Of a stretch of DNA of 64,000 nucleotides, positions 1 to 64,000 are shown piece after piece (the stretch's first letter is position 1; each line of letters starts with the position of its first letter). Source of the stretch: Trichodelitschia bisporula (Eukaryota); the NCBI GenBank assembly GCA_010356995.1, contig ML996689.1, positions 1,134,691 to 1,198,690 on the forward strand. Reading direction: 5' to 3'. A program made the position numbers and the translations under genes. The notes beneath the pieces were generated by a model that saw only the letters and a program-made list of their open reading frames with translations, had not been told where the DNA came from and did not search any database.

Positions 1-330
1 TTTGGTCAGCTCGTTACTCCCCGACTGGTTGTCGGCGACTTTCATCTACCTCCCACGCCCAAGGTTCCTGCACCACTAACCACCAAACCTGTCGCAGCCG
101 ACCATATTTCGCCTAGTCTCCGCAGCTTGTATACGCACTGAACCATCATCGCTGTCCGATATCTCCTCTTCAATTCTCCACTTTCTGTTCACCCCATGCC
201 AGCCTTTTGAGCATTTGCGAGCCTGACAACCACGTCTGCGGCTGCGCCTCGTGGTAGGACAACCCTCGACGCGCCCTGGAATGTACGTCGCTGACTAGTG
301 TGTCATTCCAGAGCAGAAGCAGCATCCACA

Positions 331-3300
331 ATGGCTGCACGCGGAGGAAACTCTGGCAGGACTCCTCGTCGTCATCGCGCTGACGACGAAGAGACACAGA
401 GTCCTTACTCACCTCACAACCGTTCTCGGTCATATGCTGCGCCAGCGACACCCACTGGCGATCGGGACCCCATCATGAACCCACATCAGCGCGAGCAAGA
501 GCCTGGAATATCGAGGAAAAAGAGTCTCATTCGACCCGAGCGTAACAGAATCGATCGAGACCATCCCAACTACCACTACCGCAAGCATGCACACGCGCAA
601 GGCATGGCAGTCCAGCCGTCGACGACTGGCAATGATCCCATCGCGGAGGAAGAGCTTGAAGCTGTAAGGACTTCGGACGGCCGTGACAGGCGGAGATATC
701 AAGGCACCTCTGAGGAGAAATCCGGCTTTGACGACACTCCTAGGCGGGAGGGAACTGGGAAGTTGAGGCGTAAAGACCCACAGACGCGCGCAGACGAAGA
801 AGCTCTTCGCAAGCAGGAGCGTGACTCGCTGCGTCCTCCCAGCATCTGGAATGTCTACTGCGCCATCATCACCTTCTGGGCGCCCAACAAGATTCTGGCG
901 TGCTTCGGGATGCCATCACCGCTTCAGCAGCGTGCCTGGCGCGAGAAGATGGGCTTGATCAGCTTGATTCTCAGCATCTGTACGGCCGTAGGCTATCTGA
1001 CCTTCGGCTTCACCCAAACGGTGTGTCCTCCCGGTGCGGCTCAGCGCATGCGTGTCAACACAGTCGATCGTGGCTTCATGGTGTTCCATGGCAAGGCGGT
1101 TGATCTGTCGCGCTCACACCACCCGCTGGCTCGCGGCGTTCCTGACGGCGCCAACGTTGTGTTCGATCTGGGATGGGGAGGCTGGGACGGGAGCTTTCTC
1201 TTCCAGCAAGTCAACGGTGCCTGCAAAGGATTGATCAACAAGGTGGAAGGATCGAGTGTGCCGTCGGACTCCGACGGAAACTTGGGCTGGTACTTCCCGT
1301 GCCGGCCAATCAAGCAGGACGGCTCCAGCGAGGCGAACAACACCACTCCTCTCTACAACGGGTTCCAATGCCACACGTCGAAGTCGTCTCGTCAGGCTTT
1401 CTACGCTCTGAGCACCTACGGCGACGTATACTACACGTGGCAGGATATCAAGAACTCCACTCGCCAGCTGATCGTTTGGGGCAGCGACGTCATCGACCTC
1501 AATCTCTTGACCTTCTTCAACACCAGCCAAGTCACCTATCCCCCGGAGTTTGACAGCATCCGCAAGAATACTGCGCTTTATGGCCTCGACACCACTAGGA
1601 TCTTTTCTTCAAGCAAGGACAAGCAGATTGCGCAATGCATGTCACAGATTGCCAAGGTCGGCACAGTCGACACAGCGACTGTTGGTTGTATTGCGTCCCG
1701 CGTGGTGCTGTACACGTCGCTAGGCTTTATCCTGGCGATTGTCGGAGCCAAGTTCGTCCTTGCTCTGATTTTTGAGTGGATCCTTTGCAAGAGATTCAAT
1801 TCCTCCTCGGAGAAAGACTCCTCCCACCGCCAGCGGCAGCAGCAGATTGAAGAATGGTCTGACGATATCTATCGCCCGGCACCGCGCCTGGCTGAGCCCC
1901 CGGCCTACGAGAGGAACAGCAATCGTGGTAGCCGCCTCTTCCCTCGCACATCGCGCTTCACCAGCCCGTACGCCATGGACGGCTCGCTGAACAAGGGATT
2001 GCCAACGACCATGGCGAGCCAGAACACGTCCAACGCGCGTCTGGTCCCGGGTGCGAGTCTCTACCGCCAGGGCAACCAGAGCCAGGGCACGCTGCCGTCT
2101 GATGGTTTCACCACGTTTACGCGGCACACTCATGGCGACAGCCGGTCGAGCGTGTTGGACACCGAAGGACCGGGCCCGGCTGGGTTTGTCCACGAGTCTG
2201 TTGTGCCGCAGCCCCCGCCTGAGTGGCAGCCGTATGGCTATCCGCTCGCGCACGCAATCTGTCTCGTTACTGCGTACTCTGAAGGCTACGACGGTATCCG
2301 CACCACGCTGGACTCGATCGCGACGACAGACTATCCGAATAGCCACAAGCTTATTCTCGTTATTTGCGACGGTATGATCAAGGGTCAGGGCGAGAAGTTC
2401 ACCACGCCCGACATCTGTCTCCGTATGATGAAGGATCACTACATTCCCCCGCAAGCTGTTGAGGCGTTTTCGTACGTGGCTGTGGCCAGCGGCTCCAAGC
2501 GCCACAACAAGGCTAAGATCTACGCTGGCTTCTACGACTACGGCCGTGACTCCAAGATTCCGAACGACAAGCAGGTGCGCGTTCCGATGATGGTCGTAGT
2601 TAAGTGTGGTACGGCGGATGAGCAAACGAAGTCGAAGCCAGGCAATCGTGGCAAGCGCGACAGCCAAATCATCCTCATGTCGTTCCTGCAGAAGGTCATG
2701 TTCGACGAGCGCATGACGGAGCTTGAATTTGAGATGTTCAACGGCATCTGGAATATCACGGGCATGTCACCGGACTTTTATGAGGTCATTCTCATGGTCG
2801 ACGCTGATACCAAGGTCTTCCCGGACAGCTTGACGCATATGATCTCCGCCATGGTCAAGGATCCCGAGATTATGGGCCTGTGCGGCGAGACGAAGATTGC
2901 GAACAAGCGCGAGACCTGGGTGACGATGATCCAGGTGTTTGAGTACTTTATCTCGCATCACTTGTCCAAGTCGTTCGAGTCGGTCTTTGGTGGTGTTACC
3001 TGCCTTCCGGGGTGCTTCTGCATGTACCGCATCAAGGCGCCCAAGGGCGACAAGGGCTACTGGGTGCCGATCCTGTCGAACCCGGACGTCGTGGAGCACT
3101 ACTCTGAGAATGTGGTCGACACGCTCCACAAGAAGAATTTGCTGCTGCTGGGAGAAGATCGGTACCTGTCGACGCTGATGCTGAAGACTTTCCCGAAGCG
3201 TAAACAGGTTTTCGTACCGCAAGCCGTGTGCAAGACGACGGTGCCGGACAAGTTCTCGGTTCTGCTCTCGCAGCGCCGCCGCTGGATCAACTCGACGGTG

Positions 3301-3947
3301 CACAACCTGATGGAGCTGGTGCTGGTGCGCGACCTGTGCGGAACCTTCTGCTTCAGCATGCAATTCGTCGTGTTCATCGAGCTGGTCGGCACGCTGGTGC
3401 TGCCGGCCGCCATCGCCTTCACGCTGTATCTGATCGCCATCTCGATCAAGGCGGCGATTCTACACACGGACGCGCCGCTCATCCCGCTGATTCTGCTCGC
3501 GTTGATCTTGGGTCTACCGGCCATTCTGATCGTCATCACGGCACACCGCGTTTCGTATATCGGGTGGATGTTGATATACATCCTCTCGCTGCCGGTGTGG
3601 AATTTCATCCTGCCGACGTATGCCTACTGGAAGTTTGACGACTTTTCCTGGGGTGATACGCGCAAGACGGATGGGGATACTAAGGGCCATGGGTATGAGG
3701 CTGAGGGCGAGTTTGACAGTAGCAAGATCACGATGAAGCGGTGGAATGACTTTGAGCAAGGTTTGTTTCCTCTTCGGAATTTCGTATTGAATGGGTTGCT
3801 AACTTCATTGTCACAGATCGCCGCAACAAGGGCTCCGGCTGGTCTCAACAGGGCTCGTCGCAAGCGAACTACCCCGCTGCGGCGCCGCAGGTGCACCAAC
3901 GCGAGCCATCGGGCGGATACTTTGAGCCGTACTACGACAACTACTAG
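331..3947 (+). CDS. chsD: Chitin synthase, class IV (Chs3/ChsD type)
   Basis: ATG 331; N-terminal [44 protein letters not shown] and DDFSWG motifs; intron 3761-3816 (GTTTGT..GCTAAC..CAG) leads to a short last exon ending TAG 3945-3947. The ORF-track extension to 4404 is read-through of that intron. Confidence 0.95.
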
Positions 3948-4519
3948 TGTGAGGGGTTTTGGGCGGTGCATTACCGGTGATGTCATGGTTGGCGATGTAC
4001 CACTAACTAGGCGGCAGCATGCTTTGTGCTTGTATTTTTGCTGTGTTTTACGGGTTATTTTTTCGGGTTGGGAGGTCTTCGCTATGGGATCGGAGCATAG
4101 GGCGGTGTTTGTTGAGGGCGCGTTGTGTGTTCAGCGACTATGGTCACATCCTACTACTATTGTGTATGTACAGCGCGAAAAAGGTCTTGTAGGTGGGCGA
4201 GCGAGTGGCGCCGGCGGATTTGAGGCTTTGCTGGGAGCACGGTTAGAAAGGTGCGCGATGTCCGAAGTAATGGTAACGCGTAAATATTGCCAATGCTGCT
4301 TCATGAGAGTGAGAGTGAGGCTGATGCTGGCTCGAGTCCGGATGTTGGATACCGTACATCCCTATGCTCGAGTCGCGTGTCCGGTCCGCGTGGCAGCCAG
4401 GTGAGCAACCTTGATTCAACGCCCTGAGCACAAAGTGCACGCTTCGAACGCCACTGAGCCGCATGCCAACCATGATACCGGTACGGCTTACGGATGTATT
4501 GAGGCGAGCAAAGAGCCGC

Positions 4520-5115
4520 AGATACCGCTGCGCTGGCGAGACACCTACACGGTGCGGGTGCCGGATCGGGACCTCTTCAGGTGGCCGTGGGTCCCAGCGC
4601 TCTCCAGCCGTATGTCCTTAATGGTACGCTCAGGCCGCATGGCCAGCCATATGACCAGACGCATCGCGGTTCCGTCCTGCTGGAATCATTCATCGCGGCA
4701 GCACCCGACTTGATAGAAGCCCGGGATAACTGAATGGAGGAGTTGAGCCGCATGTTGTCGTATGATCGATACAACGCATCCGTCGAGCTAGAGCGCTGCC
4801 GACATCGCAGCGTTGGCAAGCTACACGACGTGAGTGCCGGATCAGGATATGGTCAGGCGCTGAGACGGGCGCATATTGAGACGTACATTCGCCCTCTGGA
4901 GTACGGAGCGGTACGCCGTGCACCAAGTACGGACGTTGTAGAACCCGCCCACGTCTCACACCTACTACTCCGATACCGCAGCGCTGGCAGCATAAACGGC
5001 GAATGCCGAATCGGGATATAGTCAGGCGCGGGGACGGACGTTCGACGTCTGGAGTACGGAGTGGTACGCCGTGTAGCTAAACATGTGCGTCGTATTACCT
5101 GCCCACGTCTCCCAC
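4520..5115. repeat. Degenerate ~170-bp direct repeat (two near-full copies ~4799-4969 and ~4970-5115, partial copy ~4520-4572)
   Basis: Recurring blocks CGCAGCGYTGGCA..TGCCGRATCRGGATATRGTCAGGCGC..CTGGAGTACGGAGYGGTACGCCGTG..GCCCACGTCTC. Confidence 0.8.
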
Positions 5116-7044
5116 CGCGACGTACTGTCATGTCCTTCGTCGGCGGTGCAACGCCAGGCGCGTGGTCATCCCTCGCTGGCTGATCCGTTCGCGGCGTTGA
5201 TTGGCGCGCAGGTGGCGGTGGTCGCAGATGGTGGGAGCGAGGGCCGGGTAACAGGTCAGTGCGGACTCGGGAATGTACTACGAGGGATATGTCGTCCACC
5301 GTCCATCGTCTCCGACACCTAGTTATTACCAACCCCGTCACCTTCTGCAAGTTCCGCAACGGCGACTCGAGTGCCTGGCAGCGCTCGACAAGGCGCCCGC
5401 ATACGACGGGTAATCGGATCGGGCAAGGTCAGCGATGATGCACAACTACGGATCGAGACGATAGAAAACCCAGCGGCGGAACGCCTTTACGAGTTTTCTT
5501 CGCCTGTTGGTCGATGTCGGCGGTCGGTGGCCCGATGTGGGGTGCGCGCTGGCCGGGCGTCGTCACGAGGCTGAGGGTCCAAGGACCACCCGCAAAAGTT
5601 GTGGCTGGGAGTGTGCCGAGAAAGTGGTTAGTGTGGTGGCCACGACTTTCTCGGGAGGCCCTTGGTCCGTTTAGTGAGGCTCTGGATGTAGAGTGGTCTG
5701 TGCGCTACACTCGAGGGCGTCAGGTGGCGGTGCAGAGGTGGGGCGCAGCGGTGGTGAGAATTGGAATGACGGTTGGTGAGATGCGGCTTGGGTCAGGAAC
5801 GGGGTGCAGCAGCAAGTATGCGTGGGCTTGTGACTCGGGTTTCGCGTACCACAGCATGTACAGTGGAGAAGCGGATTCCTGCTGGGTAACTTCTGGTGGA
5901 CAGTTGTGGTGGAATGGGTTCGGGGTGATTTCATCGCGCATCGGCGGTGGATCTTTTACCTCGATTCGCTTGTGGTCTGCTTGCATCTGATGGGCCGGGA
6001 AAGCGCGCGCATGCGCTTGGTTGCCTCGGGTCGGAGGGTGGACCGGCTGGGGCGAGGGTGACGCGGGGAGCGACGCCCGGGTTTGCGGGCGGGAGGCGAT
6101 CGGGTCGAGGGGTGTTCCTGGATCGGGATGGGCACGGGATGGGGACTATGATCGTGGCGGGGAGAGGGTGGATGGGTTGGAAGCGTTGTGAGATGGAGAG
6201 CAGGCAGAGGCTCGAGATGATGAGGCGGTCGTCTAGTGGGTTGGAGGGTGGACTGGATTGCCTCGATGGATGACTGTGGGACAAGGCAGCCGAGTCGGTC
6301 GTGATGAGGTGGAAGGCCATGGGAAGGTAGATAGAGGAAGGGAGGGCTGGAGATGCTAGGCAGTGGGTTTGCATGTCGTTAGGCAGTGAGTTGTAGAGAT
6401 TGGCAGATAGTGGAGGTCACCAACCGAACATCGCCGCCACATGGACCACAAGGCTGGGGCAGTGGAGACACGAACATGCTGTACCGCACTTGATGTTGCT
6501 GCCTGAACGCCTTGACTCGTTTGCCAGCGCTTGGTGAAGAAGTGGCTAGAGAGTGGCTCATGAGTGGCTTGTGGTGAGAGAGGGCCTTACTTCTTTTGCT
6601 TCCGTGACCAACATTTTGACTTCAACAACAACAACGTCAACGACCGCTTCTTCTGCTGTTTAGGCGCTGCTTCACGCTCACACTCCCCTCACGCAACAGC
6701 ACCACCAGTAAGTACTCTAGTCTCGTATACTGCTACTTCGGCTCCTACTTCTATACTTCGTAAACGTCGCTCCTTCACGGCTTTGGGTCATCGCACAGCC
6801 CTGCACCTTGCGACTTGCCTGCTGCGGCCCTGTGACAGCTCACCAGCGTGTGCCCACCCACAGCCGACACGAGCCAACGACAACACACTGTGCAGTCCAC
6901 CTATCACACCTGCCTGCAACGCATGGCCTCGTTCTGATCTTTTGCGAAAACAGATAACCTAATCTCGTCCCCGTCCATCGTTGAAGTCAAAGCCTTGATC
7001 GCGACACACTCTCTCGCTCCACTTGAAGGGAGCCGCAGCCCACC

Positions 7045-10000
7045 ATGGCCAAGGCAGACCCAAAAGTGAACTACTACGCCGTCCTCGAGCTGACTCCCAC
7101 CGCGGGGACGGAGGATATCAAGAAGCAGTTCCGCAAGCTTGGTGAGTCTTATGCGGTCGACATTAGCGCCCGATGCTAATGTTATCGTTTGTAGCGCGCT
7201 CGTACCACCCTGACCGTAACCCGGGCAAGGAGACGGAGTATGTTCCCAAGTTCCAGGCCATCCAGGCTGCCCACGAGATTCTCTCCGACCCTCAAGAGCG
7301 CGCCAAATATGACGCAGACCGTCGCCGTTTAGGTCTCAGCTCCAAGACGACCGGTACGAATCGCTATTCAGCCCACTCAGACTTCCCTCCTCCTCCTCGC
7401 CGTACAGCGCGTACACAACCTCCTCAACCTCCACCGCGTGCGAACCCCACACCCCCGCCGACATGGTGGCAGCATACTGCTCCACCACCACCTCCACAAA
7501 CGCCCAACTCTAGACGCACTGGATACGCGCGGCCAACTCAACCCCCGCCGGTACCACCTAGATCGGGACAAGATTCGGCCAAGGCAGCTAGGGATGCGGC
7601 AGCTAGAGAGGCAGAGGCAGCCGCACGTGCCTTTCACCACTTTACACACATGCCACCCGGTTTCGGTCAGCCGCAGCGGGAACAGTGGTCGGACGAGGAG
7701 CCACGGCGTCCGCGCGCATCGTCACGCACGGAGCGGCCAGAACCGTTTGGCAGTTTCGGTCGGAGTAATACCACGCGGTCTAGTAAGAAGAGCGGGTTCG
7801 ACCCGAGTACTCCTGGCATCGGAGACTGGGAGCCGCAGGCACCACGCAGCAGTGCGTACACATCGTACGCGCGACAGAGCACACCCAAGGAGTCACCCCG
7901 GAGTCCGAAGCCGCAACAGCCGAGCCCGACTTCCTTTCCCCCTCCCCCCCCTCCTCCCATACATCCCACCGGCAACCCCTTCCAGACCCGGCCCGAGGAT
8001 ATGCCGTTTACTGATAACATGCCGCGGATGAGCCAGCCGTACGCCGCGCACCCGTCGGAGAAGTCGTACTTCAAACCGGAGCCTGTGCGGCGGTCGAACA
8101 CTGTCCGGGAATCGTCGCGACAAGCGTCGTCTCGTGGACCTACTCCTACCAAGACCTCTCCGCGGGGACCAACTAACCGTCATCGGAGCGTAAGTCCGCC
8201 TCGCAGGGCGTCGGAAACACCCATGTCGCCACGTGGACGGACTCCACATGCTCAGCCTGAGGCAAAAAAGCAGTCGTCGGATTCCCGGAGCAACAGTATG
8301 GATCCCAACTTCCACCAGAACGAACTTGACAGTGATGATCCGGACTCGGATGACTCCTCCCTTAGCGGAACTAACGGCAGCAACGGCTTCAGTGATCCGC
8401 CGCGCAAGAAGGCCGAGCCCGGCCAGTTCTGGCGCAAGACCAAGGCCGCCGGAATGCGATCGATGCCGGAGACGCCCCTTAGTGGCGGAGGTGGAGCGAA
8501 GCCCATGTAAGTGACTTTCTCTTCCGTTGCATGTACAAGTTTGTGTGAGAATGTTGTATGGTGTGTCTGAAGCTGAGTGGCAAAGGGGACAGGAGAGGTC
8601 GTATCATATGTGGGCGCAGCAGTGGCCATTTGGGCCTGAGAGGACGAACATGAAGCACAAGCTGCCAAGCTGGGCTTTTCCTTCATTTGTTACGACAAAG
8701 AAGAGCAAGTTTGATGAGCAGGGGAAGCGCGAGGAGCCTGTTGCGCAGAGAGGGGATGAGTTGAACGGGTTGGTGATAACCGAGTGTGCACATTTCGTCG
8801 ATTTTGGCTTCCGAACATATATATCTCTCGTCGGGGGCCATGTACTAACCACGGCTTCCGCAGCTTTGATTTTCCAGGATTCGTGCCTTTTAGCAGCACT
8901 GACTTTAAGAGCCGCAGCTCGGAGCATATCAACGCGAAGTTCGCACCGTCAGAGCAACTGCCCCAGTTCCGTGGCGCAGACTCCTTCGAGCCACCCCCGA
9001 CTTCGACCCGCCGTCGCGCCAAAGCGTCCCCTACGCGCCGTGCCTCCCGCACACCAGGTCCTACCAGCTCGCGCGATGGGGGCAAGGACTCAACGGGTCG
9101 CAAATCGGTGCCACCCATGGGCACGGGGTACGCGCCGCCGCCGCAGGTTCCGCCCTTCCCCCCCGAATTCCGCGACCAGAAATTCGACAAAGACCAGTGG
9201 AACAACGTAGCAAACCCGAGCATGTTTGCGCCAATGCCGTTGTTTACCACAAAACCAACTGCCCGCCCCAAGTCACCCACGAAACCGAATTCGGGCGCGA
9301 GCCGCCGCTCGAAGACGCCGACTGCTCGCGCGCAGCCGCCGCCGCCGGCACAGGACGCTAAACATGCGGCTCCGCCGCCGGTGACCGTGTCGGATGAGGA
9401 TGAAGGTGTTCCGATTGGTGCGGCCTCGCCGCGGGCGCATCGGCACTTCTCGCCTATTGATGTCGATCCCATGGATATTGACTCCGAGCCCGTAGTCCCG
9501 GTTGCACCGCCGAAGATGCAACCCCCTCCGCCCCCCCCTCCGCCTCCCCCGCAGCCGCCGAAAATGCAACCCCAGGCACCGCCGCAGCAGTTCCCGTTTC
9601 CAGCTCAGCAGCAGGCGCAGAGCCAGGCTCAGCAACAGCAGCCGAGGGATCCGCGCAATGTGTACGTCGAGGCGAGGGCGAGGCCTGAGTGGCATGCTGT
9701 GAATAATCAGCCTACCACTTCTGCTGCTGCGAATGGTACGGCTGGCACGACTGGCACAGCGAAGACAACGGGCACGAACGGTACCCAGTCGACATCTCGG
9801 AATATTGACCTGAACGACCTGCAGGCGCACCTGCGCGAAGTACGCGACACCCAGCCAGCCTTCTACTTCCCCTCCCGACCCGGCTCTCACCCCTCCAAAT
9901 CCTTCGTTCCGCGCGCCCCAAGCCTGCCCGTCGCGCCCGTCCCACCCCCGGTACCTTCGAAAAACATGCCCATCACTCGGAGTGTATGGAGCGCCTTCGT

Positions 10001-10289
10001 AGCCCTTTTCGCACGGTACATGAGCGAGTGGAATCGGTTTGAGACGGTGGTGCAGGGGCACTTTGCCGCACGACTTACGCTGGGGAAGGAGCTGGAGCGG
10101 GCGGATGTGCTCAATGCTCAAGGGGAAAGGGCAGAGGGCGTGGGGGTTGAGAGTTATTTGAAGGGGTTGAGGGAGGATAAGGTGCTGAGGGAGAGGTTTG
10201 ATGAGGCGAGTCGCAGGCATTTGGGGGCTGTGGAGGAGTTTGCGGGGGTTAAGGGGAGGGTTAGGGGGGAGGGGTTGGTTGAGGGGTAG
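7045..10289 (+). CDS. J-domain (DnaJ) protein with long Pro/Ser-rich disordered region and helical C-terminal domain
   Basis: MAKADPKVNYYAVLEL..FRKL|ARSYHPDRNPG..FQAIQAAHEILSD..YD; introns 7142-7194 and 8507-8863 join ORFs 7173.. and 8784..10289 in frame. Confidence 0.9.
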
Positions 10290-11337
10290 GGGTGTGTGAA
10301 GATGAGATTGGGGTACGGTCTTTGATCTTTGGGTTTCAGCATTGGGCACGAAGATGGAAACTTGTGTGAAGGACTGGGATAGGCTGTTCTGAGCTTTTGC
10401 ATCAGCATTTTTAGGCTCACGGGCGGTGTTACGGGTTGTTTCCTCATGTCGGCGTCTGAGAGCATGGGCTGCGTGTGCATATTTCATGGTCAATGGGCGG
10501 CGGTTGTACAGCATTCGGATGTCTTTTTACGATGGATGAAGGAACTGCCCTGGTTTCCTGTACGACGAGTTGCGCGATGATTAGGTGCCAGCTGGGGAAT
10601 GAGTAGGAAATGACACTCTTGTATGTGTGGAAATTTGTTGATGGTGCTACTTTTCTCGTTCTTCATCTTGGTGGACTAAGTCTCTAGGGCTGGTTTTCTG
10701 TTTTCTTTCTTTTCATTTGGGACTGTCTTGCGTCAGTGAGCCATGAGCCGTTCAGTTGATAGAGGACGTGCTCCGCTGTAACGTCACAGCATGCCTCATG
10801 ACGCACAAAGAGTATATATACCAGTCATTTCTCATAGCTCATTCGATGGGGGCTTCTCCTCCCGTTCAACTACACCATCAGCATGTCCATCAGATATGTA
10901 TCCGCTGCCGAAGGTTCACTCGTCGAGGAAGAGGGCTATTGAAAGGAAACAGCATATGTGGCAGGTAGGAAGTGTTACTTCTCATCGATTGATGCAGTGA
11001 GGTCCCTTGCTCGCCGATCTCATCGGTGTGTAATCTCCAGGCAATACGTCCGACCATGGTACGTACGTGCTGCCTGGTGATTGCATACCAGTCAGGTGGG
11101 CGATTAGAGGCCTCGCTGCATCCATCGATGGGGAATAATACTTCTTACTGCTGCACATGTATGGAAGTGTTGTACAATAGGAAGCTACAGCGCAATATCA
11201 CAGCCACATATAGAACCATCATCAAGTCATTTCTCATCCTCGGAGCCTCAGCAGCCATGCGTGATACAACGCCACCATATCAACCTCACCCCACCTCAAC
11301 TCCCACGACCATCTACACAGACGCCACCCCCAAACCA

Positions 11338-12921
11338 TCAAACACTAGCAACCCTAACCCTCTTCCCCATCCTCAATCCAAGCAACAACTCCGCCGCCCT
11401 CGCATCCCCACTCTCCCTTCCCCCCCTCCCCCTACCCCTCTTCCTCCGCTCACTCCCTCTCCTCCCCAGAACCGTCCCCCCATCACTCTCCACCAGCCCT
11501 AACCCCCGCTCCTGCATCTCGTCACCTCGGTCCCGCTCTCGCCGCGGTGCCGGCGCGGGGGGGAGGAGCCTACCGGTAGCAACACTCTCGAGGGTCCGAC
11601 CAAAGGGAGGGCCATGTCCAAGGGGGCCGCTCTGGCCGAGTGGCGCAAGGTTAACAGCCGCCCAAGTCGGCGGCGCAAACCGCGGCGTGCGTGATCCATG
11701 CACATCCCCGCGCGGCTCGCTCCACGGCGGCCCCGCGGGCACCGTCCTTGGACTCACGCCCGGACTCCCTGCCCCACCCGAGCTCCAATCCGTGTCAGTC
11801 CCGTACCCGCTCTCCGCCTCTTCCGGGCCCCGGGCGCGGCGCGGCGCGGGTTGGAGGGGCTTGAAACGCCAGGTTGGTGGCGGGGAGGCCGGGGAGGGAA
11901 GGCCCAGGGCTAGCGGCTCCGGGTCCAGCATTCGTGGGTCTGGACCTAACGGTCCGGGCCCTGGACGGGCATCGGCGCGGGCGAGCCAGCGCGCTGTCTC
12001 GGCGGTGCAGTGGCGGATGATGGCGGGATCGATTTTGAAGCTTGCGAAGCGGGGGTCGGAGGGCGGGATGCAGGTCTCCGCGAAGGAGGGACCGAAGACG
12101 GGGGTTAGGGCGTGGCGGATTGGGTGGCAGAAGGTGCGGGCGACGGCGAGGGCGCAGGCGTAGGGCATCCAGTAGCCTGGGGTTGGGTTAGTAGAGTCGT
12201 TGAGAGGGGTTGCGTGAGGGGAGGGGCGGACCTTGAGCCGCGAGGGCGCCGCCGGTTATGCTGTGGCTTATTTCGCGGAGGCCCGGGTTCAGGTTGAGGA
12301 CTTTAGCTGGGGTGGTCTACAGGTGGGTTAGTGGCTGAGAAAAGAGGGAGGGAAGGGAACGCGCCTTGGAGTACTTGCAGCACTTGAAGAAGGGCGTGAT
12401 GCGCACAAGGCCGACGTTGTAGTCCCACATCACGGTATACTCCTTGTCCTCACCGGGAATCTTGAAGGTATACTGAAACACTGCAGCCCGTCAGCTCATC
12501 GCCCTCCCCTCAGGGAATCAATCAAGCGGAAAGAGCCGCACTGGCACTACCCACCCTCGAACGCATCCCGCCCGGTCTTGGTCAAGAACGTCTTCTTATC
12601 ACTGCTGTACGGAATGTGGTGACAGTAGTCCGCAATCTCTCCCCGCGGATACACACTGAACTCGGCATGCCGTGCCGCGAGCTCCGACCCCGGCGCTGCC
12701 TCGTACGGCGGGAACAGTACCGCACCTTTGGTCGCGCCCTTGCGGAATATCGGTGCGTCCTTGGGCTGCTTCGCGACACGCTTGGGCGGTGTTGGAGCGT
12801 AGGTCGGCTGGGGCGCTCGCAAGGCTGAGTGGTGGTTCGGCACGACCGTGCCGCGTGGACGCCACTCGGCCGGCGACGGCGGCGGAGGCGGAGGCGGGTT
12901 GAGCAACGCGGCAATCTTCAT
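11338..12921 (-). CDS. XBP1: APSES/KilA-N transcription factor, Xbp1-like
   Basis: Spliced product [87 protein letters not shown]; introns 12481-12554, 12317-12364 (GC-AG), 12177-12231; N-terminal IAALLNP motif. Confidence 0.88.
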
Positions 12922-15900
12922 GTCGTCGGCGGCCTCGGTTGGCGAGACCCGAGTGCGAGTTAGGAACCTGCAAACTGCTTCGGAGTAGCGAACTTATACG
13001 GCTGTGGGACTGTGCGATCAAGGCCTGTCGGCGTGATGCTGGTGCTCTTTGATGCTAGTCGCGGACAGTTGTCGGGTGGATGCGTGAAAGCGGCCTTTGT
13101 GTGCTGTGCAGTGGGACGGGAGAGGGATGTTTGTGGTGGTTAGGGGCGGAGGTGAATCGTCGAGGATGGAGGGGCGATTTGTCACTTTCTCGTGATATGC
13201 CAACAACTGCGGTAGGCACCGCAGCTTGATTGTCCTGTGCTGTCCGTTCCGGGCCTGGCTTGCTCACTTGCACTGCTGACGCCGTTTGGCGATAGGGCCG
13301 TGATTGGGCGTTTTACGCTCACTGCCTTCCCGCGGGTCGGGGGGGCTCGTTTGGTCGCTGCACGGGACTGAGGGGCGGAGAAGGGAGACGGAGGGGATGC
13401 GGAGCAATCGCTTGCTCTCAGGGAAGCAGAAGAAGGGTTGATATCGCGCCCGTCGGCTACGGCACGGCCTCGCCTTATGGTCCCCCCGTTCAGCCGCCGG
13501 GCCAGCTGCTAAACACGGCTCCCGAACGCCAGCTCGAGTGCTAGTGGTCTCACAGCAGCACTCGCCTACCCACCGTACGCCTGTCAAACAAGGGCCAACA
13601 GCGATCACGATTTGAGTCAGCGCCACGTTTCTCAGACACAGCCAGGGGGAGGAAGGGGATTTGTCAGGTTGCATTGGACGAGGCCGCGTGCGTTGTGTGG
13701 TTGACAGAGGCGAACACAGTGATGTTCGACTGAGGTGAGTACAACGATACCCGGGACTGCTTTCAATGCTGCGTGCTTTCAATGCCGTGCAAGACACTGC
13801 ATCACCGCCCGCGCAACCGAGATCTGTCAAGCACACCCCCCGAGCGAACGCCTCGCAACACCCGCGGGCCCGCGTTGCAGACCGCTCCGCGCAGGCAGCC
13901 GGCTAGACGATCGGTTTGGCAGCTGTCTCTTGCCCACTACGCTGCGTCACTACGGCCTTTCCCCGGGCGTTTGGCTAACAAACGCACCGCGCCGCTGCCT
14001 GTCCCCACTCACTCCCCCCAGGCATCAAGCGCAAGCAGTGCGGCTGGCTGCGTTGCGTCGGGCAATCAAGCAACGGGAGGGGGAGGGGAGGGTGAAGAGT
14101 TGGGCTCGCTGGCCGCAGACTCGATGCGTTCGGCTCGCACATGAGGCAGAGCACGGGCGGCTCGCGGGGGTTAAGCGGTGGTTCGTGAAGCGGGCAGTGA
14201 GAGCGAGGTCGAGGAACGGTGCTGGACAGAGCCGGGTTCTGCACTGAGCGGGACAGGTGAGATCCCAGGTCAGATGTTCTGTTGCACTCGTTGAGCCGGT
14301 GTCTCGCGCGCGCACCGCGCCGCCTGGGGACAAAGAACGACGGCGTTTCACGCGCAGTGGGCCGAGGATACACCGCTCTCGTTGTTGGCGGGAGGGCGAG
14401 AGACAGGTGGGTCGCTTCGCCTGTAGATCGGGATCCAGGACAAGTCAACTGCGCTCAAAGCGGGACGAGGAATAGGAGCAGAGAAGGGAGAGGAGCCAGA
14501 TCGCCCTGCTCTCCTGCTCACCACCGGCCCGCGCCTCTCAGGTCTCTCGACCCTCCCCAAACCCCCTTCTAGAGGCCCCACCATGCCTCCACACATCCTT
14601 CATCATCCAGCCCAGCCCAGCCGTCGCACCCGTCGCGTCACAACCCGCCCGCTGGTCGCGTAACGCGCACGATCCGCATAAAAGCTCCGCACCCTCGGCC
14701 CGCTCATCACACACCGGCCACAGCCCCTCGCTCCCGCGTCCTCCCACCCTATCCCTCCGTCCCGCCCATCCACCTGCCCGGAATAGAGCCCTGGCCGTCT
14801 CACACGCACGCGTTCTCGCGCCGCTTTAGGCAGCAACGTGGGGACCGGACTCGTAGGTCGTATGTGACGAGCACTGCACTGCGACGTGCAGAGGAGGGGG
14901 AGATTGAGGTCAAGGCCGCTGCTACGGTGGTATGGGACCTTGCGCCGGCGGAGATTAGACGGGACGAGGGGCGCGGGCGGTGCGTTTGCGTGTCTCGGGA
15001 AGGGGTGATGAAGGCCAAAACCGGGATGCCGCGCTCGAGCTCGAGCTCGCTCGTATTTTTCGAGTCTTCGCAGCCCTGAAGACCACGGTTGTCCCCGCGG
15101 CAATTCGGAGCAGCTCTGTCGCCCACGCCCCGCCCGACCCGCCGCGGTCTGTACCACACTCCCCGCGCCTCATTCGAGGTCGCTCACCCCGACCACCCCG
15201 CCCGCTCTCCACCGCCTCGAGCCACACGCTGCAACAGCCCGCGCGCTAGCCGCTGCAGCCCAATGTGCGCAAGCCATGCGGGGTACGCCTGCAGTGAAGC
15301 GCGACGGTGACAGGTTGGTTACACGGATCGGTGTGGTGGGACAGGTTAGCGCGGGATAGCGCGGGGAGGCGCGCGGAGTGAGAGCGGAGTGAGGCGTAGG
15401 GTTATTAAGCGCGGTGGTGAGGGTTGAACAGCCGCGCTGTCTGGACTGTATTAACGACGAGCAGTTAAGCGCGGCCCTGTCGAATAGTGGCGAGGGTTGG
15501 TTACAGCCGCATCGTGCGGACTGCATAGAAGAACGCGCCTTCCGCGTTACACGCTCAGCCTCGATTGCGCTTGCATCTGCGTGCGGGCATCAAAAAGCAC
15601 ACATGGCCGTGCGTCCACCGTACGTCGTCGTCGGCGGCACATAGATCTTGCGCATCCCGCAGCGGGCGGAGAATAATTCAAATACCCCGACTCGCGCAAA
15701 ATCTCCGGCTCCGGCGGGGCGTGCGACGATGCCCCTGACACCGTTGTGGGTGCGACGGTCTCGCCGCATGTCATGCCCCACATACCACGCTGTGAGCGAA
15801 TGCCTGGTCGAGAATAGCAGCTGCGGCGGTTTGTTCCACAGTCACGGCGCGCGGCCCGGAGCGCGCGTCCCGATACGCTCCCGCTCCGTTAAATGGACGC

Positions 15901-15999
15901 CGAGCCGGGACTAGGGTTGATTTGAATTCCCCGACAGGTGGGATTGGCCCTCGGTCGACGCTTTCTGGAGAGTAGTCAGCGGAGAAGAATGGAGCTATG

Positions 16000-16690
16000 G
16001 TGATCGAGGGAACATTAACCCTGATGGTTTTAGGGCCGATTCACACCGGACTCGTGTGATGTGAGGAACGGAGAAACGAATGTAGCACTCTAAGCATTAC
16101 AAGTCCGTGGAACCGATGGAGGCTGAGCGAGGTAGACGACCAGCTGCGTGGATCGAGGCACTGTTGGTCGTGACAGTGTTAGGACCGATAGCATCAAGCA
16201 CGCTTGCAATCGGCCGGAAGAAGCGAAGGTAGCATCCATGGAACTACAGCCCATGAATCTGAAGTCTGATGTAGACGAGGGGTTGCATTGATCAAGGTAC
16301 CGTTAGCCGTGATGGTGTTGAGGACTAATCACATCGAGCTCGCCGACAATGAGAACTGAGTAACCAACGTAGCATCCTGAGAACTACAGCCCACGAACCT
16401 GAAGGAAAGATAGAGAGATGGACGATGTGTTGTGTTGGTCGTGGGAACGTTAGCTGCGACGGATGAAGGCCGATCACTTCAGGCTCGCGTGCAGTGGAAA
16501 CGAAGGAACGAATGTAGCATCCCGAGCGCTACAATCCACGAACTGAAGAAGAGAGGGCGAGGTAGTTGGAGAGGTTGGGTTGATCGAGGGAGGATTGGTT
16601 GTGGTGGTGTGGACCGATTACGTCAGGCTCGCTTGCGATGAGAAGGAAGGAACGAATGTAGCATCCATAGTAACTACTGACCCATGAACC
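16000..16690. repeat. Five-unit degenerate tandem array, period ~144 bp
   Basis: GTAGCA anchor at 16082, 16229, 16369, 16514, 16658; collinear TGATCGAGG, GGACCGAT..CTCGC and CTACAGCCCAYGAAC blocks in each unit. Confidence 0.9.
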
Positions 16691-16847
16691 CATTGACCCA
16701 CCAAAGCAAGCGCACAAGTAGATCCGCAAGCTCCTATCCAGACAAATCCAACATAATGAGCCCATACTGACGACGATTCCTCGTCTCTCGCCCCTCAAAC
16801 CCTACCTCGCGTTACCTTTCGTCGCCCACCATCAGTGAGGCACACGC

Positions 16848-17777
16848 TTACTTGGCCGCGCCATTCGCTTGCAGCTTGAGCTTCTGAATACGCTCCGCCG
16901 TGCGAGATACCACAGCCTTCTCATCCCAGATAAACAGCACGCTCGGCTCCTTGATGGTAGCCTGGCTCCAGCGCGCAAAGTTAGGCAGCTTCAGCAAGCC
17001 CGCCTTGACCGACGACGGGAGGACCTCAGCCTCAGAGAGCGCGAAGATGCGGAGCAGGAACGGGGCGATGTTAACCTATCAGCGTCAGTCACCTAGACAT
17101 CAAATGACTAGGAGAGAGTGCCCACCTCAGCCAGCGTCAGCTTCTGCGCACCCCCAAAAAACGGCCCAGCATCCTTAAGCAGCGGCTCAATCTCCTTCTC
17201 CACCGCGGCTACCCACTCGGCCGCCTTGGCCTGGCGCTCGCCTTCATCGGCGGCGCGGAAGAGCGCGAACATGAAGGAGCCGATCTTGGTGTTCCATGTG
17301 TCGACGAAGAAGTTGATGCGCGCGCGGGTCAGGGCCGCGGTGGGCGACGCGTTGCTGGCCGGCAGCAAGTGCGATGGGTTCAGGTCGGCGAGGAATTGCG
17401 CGACGATGGCGGATTCGGTGATGATTTCATCCTTGAGTTCGCCGTCGCTGTACTTGATCGACGGTACGAGACCGCGCTGGTGTGCGGTTAGTAGGGGCTC
17501 GGATGGAGTGGGGTGGTGGTTAGGAGTGGAGGTGTGGCGTGTGGCGCATGGGATTGGAAATCGGGTGCGGGGTAAAAATTGATGAGGGTGCGGGGTAGCT
17601 TGAGCTTTGGAATTACGGACGACGTACAGGATTGACCTCCAGGTACCACGGCTCGCGGGGCGTGCTCAGGTCGATGATGACCTCTTCGTATTCAAGCCCA
17701 AGCTCGCGCAGGGTGATGTGCGCGCGGTGCGCATACGGGCAGCCGTGGTTGGTGTAGAGAGTGATCTTCGGGGCCAT
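16848..17777 (-). CDS. Glutathione S-transferase (Cys-type, omega-like CPYAHR)
   Basis: MAPKITLYTNHGCPYAHRAHITL..WYLEVNP|RGLVPSI..ITESAIVAQFLAD..GPFFGGAQKLTLAE; introns 17477-17627 and ~17077-17125; TAA at 16848. Confidence 0.92.
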
Positions 17778-18878
17778 GATTGCAATGTCGGTTGCGAGAT
17801 CACTGAGATTTGGGATACAAAATCAAGAGTTCAACTGAGAATTCAACTGAGAATTAAATGTTGAACTTGTATTTGGCTTCAGCGTCAAGTATGGCGCGCA
17901 GTTCACAATTCATATACAAAAGCACGCCTCCTGCTCGCACACATCGCGAGCGCCGCTTTGCGATCTTTGATTAATAATGCACGGAGCGGAGAGAGTTGCA
18001 TCGGTCCGGTTGCGGATCATGGTAGATGCCGCGCGGAAACGGGCGGAGCTGCGTCAGGGAGCGGGGAGCGGAGGGTTAATTATGTCCGTCTTGTCTCCTC
18101 TCTGTACCCCATTTTTTGAATGGAGTGGAGCGATGAGTTGTGGAGATGGTGATGATGAAGTTGTAGGTGGTGAAGATCGATGCAACGCAAATTACTCAAC
18201 ACAGGTCAGATCCCGCTGTGACACTGCAGCGTCGCACAGCTGAAACACCACCACCAACCTCCCGAGACCCCGCTATGCAGGCTGCGTGTGACTACTCCGA
18301 AAGAGCACAACAAGAATAAGGCCACTACGTACAGCACGTCTCACAGCACGTCTTTGACCCTCAATGCCGTTCCATCTGGACTCCCATGTTCCTTCGGCCT
18401 CATCGCTGCCTCAGTCCGCAGTTCGCCTACGAACAACCATCGTGCTCATCACCGACCAGGATCTGGCATCACGCAAACCATCGACCCGATAGCGAAATAG
18501 CTCTTCTCGCCCATCCACTTCCCGCGCGCCAACGCCCATCCCCCACCCAACCCTACCCACGTCCATACCCACGCTGGGGATAAGCGTGGGCGCCGGCTAG
18601 CTCGGCACACAACCCGCAACGCCCACAACGCGACATCTCAGCGCAGCCTTGGTGCTGCACCATCGAGCCTATGATTGGCCATCTCTATCCCATTTTTGGA
18701 GATCGAAAGGCTGGAAAGGCTGGACCCCGCATGGTGTGATTGCGCGTGAGTCTGGTGCAAGGCAGTCGCGTGGGTGCGATATCGCGGGTTCGAGGGAAGA
18801 ATGAGGGTATATAAACTCAGATAACAAGTAGATAGGAGTATCACAGCAGTAGTTGAGACGCTTGAGCATCCAGAAGCC

Positions 18879-20080
18879 ATGGCCACCGAGACCCAAACCC
18901 AGACCACCACCCTCCCCGACCGCACTGCCGAGACGCAGCACCGCGAGCCGTTGAAGCCTAAGGGCTTGCTGGATCAGTTCAAGAGCTTTGACGTCACGCC
19001 TGTGATTGGGCGCGAGTTCCCTGAAGTCAATCTCAAGGAACTGCTGCGCGCGCCGAACTCCGATGAACTGATCCGGGACCTGGCCATCACGAGTGAGTGT
19101 CCCCTCCTTCCCCTTACCACATCTAATCCGACTAGTTTCCCAACGCGGCGTTGTCTTCTTCCGCAAGCAAGACGACTTCGACAACGAACTCCAAAAGGAG
19201 CTGGCGCAGCGCCTCGGCGAACAATCCGGCAAACCCAAGACCTCGGGCCTGCACATCCACCCCGTCTCCAACAGCGGCCGGCGCCTCGGGGGCAAAGATG
19301 ACGAAATCAGCGTCATCAGCAGCGAACAAGCGAAGGAAATCTACAAGAACCGTTTCAACAACCTTGCTGGCGGCAACAAGAGGCAGTCTGCTAAGGGCGG
19401 CTGGCACTCAGATATCACCTTCGAGCCTATCCCGAGTGACTATGCCATCCTGCGGCTTACCGAGTTGCCGTCTACGGGTGGCGATACGCTCTGGGCATCT
19501 GGGTATGAGTTGTATGATCGTCTGTCGGAGCCGTACCAACAGTTCTTCGAGCGTCTGACGGCGACGTATGCGCAGCCGGGTTTCGAGCAGGCGGCCAAGG
19601 ACAGCGGATTCGAGCTGTATAGCAAGCCGCGCGGCGCGCCAGAGAACGTCGGCTCGGAGCTCATCGCCCAGCACCCTGTTATCCGCACCAACCCCGTCAC
19701 AGGCTGGAAGTCTGTCTTCGCGGTCGGCCACCACGTGCAGAAGATCAACGGCTTGACGGACGAGGAGAGCAAGACGGCGCTAGATTGGTTTGTGCGCCTG
19801 ATTGTTGAGAACCATGATCTGCAGGTGCGGCACAAGTGGCAGAATCCGAATGATCTTGGTGAGTTTGTGCTTCCCTTGCTTCAGAGCTTCATAGCAGTGC
19901 TAAATTGGCCTTTTTGCTGTAGCCATCTGGGATAACCGCTCGGTGTACCACACCGCAACCTTCGACTACTTGGGCCTGGGTCCGCGCACCGGACAGCGCG
20001 CTGTTAGCCTCGGTGAGAGGCCGTACTTTGATCCATTGAGCAAGTCGCGCCGTGAGGATCTGGGTGAGGTGGTGCCATAG
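18879..20080 (+). CDS. TauD/TfdA-family alpha-ketoglutarate-dependent (sulfonate) dioxygenase
   Basis: DVTPVIGREF, QRGVVFFRKQ, WHSDITFE (HxD), GGDTLWASGY, HPVIRTNP, WDNRSVYH; introns ~19093-19136 and 19859-19922. Confidence 0.95.
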
Positions 20081-20143
20081 GCCAGTCGCTGTTTCCTAGA
20101 TAGTCAATTTCATGTGCCCTTGCAACCCATCATATACTTCTCA

Positions 20144-20200
20144 AACTCATGGCACACCGCTTCGAACTCATCGCGCACCTCTTCGAACCCATCGCGCCTG
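20144..20200. repeat. 21-bp minisatellite, ~3 copies, in dioxygenase 3' flank
   Basis: AACTCATGGCACACCGCTTCG / AACTCATCGCGCACCTCTTCG / AACCCATCGCGCC. Confidence 0.75.
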
Positions 20201-22288
20201 CCAATATCCCACCGCGACTAGCCTTTCGGGCCACTGCAACAGTACGGGTCGCTATCGGAGGTGGGAAAATCTGTTTCTGTATAGTAGAACCCACCGCTGC
20301 AGCTACCAATGCATGATAAAGGCTCCATGTAGCAAAACATGAACATCGCACTCCAATGCTCTGTTTCGCCCTTATATCGCGTCATTATCTGTCTTGTTCT
20401 CAGTCTATTTTCTCTTGTTTCTGTGCTTCCCTTATATGATTTCCAATTATCTGGCTGTTTTTCATAGTTTCCTGGATGTCTTCGCGCGATGATTCAAACC
20501 TGCAGCTCGATGGGGCGTTGAAACTTTGACCTTGTTGTTCTCGACGGTCTTCGTTGACTGTGTCCTTCCTTTGTTTCCCTTCCAGTCTTCTCGCATTCTC
20601 TTGCCGTTCTCATTGTTCAGTGGATTTTTGGAGGATGTCTCCACGTCATGATTCAGGCTTTCAGCAGGGTGTGGCATTGAAACGCCCAGACCGCGCCTTA
20701 ACCAGCCCTGCCGCCCACTTCTGGGCTAGCTGCGACCCTGGCCTAAGCGTCGCGCTTATTCTGACTTCACAGCGTGCTTTGGCCGCGGCGAGAAATGGAA
20801 AGACTTCACAAGACTCTGCTACTGGCCTTGTTGGGAGCGACGAAGATCTAGCTGAAGCTCTAGATACGGTACTGAATTACTACCGCTCGTTATGGTGAGT
20901 GTCAACGGGCGATGAGAAGCTTAAGGATAGGGATGGGATTATGCTGGCGGTCTCCAATCTTATGAGTCTCGCGATACTTCATTTATCGCAGTGCTGTTGC
21001 TTTGGCACTATGTCTCGTCCTCCCTCATGTGGCTTGAAAGAAGCTAATGCGAGGCACAGAGACATCTCCGCCATAGACTTCAAGTCATGATGCTTCCAGT
21101 AAAGCAGACTTCGCAGTCGTAGATCTTAAAGCCATGATGCTTCTAGTAAAGGTTCCAACTCCAGGACATTAATATCATCATCATCATGTCTTCGAAGTTT
21201 GCAAGTGTTTTCGTCGCAGATCTGATTTCGTGATTCCGTTTCATTTTCGTCATGTCTTCGAAGCGAGCACGGTGTCTTCATCGCACATCTGAGTTCAAGA
21301 TTCCATTCAAGCCGGACTATGGCTACAAGTCTTCCATGGTCTCCTCGGGTCTTGAAGGCTTCCACTAATTGTTCTTTATAGCAATAAACACTCAGTCTCG
21401 AAAGACACAGGACAGCTCGACGTATGAGACGCTGACTACGATCAAGGCCATTATCCCACTGGAAACCCTCCGCAAGGTCCGATCCGTCTATGTTGCACAG
21501 TTGGAAGCGAGTCAAGCGCGCATCTGCAAGGCATGGCCAGTGACGACAAACTCGAGCGCAGGATTGATACACTGTGGACCAATGTGTTCGATGTTTGCCA
21601 TCAAACGGTAAGTTGGAGCTGGGGATGCTGTCATCTCGGAATGCTCACGATTGATCGCGGCGCAGTCGAATTTACAATAGGATTGCTCCCATCCTGCGTT
21701 TCCCTTTTGGCCAATCGACCTTCCTTGGCTTGGGTCCTTATATGGGGGCTCGCTGACCATGGGGGATCTCAGAGGAGCTGTCAGCTTGGCCTGCCCCTGG
21801 ATATTCCGACCCTTCCTTGCCTGAGGTTGACAAACGCTGCCGCAAAAGAAGTTACCGGACTGTGTCGTCCTTGGCTCTTCCACGCGCCAGAACACCGCGT
21901 CCGCGTGTCCACGACGCTATTGTCACCGAGAACTTCGCGTCCAGAGAGGCAGTCACGTCCCTAACTCGCGCTCCTTCCTCCGCCAAAGTCTTCGCAAAGC
22001 TATTGTCGCCTCGTGTAGCTTATCCGGCGCTAATCCTACAATGGTAGTCGACGACTTGTTGATCCACCAAAAAAACTGAGACTATAAATATCAGAAGTCC
22101 GACTCTCTTCTCCGTCTCCTGAACATCTCACCATCGTTTTCTGTGTTCTTCGCTCTCTGATTCAACGTTTCAGCACCTCCAACTGTCCTTCCAAAACACC
22201 CCCCTCGGCGTTTTCATCCTCTGTTTGTTCCTTTACGCATATCACCTCTCAATCTCCCTGAGAAGACATCGGAGGGATACTGACATCC

Positions 22289-24489
22289 ATGGATTCCAAC
22301 GTTGCTAACAACACTTCGGCTGCTATGGGTGACCAAGTTGCACCTGAGGCAAACATGCTCTCGGCCATAGAGAATACCAACAATGTCAATCAGTATGTCT
22401 CCGGGCCCGAGGCCATTCACGGGGCAGTTCACAAGAATGGTGAGTACACTTCTTTTACAATTCCTCCTCCTCACTTCTTCTACATCCCCAACCCCCCACT
22501 CTACTCAAAGACTCCCACATCTACAGCATTTCCCAAGCTCAAGCATTCTCATCACCCCCCCCCCATTTGCCACAACTCCCCTTAAGTATTTGCACCACTT
22601 CCCCCCGCGGACATTCACGAGTCGCGATCCGCCCCTTGACTGGAATTTACTAACATTTACCAGACTTGAACGTCCACACTTCTTCCTCGCAGGACATTGC
22701 TACCACCAACATGACTACTCCAGTTGTCGACACTTCAATCCTTGACACTCAGGTCACCGGCGCCACTCAGGACGTCACCATGGTCGACGCTGCTTCCGTC
22801 CAGACTGGAAACGACATTGTTGGCACTCAGAACATCAACCAGGTCACCAGCGCTACTCAGGACGTCGCCATGGCCGACGCTACTTCGGTCAAGACTGGAA
22901 ACGGCATCACTGGCACTCGGAACATCAGCCAGGACGACACCACTTCCGCCCAGACTGGAGCCGAGATGGCCGTTGCTCAGAACATCAACCAGGACCAGGC
23001 CACTGGCGCCACTGATGAAGTTGACAATGACGACAAGACTTCCGACGACTATGAGCCTTATGAGTTCTACTGCATGTTCGAGCAGGGCTGTCCGGATCAG
23101 CGCCAGCGCAAGCTGTGTGAGTCTCGCAAGTGCGTCTCTAACTTCTTCGGTCGGAACAAGAAGTGTACACTTCAGATCCCGCGCCAGATCATCTGGTGCC
23201 GCTCGCATTACCAGAAGGTTGCCTACAACAAGCCTCAGTGGGCTCGGCGCAAGCTTGTGATGATTGCCAAGCAACTTGAGCTGATTGAAGAGGACGTCCC
23301 GAATACGACCTACACCATCTCGCTCAAGCAGTCGGAGCAGAAGCGCTTAAATGCGTTTAACAACTCGAAGGGTGCGAAGAACGTCGATAATCCCAAGGAC
23401 AACACGTACAAGTCGTCCATCGCTGTCTTGCAGCACATCTACGATAATTTCCTTGGACCTCACAAGACTCCGGCCGACATCCAGGTCATTCTGGACTGGG
23501 TTCTTGAGCGCCTTGAGAAGGGTGATACTGACGATGTTCCATCTTTCGAGTGTCTTCCGGAGTTCGCTTCGTCCATTAAAATTCGCCCGGAGAACGAGAT
23601 TCGTGGAGCGATCAATGCTCCGACTGAAGCTACCCTGGCCCTTACCAAGCAGGTCGTCGCGAACGAAGATGTTCTGGATGTTCCGGTTATCTCCAAAAAT
23701 GCTGCTCCATTGGACTTGACCGCGCTGTCCACTTCGGCTGAGACTCAGACCGTCACTCCTGCTGCTGAGGCTAGCACCACTGTCGCTGGTCCTGCTACGG
23801 TCACTTCGGACACCAACTTCACTGCGATCAACACTGTCGCTGGTCCTTCCACCGTCGCTAGTCCTTCGATCATCGCTTCAAACACCAACACTGTCGCTGG
23901 TCCTTCTACAGTTGCCTCCGACACCACCTTGACCGCTGTCACCACCGCCTCTTCTTCCAAGGGCAAAGCTGTCGTCAAGAACATCAAGAAGACCAAGAAG
24001 GTTCAGACCAAGGGTTTCACTCAGACTGCTCAGATCACTTCTGGCTTCCTCGCGAAGTCGACCACTCCGGCCTCCGCCGTCAGCACAGTGACTCAGACCG
24101 ACGACTTGTCTTTCCTCGTCGCTTCGGCCCAGACTCCCAAGGTTTCTGCTACTATGGACTACACCACTCCCGGTCACATGCTCAACACTGGCTCTACTGC
24201 TGACATCGTCTCGGCTCAGCCTGCTACCGTCTCGACTGGCATGTCTCGTGCTCCTGATGCGATCTTCGACTCTGGTGCTTCGGCCTTGACTACGGCTACT
24301 ACCCCTGGTTCTCCTCTCGAGCACATCGCTGCTGCCAACAATTGCGGCACCAAGCGCGGTCGTGACACTGAGAATGAAGACGTCACCTACAACTCTGCCG
24401 ACGAGGGTGATCACTCCACCGCCGACACTCGCCCCAAGAAGGCTGCTCGGGTTACTCGCTCCTCGACTGCGGGTTCCTCCAAGCAGTAG
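22289..24489 (+). CDS. ORP1-like fungal protein (Cys/His domain RKCVSNFFGRNKKCT..WCRSHYQ) with Thr/Ala-rich repeats
   Basis: TATAAA ~22083; ATG 22289; intron 22440-22663 (GTGAGT..ACTAAC..CAG) in frame with ORF 22666..24489; FGRNKxCT..CRxHYQ motif recalled from ORP1-like proteins. Confidence 0.75.
22750..23010 (+). repeat. Coding 90-bp (30-aa) tandem repeat, ~2.5 copies
   Basis: CAGGTCACCGGCGCCACTCAGGACGTCACCATGG at 22750 and CAGGTCACCAGCGCTACTCAGGACGTCGCCATGG at 22840; QNINQ/RNISQ recurs. Confidence 0.85.
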
Positions 24490-25552
24490 CTTCTCTCTCC
24501 TGCTCACGTTTGCACTTGTGCGCTCTTTGACTGGACTGGAGTTGATCTGCACTAGCTCACGCCGGTCTATTCCCTCGACTTTCTAATCTGTAGCCCGCAG
24601 CGCATCTACTCGGTACTCACAGGTGTGTTGGTTGGTTTGTGCCTTTTTCTCCATGAAGCTGGCTAGGTTCTATTTTCTGTCTGGTGTCTGGGTGATGGAT
24701 CTGCATTGCTGGTTGGCGTTGCGGAGGCTAAAAGCCTGGAATGGGTCAAACAGGAGTTATGGAGCATATCAGTACAGTTTCTCGTTAGGAGAATGGCAGC
24801 ATAATCACCATCCAACACATCTCTTGCTTGCACATTGTGAAGGCAACTTGCCACATCTCGTTCCCAATCCTCTAGTTCTAGATTCTACTCCATGCTCCAG
24901 TACTCAGCATCCAACCCAGCCTTTCGTTCCATATGAAGCCGATAAAACATCTACATCTCTTCAACAAACACAGCCAACATTTTCCAGACCTCATACCTTT
25001 TTACACCAGCCAAAAAAAAAGAGGATAGTCAATGCATTGCGCTTATTCTGTCAATGATATCTGCAGTGGTTCATGCCACGATACTTTTGTGAATTACTGA
25101 CTAGACTCTGTTCAATTATCTAAACACTACCAGTCCACACCTTCGCTGTTTACATAGTCTCTGACTCAACCGTGTGGCTATCGCCGGCCGTGCACAGGAT
25201 ATCACCCTCCTTCCCGTTCGAGACCCCTTGCATGCACGTGACCTATGAACATCACGAGGCTGAACTTCATGCCAGGCTGAACTTCATGCCAGAGCGAAGG
25301 TAGCATCACCACGCTATTCTCGAACACTTCTCCCTCCCAGCCTATGAACGCCGCACTTGAGAATGTTCACTACACATATGAGTGCCTAGTGATCCACTAT
25401 GCAAGCCTTATTATCACAACTCTCAATAATGTCATCACCACACGTCGAATGCAACCGTGAACCAACGTGCAAGAAAAACAGTGACAGCAACAGTAGAGAG
25501 ATTTTTTATTCGTACATTTCGTTTACGTGTACCCAGTTTTTTCGTCTAATAT

Positions 25553-27974
25553 CTACCACAACCGGCCCTTCTCAGGCTCCTTCTCTGGCTCCTCCTCCGG
25601 CTTAGCCTCGGTCATGCCCTCGGTCCGATCTTGAACGTCGGCTCGGGATGTATCCGCCTCATTGTCAACTTCCGGCTCCTTCGTCGCAATGTCCGCTCTT
25701 TCGGCTACAGTGGCGTCCGCAGCCGACTCCGTCTCGGCCACATCCGCCGCGCTTTCAGCTTCAGCCTCAGCGACGATCTCAGCATCAAGCTCCTCGACCA
25801 CCAACCCCTCCTTATCACCCCCATCCTTCCCTTCCCCCTCCTTTTTCTCCGCCTTCGCCTTCTCCCTCCTCTCCAATCTATCCACCTCAACGGAGCAAAT
25901 CGTCCCCTTCCGCCCCGGCATGAGCACCGCCGCCCCAACCACCGCACCCGCAACCGCAACATTCAAACTGTCAACCCCCACCACCCCCACCTTGACCCCG
26001 GGCGTAATCTGCACCACACCCCATGCACGGCGTAAAATACTCCCTCTCAACCCCACGCCCTCACCGCCAATAACTAGTATAACCGGTGCTTCAGACGCGG
26101 GGCTGTGGTCGGCGGGGAGGATCTTGCCGGTCCGCGCCTGGGCGAAGGTAAGTAGTTGCGGGGCGGGGTGCTCCGGCGTGGTGTTTTTGGGGGCTTTCCC
26201 CTCGGGTGTCGTGGCGCAGTAGACGCGCCACCCGGCTTTGGTGCTGGTGTGCAGGAAGTCGGATGCGGTGGAGACGGACAGGAGGGGGAGGGCTTCGGCG
26301 GCGCCGGCGGAGGCTTTGAGGGTTATCGGGGAAAGAGGCGCACTGTTTGGTTCGTTAGCTTCTCGTAACACAATTCACGGGGGACGCACCATGTCCGCGT
26401 GCTAATAGCCAGCGCATCGAAACCCAGATAATACGCGCTGCGGACTATGCTCCCTAGGTTCCCCTCGTCGAGTACATCGTCCACGAAGAGGACGACGGGA
26501 AAGCGCCACCCGCCCGGGCGGTAGGGCAGACGGTCGGGCGTGCCGTTCACGGCGGCGTCTTCAGCGGTCTGTGTCCCCAGCGTAACGGCGTAGGTGGGCG
26601 GGTCGGATGTCAGTGCGCCTAGGGTCTCGATGGGAGGGAAGGGTAGGGGCGAGGCTTCGAGGAGGACGCCCTGGATCGTTAGAACTGGTACGCGGTAGGT
26701 ATGGGGGCAGGGGTACGTACATTGTGCGGCCGGCCGTTACTCGCGCGGTCAAGGAGCGGAAGCCATTCGGCGCCGAATTTGACTGGTACGTTGGTGGAGC
26801 GCGCTAGCTGGTAGAGGGCGCGATGCTCGGGGTCGTCTTTCCGCGCGGATAGGTAGAGGGTGTAAAGTTGGCGGCGGCGGGATTTGAGGGCCGCGTGGAC
26901 GGTTGAGCGGCCGTAGAGAAGTTGGGAGGCGGCGGTGGTGAGGGGGATGTGGGTTGGGGTGGTGTCGGAGTCGCGGTCGTGGGGTTTGAAGAGGCGGTCG
27001 GAATCCCTATCTCTGGATTTGAAGGTGGTGTCGGAGTCGCGGTCTCGTGGTTTGAAGGTGCGGCCTGAGTCTCTATCACTGGATTTGAAGGTGCGATCTG
27101 AGTCTCCATCTCTGGATTTGAAAGTGCGGTCCGAGTCTCCATCTCTGGATTTGAAAGTGCGGTCCGAGTCTCTATCTCTGGACTTGAAGTTACGATTTGA
27201 ATCTCTATCTCTGGATCTGAGTGAGCGGTCTGAGTCTCTATCCCTGGACTTGAAGTTACGATCTGAATCCCTATCTCCGGGTCTGAATGAGCGGGTTTTG
27301 CCTCCAACTCGGGATTCGTAGGCGTGACCTTCGCCATCGTCTCTCGTTTTGAAGGGGCGATCTTCACGATCTCTGGGCTTTACAAAATCGCCATCGCTGG
27401 AGGCGTCCTGTCTGCGGAAGTTGCTCAATCTCTCAGATCCTTTCGTACTGCTGAAGCTTGCTGATTCGCGGGACCTCCGGCTGGTGGCATCGGATGTTCC
27501 TTCATAGCCCTTCCGCTTTAAGAAATTGGCTTCTCTTCCTGCAGCCCTTTCTTTCAGACCTCTGCCAAACCCCGCATCTTGATCGCGACCCCTGCGAGAA
27601 GGGAAATCGGATCTCTCGCTTTTTCGTCCGCCAAAATCCGATCTCTCCGAGCGCTCCTCAAACCCTCTCCTCCCTGCAACCCTCCCTCTTTCCCTGCCAA
27701 AATCGCTGCGATCGTTTCTCCCACGGCCTATCGGGGACCTAGAATCACGCCTTCCACGTCCAGCTGACTGAGGGTGAGTATCCTTGCCAGGCGTCCAGCG
27801 TGGTGTTGGCTTACGGTCGCGACTAGGAATTCTATCTTCAGCATCGGCGGAGTGCCGTATGCCCTGCTTAATTGACGAGAAAGTGGACTTGCTGCGCTGC
27901 AAAGCCGTAGAATGGGAGCTATAATACACGGAGCATCTTAGGAGCGAATTAGCCCTTGAGGTAAGGGAGAACAT
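25553..27974 (-). CDS. MRM1: Mitochondrial rRNA 2'-O-methyltransferase MRM1/PET56 (SpoU family)
   Basis: R/S-rich presequence; LLYGRSTVHAAL, RPHN|GVLLEASPLP, VLDEGNLGSIVRSAYYLG, KASAGAAE, LVIGGEGVGL, VDSLNVAVA; two introns (~26672-26720, ~26343-26388). Confidence 0.92.
26957..27280 (-). repeat. Coding 33-bp tandem repeat (DRDSDRTFKSR)x~9.5 within MRM1
   Basis: Direct reading of ORF 26679..27974. Confidence 0.92.
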
Positions 27975-28279
27975 AACTTGATATGGAGAGTGAAAGAGGT
28001 TGTGATAGAAAGAAGTTGTCGCAAAACGCAGATTCGGCTACAGAGGTCCGTGCACGGCACGTCCCGCAAGACCAGAGACCCTTGCACTGCGGCGTTTCAA
28101 CGCGTCCGCTACTGCCACGAGATCACGTTGACACGCTCTGTCATCTGTCCGAGGGACGGCAATCTTCGCGACTTCACCAACTCTCCTCCCCAACCTACAC
28201 CACCAGCAACAACCCATATCGCACTTTTCACGCAAAGAATGAACGCTCATTAATCACGGAACTTCACTTCACAGCAACA

Positions 28280-31200
28280 ATGGCGCGAAATACGGCGTCC
28301 CCACGCTCGCAGGCCAGTTCCGCGCGTCAAGGCACGCCATCACATCCGCCCAGTTCCCGATCATCGCCCCTCTTTGTGGAGGAGGGACCGATTACGATAG
28401 AGAGTTCCAATGAGTCATATCACGAACAGGGCGAGCATGGCGAAGATAAAGACGAGGCATATTCTGCGGACGAAGAAATCGAAGAGATGGAGGTAGAGAA
28501 CTTGCACGATGCGGACGAATTGATTGCGGATCCAGTCGATGACAACGCTATCGAAGTGGCCCGACGCCAACTCATAGGCGTCGTCATTCAGGAGCCAAAG
28601 GGATTCAATCGCGAAGAATACGAGGTGATACCCAACGCAGACAAGGTGGTCAAGGTGCTCCGGGAACACATCACGGACGAGGACATCAGCTACGACGTGC
28701 GGTTTGGTGATACGCATGAAGAGAGGGTAAGTCATCCCTCCTTCACCGTTCCCATATAGTATAAGATCGCGCAACATTTACGGCTTGGCTATCTCGGCGA
28801 CGGGTCTTCAAAGGCTCCTTCCCTAGCTAGCACCACACCCGAATCCCCGTTACTTCCTTTCCACAGCTCACCCGGAAACTTCCCCTTGAACGCCTCACAT
28901 AGCAGGCTGACATTCACGAGGCCCCGGTCGCGAAGTTACTGACTTTGCCCGCGGGCGAGCGCATTCTCGAAGCTTTCCATTCGCACTCCCTATCCTCCAA
29001 CTCCTCCATCTCCTCAGCTTCCCCCGACTCCTCTGATTCCGACCTTCCTTTGCATCCCCGATCCTTGCGACTGTTCGACATGGTTGAAACTCGCCGCAAG
29101 CCAAAGCGGGTCCAGCGCCCGGAATACGTCGACTCCGCAAGCCTCATCACTTCAGAAGATGAGCTTGCGCAGCCTAGTGCTCGTCGCAGCCCCAAGCGGA
29201 AGGTTGTTTCAGATGACGAAGACGCCGATTCTGTCGAAGTGTCAACCGAGCGCTTCGCGACGCGTAGCAAGCGAGTATTGCGCCCTTCAGCTGTCCGTAC
29301 TACTCGCTCGCCGCGCTCCAGCACTCGCCTCCAGTCGTATGAGGAACTCAACTTGGACTCCGACTTGGACTCCGACGACATGCCTCGGAAGCGCAATCTC
29401 CGTGGCAACAAGCGCCGCCGGCTCGTGTCCCTGAACGACGATGTAGGGACTCGCCGCTCAGGCCGCACGACCCGGGCTCGCAAGAACATGGCCGAAATCA
29501 ACGTCGATGACCCTTACCAACCCGAGTCTGACGCTGAAATCCGCCCCCCTGGTCCGCCCAAGGTACCTAGTGCGCGCGAGATCTTCCAGCCTGTCAAGCG
29601 CGGTGATCCGTTTCGCGAGCGTCATCAGGAAGCTTGTTCTTCATGCGGGACGCACGACAACGCTTCCAGCCTCGTATTTTGCCAGGGATGCTCCCTTACC
29701 TATCACAAGGCCTGTCTCGGGCCTCGCAATCGGCGGGAACACCTCGTGACCAAAGTGGCTGATGACAACTTCGTCCTTCAATGCCGCCGCTGTATCAACG
29801 CTTACCAGAGCAAGAACCATATCGCTCCGAGCCTGGCCATGTGTACCGGTTGTCACGAACTTGGTCCGAGCTGCGCGCCTTTCCGTGCTCGTAAGACCGC
29901 CGCGCAGGAGCAAAAGGAGCGCGAAGAGAATGATGGCGTGGACCCCATCACTCCGGTCGACCCCACTCTGATCAACAATCCCGAGAACGTCTTATTCCGC
30001 TGTGTCCACTGCTCTCGCGCATGGCACTTCCATCATCTACCCGCGCTTGGGTCGCATGCCATGGATGTCGACATGTCTGACAGCGAACGTGCGACTGCTC
30101 GTTTCGAAGAGTACAAGGCCGAGTGGCAGTGCAAGGAGTGTATCCAGATGCCTGCCAAAGTTGGTGGTCTGATTGCCTGGCGTCTCGCTGATCGCGAGAC
30201 GGTTGTCAGTCCTGAATGGGGCCCCGATGACATCAATCAAGATCAACTTGAGTACCTCATCAAGTGGGATGGTATGTCCTACTTCCGTGCAGAGTGGCGC
30301 CCTGGTGCATGGGTGTGGGGCGTTACCGCTACAATTATGCGGAAAGCCTTTTTCAAGAATTCGAACGGGCCGAAACTGACTGCCGAGGAAGCCATTCCGG
30401 AGGCTTACCTCCGCATCGATATCGTGTTGGATGTGGAGTACTCTAACATCGTTGATATTTCCACGCCAGAAATCGACAAGGCTCGCGTCAAGGAGGTCTC
30501 TCGTGCCCTCATCAAGTACAAGGGTTTGGGATACGAGGACGCTCTCTGGGAAGATGTTCCTACTCCTGACGATGTCGATCGTTGGGCCGACTTCGTCACT
30601 GCATACAACGACTGGGTTCTGGGCCGTCATCTTCGCATGCCCTCCCGGAAGGATCTGAAAGCTCGGATCCAGAAGCTCCGCGCCACCAAATTCGAGGAGC
30701 TCGAGTTGGAGAAGCAGCCTGAGAACATGACAGGAGGCGAACTGATGAAATACCAAGTAGACGGGCTGAATTGGATCTTCTTCCAGTGGCACCGTCAGAA
30801 GAACGCTATTCTTGCTGACGAGATGGGTCTCGGAAAGACCATCCAAATCATCGCCTTCATGGCCATGATGGTAGGTTCCGTCCATTTTTTTCCTTGTCAA
30901 AGTACTAACGAGCTCAGGTTCATAACCACGATGTGTGGCCCTTCTTGATCGTCGTTCCAAACTCCACCTGTGCCAACTGGCGTCGCGAGATCAAACTGTG
31001 GGCTCCGGAACTGCGCGTCGTCACATTCTTTGGCGGTGCCCTCGACCGGAAGATGGTTTACGATTACGAGCTGTTTCCCGAAAACAGCGACCAGCTTCGC
31101 TGCCACGTTGTCGTGACTTCGTACGAAGCGATCGCCGACGACTCAGCCCAGCATTTCTTCCGCAAGGTACCCTGGCAGGCGTTGATCGCAGACGAAGGAC

Positions 31201-34200
31201 AGCGCCTCAAGAACGACCAGGCCATTGCCTACACCAAGTTGAAGCAGTTGAAGATACCCTTCCGCATGCTTCTCACAGGCACTCCGCTGCAAAACAACAC
31301 GCGCGAGTTGTTCAATCTGCTCCAGTTCTTGGACCCCGAGAACAATGCAGCTCTTATGGAGAAGGAGTTTGAGGATATGAACAAGGAGAATATTGCGAAG
31401 CTCCACGATCTCATCCGTCCGCTGATTCTCCGTCGCACTAAAGCCCAGGTGCTCACCTTCCTCCCACCTATGGCACAGATCATCATTCCTGTCTCGATGT
31501 CAGTGCTGCAGCGCCGCCTGTACAAGTCGATTCTCGAGAAGAATCCCGGCCTTCTGAAGTCCTTGTTCATCAAGACTGAAGGCAAAATCGATAGGGCGAA
31601 CATGAACAATATTCTCATGCAGCTGCGGAAATGTCTCTGCCATCCGTTCATCTACTCTGAGCAGATTGAGGAGCGGGGCCTCGACCCTGTCACAATGCAC
31701 AACAATCTGGTGGAGGCATCTGCTAAGCTTCAACTGCTTCAGATCTTGCTTCCAAAGCTGAAGGAGAACGGACATCGTGTGCTCATTTTCAGCCAGTTTC
31801 TCGGCAATATCACCATCATGGAAGACTTCCTCACGGGCATGGAGATGCAGTACCGCCGTCTCGACGGCATGATGAGTTCTCTCTCGAAGCAGAAGTGTAT
31901 CGATGAGTATAACGCGCCTGACTCTCCTATCTTTGCGTTCCTCCTCTCGACTCGTGCTGGCGGCGTCGGTATCAATCTGGCCACTGCAGATACTGTCATC
32001 ATCATGGACCCTGACTTCAACCCGCATCAAGACATCCAAGCTATCTCTCGCGCTCATCGGATTGGACAAAAGAAGAAGGTTCTCTGCATCCAGCTGGTTA
32101 CGCGCAATTCCGCCGAGGAAAAGATCCTGCAGATCGGCCGGAAGAAGATGGTTCTTGACCACGTCATCGTCCAGCAGCTTGACGAGAAGGATCTCGAGGA
32201 ACAAGATGTCGAGTCCATCCTTCGGTACGGAGCGAAGGAGCTATTCGACGACTCAGCCACGGTCAAGGACATCCGCTACGACTCAGCTGCCGTCGACAAG
32301 TTCCTCGACCGTTCCCAGATTGAGAATACCCGCACTGGGGACGACAAGAGCGCTGAATCGCAATTCAGCTTCGCACGCGTCTGGGCCAACGATAACTTCG
32401 AAGACTCACTCCAAGCCTCGGAAGCAGAAGACAACATCGATTCCGGTGTCTGGGCCAAAATCATCAAGGAGCGTGAGCGTGCTGCAGCCCTCGAAGCTGC
32501 CAATCATCGCGAGGTTCTCGGCCGTGGCAAGCGTGCTCGTGGCCACGTGGATTACAACACTCACGAAGCCATGCTCGATTCTCCGGCTAAGCCTAAGCTG
32601 GCTCTGTCTAAGGGAAAGCATCGTGCTAGCCAAGGTAGTGACAGCGACACCGACTTCCACGAAGACAACGAGCCACCCAGCGCTGACGAGTATGAGCTCG
32701 ATGACATGCTCCCGGAGTTCGATGAGGTTCCTCCTCTGCCTTTCGATGCTCTGGACGGGAATCCGACTTCCTACGATGGTGGTATCCTTCCGGATCGCAG
32801 CGCTATGCCGAAGTATCTCCCTGCTCATCATGCCCCTGCGAACCGGTCTGCCAGCCCGACGAAGAAGGCTGTCAAGCCGTCCAAGAAATACTCCATGTTG
32901 CCTGCGAAGACATACGAATCATACGAACCCTCTGCCAAGTCAACTGGTAAGCCGACCGAATCGGGTGAAAAATCTTCATCGTCCGAAAAGCCTGCGCGGA
33001 AGAAGCCAGTCCACTGGACTGTGCTTGAGCGCGAGCGCAAGGGCGGCTCCAGTAGGCGCCCCCCTTCATTTCAGTAAAGCATTTTTGTCGTCCTGTTAGC
33101 TCTATTGTTGCCAGTCTGCCTCTAATATATGTCCTCCTCTCGCGAATCCCACGCATGGGCTTTCGCGTCACCTGTACCCCATAGCACTTCTCTCTATCTC
33201 TATGTCTCTCCGCTCGACATCTCACTTACGATCTCTTTTGTAACCTGCGGTTTGTATCACCTTTTGGAATCCCCACTCTCTGAACCTACGTTTTGCTCTC
33301 GCAATCCTCTTTCATCTCCCCGCATCCATACGCTGACATCTTCACAGCTCTCCAGGACTTTCATCCCATTCACCCACCCCAACCCGGCCAATCCTACTCA
33401 GAGCGCATCCACGCCACTAAACTCCGCTTTCACCCCTTTCCCCAACTCAATCAACCCTCAGAGCGGGCACGGCCCATTCAACCCTCCTATCACCACCACT
33501 CCCAGCCCGAGCCCCAGCCCGAGCCCCAGCCCACAAACCTCCATCCCCTCCCCTGTCCCATCTGTCAGACCTACCACGCCCCCGGCTCCTGCCCCCTCAA
33601 ACTCGCCGGCGTCGAATACTGCCCCCTCTGCGGCCAAGCACACTACGGCTACGGCCGCACCTGCCCGCACATCCGCTCCGCCGAGCACGTGAACGCCATG
33701 CTTGAAGCCCTCAAGCACTCCTCCGAACCGCGGCACCTCGTCCAGGCCGCTAAGAAATACCTGAGAGGTATCAAGGGCCATCTCACGGCGGACAAGAAGC
33801 GTGAAGCGGATATGAAAATGGCTATGGAGGAGAGGGTCCCGGGGAGGTTTCTAGTGCCGGTGCCGCAGGCGGGCGTGTACCCTGCTTTTGGGCACGCGCC
33901 GTTCCCTGGGCTTGCGCCTAAGAGCCCGGTGCTGGCTCAGGCGGGTTTTGAGCATCCGTTGCAGAGGGAGTTTGATGTGCAAACGCACCGGCGGCGCGAG
34001 GCGGAGTTGCATATTCAGCGGCAGGAGATGGCGGAGTTTGAGCGGCAGAGTGCGGAGTATGAGCGTGCGCGGCGGGAGAGGGAGCGCGTGAGGATGGAAC
34101 GGGAGCATGCTAATAGCCAGCCGAGGCGCGAGGCTGTGGAAGATATTTATGAGCGTTTACATGCGCAACGGGTGGCGGCGAGGCAGATGGCGCAGCCGAA

Positions 34201-34276
34201 AGCGAAGATGAGTCCTTTGGAGGAGAGAGGGGTGCGGGTGAGGGAAGAGAGGGAAGTTATGGAGAAGGAGGCGTGA
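28280..34276 (+). CDS. MIT1: Mit1-like CHD chromatin remodeller (PHD fingers, chromo-like domains, SNF2 ATPase, C-terminal zinc fingers)
   Basis: PHD CSSC..CQGC..HKAC; ILADEMGLGKT, DEGQRLKN, LLTGTPLQNN, LLSTRAGGVGINL, QAISRAHRIGQ; C-terminal CPICQTYH..CPLCGQAH..CPH; introns 28727-~28905, 30871-30917, 32947 (or 33052)-33347. Confidence 0.9.
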
Positions 34277-34838
34277 GAGAGGGAGGCGAGGGAGATCAAG
34301 GCGAGAGAGAGGAAAGCGAGGGCGACGGCGGATGAAGATAGGTTTGAGAGGGAAGCGAGGAGGCAGCTGATGGCGCATCTGGCGGAGGAAGATGCGAGGA
34401 AGAGAGATTCGACAGGGCAGTTTCTTCGCGCAGGTCCAAGCCGGGACCGCTGAAGTTGAAAACTGGTCCATGGGTTTTCGAAGCATCATGCGAGGGTGGA
34501 TGCGAGATGGGGACTTTACTTCGGGTATGACTGGACACAGAGCGACGCAGGACTGATAACAGAGCTTTACTGGAATGAGGATAGAGAATAAATGCAACTT
34601 TGAACCGACGACTCTTTGCCTACGTGATTTTGATGTCGGGAACTATGGATATCTCGCACTACAGCAGGACCATCGTGACGCATAACAGGATCATAACCAT
34701 AAGCCGAAAGCCTCCCAAAAGCTGCAATTTGTGCCCTTCGCCGTTCTCGCCGCTTCTACAAATAACAAAGCCAAAACTCAAGCCCAGGAGGTATCATTGC
34801 CAACGCGCGCCGTCGTTTACGTAACCAAAGCATCTCTC

Positions 34839-35215
34839 TTAGCGCCCCGTAAGCGGCTTCGTGAGATCATCCGCGCGCTCGCCCGCCTGATCGCCGAGCG
34901 GGTTCTTCATCACGCGGCCCGCGATATTGCCGACGTTATTCTTCAGGCCGTCGAGGTCGCGATCGCCGGTGGAGGGGACTTTGCCGATTTGGTCTAGCAA
35001 GTTAGTTAGCCTTGAGTCACCTTCGAAGACGATGTGGGTGGGTGGCGTAAGCTACCTTTCAGCATGTACGATGCCTTGTTCTCGCCCATGGTCTCCAGGG
35101 CCTTCTTTTCCATCTTGCGCTTCATTTCGGGAGGGATTCCGACGAGGTAGATGTAGGCGGCGATGAAGCCGAGGAGGGCGAGGGCGGAGAGGAGGAGGGT
35201 TGATGGTTGGGACAT
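34839..35215 (-). CDS. Small fungal protein with N-terminal transmembrane helix (~104 aa)
   Basis: MSQPSTLLLSALALLGFIAAYIYLVGIPPEMKRKMEKKALETMGENKASYMLK|DQIGKVP..KPLTGR*; intron 34994-35055. Confidence 0.82.
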
Positions 35216-35638
35216 GGTGATGGAGTGATGTGGGTGTGTTTGTGAGGTTGGTGATGTGCGTTGTTGTGGAGGTGAGTAGAGATGCAAGCTAAGTGTGGTT
35301 TGGGATGGGATCGATGGTGGTTATTGCACTTTTGGGATGGGAAAGCCTGCTGGAAGGTGCGGCGCGGGAGTGGTGATGTCACTGTGTTTGGGATTGGATG
35401 TTGTGATTGGTGGACAGGGGGGGAGGGATAAGGCTGTGGGGCCCGGCAAATTGCACTTATCGGCGATCTATTCCCTGTCCAGGCGACCAAGGTTTTGAGA
35501 AACTGTTGTAGTGCGACCGTAGGAGGGGTTGAGATACTCGTTGAATATGACTACATACTCGAATACTCGTTGCTCACAAACTCCGAATAACACTGACACC
35601 GAAACACAAAGGCACAAGCCGAACAGACAAATCAATGT

Positions 35639-36321
35639 CTACTCCGCCTTCCCCTCCTCCTTCAACCTCTTCGCCGTGCCCTGCCGCTCAACACCAACAC
35701 CGTGCCTGTACACCATCTGCCCACCCAGATACCCCGAAGCCATAAGCATACCCATGGCCAGCGCGCTGAGCCACACATTCGCCGTACCGGGGATGTAATA
35801 CGGAACCGAGCGACGCGTCCACCAATTGTACGCCGAAACCAGAAACACGGCGTCATTGAGCACCGCGTGTGCAAACGCCATCTTCATCTTCGGGTGCATC
35901 TTCGCCGCCGTCTTCGTCTTGTCGTCCGACTTCTTGAACTTGTTCGCTAGGTCTTGGCCCCGGATCATGGCGAGGAGTTCTGCGCCGCCGGTCGCGATGG
36001 CCGGGAACGCGGTCAGTAGGCCCAGGACATTGGCGTAGTGGGAGAACTTCGCGGCGTCGAGGAGGTGCGGTGCGAAGTTGACGACGCTGTTGGTGAGGGA
36101 CTTGGTGGCGGGATGTGTGGCGAGGCCGTAGACGATGTCTAGTCCGTAGGATGCGGTGAAGAAGGCGAGAGGGTAGTGGACGGTTGCTGGGTGGGCGGGA
36201 TGGCTTGTAGCTTGTAAGTTTGGAGAGGTACGAGGGAGTTGATAGACTAGAACTACCTGTTGCTGCCAATCTTGCCCAAGGCAATGTCCTCGGCCTTCTT
36301 CGTGATGTTCGTGTTCGACAT
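35639..36321 (-). CDS. DUF2231-like membrane protein
   Basis: HPAHPATVHYPLAF, AIATGGAEL, AFAHAVLND, SGYLGGQMVYRHGVGV; one intron ~36205-36256. Confidence 0.82.
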
Positions 36322-37840
36322 TGTGCTTGTGAGAGTGATGGTGCGGGTGGAGTGGATGGAGAAGTCGTCAATTGAGAGTTTGTGATGTGGAATGTGGAGA
36401 GTGAGGTCGCTGCGGGGAAGCAAATAAGCTATATCGTCGTGCAAACGGTCTGAACGTCAGGATGAGGTCATCGTTTCTTTGTTTGGCATGAACGATTCCC
36501 CTTCGAGGCTGGGCGGGTCGCCAAGCATGCAAGGCACGGGTTCCTTGGAATTCGGATGATATGTGGAGGTGCTGATTGGCTGAACCTCGGGTCGGAAGGC
36601 TAGTCTGCCAAGCCTACTCGGGACGAAAGCCCCACAACTCTTTCTCAACGTCAGCAAGGCTGAAAGGCTGATCCATCGCTTGATAAATCTACATTTACTT
36701 CGCAATTTGCATTATTAGCAGCTGGATTGATTTAACGAGCCAAAAAAAATTGCTGATGCTGAGATCTGGGTCCACGTTGACAACTTTTTGAGTCGGGATG
36801 CGGATGCGATTGTGATCCCTTTCAGAGTGGAGAAGCATGGAAATCTGATAAGGCTTATGTATGATGCCTCTGACAAGCGGAATATACTGAGCATTGACTA
36901 TACACTGCACTTTGGCAAGTCACAGAAATACCAGAGCTTGCTGTATCGATGGAGTCAAACCACCAGACGGCTACTTCTTCTCCACTCCTCCGCAGAAACG
37001 GGACGCCTGTCATGATTTCATGAGGCGCAGAGATGCAGCTTCATGTATATACAACTTCCAAAATTCATACACCCGGGTATCTGGAGGCTAGGTATATCAT
37101 CTCTCTTAATTTAGCAGCCGAACGGTTAACCAGAATTGCCGCCGGCTGGTACTTGCTTCTCTATGCGGTACTATGCGTGACGGCGCAGAAAGCAGGTCTG
37201 CAACGTTGCGGCTCGTCTCGGTTCAGTCTCGTCCCTAGCAGCCAAAGCATGCCTGGTGTCTGTCAAATATAGGTGCTGTCATTCCGTCCCATCTCGGTCG
37301 GGTCCTCTTCGCTTCCGAAGCGCGAAGCCTGGGGATGGTGGCAAAATTACGATGAGAAACGCTCTGACAGCGACGCTGGTCCATCAAGTTCTACTAGCAC
37401 AGGCCACCGGGGGTATGATCAAGCCGGCAGAATGCTCTAAGGGGAAGGAGCGCGTGCGGAGCAAACATGCAACAATTATATTGCCCAATCAGTCCGCCTT
37501 TTGCTGCTGTCGCTCAGAATTGCTACCCGAATAGGAAAGCACCGGAGTAGCAAACATCGTCCACCTGAGCACAGGCCGCCTGGCGCGCTGGATTAACAAG
37601 TGAGCTCTTAAGCTCTCTTCTTCTTGTTGTTTTTCTTCTTCTCCACCAACTCATCACACACCTTCCTCTGCTCTTCTGTTTACAGTCTGTTGCCAACAAT
37701 CACTGTGAACACTGCAAGCTGCTACTCTTTCCCATTTACCAGCCAACATCACAACACTGTCAGTATACTCAAGATTCCCTTGCATTTACAAACATTAACG
37801 TCTTCTCAAAACAGTCTCATCATCCACCTGCCCCTCCACG

Positions 37841-39124
37841 ATGTCCCAGACGTCGCAACTTTACCCCTTCACGGCGATTGAGCCGGCTGCTGAGGACATG
37901 CCGCGCTTTGTAAGTACTTCACTCTCACACACTCCCCCTGTTCGATTAACGAATATTCATCTAATTCATCATCAACAGACTCGCTGCAACGATATCCTCG
38001 CCCGCCTTGTTGCGAACGGAATGATTCGCAAGCCGCATCCGGCTCGCATCGCATGGGGAAATCCCGTCATCTTGAGCTTTTGCCTGCCGCCGGTGACTCC
38101 ACGCGAGCTGGGTGACACTCCTGAGATTTACGCGACGCCGGTTAAGCCCCGTCAATATCACAACAGCAAGTTTGATTACCCTGATCACTTGCGGGCGGAC
38201 CACATTGCGGAGTTCTTGTACTATGACTATCTCAAGGCCAGTGAGAGCTTCGAATTTGAGCTCCGTGAGAGCGTCAGCGGCAAGACCGGCGACAGCATCA
38301 ACGGTGGTGCCGACAAAAACATGGAGAACGCGGGCATCGTGTGCACGCGCTCTTTGCGTATGATTACGAAGTCCACGCTGCTGTCTACGGCTTACACCAC
38401 CGGCCACTGCGGCGGCGACGACGTCTTCTCCCCCCCTGTCTTCTCTCCCACCACCCCCTCCACCGGAATCTCTTCCTCCAGCCCGGCGGTTCCGACGCAC
38501 GAGCGCGATGACGCCGATGTGATCTCCATGAACGACTCGGATTGTGCGACCAACAACACAATCCGCCTCTCGCACCTCTCCAACGGCGCGTCGGACGATC
38601 TCTACACCAATGACTTCCCCGACTACCGCCGTCCCGAGATGTTCCGCCCCCACATCTCCTTTGCGGACTCCATGGATGCAGACCATTATGGCATCGTCAA
38701 CTCGCAGACAATCCCCCGTAAGCCGATTCCCGCGAGCTCGCCCATCCCGGACGAAGAGCTCGAGAAGGCTCGGGCGCTCGCTCTTGCGACGCTCACTTCG
38801 GCGGACTCGTCAAATGCTTCGACGGATTGCGTGCACGGCTGTTGCGGGAAGCGCTGCCTGGATGAGTGGTACTTTGAATCGCAGTGGGACGAGTACGAGT
38901 ACTCGCGCCGCCATGAGTTCCTCGACGATTCAGTCATCTACTTGTACCATGAGCCTCCGGTGAGCCGCTTCCGCGCCGTCGGCACGGCCGTCTCCTCCGC
39001 CGGCAAGAAAGCCAAGAAGGCTTTCAAAAATATTGCCAAGAAGGCGGGCTCTGGCAAGAAGTCCAGCGATGGCAAGAAGACGAGCGCTGGCAAGCGCAAG
39101 TGCGGCCTTTCGGCTCGCAACTAA
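37841..39124 (+). CDS. Hypothetical orphan protein, Lys-rich C-terminus
   Basis: 427-codon ORF with coding-like codon bias; probable in-frame intron 37910-37978 (GTAAGT..CTAAT..CAG); no family recognised. Confidence 0.65.
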   Translation: MSQTSQLYPFTAIEPAAEDMPRFVSTSLSHTPPVRLTNIHLIHHQQTRCNDILARLVANGMIRKPHPARIAWGNPVILSFCLPPVTPRELGDTPEIYATPVKPRQYHNSKFDYPDHLRADHIAEFLYYDYLKASESFEFELRESVSGKTGDSINGGADKNMENAGIVCTRSLRMITKSTLLSTAYTTGHCGGDDVFSPPVFSPTTPSTGISSSSPAVPTHERDDADVISMNDSDCATNNTIRLSHLSNGASDDLYTNDFPDYRRPEMFRPHISFADSMDADHYGIVNSQTIPRKPIPASSPIPDEELEKARALALATLTSADSSNASTDCVHGCCGKRCLDEWYFESQWDEYEYSRRHEFLDDSVIYLYHEPPVSRFRAVGTAVSSAGKKAKKAFKNIAKKAGSGKKSSDGKKTSAGKRKCGLSARN

Positions 39125-40198
39125 ACATTTGCGGCATCATGGATGGGAGGGCGGGATGTATACGGCGGAGCTGGATAGACTTTGTCTCGGGATTGATTTA
39201 GCGCGGAGTCACGGAGTTTCGGTTTTCTTTCTTGGCCCAAGATCCCAGCAGCTCGGCAAAAATCCCCTTGGATGAGCTCCCCTTATGGGCTGAGTCCTCA
39301 TTGGGTCGAGAAGTAGTCGCAGTTGCTGCGGTAAGTGCGCCTGATACCCTTCGCTTTGTGTTTGCCTTTCGAGGTCTGAGTGCGCACAGTACCATCATTT
39401 CTCTCGAGGTTCGTTATGACTTAGGTCGCGTCCCTCTTGAGGATGGTGGTGCTGTGTGGCACATCCCTCATAAAGCTTTCATGTGTCGGCTGGTATCTAT
39501 GTGGACTTTGTCATGGTCTCAGCACGCCAGGCCCTGCCAGGGCGTTGCTGAACCATACCACGTGATGCAGCCGCTCGGTGCCAAGCCCAGGGTCCACTGC
39601 CACCCCACACCTGCATTTCAGTTCTAGACCTTTCACGTTTCCTCTTCATAGCAGTATATTCAGTCATACACGCATTCAGTGCATTCAATGTCCCAGACGT
39701 TGCCTGTGACAATTTGGAGGATTTTATGCTTAGTACACGAGTATCGAAAAGAACGTCATAACCTCAATGATTGCATGTCACTGTGATTTGTGCACCTTAG
39801 AAACTTATACCGGTGCATGGGGTTCCATCTAGCCTCTCTTTCAATCTGTCCCAGTGCTGACTCAAGCGACACTCCGCAGCACAGGGGTAAGAGAAGCCGG
39901 ATGGCGACTAGCTTAAAGGTGATATTCGTTAAGTGAATATCAGTTGCGGATGATTTAAGCTTAACGGGAGTCTTCATTTCGTCAGCAGAGACTGCCGTTC
40001 TGCTCGGACACTTCTGAATGGAGGTTTGGATACCTCTTGTGGTGCGGGGAACGTCTTGCTGCGGGAGAGCCGTTGAAGTGGTATGTGGTCAAGGGGCTGT
40101 AGGAATCTAAAAAGGGTTGGGAGGACAAACTTTGGGAGCAGAGCTATGTTTTGGGGGTAAAGACTTACCAGTAGGCCTTCAAAAAGCAAAAGAGGAGG

Positions 40199-40270
40199 TG
40201 GTACCCGCAGGATTCGAACCGCGGGGCTTTTGCTGGTGTCATCCGAAACCATTCCTCCCTAGATCACGAT
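40199..40270 (-). pseudogene. tRNA-like remnant (B-box/T-loop plus 3' end, followed by oligo-T)
   Basis: Minus strand CCGCGGTTCGAATCCTGCGGGTACCA then CTTTTGCTTTTT; no complete cloverleaf could be folded. Confidence 0.35.
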
Positions 40271-41163
40271 TATCTACAAAAGGCTTCATATCACCCTGAG
40301 GAATTGCTCTATGGAGCAAAAAGTTAACCGTATGAGGAGGTAGACTCCCCTGGTTATGAAAACCGTCAGCTCCCACGGCCACCCAGATCTCTCCCCTGCA
40401 CACTCCAAACTTCCCCAAAAGAAGCCCACAGTACTTGATCACCATTTGCTTGCTGTTCTGCCAGCCACAGCTTTAAATCATTCAATATCACTTGAAAACC
40501 CGCGCCCACCATGGATGAGCCTGCATGTAAAATGCAATGACTTCAAGCCAAAGAAGATAAACTCGCTCAATGCCCATCAGCTTGCCTCTAGAACTACACC
40601 AGTACATCATGACCTCAGAAAATTGACTTATTACAAACACATCTCCAGTAGGTGACAATGTCCTAAAAGATCACACACGAACTCCGGTTCCTTCCAAGTT
40701 GGGACGAATGCACATGATGTAAGGCGTAGGGCTGAACCGCAGCCTGGTTGGCTGTTCGCTTATGGTTAGCAAGCGAACTTCCGATCCAACCCCACCCGCC
40801 CCACTCCGGGCGGCGGGTACCGAACTTGCAATTCTGGGCAGACTTCAATGCGCAAAGTGCCATGCATCTTATACTTCATTCCGGTCTTTCACGTTTGCCA
40901 GTCAAATCAACGGAGCTCTTATCTACAAGGCTTGAGCACCCGTAGATTAATCAATCTGCGGATATTTTCCCATGGCGATTTCAACTTAATACCTCCGCGC
41001 CACACAGTTGGTCTAATCGTTCCGTCTTGTTCAAATGCCATTACCATCAATTCCATCCGATAAATATGGCTAAAGTTAGGTCTCAGATCGTTCTTGAGCC
41101 ACTTGCATATATATGCCGTCTGTACTCGGACTGAGATCTCCGTTGATTCGCCCAGTGTTCAAC

Positions 41164-42497
41164 ATGACGACTTTTCGCTTACCTTTCCCGTTCCTGCTTT
41201 CCATCATCCTAATTGGTACATCTCATGTCTACGCTGCCGCACCGCAGTTCGACCAGGTCGGGTTCTCCAAGTTTCCCGGAGCCGGGCTCCGAGAGACCAC
41301 CGGCGGCCAAGGTGGGCGCGTCTTCAACGTAACCAGTAGCAAAGAGTTGGAAGCAGCCGTGAAGGTAATGATTCCTGCGCACATCCGATTGAAGCAATGT
41401 GAATTTAATGCTAACAGCTCATGGCAGGGTAGTGATTCAAAGACGATTTACATTCAAGGCAATATCGCTCTATCACGTGCCTTGGGAGTAGGGCCGAACA
41501 CTTCCCTCCTTGGTGTTGGCTCTGGTGCCACTATCACTCGATCTGGTATTTCGATAAAAAATGTGACGAATGTCATAGTCCGCAACTTGAAAATCAGCAA
41601 GATCCTCGGTGATGATGGGATTGAAATCAGAAACTCAACACGGGTCTGGATCGACCACAACGAGTTCGAATCTGATTGTTGCGGCGGTGGTCCCGATAAA
41701 TATGTTCGTGTGCTTCGTTTTAAGACCCATTTCTTGTAGATAAAGTTGCCGTGACTGACCCAAGGTTGTGACAATAGGATGGGCAGGTGGATATTGTCCG
41801 GGCTTCCGACTGGATCACTGTGTCTTGGAACTATTTCCACGACCACTGGAAAGTAGGTTGCGAGCTGTGTGGTACCTCTATGGGCTTTGAATTCTCATTT
41901 TGCCCCAGGCTTCTCTAGTTGGAAATTCAGACGCGCTCCGGAGCGTCGACACCGGGCATTTGCACGTCACATACCACCACAATTACTGGCGGCATGAAGG
42001 CACTCGAGGACCCGGTATGACCTCACTCCCGATTCAGATTGAAGTCTAACGATGCCACCCCGAAGCCGGTCGCTTCGGCACTCAACACGTGTACAACAAT
42101 CTCTACGTCGACTATCTCCACCAAGTCATACACTCACGCTCCGACAACCAAGTCCTTGTTGAAGGCAATGTCTTCCGGGGTAACTGCACGGAGGCACTGT
42201 CAACGTACGGACTGGTTATTCCGATGGACTCGCCGAATACGTCGGTCAATGGAGATGAGGAGATTGATGGCTATGCAAATCTAGGAGCTGGTAAGAATGC
42301 CACTCTTTGGACTCCTCCATCGCCAAACACAAAGCACATACTGACCACGTACAGTAAATGACTGGGGCACTTGCAAGACAAATATCACCCGGGTTGGCAC
42401 GTTTACAAAGGCGCCATACCCGTACACTTTAACTCCTTTGGCAGAGGTAGAGCAGTTGGTGAAGGCGGGAGCAGGCATTGGAAAGCTCCAGTTTTGA
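41164..42497 (+). CDS. Secreted pectate lyase, polysaccharide lyase family 1
   Basis: Signal peptide; TTGGQGG, NVIVRNLKI, GDDGI, VWIDHNEF, DGQVDIVRASDWITVSWNYFHDHWKASLVG, VTYHHNYW, RGPAGRFG; five introns (41365-41428, 41704-41777, 41853-41908, 42015-42065, 42291-42354). Confidence 0.95.
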
Positions 42498-43188
42498 ATA
42501 GGCCGAACAAGGAAGGCGGACCTGTACATCATCACAATGAATATATTAGCATCCACAGTTTGTCTGCGCCCAATTGTTAAAGTGAATGAAAGGGAAATGT
42601 GCTTTGCTTGTATCCAACCGTCCCTCTCCGCGTTACGGGAAGCCTCCACAAAGGTCATGCAATTTGCAAAGCTTCATCGCTATATAATGGCCTCCTCCCT
42701 GTGAGAATGAGCCGGCATGAGAGAGGCACCGAGCCTCCGTATAGAAAGCCTCGTGGAATCTATGAATTCGGCTATATATACACTTCTTCTCACCAAATGC
42801 CTCTCGCTTCGGGAGTGAAGCACATCGATATATTCCTCGAATATCAAGGTCAGTAACGACATGAGATGCCGGCGCCATATACCTCAGCCCCCTTCACCAG
42901 CCTCATCTCATCTGCTCGCTCCGCGCGGTGCTGTTTGTTTTCTTCTTCTGTTTGGTTCCACGCCGCACTGTTATGCCCACAATATGGCCTCGGAGTACTT
43001 CTATTGCAAGGAAACAGGACTCGTACGGTATCCATATGCTTCCACTGAAGCCCGCCGAGGCCCAACAGAGCACTGATCATGCGTTGGTAGCAAACATGGT
43101 CCCTTTAAAAGAGAGCTGGCGATCTTCTTCCTCTTCTTTTCTTCTTCCCCAGTGCATCACCACAGCTGCCTCTTTCTCTCTGTCTTGA

Positions 43189-45389
43189 ATGCTCATAACG
43201 CGTCATAACGTTATTCCCATTGCATCTTCAGAGACTTCTCATCATCTACATCCCTCTTCATCATCGGTAAGTACTCAAGTATCATCTCTCATTAAAGCGA
43301 CCATCCATCTCGTGTTGACTCTTCCTACGTCTGGAGTTCGAGACGAGTCTTACACGGTTGCTCTCGCTTGACCTCAACACTCATCCACATTGACAAGCAA
43401 GGAACTAACTGTGGACAGACATCTTCTTCGGTTCCTCGGGTCACGGAACATACCGATAACATGGACGCTTCGTCACCGATCGTCCGCCCCCCCTTTGCCG
43501 ACTTCTTCGGCATCCCGCTCAGCAGTGGGGCCGACCCCGACACATCGGCTCTCACTCTGGGCGCCGTCGACGGCTTCTCATCTCTCTTCGAGGAGATGGA
43601 GAATTTCGTCACGGCAGATCAGTCGGACAATCCGGCTGGTCGCTCCTCCGAGAGCCTCCCTTCCCAGCCGACAGCCGATGGCGCCACTGGTTCGCTGGTG
43701 GTAGAGGAGTCCGTCAATGGCGGCGTCGCGCTTGCCGTGGATGCCGACCAGTACGAAAAGTCGCGCCATCGCTGGTCTTGGTACTTCACCCAGCAATGGG
43801 AGGGGTACAAGGCCCAGCGGTCCGACGAGGTTGATGTCCCGTTTGGGCTCAAGCTCGTTGGCGGCCGTCTGGTCCTTGACAAGCAGCGGAAGCGCTTCCG
43901 CGACATCGTTAAGAAGTTTGCGTCGAGGCTCGTCAAGAAGCTTCGGCAGAAGCAACCTGCCAGTGTCGCCAACCTCGCGGTTGACGATACGCAGGCTGTG
44001 GATGAAGCCGACGCCGCTAGCGACGTCACCTGGGAAGGGGACCTCAGCATCGGAGGAGAGGTCACTCCGCCAGCGCGCCGTACCAACAGGCACCCCACTC
44101 GTGGCACCTCTGTCCGTTTCTACGGGCAGTTGTTCCGCGAGTACGAGATGGAACTCGCCGCGACTCCGGTGGCTGGCTTTGAGATACCTCTCGACGACGC
44201 CTCCATTGCGGACAGCGAGGGGTCGGTACCAGCTTGGTATGGGCACGAGGGCATGGAGGAGGCCCAGCAGGTTGCACAGGAAGACCTATGGCTCAACCGG
44301 ATGAGGACGCGGTCGATTGCGAGCAACGAGTGCTCGGCTCCCGCGCCGCTCCCGGGCCAGGTCTGGCTCACCGACGAGGAGATTCCCGTCGAGGAGGACA
44401 TTGTGCAGTCTGCCGGAGGCAATGCCTCCAAGCTTCCTCGTGTCCGTGGGGCTTTCAAGAAGCTCGCCCACGCTGCTCAGGTGGCTAGGGCGAAGGTGTC
44501 TCGCTTCCCTGGGAAGCTGTTCTCGAAGGTGCATGGCCGAGGTTCTGGTGACGGAGCCAAGGTCGTCACCATTACTCGCGAGCAACTCAAGCACTACCGC
44601 CCTGCGGACAATGAGGAAGCTCAACAAATCGCAGCGGAATTCCTGGAGGATATGGGGGCTCCGGCCACCCTGGCCTTCACGTCATCCTCGGAAACCGCCT
44701 GCGATGAGCCGGAGGGGATGGAACTGGCGGCGGACTCTGAGTCCGAGGTGGATGTCGGCATGGGCGACATCCGGGAGCATGCACCGGGCTCGTTCCCGAT
44801 GCCTCTGCGCCCGGGTGAAATCCCAGCCTTCATCTTACCACGTCGGGAGCTAGAGCGCCTCAATCGCTTTATGCGTTTTGAGAGCGGGCGGGAGTGCCTT
44901 CGTCGTGCTTACCAAGGCGGCGATACTCCCACCCACGCTCGCGTGGCCTCGATATCCGCCGGTTCCGCTCCGCAGCCGGAGCTCAATCCCGGCCAATCGG
45001 TGAGGCGGATCCTCCGCTTCGCCAACGAGGTGACCTCGCCCACCGTGGCTGAGCCCTCGGGCCGTCGGTACGAGCCTCCAACTGTGGAGGACTTGGAGGA
45101 GGAGTCCGTGCAAGAGCACCAGCTCAAGCCGGACTCGGAGCCCACTCTCCCCACGGACGCCTCGCTCAACGCGTGCGCTCGCTTCGGCGAGTTCCCCTAC
45201 ATGATGGACTCGGGGATTCGCACCGAATGGGAAGAGGAGTCCACCGACTCCCCGGGATCCTACTGGGACTCGAGCTCTCCGGAGCATTGGAGGGAGGGTC
45301 TCGGGCCCCACGTCGCCTTCCCCGGTCGCCAGCCGGAGGAAGAGGCCCAGCTTGAGACTGACGAGGACCTTGATGCCCTCTTCTTCTAG
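43189..45389 (+). CDS. Hypothetical acidic orphan protein (~640-680 aa)
   Basis: Long ORF 43368..45389; intron 43267-43418 joins ATG 43189 in frame (alternative start ATG 43461); no family recognised. Confidence 0.65.
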
Positions 45390-46449
45390 GCCAGTACCAC
45401 TTAACTCATCGGGTGGCAAGATGCTAGGACGTGGCCTTAGGGGGCGACCAGGCTTTCGAGTTCCTGGTGGTGTGGTACTGGGGGAGGAATAGTACGGAGC
45501 CTTCGGGCTGCTGTGCAGTTCCTTCCCAGTGTCTGGGGTGCGACATTTCAAGGACAGTTGAACACGCGAGAATGGTGAGTTCTTGCTCTGTAACTCATTG
45601 GGCGGTGGTGAGCTAACTGGTTCAGGCAAAAATGACAGATACCACGAAAGAAACCACGACAGAAGATAGACGGAGGGATGGGCCGGCTCGTGCTCCCCAT
45701 GGGTAGTCCTGGGCCTTGATGTTTGTTGGAGGGCAACTGGCCTGTACGCGGCGCTCACGTCGACTTACAGGTTTCATCCTGGGAACAGACATCCAGGTGC
45801 CATCGGGCTGTCCATCTAGGGAGTGGGAGGCCTTCACTCCAGGTTTGCGCAATAGACCACTTGGTCAACTTCTCTGTGCGATTTCTTCGGGTTTCACTTC
45901 TCTGGGATAGATCTCTTTGGGAATACTTCTTTGTGTGCTGCTTTCATGGGGTTTGGCGTTTGGCGTTACGGAGTTCGGAGTTCGGCGTTCGGCGTTTTGA
46001 TTTTATCTGTATGGGTCTGCTTCTTTTGCTTTCCGCTGACGAGTTCGCCTTGTGCGGGCCGTTGAAGGAGAACGTTAGTGGACTTCAGCGTCATGATGCT
46101 TGCGGGACCACGGTTACATGTTGCGACTTGATGGGATCGTGGGGATGCCAAGCTGGCGGTCCCTCCTTCCCGGGCCCGCATAAACGCACAGATGGTGACG
46201 TCACAGGCTAAGGGTGCTCGATTATGTGATATCAATGCCGTAGGGGAGAGTGAGAAGGAGCTCGGTGACACTCTGCACAGTATTATGAACTAACGAACCC
46301 TTTCAAACTCATGGATTCCATCTAGCTATCAACGGAGAAGATACACCCTCCCGCTCCGCCGTCCCGCAAGCTTAAGAACTCTCCGATCCAGCTTCTATTC
46401 CCAAGGGCAAGCGCCCAAATCCCCTCACTTCCTCCATTTTACATCTTCA

Positions 46450-48250
46450 CTATCCAATTCGTCTCTGAGCCTGCCTCCTCGGCCCACCAAACAACTCCTT
46501 ATTCGTAACCGCACTAGCATTGTTCCCCTTCACCCCCCCCTGCGGCTGCGGAATATGGGACTGCGTAGTAAACGGCGTCCGCTCCGTCAGACTATCAATC
46601 CTGCCCAGCAAATACTCCATCTGACGATACGCCGCACTGGGCGCATACTGCGGCACCATATGCCCAGACAGGAAAACCTCAACCCACGTCAACCCGCGCT
46701 CAGTATGCACAATACCCATCTCCCCCGCCGCCGCAATACTCCCCAAATTGAGCTCCTCATGATACGGCACGAAAAAGTCCGCACTGGGCTCGCGCTGGAA
46801 GCCCTGCTTGCCATTCCAGGTCATGTTCTGGATGCTCAACAAGCTCCCCTTGGGCAAGAGAACATAGTCCAGACTGCCGTGGGAAATAATCGTGCGCCGC
46901 GACTTCTCGATGACCCGCGGCAGCACCGTCCAGCTGCTCGGCGCGCTGCTGTCCCGGTCCAGCGCCGTGTCCGAGCACTCGGCCCACGGCTGGATCGGGG
47001 CGTTGATAGCGCGCTGCACCTCGCTGCGGTTGAAGTAGATCTCCGCGCCGGGGGGGAGGTACGTGAAGGAGCCCGGGAAGCCAAGGACATCCCAGAGGAG
47101 CGGGCAGGTTGTGGCGATGGCGTAGATATCGAAGCAGGGGTTTGTGAGGGTCACGGCTTGCTTGATGTCGCCCCAGATGCGGCACTCGCGGCGGCGGAAG
47201 GGAGATGTGACTGCTGGGAGCTTGCTCGGCGGTGGGTAGGTTAGGTAGGTCTTCAGGTAGTTTGTGTAGCCGCAGGCGTCGGCTCGGGCGTCGAGCTGCG
47301 CTAGGTAGGTGTCATTGAGGGAGAATAGGGCGTCGTATTGGTGAACGAAGTCGACGGAGGGCACCTCGGCCATAATTTCGTCGCCGCTGATACTCGGACT
47401 AGAAGCGTTAGCTTGAGCGAGCAGCTTAGGCGGCATACATACTCGTAAATCATGGTCCCATAAACATCATAATAGGTCTTGTCATTGGCACTGAACATCG
47501 CATCCGCGATGTACGGCACGTACATCCCCGCATAGCTCTCGCCGGCGATGTAAATCTTCTTGTTCTTGAGGCCAAACGTGTCAACAAAGTTCTTGAAGAA
47601 GCTCAAAAAGCTTTTGGCCATCTCTTCTTCACTGCTTTCCGTGCTTTGGCCTTGCGAGAAGCCAGTGCCAACGGGCTGCTCAACCCAGAGCATGTTGGTA
47701 AGATTCACCCATGTCCATGGGTTCTTGACCGGCTTGAAGGTGCCGTACTGCCATAGGAAAGGCCCATTTTCTTGCAAGAAGCCTTCGAGGGACGAGCATC
47801 CCGGACCGCCCTGTCTGTGTCAACCGTGCCCACCAGAAGTGCCAAAACTCTCACATTCAACCAAATCGTCAAATCATCCTTCCCCTCCGGATTCGCCGTC
47901 GGAAAGAACCAGAAATACAAGCTCGCGTTCCTCGTCCCCAGCGGCATCAGCCCGGCATACGACTCGCCAATGTCAAAGTCCACGTCCGGAATTTTCGTTC
48001 CATCGACCGCGTACTCTGCCAGGATCAGCAACCGCTAAACAACCAGCGCAAGCTCCTCACTCATCGTATTAGCGTTCTGCGGAATCAACTTCGTCACGTT
48101 CCGTTGCACCACCGGCCGCGCCTGCTCCACCGCCCTCGCGACCGGCATCCGCACGTCCATCCGTTCCGCCGCACGCCGGCCCGCATGTCGCGGATCGCGC
48201 GCCGCCGCGACTGCCACGCAGGCCAAAAGAGAGACTACGGTAAAATGCAT
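46450..48250 (-). CDS. Secreted serine carboxypeptidase (peptidase S10)
   Basis: Signal peptide [58 protein letters not shown]; three introns. Confidence 0.95.
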
Positions 48251-49066
48251 CCCAAGCGAGCGACAAGATGCAGTAGCAAAAGAAGACTCAACAACGACCA
48301 AAAACAGCAGCAGGCGACGTCTCGAGCTCCCGCCGGTGAAACAAAGCAGCTTGGACCTTTTTTTAATATGCCGGTCAATTAGACCCACCTAATGAATTCG
48401 CATCTGTGCCCAGGTACACAAGCAGCGGCGCAAACGCGGCGGGCGCGGCGAGGATCAACTTCCTGGTAGGGCGGGGCCTGGAATGCGCGGCGGGCCGGAA
48501 TTCTAGCGTTGCTATGGGGAAAGTATGGACCGCGTAGACGATATCGGTGTGTCGATGCGGTGCGCATAGTGAGTCCTCGGCATGATCGAGTGCATTGACC
48601 AAGGGACTGGTTCTAGGGCTCGGGCTGGGCTGGGGCATTAAGAACCGCTACAGTTGGCAGAGTAATATGAGTGACAATGCGGATTGGCGCAGCGCTGAAT
48701 TTCCGATCCACGTAAATGCGATAAGGCCTTGGTGGAGTCTGGCATGCTTTGCTCCAGCCCTGTCATCTGTGGGTTAGGATGGCCGGTGTTGATGTCACGG
48801 AGCGTGGAAGCATATGGCAGTGTGCCGCAGGGCCAGAGGTACTACTTCGCGAGAATTATTCGTTACGACTCCTAGATTGTCTACCGTAAAAGCTTCTTCG
48901 AGCGCTTTGTGAGCTGCATGCATTACTATTGCACTCCCCCGGTTGGAAACCGCGCGAGAAGGTCACAACTGCCGACACATATACTCAGCAAATACTCTGT
49001 GTAGGGAACGAACGGTGCACGTACCTTGAAGTTGATCGATCCAGTAAAAATCCTTTCACCGGTACA

Positions 49067-50460
49067 TTACTCCTCCATCTTCATAGACCCGTAGGATTGA
49101 CTATGATGAGGTTCCAGCAGTTTGGCGATCTCCGAAGGCTGCGCCGCCTTGGGCTCCTCAAGATCAATGTATTTGAAAACACCACTATTGGCCATATCTC
49201 TATACCGTGGATCCCACATCAAGCAGTCCGACACGGTAAAGGCCAACCTGCGGCCAGCCAAACTACGACTTTGAAGCATTTGCTGGACATTGTGCTGGCT
49301 GGCGTTTGCGTGATTTGTAGCGCCTGGACCTTCGACAGACGCTGCAACTGGAAACTCAAACTTAGGGCAGCCCACTTGGTAGAAGGCCTCAACTTGCTCC
49401 TCATTAGGAGCACCCATGAGTGCCTCAATCAAGGCAAGCTGGCCAAATTCGGTGCTTCCCGCGAAGAAAACTTCACCCAGTAGCAATTCGCTGATTATAG
49501 CTCCCGCAGACCAGATGTCGACTGCTGTAGAATAATGGTTTGCTCCCAGGAGGAGTTCGGGAGCTCGGTACCAGATAGTTCCAACCCGGGGTGTAAGAGG
49601 TCGGACAGATCTGGCAGATCCATAACCATCGTAGTAACGTGCACGCGTATACTCTCGCACCATACCGAAGTCAGCTACGTAGAGTCAATGGCTGTTTGAA
49701 GTTGCTGTTCTCGTTCATACCGATTTTGATGATACCCTCAGCATCGAGGAGTATGTTGTCCGGCTTGAGGTCACTAAAGTCTCAGCCAACAGCTTACGTC
49801 TGCAAGATATTGTTACCGATGTACGAATGACTTCTCGAGAGGTAATTTCAGGCCTCGAAAGATCTGCAGCATGATTCCCCTTAACTATTGAAAAGAATCA
49901 GTCCTCTATTCGAACATGACATGAAGTTGGCCTACCTTGCGCCACTGAAGGAATTCCAACTTTACCGCGGGTTTGATCAATCACCCAAGCCAGATCCTAC
50001 ATTCAGTAAGCAGAGGCATAATCCACACGAGACTAGCCGCGAACCTTGTTGCAATACTCCATGACCAGAAAAGCCTCAACAAAACTGTTTTCCTCAACAG
50101 TGAAATCGAGCATCTCAACGATGTTTCGATGTTTGAGCTCGCGGAGAAATGAGAGCTCTCGAATGGCACTAATTGACACAGTCCCGAGTCCATGTTGATC
50201 TTCTCGTTCCGAGATATCAGCCGGGATTACGAGTTGAAGGCGCTTGAGAGCGACTGCTCTCCTACGTCTTTTGTCGAAGAGATATTGGACCTTGTCAGAT
50301 GGGCTGTAGATCGGTTCCGTAGGCTCCTTGAAATGAGAGAGCGGCACGCAGTTACCTGCAAAAAAATCATCACCAAATCCTCCGTTCCTTTACATGGGGA
50401 TGATTCTAACCTACGAACCAAACATCAGGCACGGAATGCAATTCGCCAGCGGTTAATTCT
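49067..50460 (-). pseudogene. Divergent CDK10/11-like Ser/Thr kinase; possible pseudogene or pseudokinase
   Basis: VALKRL, ISAIRELSFL, VMEYC, HRDLKPDNILL, ADFG, TIWYRAPELLLG, DIWSAG over ~6 exons; no GxGxxG loop, apparent +1 frameshift at 49877-49880, no clear ATG. Confidence 0.6.
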
Positions 50461-50975
50461 CCAGCAGCTCCGCCGCTATGTTGCGCAGAAACATCATGGA
50501 GGTCGGCAGCCCACGCCAGTTGTCCGCGAGCCTTGGCACGTGTCACATGCTGGCGGGTGGCCGTCTTGTGCGGCGGGCAGCGCACAGTGCCATACCACGT
50601 GAAGTAATGCCATCTATTAATGCCAGAGAGTCATAGCTAGTACTGCATCTACAGTCGCAAGTAAAATCGCAAAGGGCCATAGCAGCTATCAGAGTTGGCT
50701 GACAGACAAAGCGCAGCTACAAGCATGCATCAACACAAGTGATACCACGTCTCAAATTGATAATAACAAGAGCCACGCGGCATACCGTCGCCAAGCGCCC
50801 ACAAGCCCACGAGCGCCATATCAAAGAAGCTGTTGAGGTTACAAGGTGAAGGTCAAGAAGTCGTGCAGTGTTCAACTCGATATCCACCGCTCATTACCAC
50901 ATCTCCTCATCGCCATGCTCGAATCGTATCGTTGCATTGGTCATGACCCATCCCCTCGGTGCCTATCACCCAAGT

Positions 50976-52553
50976 CTAGTAAGCGGGCTCCGGCGCGGGT
51001 GCCTTCTTCGCAACAGGATCAGTAGGTGCAACAGGATCAGCATGGGGGGCGCTGGGGAAGTCGGTCGGCTTGACGGTACCAGTCTTCTGGCGCGCTGTGC
51101 CGATGTAGTCCTGGGCAACCTTCGAGTATTCGCTAGCGTAAGTGCGTACCGACTCAGTAGCCCGACCCGTGTGCTGAGCAGCGAGATCTTTGACCTGAGT
51201 TGCCTGTTGGTTGATGACATGGCCAGCGTTCTGAAGATGCGCATCAATCGCCTCCTTGTTCTGAAGGTAGATCAGAGGCGCAAGGTAGGCAGTGGATGTC
51301 GCAATCAGCGACAGGCCCCAGAGCGGAACCCACTTGACGAGCCAGTAGGAGATGAAGGAAGCGCAGAAGGCCTACAGGTTCGTGTCAGCGTGGGAATTGA
51401 ATTGAGCATGAAACATACCGCAGACGTGACCCAGACGTTCTCCACGAAAACAACACGCTGGAACTCGATGACAAAGAAGTTGATGAACTGCTCCGCATCG
51501 TCCAGGAAGCGCTCGAGAGACTCCTTCGGGATGACAAAGTACGTGCGAGGGCGCAGCTGCGTGGCCAGGCCACTGCCAAAGACAGTACGCCCAGCAATCT
51601 CCGCGGACGCAGTAACTGCGGCCATGTTAGCTCCCTAAATTATGCGTGCCTAGAATACGTACTACCCAGCACCAGATACAGAGCCTTGAAGATGTAGCGG
51701 ATGATGTTGAGGTAGCGGGCAGCAAAGATGAAGAGAACACTCAGGGCGAAGGAGATGGCGGTCGCGCGCGGGTTTTTCCACTGCTACTGTCAGATCACGA
51801 TTAAAACGGTCGTAACTGAATCTTACGCTGAGAAGCCGGTAGAACAGCGAGTGGTAGTCTAGATGCGCATCAGTGGGCGGTTTGTAGCACTATCGTGAGA
51901 CCTACGGGTCAACGGCTGGCCAGTGGCCGCCGGCTGCTCAGGAGTCCGACGCGAATCGGCGAGATCCTGAAACTCCGACGTCGTTTTCGCAGCCTGCGTC
52001 TTGACAGACTCGCCGACGGGGCCTATTATGATAATTAGATGCTGCAGCATTGCACGCGAAGGATGTCTGCGATTTGTAAGCTGCTGGCTGCAATGTGGAG
52101 TTTGTGCTGCGATAACCTACCTTACCGTTGGCGACAGTATCCGTCAGGTTCTGCGTCACCGGGTGGTTCTGGATATTCGTCATGGCTGCTGAAGCGGCTG
52201 CAATGGTGTGTTAATTCGGAGGGGTGATGTTGCGGCGATGGAGTGGAAAGATAAGGAAGCTAGCTCCTGGGTAAAACTGCAGGCAGACATGGCGCGTTAG
52301 CAGGGACTGGGCAACCAACGCCATCATCGTCACTCGGCGTTCCATTGGGAGGAGACCAACAAACCTTACTGTTGAACACGGTGTCCTTCGCCTTTTGGGC
52401 AGAGTTCGCAACAGAGTTCGCAACAGAGTCACGAGAGTGTCCGTTCATGTTGCTGTCGTTCACGTTGGTGCTGTGGTTATTGGACGGGGAGAACGGATCG
52501 ATGTCAGGGTAGGTCTGCTTCGGCAGTTCAACGTGGGGAGGAGCGTCCGACAT
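50976..52553 (-). CDS. rtnA: Reticulon-like protein (RtnA/Cwl1 type)
   Basis: PAATGQPLT|HYHSLFYRLLS|WKNPRAT, EQFINFFVIEFQRVVFVEN; multi-exon; first two intervening sequences 52198-52369 and 52023-52125 have stwintron structure; TAG at 50976. Confidence 0.9.
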
Positions 52554-53348
52554 GATCGGGGAACTTTGTTGGGGGAGAGGATGCAGTAGGTGAAGGACAA
52601 CTTCAAGAACGTGGAACGGATTTGGGGCGAATTGAAGATTTTCAGAGGTGAATGGGTTGGAGAGGAGTGAAAGGTACAGTGGATGGTCTGAGGTGATGCA
52701 ATTTTTTTGTTTTGTGGTCGTGTGCCTCGAAGCCTGTTTGCACCTGCTTGAAGCTGCTCCAAGGCTCGAAACGATGACGCTTTGCGCTACCCATGAACCC
52801 GCGTCGTCGTTGGCAACGGTGCCGCAGATTACGCAGGGGTTGGCAACACACAAACACGAGAACATCGGAAACGACTGCTCTTCGCATCTCGTCTCTTGAC
52901 ACTCAAAATTGGCTTTTACATTAAGATTCGCTGCATTTGTTTTTTGCCTGATAGCGCCTCAGATTCTATCTCGTGGTCGCAGTCGCGCATGCGAGCTGCG
53001 TTGCCCGGTCTGGTCGCCAAATATTCCAATTGAGAGCCACGGCTTGCATGTGATCGGTGACGCAAGAGAAGGGGGCAAGCCCCACCATCCAAACTTGCGG
53101 ATTTGCGACGGAACAAGTTTGCGATGCGTCTTTTTCTTCTGCATTCTACGGAGGTACATGCTCAGATGGCCACGCAATACAGCAGTGCTACAGTACTATC
53201 AATGTTCTACTCTAGTGTTGTAACTCCAATCAAGATGCTCAAAATTCTCCTGCTTTGCAAAGCAGTATGTTTGCGCCCTTAACAGCAGTCCCCACCCAGA
53301 CGACAGCCAAAGATGAAGGAAACAAGTCCGAAGGCCATTTGCTTCAAC

Positions 53349-55012
53349 TTAGTAGCTCCGCGGAAGCCCAAGTGCCTTCTCTGCGACATAATTCATGATC
53401 ATCTCCTACCCATTGGTTAGTGTCACTTCACTTGCTGAACAATTCCACTTACCCGGCTGACAGGAGCGATGCGCGGCACGAAGCACTCCCTCAGATATCG
53501 CTCAACGTGAAACTCTTGCGCATATCCCATACCTCCGTGGCTGAGAACCTGCGAGGAGTTAGAAAATTGAGCATACGGATGCACCGCACTATCACTTCAA
53601 CCTACCGCTCGTTCGCAGGCTGTGAATGCAGCCTCCGCGGCCAAGTACTTCGCCGAATTGCAAGCCAGCCCAACGGCATTCTGTGTGATAGACTTGTCAT
53701 GAGTACTCTGATCGTAGAGTCTGGCGGCATGATAAGTAGCCAGTTTAGCAGCCTCGAGGTGCATATAGGCTGAAGCAAGGGGATGCTGGATGCCTTGATT
53801 CATCCCAATTGGCCTCCCAAAGACTTCACGGTCCTTTGCGTATTTGGCCGCTCTGGAAAGCGCTGCGTAGCCTAGTCCCAAGGCTTCGCCAGCCAAAAGG
53901 CAACGTTCAGCATTCATGCCATGGAGGACAATCTTGAAACCCTGACCCTCTTTGCCAATAAGAGTGTCGGCGGGGATCTTGTAATTGTCAAAGAAGACTT
54001 CATTGGCGTCAATGGCCCGGCCGCCCATCTTCTTGATGGTCTTTAGTTCCAGGCCGGGAGCAGTTTTATCAAAATCGATGAAGAAGAGGGAGAGGCCCTC
54101 TGACGGCCTTTTCAAGTCCTCCAGAGGAGTCGTGCGTGCTAGCAGAACCATCTTGGTGGCGACCTGAGCGGAGGAGATCCATCTACTGTAGTTAGAGAAT
54201 GGCACATGGTTAGCAACGACTGACGTACATCTTTTGTCCGCTTATTCTATAGAAGTCGCCCTCTCGTCTAGCTGTGGTTTTCAACTTCAAAGTCTCAAGG
54301 CCCGTGTTCGGCTCAGTCCTAAACTATTGTCAACGGCTTTAACCCGAGAACGGAATGGCACGTACACTCCGAAACAGACTCTCGTCTCCCCGGCAATTAA
54401 TTTCGGAAGCATCCTTTGCCTCTGCTCTGGAGTAGCAAATTTGGCAACAGGCTTTACAAGTGAGAAAAAGTTTTGATTGTTGATAGGATTTCTTCTTACC
54501 TGAGTTGCGTAGACGTTGGCATGAATGGATTGAGCTCCGGCAATTCCTGCACCGCTCCTGATCTGTTTAGAATTTTACGTGTACTCAAATAGAGCTTCTC
54601 CTACTCTGAGATGGTATGAAGCATCATGGTGGCTTCTGATATTCCAAGTCCAGCCCCGCCAAGGTCTTCGGGCAATGCGATTCCAATCCATCCATCCTTT
54701 GCCAGCGCTCTGTGGAGCTCATGCGGATACTCTCCGGTCTGATCATGCTCCATCCAGTACTCCTGCTTCCAGTTAGTACGGTTGAGTTGAATAAGGGGAT
54801 AAACGAACATCCGGGTAGTTGGAGCATATCTTGGAGATGGCTTCTCGTACGGAAAGCTGCTCCTCTGTGAAGCCCGACATCTCCATAATCTTGCGAGTCT
54901 GCGATGACGAGAAATGTCGAACTCCATTGCGGCAATGGGGGTGCAGAGAAGATATTGATTTGATAGATCTTGGGCGGTAAACCGATCTCAGAATTCGACT
55001 GGTCAACATCAT
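53349..55012 (-). CDS. Acyl-CoA dehydrogenase with mitochondrial-type presequence
   Basis: GIALPEDLGGAGLG, TEPNTGL, GQKIWIS, GMNAERCLLAGEALG, REVFGRPIGMNQGIQ, HGGMGYAQEFHVERY, LGLPRSY*; about 7 introns. Confidence 0.93.
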
Positions 55013-55814
55013 GAGAAGAGAATCGCCTGTTCTACAAAGGACACGGGAAAGGGTCGAGAATTGCAATTGAATTGATGGCAAGCAGGAGGCCTGGCTTTAT
55101 ATACGGATGGCTAGTCGATCACATTTACCACCGTAGCTCGACTCCGCATTCGGGTGACTTATTCCCGGCGCTCCAAGGCTGGCAATTAGAACTAGAGGGA
55201 CAGCCGTGGCAGGTTAGGAAAAGACCGAGCCGATGTTCTAGCGTGCGTTCAGTTTGACATGCAGCATTCGGTGTTTACGGCCATGCAATCTGATATGATA
55301 GGGTGAGCTTCAGATGTAGATAATGGTTTAGTCGCGACTTTTGCGTAAGAGAAGAGTGTTGTTCGATGTGGAGTTGGCCCAAGGCCCGTGATGTTCAAAG
55401 GGCCATCCGAAAAGATCATAGCTGCAACCCCAAAAGTTGCAGCTGCCACTTGCTAAGGCTTTTGCTGGAAAAATAAGCAGACACTATTGAGGACTACGGC
55501 CACGACTTTTTCGGCTAGCCCTTGTTTCCTTCCCGCCTGCTCAGAATGCCTGAGGCAATCACGCACAAGAAGCTTGAGTCTTGGCCCCTGCACCCCCCAG
55601 TTCACCCGCATCGCGAGAACTTGTTGACCCAAACAAAGCGGACCTCATCAACTCCACCAACGCTGCCCTCGACCACCCGCACATACGCACCTCGACTCTT
55701 CTCACTTTTCTATCCGGATATGGCGCAGTATTAATTGACCCTCTACTCAGCATTGCATCGTCCCATTCCCACAACACACTGCCCACCGACGCGTCTTTGT
55801 TTTGGCCCTTCGCA

Positions 55815-58800
55815 ATGGCGCCCCTTCGCACTCGCAAGCTCGACGCGGGCACTCCGCAATGGGTCGTGACGGAGAGACGCGAGGCCAACGACCTCGTCAT
55901 GGATGAGGCCGAGGAGTTTGGATACTCTGTCAGGAATGAGCTGGAGTGGCTGAACGAACACATGAGGGAGATTTTCACATCGCAGAATCTGTAGGTGTCG
56001 CGTTGCCGGCGGCACACTCGCGCTTACGCTCGATAGCAACGTTGCAGATACCTTCAAGACGCCTGGAAAGCTACGCGGCAAGACTCCTCGGACGGCCAGG
56101 AAGCGCGCTGCTGGAGTTGAACGCGCTGTATGTTCCACGCTCCCGCTGCATCTTTCCGTACTAACGCGCTGCAGCCGCTGGCCGATATCTTCGCGCCGAA
56201 CCCCCAGTCTGCGAGCACCAGTCCAACAAAGAATGCGTTTTACAAGCAGGTGGCCCAGTTCCAAGTTGCTTCCGACGCAGCTCTGCCTCCATCATCTCCG
56301 CCTGCACCGACCATCGCACCCGTTGGCGTCGGCAAGGAGAACACTGATTCAGGATACCATGGCATGACGGATGATGAATTCGAGACTGATGAGAATCACA
56401 TAGCTGGCCTCATCACCGAGAAGCTCACGCAGCGTATTCCTAGCCCAGTCTACGAACCTTCGTCTGAGGAAGTTGCCGAGCCTGCCGAAGAGCGCCGAGT
56501 CACGGAAGAGACCTTCGTTTCTGCCAAGGAAGATCTCGAAAGCAGGAAGCTCTCGGCCCCGGACGTGGAAGCTGAACCCGCCGATGACGATACTGTTCCA
56601 GATGAAGAACTGATGGAAGTCGAGACTGAGCCACAGCTGCCGAACCAGGTGGATACTCAAGCCACTGAATCCACTCAACCCGTTCCAAGCTTTGTCTATG
56701 TACAGCAGGCAAAGGAAGCCATTGAGGCCGATCCGGTTGATGGGGAAGTCGAAGCCGATCTGAACGACCAGCTCACAGAAGACGTTCGCTCACCGTCCGA
56801 GGGCTCGAGCCCAGCCAAACCTCTGCTTCGGAAGAGCAGCTTGACCTTCGCTTCACTTCCAGCACGCGAGCCTCTGGCCGGAAAGAAGAGTTTCGGTGCG
56901 CGCACTTCTCGAACCAGTCATATCGACCAGTTCAAAGGTGCGTTGGGCCGCTTCACGGGCGGCAAAAGTTTGGGCGGTGCGCAAGTCACTGCTTCTCTCG
57001 TTAGCCAAGATGGCGAAACACAGCACGCCACTGAATCTTTCGTATACGCGGAGGACTCCAGTAAGCCGATGCTGCAGCGAGAGCCTTCGGAGCGCACCAA
57101 AGTTCATAACCAGACGACTACCCAGCGGCTCACTGACCGAATCAACCTACTAGGGCAATCTCGCGACTTGCGGACCTCAAAGTCGATCACTCACAATGCC
57201 TTTCCTCAGCAAGTGTACCCTCATCTGCCCACTGCCACCGAAACGGCAGAGCGTGTCGCGCCTGAGGTTGTAGAGAAGAGCGCCAACCTAACTCTGGCCC
57301 AAAATTCTCACGCTGTTGACGACGAGGCTGCACCTGTCCAGCCCAAAACTTCACATGAGCAACCAGCGACCAACGCCTTTACCGGCAACACGGTTAGGCA
57401 GGTTCAAGCGGATACCCCGGAACGTCGCTTAGACACGGTACGTACACAACAGAGCCCTGGAAAGCCCATATCTCCATTCCGTACCGGGTTTCCCTTCTCG
57501 CACAAAAAGGCCGTTTCGACCACTGCTCTCGTTTCGCCCACGAGGGCTGCCATGGCTACTTCGCACAAGAAGACCATTTCCGTTTCCAACCCGAGTGTGG
57601 CCGAGTCTATGACTCCTGCTGGATCTCCGAAGCGCCACAACGATGGCCCGCTGAGCGCGTCGAAGGCCAAGCTTTATTCAGTGCTAAGATCCGCAAAGGG
57701 AATATTCGCAAGCAGCGCCGGCATTAGCGCTCAGGCAAAGGTGGAGGCCCTTTCGACAGCACCCCGTCCCAGGCCTGCTACCATCGATGAGGTTTTCAAT
57801 CCGGGCAAAGAGGCTCAAGCTCAGTCGATCTATCCCAACTTTCCTGGTGGCTTTTCCCAGACGAGCTTGCAATCGACTGCAACCAGTGGACCCAGCGAGG
57901 GGCGGCGGACGAGAAGCTCGACTGACCGAGAACAGAAGCAAAGGGAAGAGGAGAAGCGCATCACGCGTATGCAGGAAGAACTCGACAAGGTCCGTGAGAA
58001 GGAGAGGCAAAAGGCCTCAGCCGCGGCCCAGAAAGTGAGCCGAGTCCCGTCGCCATCTAAGGAAAGTTTGGCCCCTCAATCTCATCGGTCAGAGGCGCCT
58101 AGCCGTGCGGACTATGATCGTATGGACGTCGACATGGAGTCCGCCGATGAGATGCCGCCTCCGCCCCCTCCGAAGAGTGGTCTTCCAACTGCCAGCGCGC
58201 AGCGTCTTCGTCAGCCGCGCCGCTTGCCGAAGCCGACGAAGGAGCCTCCTAAGACTCAGTCTGTCCCTGTTACCGTTCGCATGCCCTCGCAGCGGATTGG
58301 CCATGTTCAACCCACGAACTCTATGCTTGCACAGTCGCTTCACGAGTCGCTTCCTCCTGCCCCTCCTCCCAAGGGACCGCCTTCTCTGCATCACTCTTCG
58401 TCCTCGAGCAGCCTGAAGAGTGGTAACTCATCGCAAGCAGCGAAGAAGGCTTTGGACGCCGCAGCTAAAAAGAAGGAACAGGAAATGAAGCTGGCTCAAC
58501 GCAAGGCGGACCAGAAGCGTGAAATTGAGCAGAAGCGTGCTCAGAAGATTGAAGAGGACCGTCGGAGACAAGAAGAAGAGCGCCGCAAAGCCGACGAAGA
58601 CCGTCGCCGACAGGAAGATGAGCGTCGCCGCCAGGATGAGCAGCGTCGCCTTGAGCAACAGCGCAAGATTGCGGAGCAGGAGGCTAAGCGCCTCGCTCAA
58701 AAGCAAGCGGCTGACGCCAAACGTCTCGAGCAGCAGCGCAGGGAACAACAACGCAAGGAAGCTCAACGTCAGAATGAGATGGCTGCCGCCTTGCAGCAGG

Positions 58801-59801
58801 AGAAGGCAGCTGCTTCCGGCCTCCCGCGTGCTGATCTGGGCGGAGCTCGTCCGATGTCGCGGTTGGGCGGGCTGGTGCAAGATCCGTCGCGGCCACTTGT
58901 TCAGATGAACCCTGCTAAGCCGCCAAAGCGCATCATGCAATTTGATGACGATGATGAGCCTCAGCGGCCGACTGCTCAGAGGAATCCTCCTTCGTATCAG
59001 CAGCTGGACTCCAAGCGGCGTAAGACTAATGAGATGGAAGAAGAGGTTGCCGATCAGCGGCGTTCCGTCATGGCACCGCCTATCCGCCAGTCGAATATTC
59101 GGAAGGTTTGTGTTTCTTCTGACTCCATGGAGTCTCCCTCTCGTAGTGAATATTATGATCTAATATTCTATCAGGATAATCCAAAGTTGGCACCTCCTTC
59201 TTGGACATCTTCTCAATCGCAGACATCTGCGCATGCTCAGCACACCGCTTCTATGTTCGTCAAGACGGTCACTGCGCAGCACAACATGCAGCACAACATG
59301 GGCCAGCCGGACATGGCTAAATACGCCAACGCTAAAATCCCCTTCGCCGACGCTCCCAACCCAGGCCCCTCGCAAGGCCAGTTCAAGACGCCGGGCCGCC
59401 CGCTCCCCAAGCCCGGCGCTCAGAAATCCGCCGTCAAGTCTTCACCCCACTACCCTCAGGGCGACAACATCGAGCTGCCGAACATTGCTACCGACTCGGA
59501 AGATGAGGACTCGGACAACGAGTTCCAGGCCGCGGAGTGGACAGCCACGCCCGTGCTGTCGCAGATGCTCTCGCAGCAGGAACTTGTCGATCCGGCGGAC
59601 ATATTCGGCCCTATTGCCCCGCTGCGCATGGAGGAAGTGTTCAGCAAGAGCAAGGACCGGTTCAAAAAGTTCCGTGAGCGCACGAGCAGCGCGAATTGGA
59701 GTGGGTCTGATCGTCTCACGCAGGAGGAGCGGCTGCGTGATATGGAGGCCCGCCAGAAGCTGGTTCGCGATGGCATGTGGACGTATCAGCCTGAGCGGTA
59801 G
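55815..59801 (+). CDS. INCENP: Inner centromere protein (INCENP/Pic1/Sli15 family), chromosomal passenger complex
   Basis: N-terminal EEFGYSVRNELEWLNEHM..FKTPGKLRGKTP; E/R/K/Q-rich helix; C-terminal IN-box LPNIATDSEDED..IFG..RTSSANW; introns 55991-56036, 56128-56174, 59106-59174. Confidence 0.9.
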
Positions 59802-60531
59802 GGGCTTGGGATGGAAACGCTTTGATGACCGGGATATGTGTCGGTGTTCTAGTGGTGCTGGCTTGATTTGGGCGTGGAATGGATGGTGGCGTTCGGCGTG
59901 GACTCGGGCAGTGATGGGATAATATGCTCGAGTGCGTCTACGGGAATGATGACCAGGGGGCGGGCCGACCGTTTTATGTTGAAATGGCCCGCCACTGTAT
60001 GCCTTGTTTGAAATTGTACTCATTACATTACTTGGGTTGTCCCATTGCTTTGCGTTACGTGCCGTATGAGATCATGCTTTGCCCATGGTCCACGTTGACA
60101 TTTTGATGGGCTGTATCTTGCGACCTATGTTCTCGGAGCATATTCCCTTCCATCCACCTGTTCGAAATCAAAAGCAGTAGAACTGGAGGCAGATCCCAAG
60201 CTTGAAGTGGGGAGTGAGCAGGCCACCAGGGATTGAAAACACGACATAAAACATCACGAAAGAAAGCCATGATGAGTTCACATGCTACACAGCCAAGTTG
60301 CACCAGGCACATGGCGTAAACGAGTACGGAGCATCACCCGTTAGCTTTCCGACCCCCGGGTGCCGTGGACCTTGAATGCGGGGAAGATGCGGGAAGGCGG
60401 GGTCGCAGGGATGCGGGGAGCGCACCTGCCCGAGGATAAGGCGGGCCTCCTGCAGGGGCGACCTCTCCGCATTTAACATCAACAGTATCATCACTAGCTC
60501 CCCAATATCACAGAAGCTACCGTACATCGTC

Positions 60532-61436
60532 ATGGCGCCCCCCTCCTTCGGCAGCGGTGCCCCAGAAGAGCCCACCCGTCTCCGCCAAATCGCCCTCGCA
60601 GTCACAGACCTCGAAAAAGAAGTCTCTCTCCTCGTACGCCTCCCGCCCCACACATCCACCCCTCTAACCTGCAGACCTCCATCCTCCCCACCCACGTCCT
60701 CTACCGCGACCCCCGCGTCTCAGTTTGGAACCTGCACAACGCCCTCCTCCCCCTCGGCGGCGATATCCTCGAACTCGTCTCACCGACATCGTCTTCCGCC
60801 CCCGCCGCGCGCCACATAAAGCGCAACGGCGACGGGGGGTACATGATTATCATGCAGCAGCAGGGGGCGAAGGAACGGCGTGAGCAGCTTGTGAAGAGCA
60901 AGCGTGCGCGTGTGATCTGGACTTCCGATCATGAGGAGAGTAGCGCGACGCAGTACCACCCCGCTGACGTGCCGGGTGGCGTGATTCCGGAGTTGGACGC
61001 GCAGTATGGGGCGGGGAAAGGGGTGGAGGTGCGGTTTGGGGCGTGGCATGCGCTTGGTCCGCGACATGAGGAGTATGTGGGGGGGATGAGGGAGACGGCG
61101 GGGTTGGGTCTCCTTGGTGTGGTGTGTAGGCTTAAGGCGGGGGAGGTGGATGTTGAAGGCGCAGCGAGGAGATGGAGGGATTTGTTTGGGGTGGCGATGA
61201 GTCGGGATTTGGTTGCGTTTACGAATGCGAGATTGGGGTTTGTGAGGGGGGTTGAAGGGAAGGGGGCGGGAATTGAGAGTATTACTGTTGGCGTTGCCGG
61301 ACGGGAGAAACTGGAGGATGTGATTAAGAAGGCGAGGGAGAAGGGCGTGTGGAGGGGGGGGACGCATGGGTGGGCGGAGATGTGTGGGGTCAAATGGCAC
61401 TTTGTACAAACGGGGGAGGAAACGAGCAAGCTGTGA
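60532..61436 (+). CDS. Glyoxalase/VOC-like protein ending in SKL
   Basis: RLRQIALAVTDL, NALLPLGGDILELVSP, GDGGYMIIMQ, QYHPADVPGGVIPELD; 41-nt intron 60634-60674. Confidence 0.8.
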
Positions 61437-61629
61437 GTTGTCATGTACAGGTCTTCTTAGACGATCATTACTCTTCATCCAGGCATATGGTCATATCAAA
61501 TCCGTCGTCCATCGTCGATCATCCCACCGAAACTCCAAACCCGAATGCGCCTCCCGCCAGAAACCCGACCTACCCCGAGACTCCAAGTATTACATGACAG
61601 CATTTTCGAAGCCCACCGCACCTTCCTCA

Positions 61630-62401
61630 TCACAGGACAACAACAACCGCCCCGAAAACACCAACCACAACCATCCACCCAACCCGCACACTACTCGCTG
61701 CCCCCCCAAAAACCCCCTTAACAGCAGTCCCACTCGGCGCCTGCCCCGTCGTAGTAGCACTCGGCTTCTGCCCATTCTTCCACCCAGGCGCTAGCGTCGG
61801 CCCCGGCACCGGCGGGCGTACGCCGCCCGTTCCCGCTGCACCCGTCGGGCCAGGAGCGTTGCGGCCCGGGCCGACGCCGCTCGGTTGCCAGGGGCGGCCC
61901 GAGGGGTGGGCTGCACCACCTGAACCACCTGAGCCCCCAGACCCTGAACCGCCTGACCCTCCTGAGCCAGAGCCAGGCCCTGCCGGGCTTGTACCCGAGC
62001 CGGGTCCCGTCGGATGCCCGGGACTCTTTGCGCACGCCGCGGGCCCGTTGACGTAAATATGTATATCGCCCGCCGGTGGAGTCGTCGCGCTGGAAACGAC
62101 GCACTGTGCGTCCCCTGACGAAGGGGAGGTTTGGCGGCACACCATTTGTGGGGGACAGGCGGTTAGGCCTGGTGGTGAGGGGGTGGTGCTGTTGCCACAG
62201 AAGGCGAGGAGGGCGGTTGAGGCGCAGTAGGTGAGTTTGCTGCCGGAGGGGGCGCAGGCAAGGGAGGGTGGTGAAGAGGAGGGGTTGCTGTAGAGGTTAG
62301 TTTAGGTTTGAAGGCGGTTAGGGTGGGGGGACGGACTATGTGAGTTGTGCGTTGGAGAGGGAGAGGGTTGTGAGGAGGAAGGCGAAGAGTAAGCGGGCCA
62401 T
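61630..62401 (-). CDS. Small secreted Cys-rich, Gly/Ser/Pro-rich, probably GPI-anchored protein
   Basis: Signal MARLLFAFLLTTLSLSNA; intron ~62288-62336; 7 Cys in N-terminal half; hydrophobic C-terminus GGAASSVRVGWMVVVGVFGAVVVVL. Confidence 0.8.
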
Positions 62402-63576
62402 TTTGGTGGATGTGAGGAGGGTTGAGGAGGTGGTGATGAGGTGAGGTGCGTCGATAAGGACCGAGGACTGGCGATGTCCGCAGTGGTAGTAATATTGCGA
62501 TGAGGATTAGTTGCACTGCACCACGAGAGTTTTAACAGCGTTAACAACAGAGCAATCAGTCATCGCCGTACCACCATCTTATATCACCCACTGCTCCCCC
62601 AACCCCCGCCTTCCCCCAAGTCCCAGCTCCCCACCACCCAAACACCACCCGCACATCAACCTCCAACTCCCCCCCTCAGTTTCCACAAAACCCCATCACC
62701 ACCCCAACGCCGCACCGACCCCTCAATTATCACCCCGCCAAAATCCAGGGACGACGCTAAAACGTGGGCGGGGAACTGCCACATGCGGTAGGCGCGAGGC
62801 TGGATGTGGCGCTTCCCCAGCCTCTCGCTTGGCGCACGGGCCACTTTGTGGTTGGGGTGGCGCAGGGCTGAGGCTACTATCAACAGGGCTGACAGTCAGG
62901 ACTGGTTTATGATGCACAATAATGCGGAGTGCTCTGTGTGGACTTTGCTTGTTTGTGAAGGGCTGGGCGGGACTGTGCTAGTTGTTGTGGGTGTGCTGAG
63001 ACTTGCGATGTCCGTTGTTGTGGCGTCACGTGACAAGCCGCGATAGAACATCAGCTTCCCGCAGTCTGCAGCTGGCGACAACGCGGTGGCCAGAGCGTAG
63101 ACATCGAACTGAGCAATATTGTAGTCAGAGGCAGACGGGATCGTTTATCTCACCCCGCTCGCCACAAAGAAAAGCGTATACACCATTCAACCCCCCCTTG
63201 GAGGGCCCACCCACGCCTATGTACCCCCACAGTCTTCTCCATCGCCCTCCCCTCAAGCGTCCAGCACATCTAGACCCATCAACTTGTCTCGCAAGCAGTA
63301 GAAGCCCCCCACCCTCTCACCATCGCTCTGGAAACTCCATACGCACAAGGTATCACACGCGGGCGCACCCCCCATCGCCACCAATGCATCACAGATCAGT
63401 AGCGCAAAGGGAAAGGGAGAAACAGAACCCTCGCAAAAAAACGCCGCAGCCTGCCTTACACACCCCACATACCCAAGTACCCCGCCCCCCGTCATTCCTC
63501 GTCGTCTATCTCATAGTACACGAACCAGCGTCAATCTCCCTCATCAAACGTGTATTGAACAGCTGCGTAACTCGGA

Positions 63577-64000
63577 TCACGCCCTCTGGTTAAAGAACCA
63601 GCTACTCCGCTTTCCACCGCCATTGTGCGCACCCCCGTTCCCAGTTTCCTGCGCCTGTAGCGACGAAATCGTCGGCAATGCAGCAATAGGTTCACCGACC
63701 GCGCTGCCGCCGCCGCCACGCAGCGGCTTCGCGATCCGGCTACCGCCACCGAAGGCGAACGACGCGTTGGACGTTTCTGACCCGAGGCCACGCGTGGAGC
63801 CAGCCTTAGCGGCTTCGAGGCGCTCCTTGACGGCAGTGAGTTGGACCTCGAAACTACGCCGGTTAGTTGCGTCCTCAGATACGAGATGTTTATGAAAAGC
63901 ATACCGGTGGTTCGCAGTCGTCAGCTTTTCCTGGCTGTCATGCAGCAGCGACTCCAGGCTCTGGATGCGCTCGTTGCGCGCGATCAGCTTGCGCTCCGCG
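63577..64000 (-). CDS. kinA: Kinesin-1 (conventional kinesin heavy chain), 3' end only
   Basis: AERKLIARNERIQSLESLLHDSQEKL..|FEVQLTAVKERLEAAK..RIAKPLRGGG..KRSSWFF; intron 63854-63904; gene runs off the window. Confidence 0.93.
   Translation of the reverse strand, partial: AERKLIARNERIQSLESLLHDSQEKLTTANHRYAFHKHLVSEDATNRRSFEVQLTAVKERLEAAKAGSTRGLGSETSNASFAFGGGSRIAKPLRGGGGSAVGEPIAALPTISSLQAQETGNGGAHNGGGKRSSWFFNQRA

Follow-up and report, generated by a model that had tools for sequence, protein, structure and literature searches.

A further member of the published double-stwintron arrangement: paired [D5,6] stwintrons around a 72-nt exon II in the reticulon-like gene rtnA of Trichodelitschia bisporula

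Introduction

When two successive introns of one gene both open with the heptanucleotide GTAAGGT and enclose an exon of only 72 nt, are they two ordinary introns, two nested ones, or two copies of a single unit? The question is raised by the reticulon-like gene rtnA on the minus strand of a 64,000-nt stretch of DNA (hereafter the window, meaning the whole stretch that was analysed) from Trichodelitschia bisporula, a member of the Dothideomycetes, order Phaeotrichales. The nested class at issue is the [D5,6] stwintron, in which an internal U2 intron lies within the donor of an external one and, with its own donor, parts nucleotide 5 from nucleotide 6 (GUNNG/GU..., the slash marking the split). 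Besides this donor, the internal intron must possess a branch element and an acceptor and be at least about 42 nt long, and its removal yields a canonical external donor and a functional external intron. A [D5,6] stwintron in rtnA (AN5404) has been described across nearly all Pezizomycotina (Kavalecz et al., 2019, Sci Rep 9:9940; PMC6616335), and a second one at position 2 of the same gene was predicted in many Dothideomycetes, Xylonomycetes and Lecanoromycetes (PMC6616335). In Helminthosporium solani both stwintrons have been shown experimentally, with the mRNA deposited as MK410464 and the intermediates as MK410465 and MK410466 (PMC6616335). The rtnA stwintron is also mentioned in passing in the available parts of PMC9024468 and PMC8469720.

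The first-pass annotation of this DNA had asked whether the doubled form was already reported, and the answer is that it is published (PMC6616335). The observation is thus correct and ordinary: its kind was rightly read, and T. bisporula is an unlisted member of an arrangement already in print. The supplement of PMC6616335 contains 0 matches to Trichodelitschia, and the genome of T. bisporula is mentioned in the available part of the 2020 '101 Dothideomycetes genomes' paper. Below we set out the gene and its product, the anatomy of the two units, the transcript contigs, the published relatives and those found in metagenomes, and then weigh the route by which the two introns may be removed and the origin of the second one.

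Data and scope

Transcript evidence was taken from two public runs of one sample and one study (X1 and X2), which are presumed to be RNA runs; their contigs (Logan) are spliced, and the analysis used these contigs rather than the raw reads. The seven-exon gene model was picked by testing exon combinations, and the contig joints confirmed the chosen one. To find relatives, we scanned metagenome contigs with an alignment of 20 orthologues, which gave a working set of 80 loci. The published exon II lengths given below derive from the coordinates in Table S1 of PMC6616335, of which the first 60 of 145 Dothideomycetes matches, every Lecanoromycetes and Xylonomycetes row, and named genera were covered. 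Throughout the text we use window coordinates and read the gene on the minus strand; the features are collected in Table 1.

Table 1. Features of the rtnA locus in window coordinates, with the evidence for each; a slash marks the split of a stwintron donor.
Feature	Coordinates	Strand	Evidence
rtnA (reticulon-like) coding region, ATG to stop; 7 exons, 6 introns, 371-aa model	50976..52553	minus	spliced contigs show all six junctions
Exon 1, 184 nt from ATG, end KDTVFN + A (phase 1)	52370..52553	minus	junction 52370^52197 in X1 and X2 contigs
Stwintron 1, [D5,6], 172 nt outer, starts GTAAG/GTTTGT	52198..52369	minus	contig joint spans 172 nt, GT..AG ends
Stwintron 1 internal intron, 88 nt, GTTTGT ... 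GCTAAC ... GCAG	52277..52364	minus	sequence; X1 contig ends at both borders
Exon II, 72 nt, 24 codons, TASAAMTNIQNHPVTQNLTDTVAN	52126..52197	minus	retained in main mRNA contig
Stwintron 2, [D5,6], 103 nt outer, starts GTAAG/GTAGGT	52023..52125	minus	X1 joint spans 103 nt; X2 loose ends fit same junction
Stwintron 2 internal intron, 54 nt, GTAGGT ... GCTTAC ... GCAG	52067..52120	minus	sequence only
Exon 3, 117 nt, first residues GPVGESVK	51906..52022	minus	exon model and contigs
Exons 4, 5, 6	51858-51827, 51780-51663, 51615-51419	minus	contig joints and exon model
Canonical introns 3-6	51905-51859, 51826-51781, 51662-51616, 51418-51372	minus	contig joints, GT..AG ends
Exon 7, end of reticulon domain, C-terminal tail and stop codon	50976..51371	minus	exon model, PF02453, contigs

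The gene and its product

The gene is rtnA, a reticulon-like gene of the AN5404 type, of a Dothideomycete. The Pfam Reticulon domain (PF02453) matches exons 5, 6 and 7 (E = 8.9e-08, 3.1e-06 and 1.5e-08, respectively), and a search with exon 7 retrieved a public protein of 336 aa, 'cell lysis protein-like protein [Trichodelitschia bisporula]' (P0001), that is 100% identical; domain and identity together bear out the original assignment to a reticulon gene. Aligned with 19 orthologues, the locus has the features of an AN5404 orthologue, namely the reticulon domain, a stwintron as the first of six introns and an N-terminal disordered region. With A. nidulans AN5404 (rtnA) itself it has in common the seven exons, the six intron positions, the phase-1 [D5,6] stwintron in first place and the DNA for a disordered N-terminus, whereas in A. 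nidulans position 2 is occupied by a standard intron and exon II measures 24 nt (PMC6616335).

The public model P0001 corresponds to the 371-aa model from Met 36 on, exon II included. It begins at this internal methionine (MNGHSRD), and an in-frame ATG upstream at 52553 gives MSDAPPHVELPKQ... (52553-52449, minus strand). The N-terminus read from that ATG (MSDAPP) resembles the N-termini of orthologues (MSDEAPHV.., MSDAPPQI..), and because the upstream in-frame start matches them, P0001 looks to be truncated by 35 residues. Oddities are also seen in public models of orthologues: P0018, P0026 and P0030 carry insertions of 20-25 residues exactly past the end of exon II (e.g., ...TVSN/GKMYYS..., the slash marking the exon end; alignment columns about 139-162), and P0026 has a further insertion past the end of exon 1. 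Such insertions are as expected of gene predictors that read into stwintrons or mis-split them. Odd insertions at stwintron sites and a late start in P0001 therefore indicate that gene predictors mishandle nested introns, and gene prediction at such introns is the practical point of this locus, its significance beyond annotation being small.

Exon 1 contains a direct repeat, GTTGCGAACTCT GTTGCGAACTCT (52430-52401, minus strand), which encodes SVANSVAN, that is, more copies of the D-[ST]-V-x-N type. This repeat adds motif copies to those at the ends of exons 1 and II, so that the disordered N-terminus is built of short repeats.

Anatomy of the two stwintrons

Exon 1 closes with ...GTGTTCAAC A at 52370 (minus strand), and both outer introns are phase 1, as is exon II on both of its sides; an in-frame ATG lies inside exon II. 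The [D5,6] anatomy can be read directly and in full at both units: each has a split donor, a complete internal intron and a rebuilt external donor and intron. In unit 1 the inner branch site GCTAAC sits 19 nt ahead of GCAG, and removal of the inner intron rebuilds the donor GTAAG/T at the head of an 84-nt external intron with ATTAAC and a GCAG that ends at 52198. In unit 2 the same operation rebuilds GTAAG/A and leaves a 49-nt external intron with TCTAAT and a TAG that ends at 52023. The first-pass annotation had placed both units and the 72-nt exon II, with their signals, exactly, base for base on the minus strand; its exon ends, DTVFN and DTVAN, stand as well, and the full anatomy of both units upholds the [D5,6] class that it gave them.

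Two of the inner signals deviate from the fungal consensus quoted in PMC6616335 (donor GURWGH, branch site DYURAY). Inner donor 1, GTTTGT, has U at +3, and in inner branch site 2, GCTTAC, a U takes the place of the expected R. The heptanucleotide GTAAGGT occurs twice in the window, both strands counted, and the two copies are the two stwintron donors; since shuffles expect 3.27 copies, the count is not enriched, and it is the placement at two successive donors that is notable. That the two units are more than a chance coincidence rests on their conservation in relatives.

Transcript contigs

The joints in the contigs span 47, 47, 46, 47, 103 and 172 nt with GT..AG on the gene strand, and these are the six introns at their outer borders. 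The final junctions of both units (52370^52197 and 52126^52022) and the inclusion of exon II in the main contig are thus seen directly in spliced contigs, and within intron 2, as within the inner stretch of intron 1, the contig cover consists only of joints. The outer joints of both units are present; joints of the inner introns (52365^52276 and 52121^52066) and joints that would skip exon II (52370^52022 and 52365^52066) are not listed in the contigs of X1 and X2, from which rare forms drop out.

Two short contigs of X1 end at the borders of the unit 1 inner intron. One of them, record 2, is 111 nt long at a depth of 437. It spans 52168-52278, which takes in the start of exon II together with a part of the unit 1 external intron, and its end at 52278 is exactly the AG common to the inner acceptor and GTAAG. 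The other, record 3, is 35 nt long at a depth of 69; it spans 52399-52365 and breaks off exactly behind GTAAG. In a 31-mer graph, unspliced and inner-spliced forms would part at these ends, which give a weak hint of the unit 1 intermediate, with the reservation that the depths of the two records differ six-fold, for which a simple intermediate does not account.

Published relatives of the arrangement

What defines the published double-stwintron arrangement is found in T. bisporula: a second [D5,6] stwintron at position 2, in phase 1, after a short exon II. By the coordinates of the Table S1 entries covered, exon II is 72 nt long in H. solani, Alternaria, Bipolaris, Ascochyta, Venturia, Hysterium and Rhytidhysteron as well as in Verruconis, Coniosporium, Cenococcum, Corynespora, Xylona, Lasallia and Umbilicaria, and 60 nt long in Botryosphaeria, Diplodia, Macrophomina, Clohesyomyces and Gyalolechia (PMC6616335). 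The likeness to H. solani extends to the same gene and class, with [D5,6] stwintrons at positions 1 and 2 that are both phase 1, to the exon II of 72 nt (Table S1 40630-40701) and to exon ends of the same motif type (KDSLFQ/ and KSNIAN/). The two species differ in that the outer donors of H. solani are GTGAG and its second stwintron measures 290 nt, as against 103 nt in T. bisporula; moreover, both intermediates of H. solani have been cloned, whereas those of T. bisporula we infer.

Relatives in metagenomes

Position 2 is not in one state throughout the relatives. A GTNNG/GT donor is present there in 14 of the 80 metagenome loci (L015, L020, L033, L038, L042, L048, L049, L051, L055, L062, L063, L064, L066 and L079), some of which are near-identical to one another. 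A standard donor is found in four of the 80 (L025, L044, L057 and L078), and in a further 10/80 the position is intronless, with exon II fused to exon 3 (L018, L019, L065, L030, L031, L054 and L071-L074); the rest consist mostly of spliced RNA-like contigs and of loci without the anchor motif. That position 2 is not always a stwintron among relatives is a point against the reading that we prefer below.

The first-pass annotation had asked for GTAAG/GT at both positions in orthologues, and a GTNNG/GT donor at both is indeed carried by 11 of the 80 loci (that is, by 11 of the 14 with such a donor at position 2), a 72-nt exon II being possible in 11/11. The inner branch site and acceptor at position 2 were found by script in 13 of the 14, the one miss (L020) being due to a mis-set exon-3 start; the inner introns of these second units measure 49-65 nt and the external ones 43-58 nt. 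An RNA contig (L007) that is 100% identical to the genomic locus L020 joins at the outer borders of both units and has a 72-nt exon II. In this set the conservation of the two-unit arrangement in relatives is observed directly.

One environmental, RNA-like and Pleosporales-like contig (L013) has introns 1, 3, 4, 5 and 6 removed and keeps 48 nt at position 2 (L013:277-324; GTGAG/A...CTGAC...CAG). In length and make-up these 48 nt correspond to what an external intron would be once its inner intron is gone, and they fall within the 43-58 nt of the external introns in relatives; the contig could be a candidate intermediate of stwintron 2, or it could reflect plain retention of an ordinary 48-nt intron.

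T. bisporula extends the published range of the double rtnA stwintron by one order, the Phaeotrichales, and the metagenome loci add uncultured relatives with three states of position 2: stwintron, standard intron and no intron. These additions support the published view that the rtnA stwintron is the oldest and most stable stwintron known.

Splicing route

We consider it very probable that T. bisporula carries the published pair of [D5,6] stwintrons at rtnA positions 1 and 2, on either side of a 72-nt exon II, and that each is removed by two consecutive U2 reactions with exon II kept. In the route that we propose, the internal introns (52364-52277 and 52120-52067) would be excised first, by ordinary U2 splicing, which would convert the poor outer donor GUAAG/G into GUAAG/U in unit 1 and GUAAG/A in unit 2; the external introns (84 nt and 49 nt) would then be excised. 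The two units would act independently, under intron definition and with the inner intron first; the normal product retains exon II, which encodes part of a disordered N-terminal region of short D-[ST]-V-x-N-type repeats. We infer this two-step order for T. bisporula from three sources: the anatomy, the relatives and the experiments published for H. solani.

The alternative is that the spliceosome excises two long introns of the ordinary kind, each in a single step from its GTAAGG donor, the inner GT, branch site and AG being present but idle in T. bisporula. Fungal spliceosomes can remove introns of 172 and 103 nt, the outer joints are the only ones listed in the contigs of X1 and X2, and inner donor 1 and inner branch site 2 are off consensus, all of which would suit a one-step removal. 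It would leave a G at donor +6, which falls outside the fungal consensus GURWGH (PMC6616335), and it sits poorly with relatives that keep the inner donor, branch site and acceptor at both sites, with the intermediates of both units shown experimentally in H. solani (PMC6616335) and with X1 contig ends that coincide exactly with the borders of the unit 1 inner intron. One-step removal is, in our judgement, very unlikely.

Origin of the second stwintron and exon skipping

The first-pass annotation had gone further and held that unit 2 is a tandem duplicate of an 'exon end + stwintron' unit, and that joining inner donor 1 (52364) to inner acceptor 2 (52067) rebuilds GTAAG/A and so skips exon II in frame by a four-step route. 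Much in the layout invites this reading: both phase-1 introns directly follow the Asn codon of a common K/T-D-T-V-x-N motif, both units are of the same rare [D5,6] type, and the last 19 exon bases are 12/19 identical, a score of at least 12 being reached by only 5 of 1098 other coding 19-mers. The claim of duplication finds no support in the sequences compared. Inner compared with inner intron, external with external, whole unit with whole unit and the last 72 nt of exon 1 with exon II are all without likeness, the local alignment scores lying at or below the shuffle means and at least 292 of 500 shuffles reaching the observed score in every comparison; a recent duplication of 'exon end + stwintron' is thus unsupported. 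The exon-end likeness is real, but judging by the coding sequence it belongs to a D-[ST]-V-x-N peptide motif present in several copies. The motif also occurs within exon 1, at DSVAN and SVAN, without an intron, and because it recurs there the likeness of the exon ends may stem from the repeated peptide; two of the five other 19-mers with at least 12/19 matches fall at these very repeats. In orthologues a K-[DEN]-[TS]-[VI]-x-[NS] motif is kept at both exon ends. The published origin of [D] stwintrons, as given in the available part of PMC7138796, is moreover a different one, a donor duplication inside an existing intron, and some inner donors among the relatives resemble copies of the outer five bases and fit that model (GTAAG/GTAAGC in L062, GTGAG/GTAAGT in L042). 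In the accessible parts of PMC6616335, PMC7138796, PMC9024468, PMC8469720 and the stwintron literature searched we found no statement of unit duplication as the origin of the second stwintron.

For the skipping itself, a 72-nt exon II would keep the frame if it were left out, and an analogous route, in which an alternative inner 3′ site is used and an extended external intron is then removed, is published for A. niger and N. crassa (PMC6616335). The architecture of T. bisporula would permit the same, an extended external intron swallowing exon II; the two cases part in that the downstream intron of A. niger and N. crassa is standard and their skipped mRNAs have been found, whereas in T. bisporula a second stwintron lies downstream and the X1 and X2 contigs, which drop rare forms, list no skipped form. 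The four-step route thus stays a conjecture of the first reading. All 45 metagenome or metatranscriptome contigs with a continuous N-terminal frame were examined: exon II is retained in those of Pleosporales-like type, and none of the 45 could be matched, as an exon-skipped form, to a locus with both units. No description of exon skipping from one stwintron to another was found in the accessible part of the stwintron literature searched. Four consecutive U2 reactions at the corresponding place in rtnA are also published for the 'dual intervening sequence' of the Onygenales (PMC6616335). In that case a 'second order' intron encloses the stwintron together with intron 2, and exon II goes out with it, whereas T. 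bisporula has two independent stwintrons and retains exon II. Taken as a whole, tandem duplication with in-frame skipping by the four-step route is in our view unlikely. An ancient duplication of the 'exon end + stwintron' module is possible; that the units are ancient copies of a 'D-T-V-x-N motif + [D5,6] stwintron' module which still cross-talk (52364 to 52067, giving GUAAG/A) and yield a regulated isoform without the 24 residues of exon II strikes us as quite unlikely. We keep to two independently acting stwintrons with exon II retained as the preferred reading.

Further observations

In X1 a contig of 2186 nt starts exactly where exon 1 ends and extends >1.8 kb upstream of the ATG, and one of X2 (2037 nt) ends at 52565; these contigs point to a 5′ leader of great length, to a neighbouring transcript that overlaps the gene, or to the presence of DNA in the run.

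Position 1 in the uncultured relatives keeps a donor of the [D5,6] type, including the forms GTCAG/GT and GTTAG/GT. Within the unit 1 external intron, the 5′ part directly behind the inner acceptor has a stretch, CTTATCTGC...TCGCACA, that is common to the Pleosporales-like loci L020, L042, L048, L051 and L066 and to the H. solani intermediate; at the corresponding site the window has CCTTATCT (52256-52249). The lichen-type loci L030, L054, L071 and L078 share another external-intron stretch, GCTCGCGTGAC. Conserved stretches of this kind are unusual for intron sequence.
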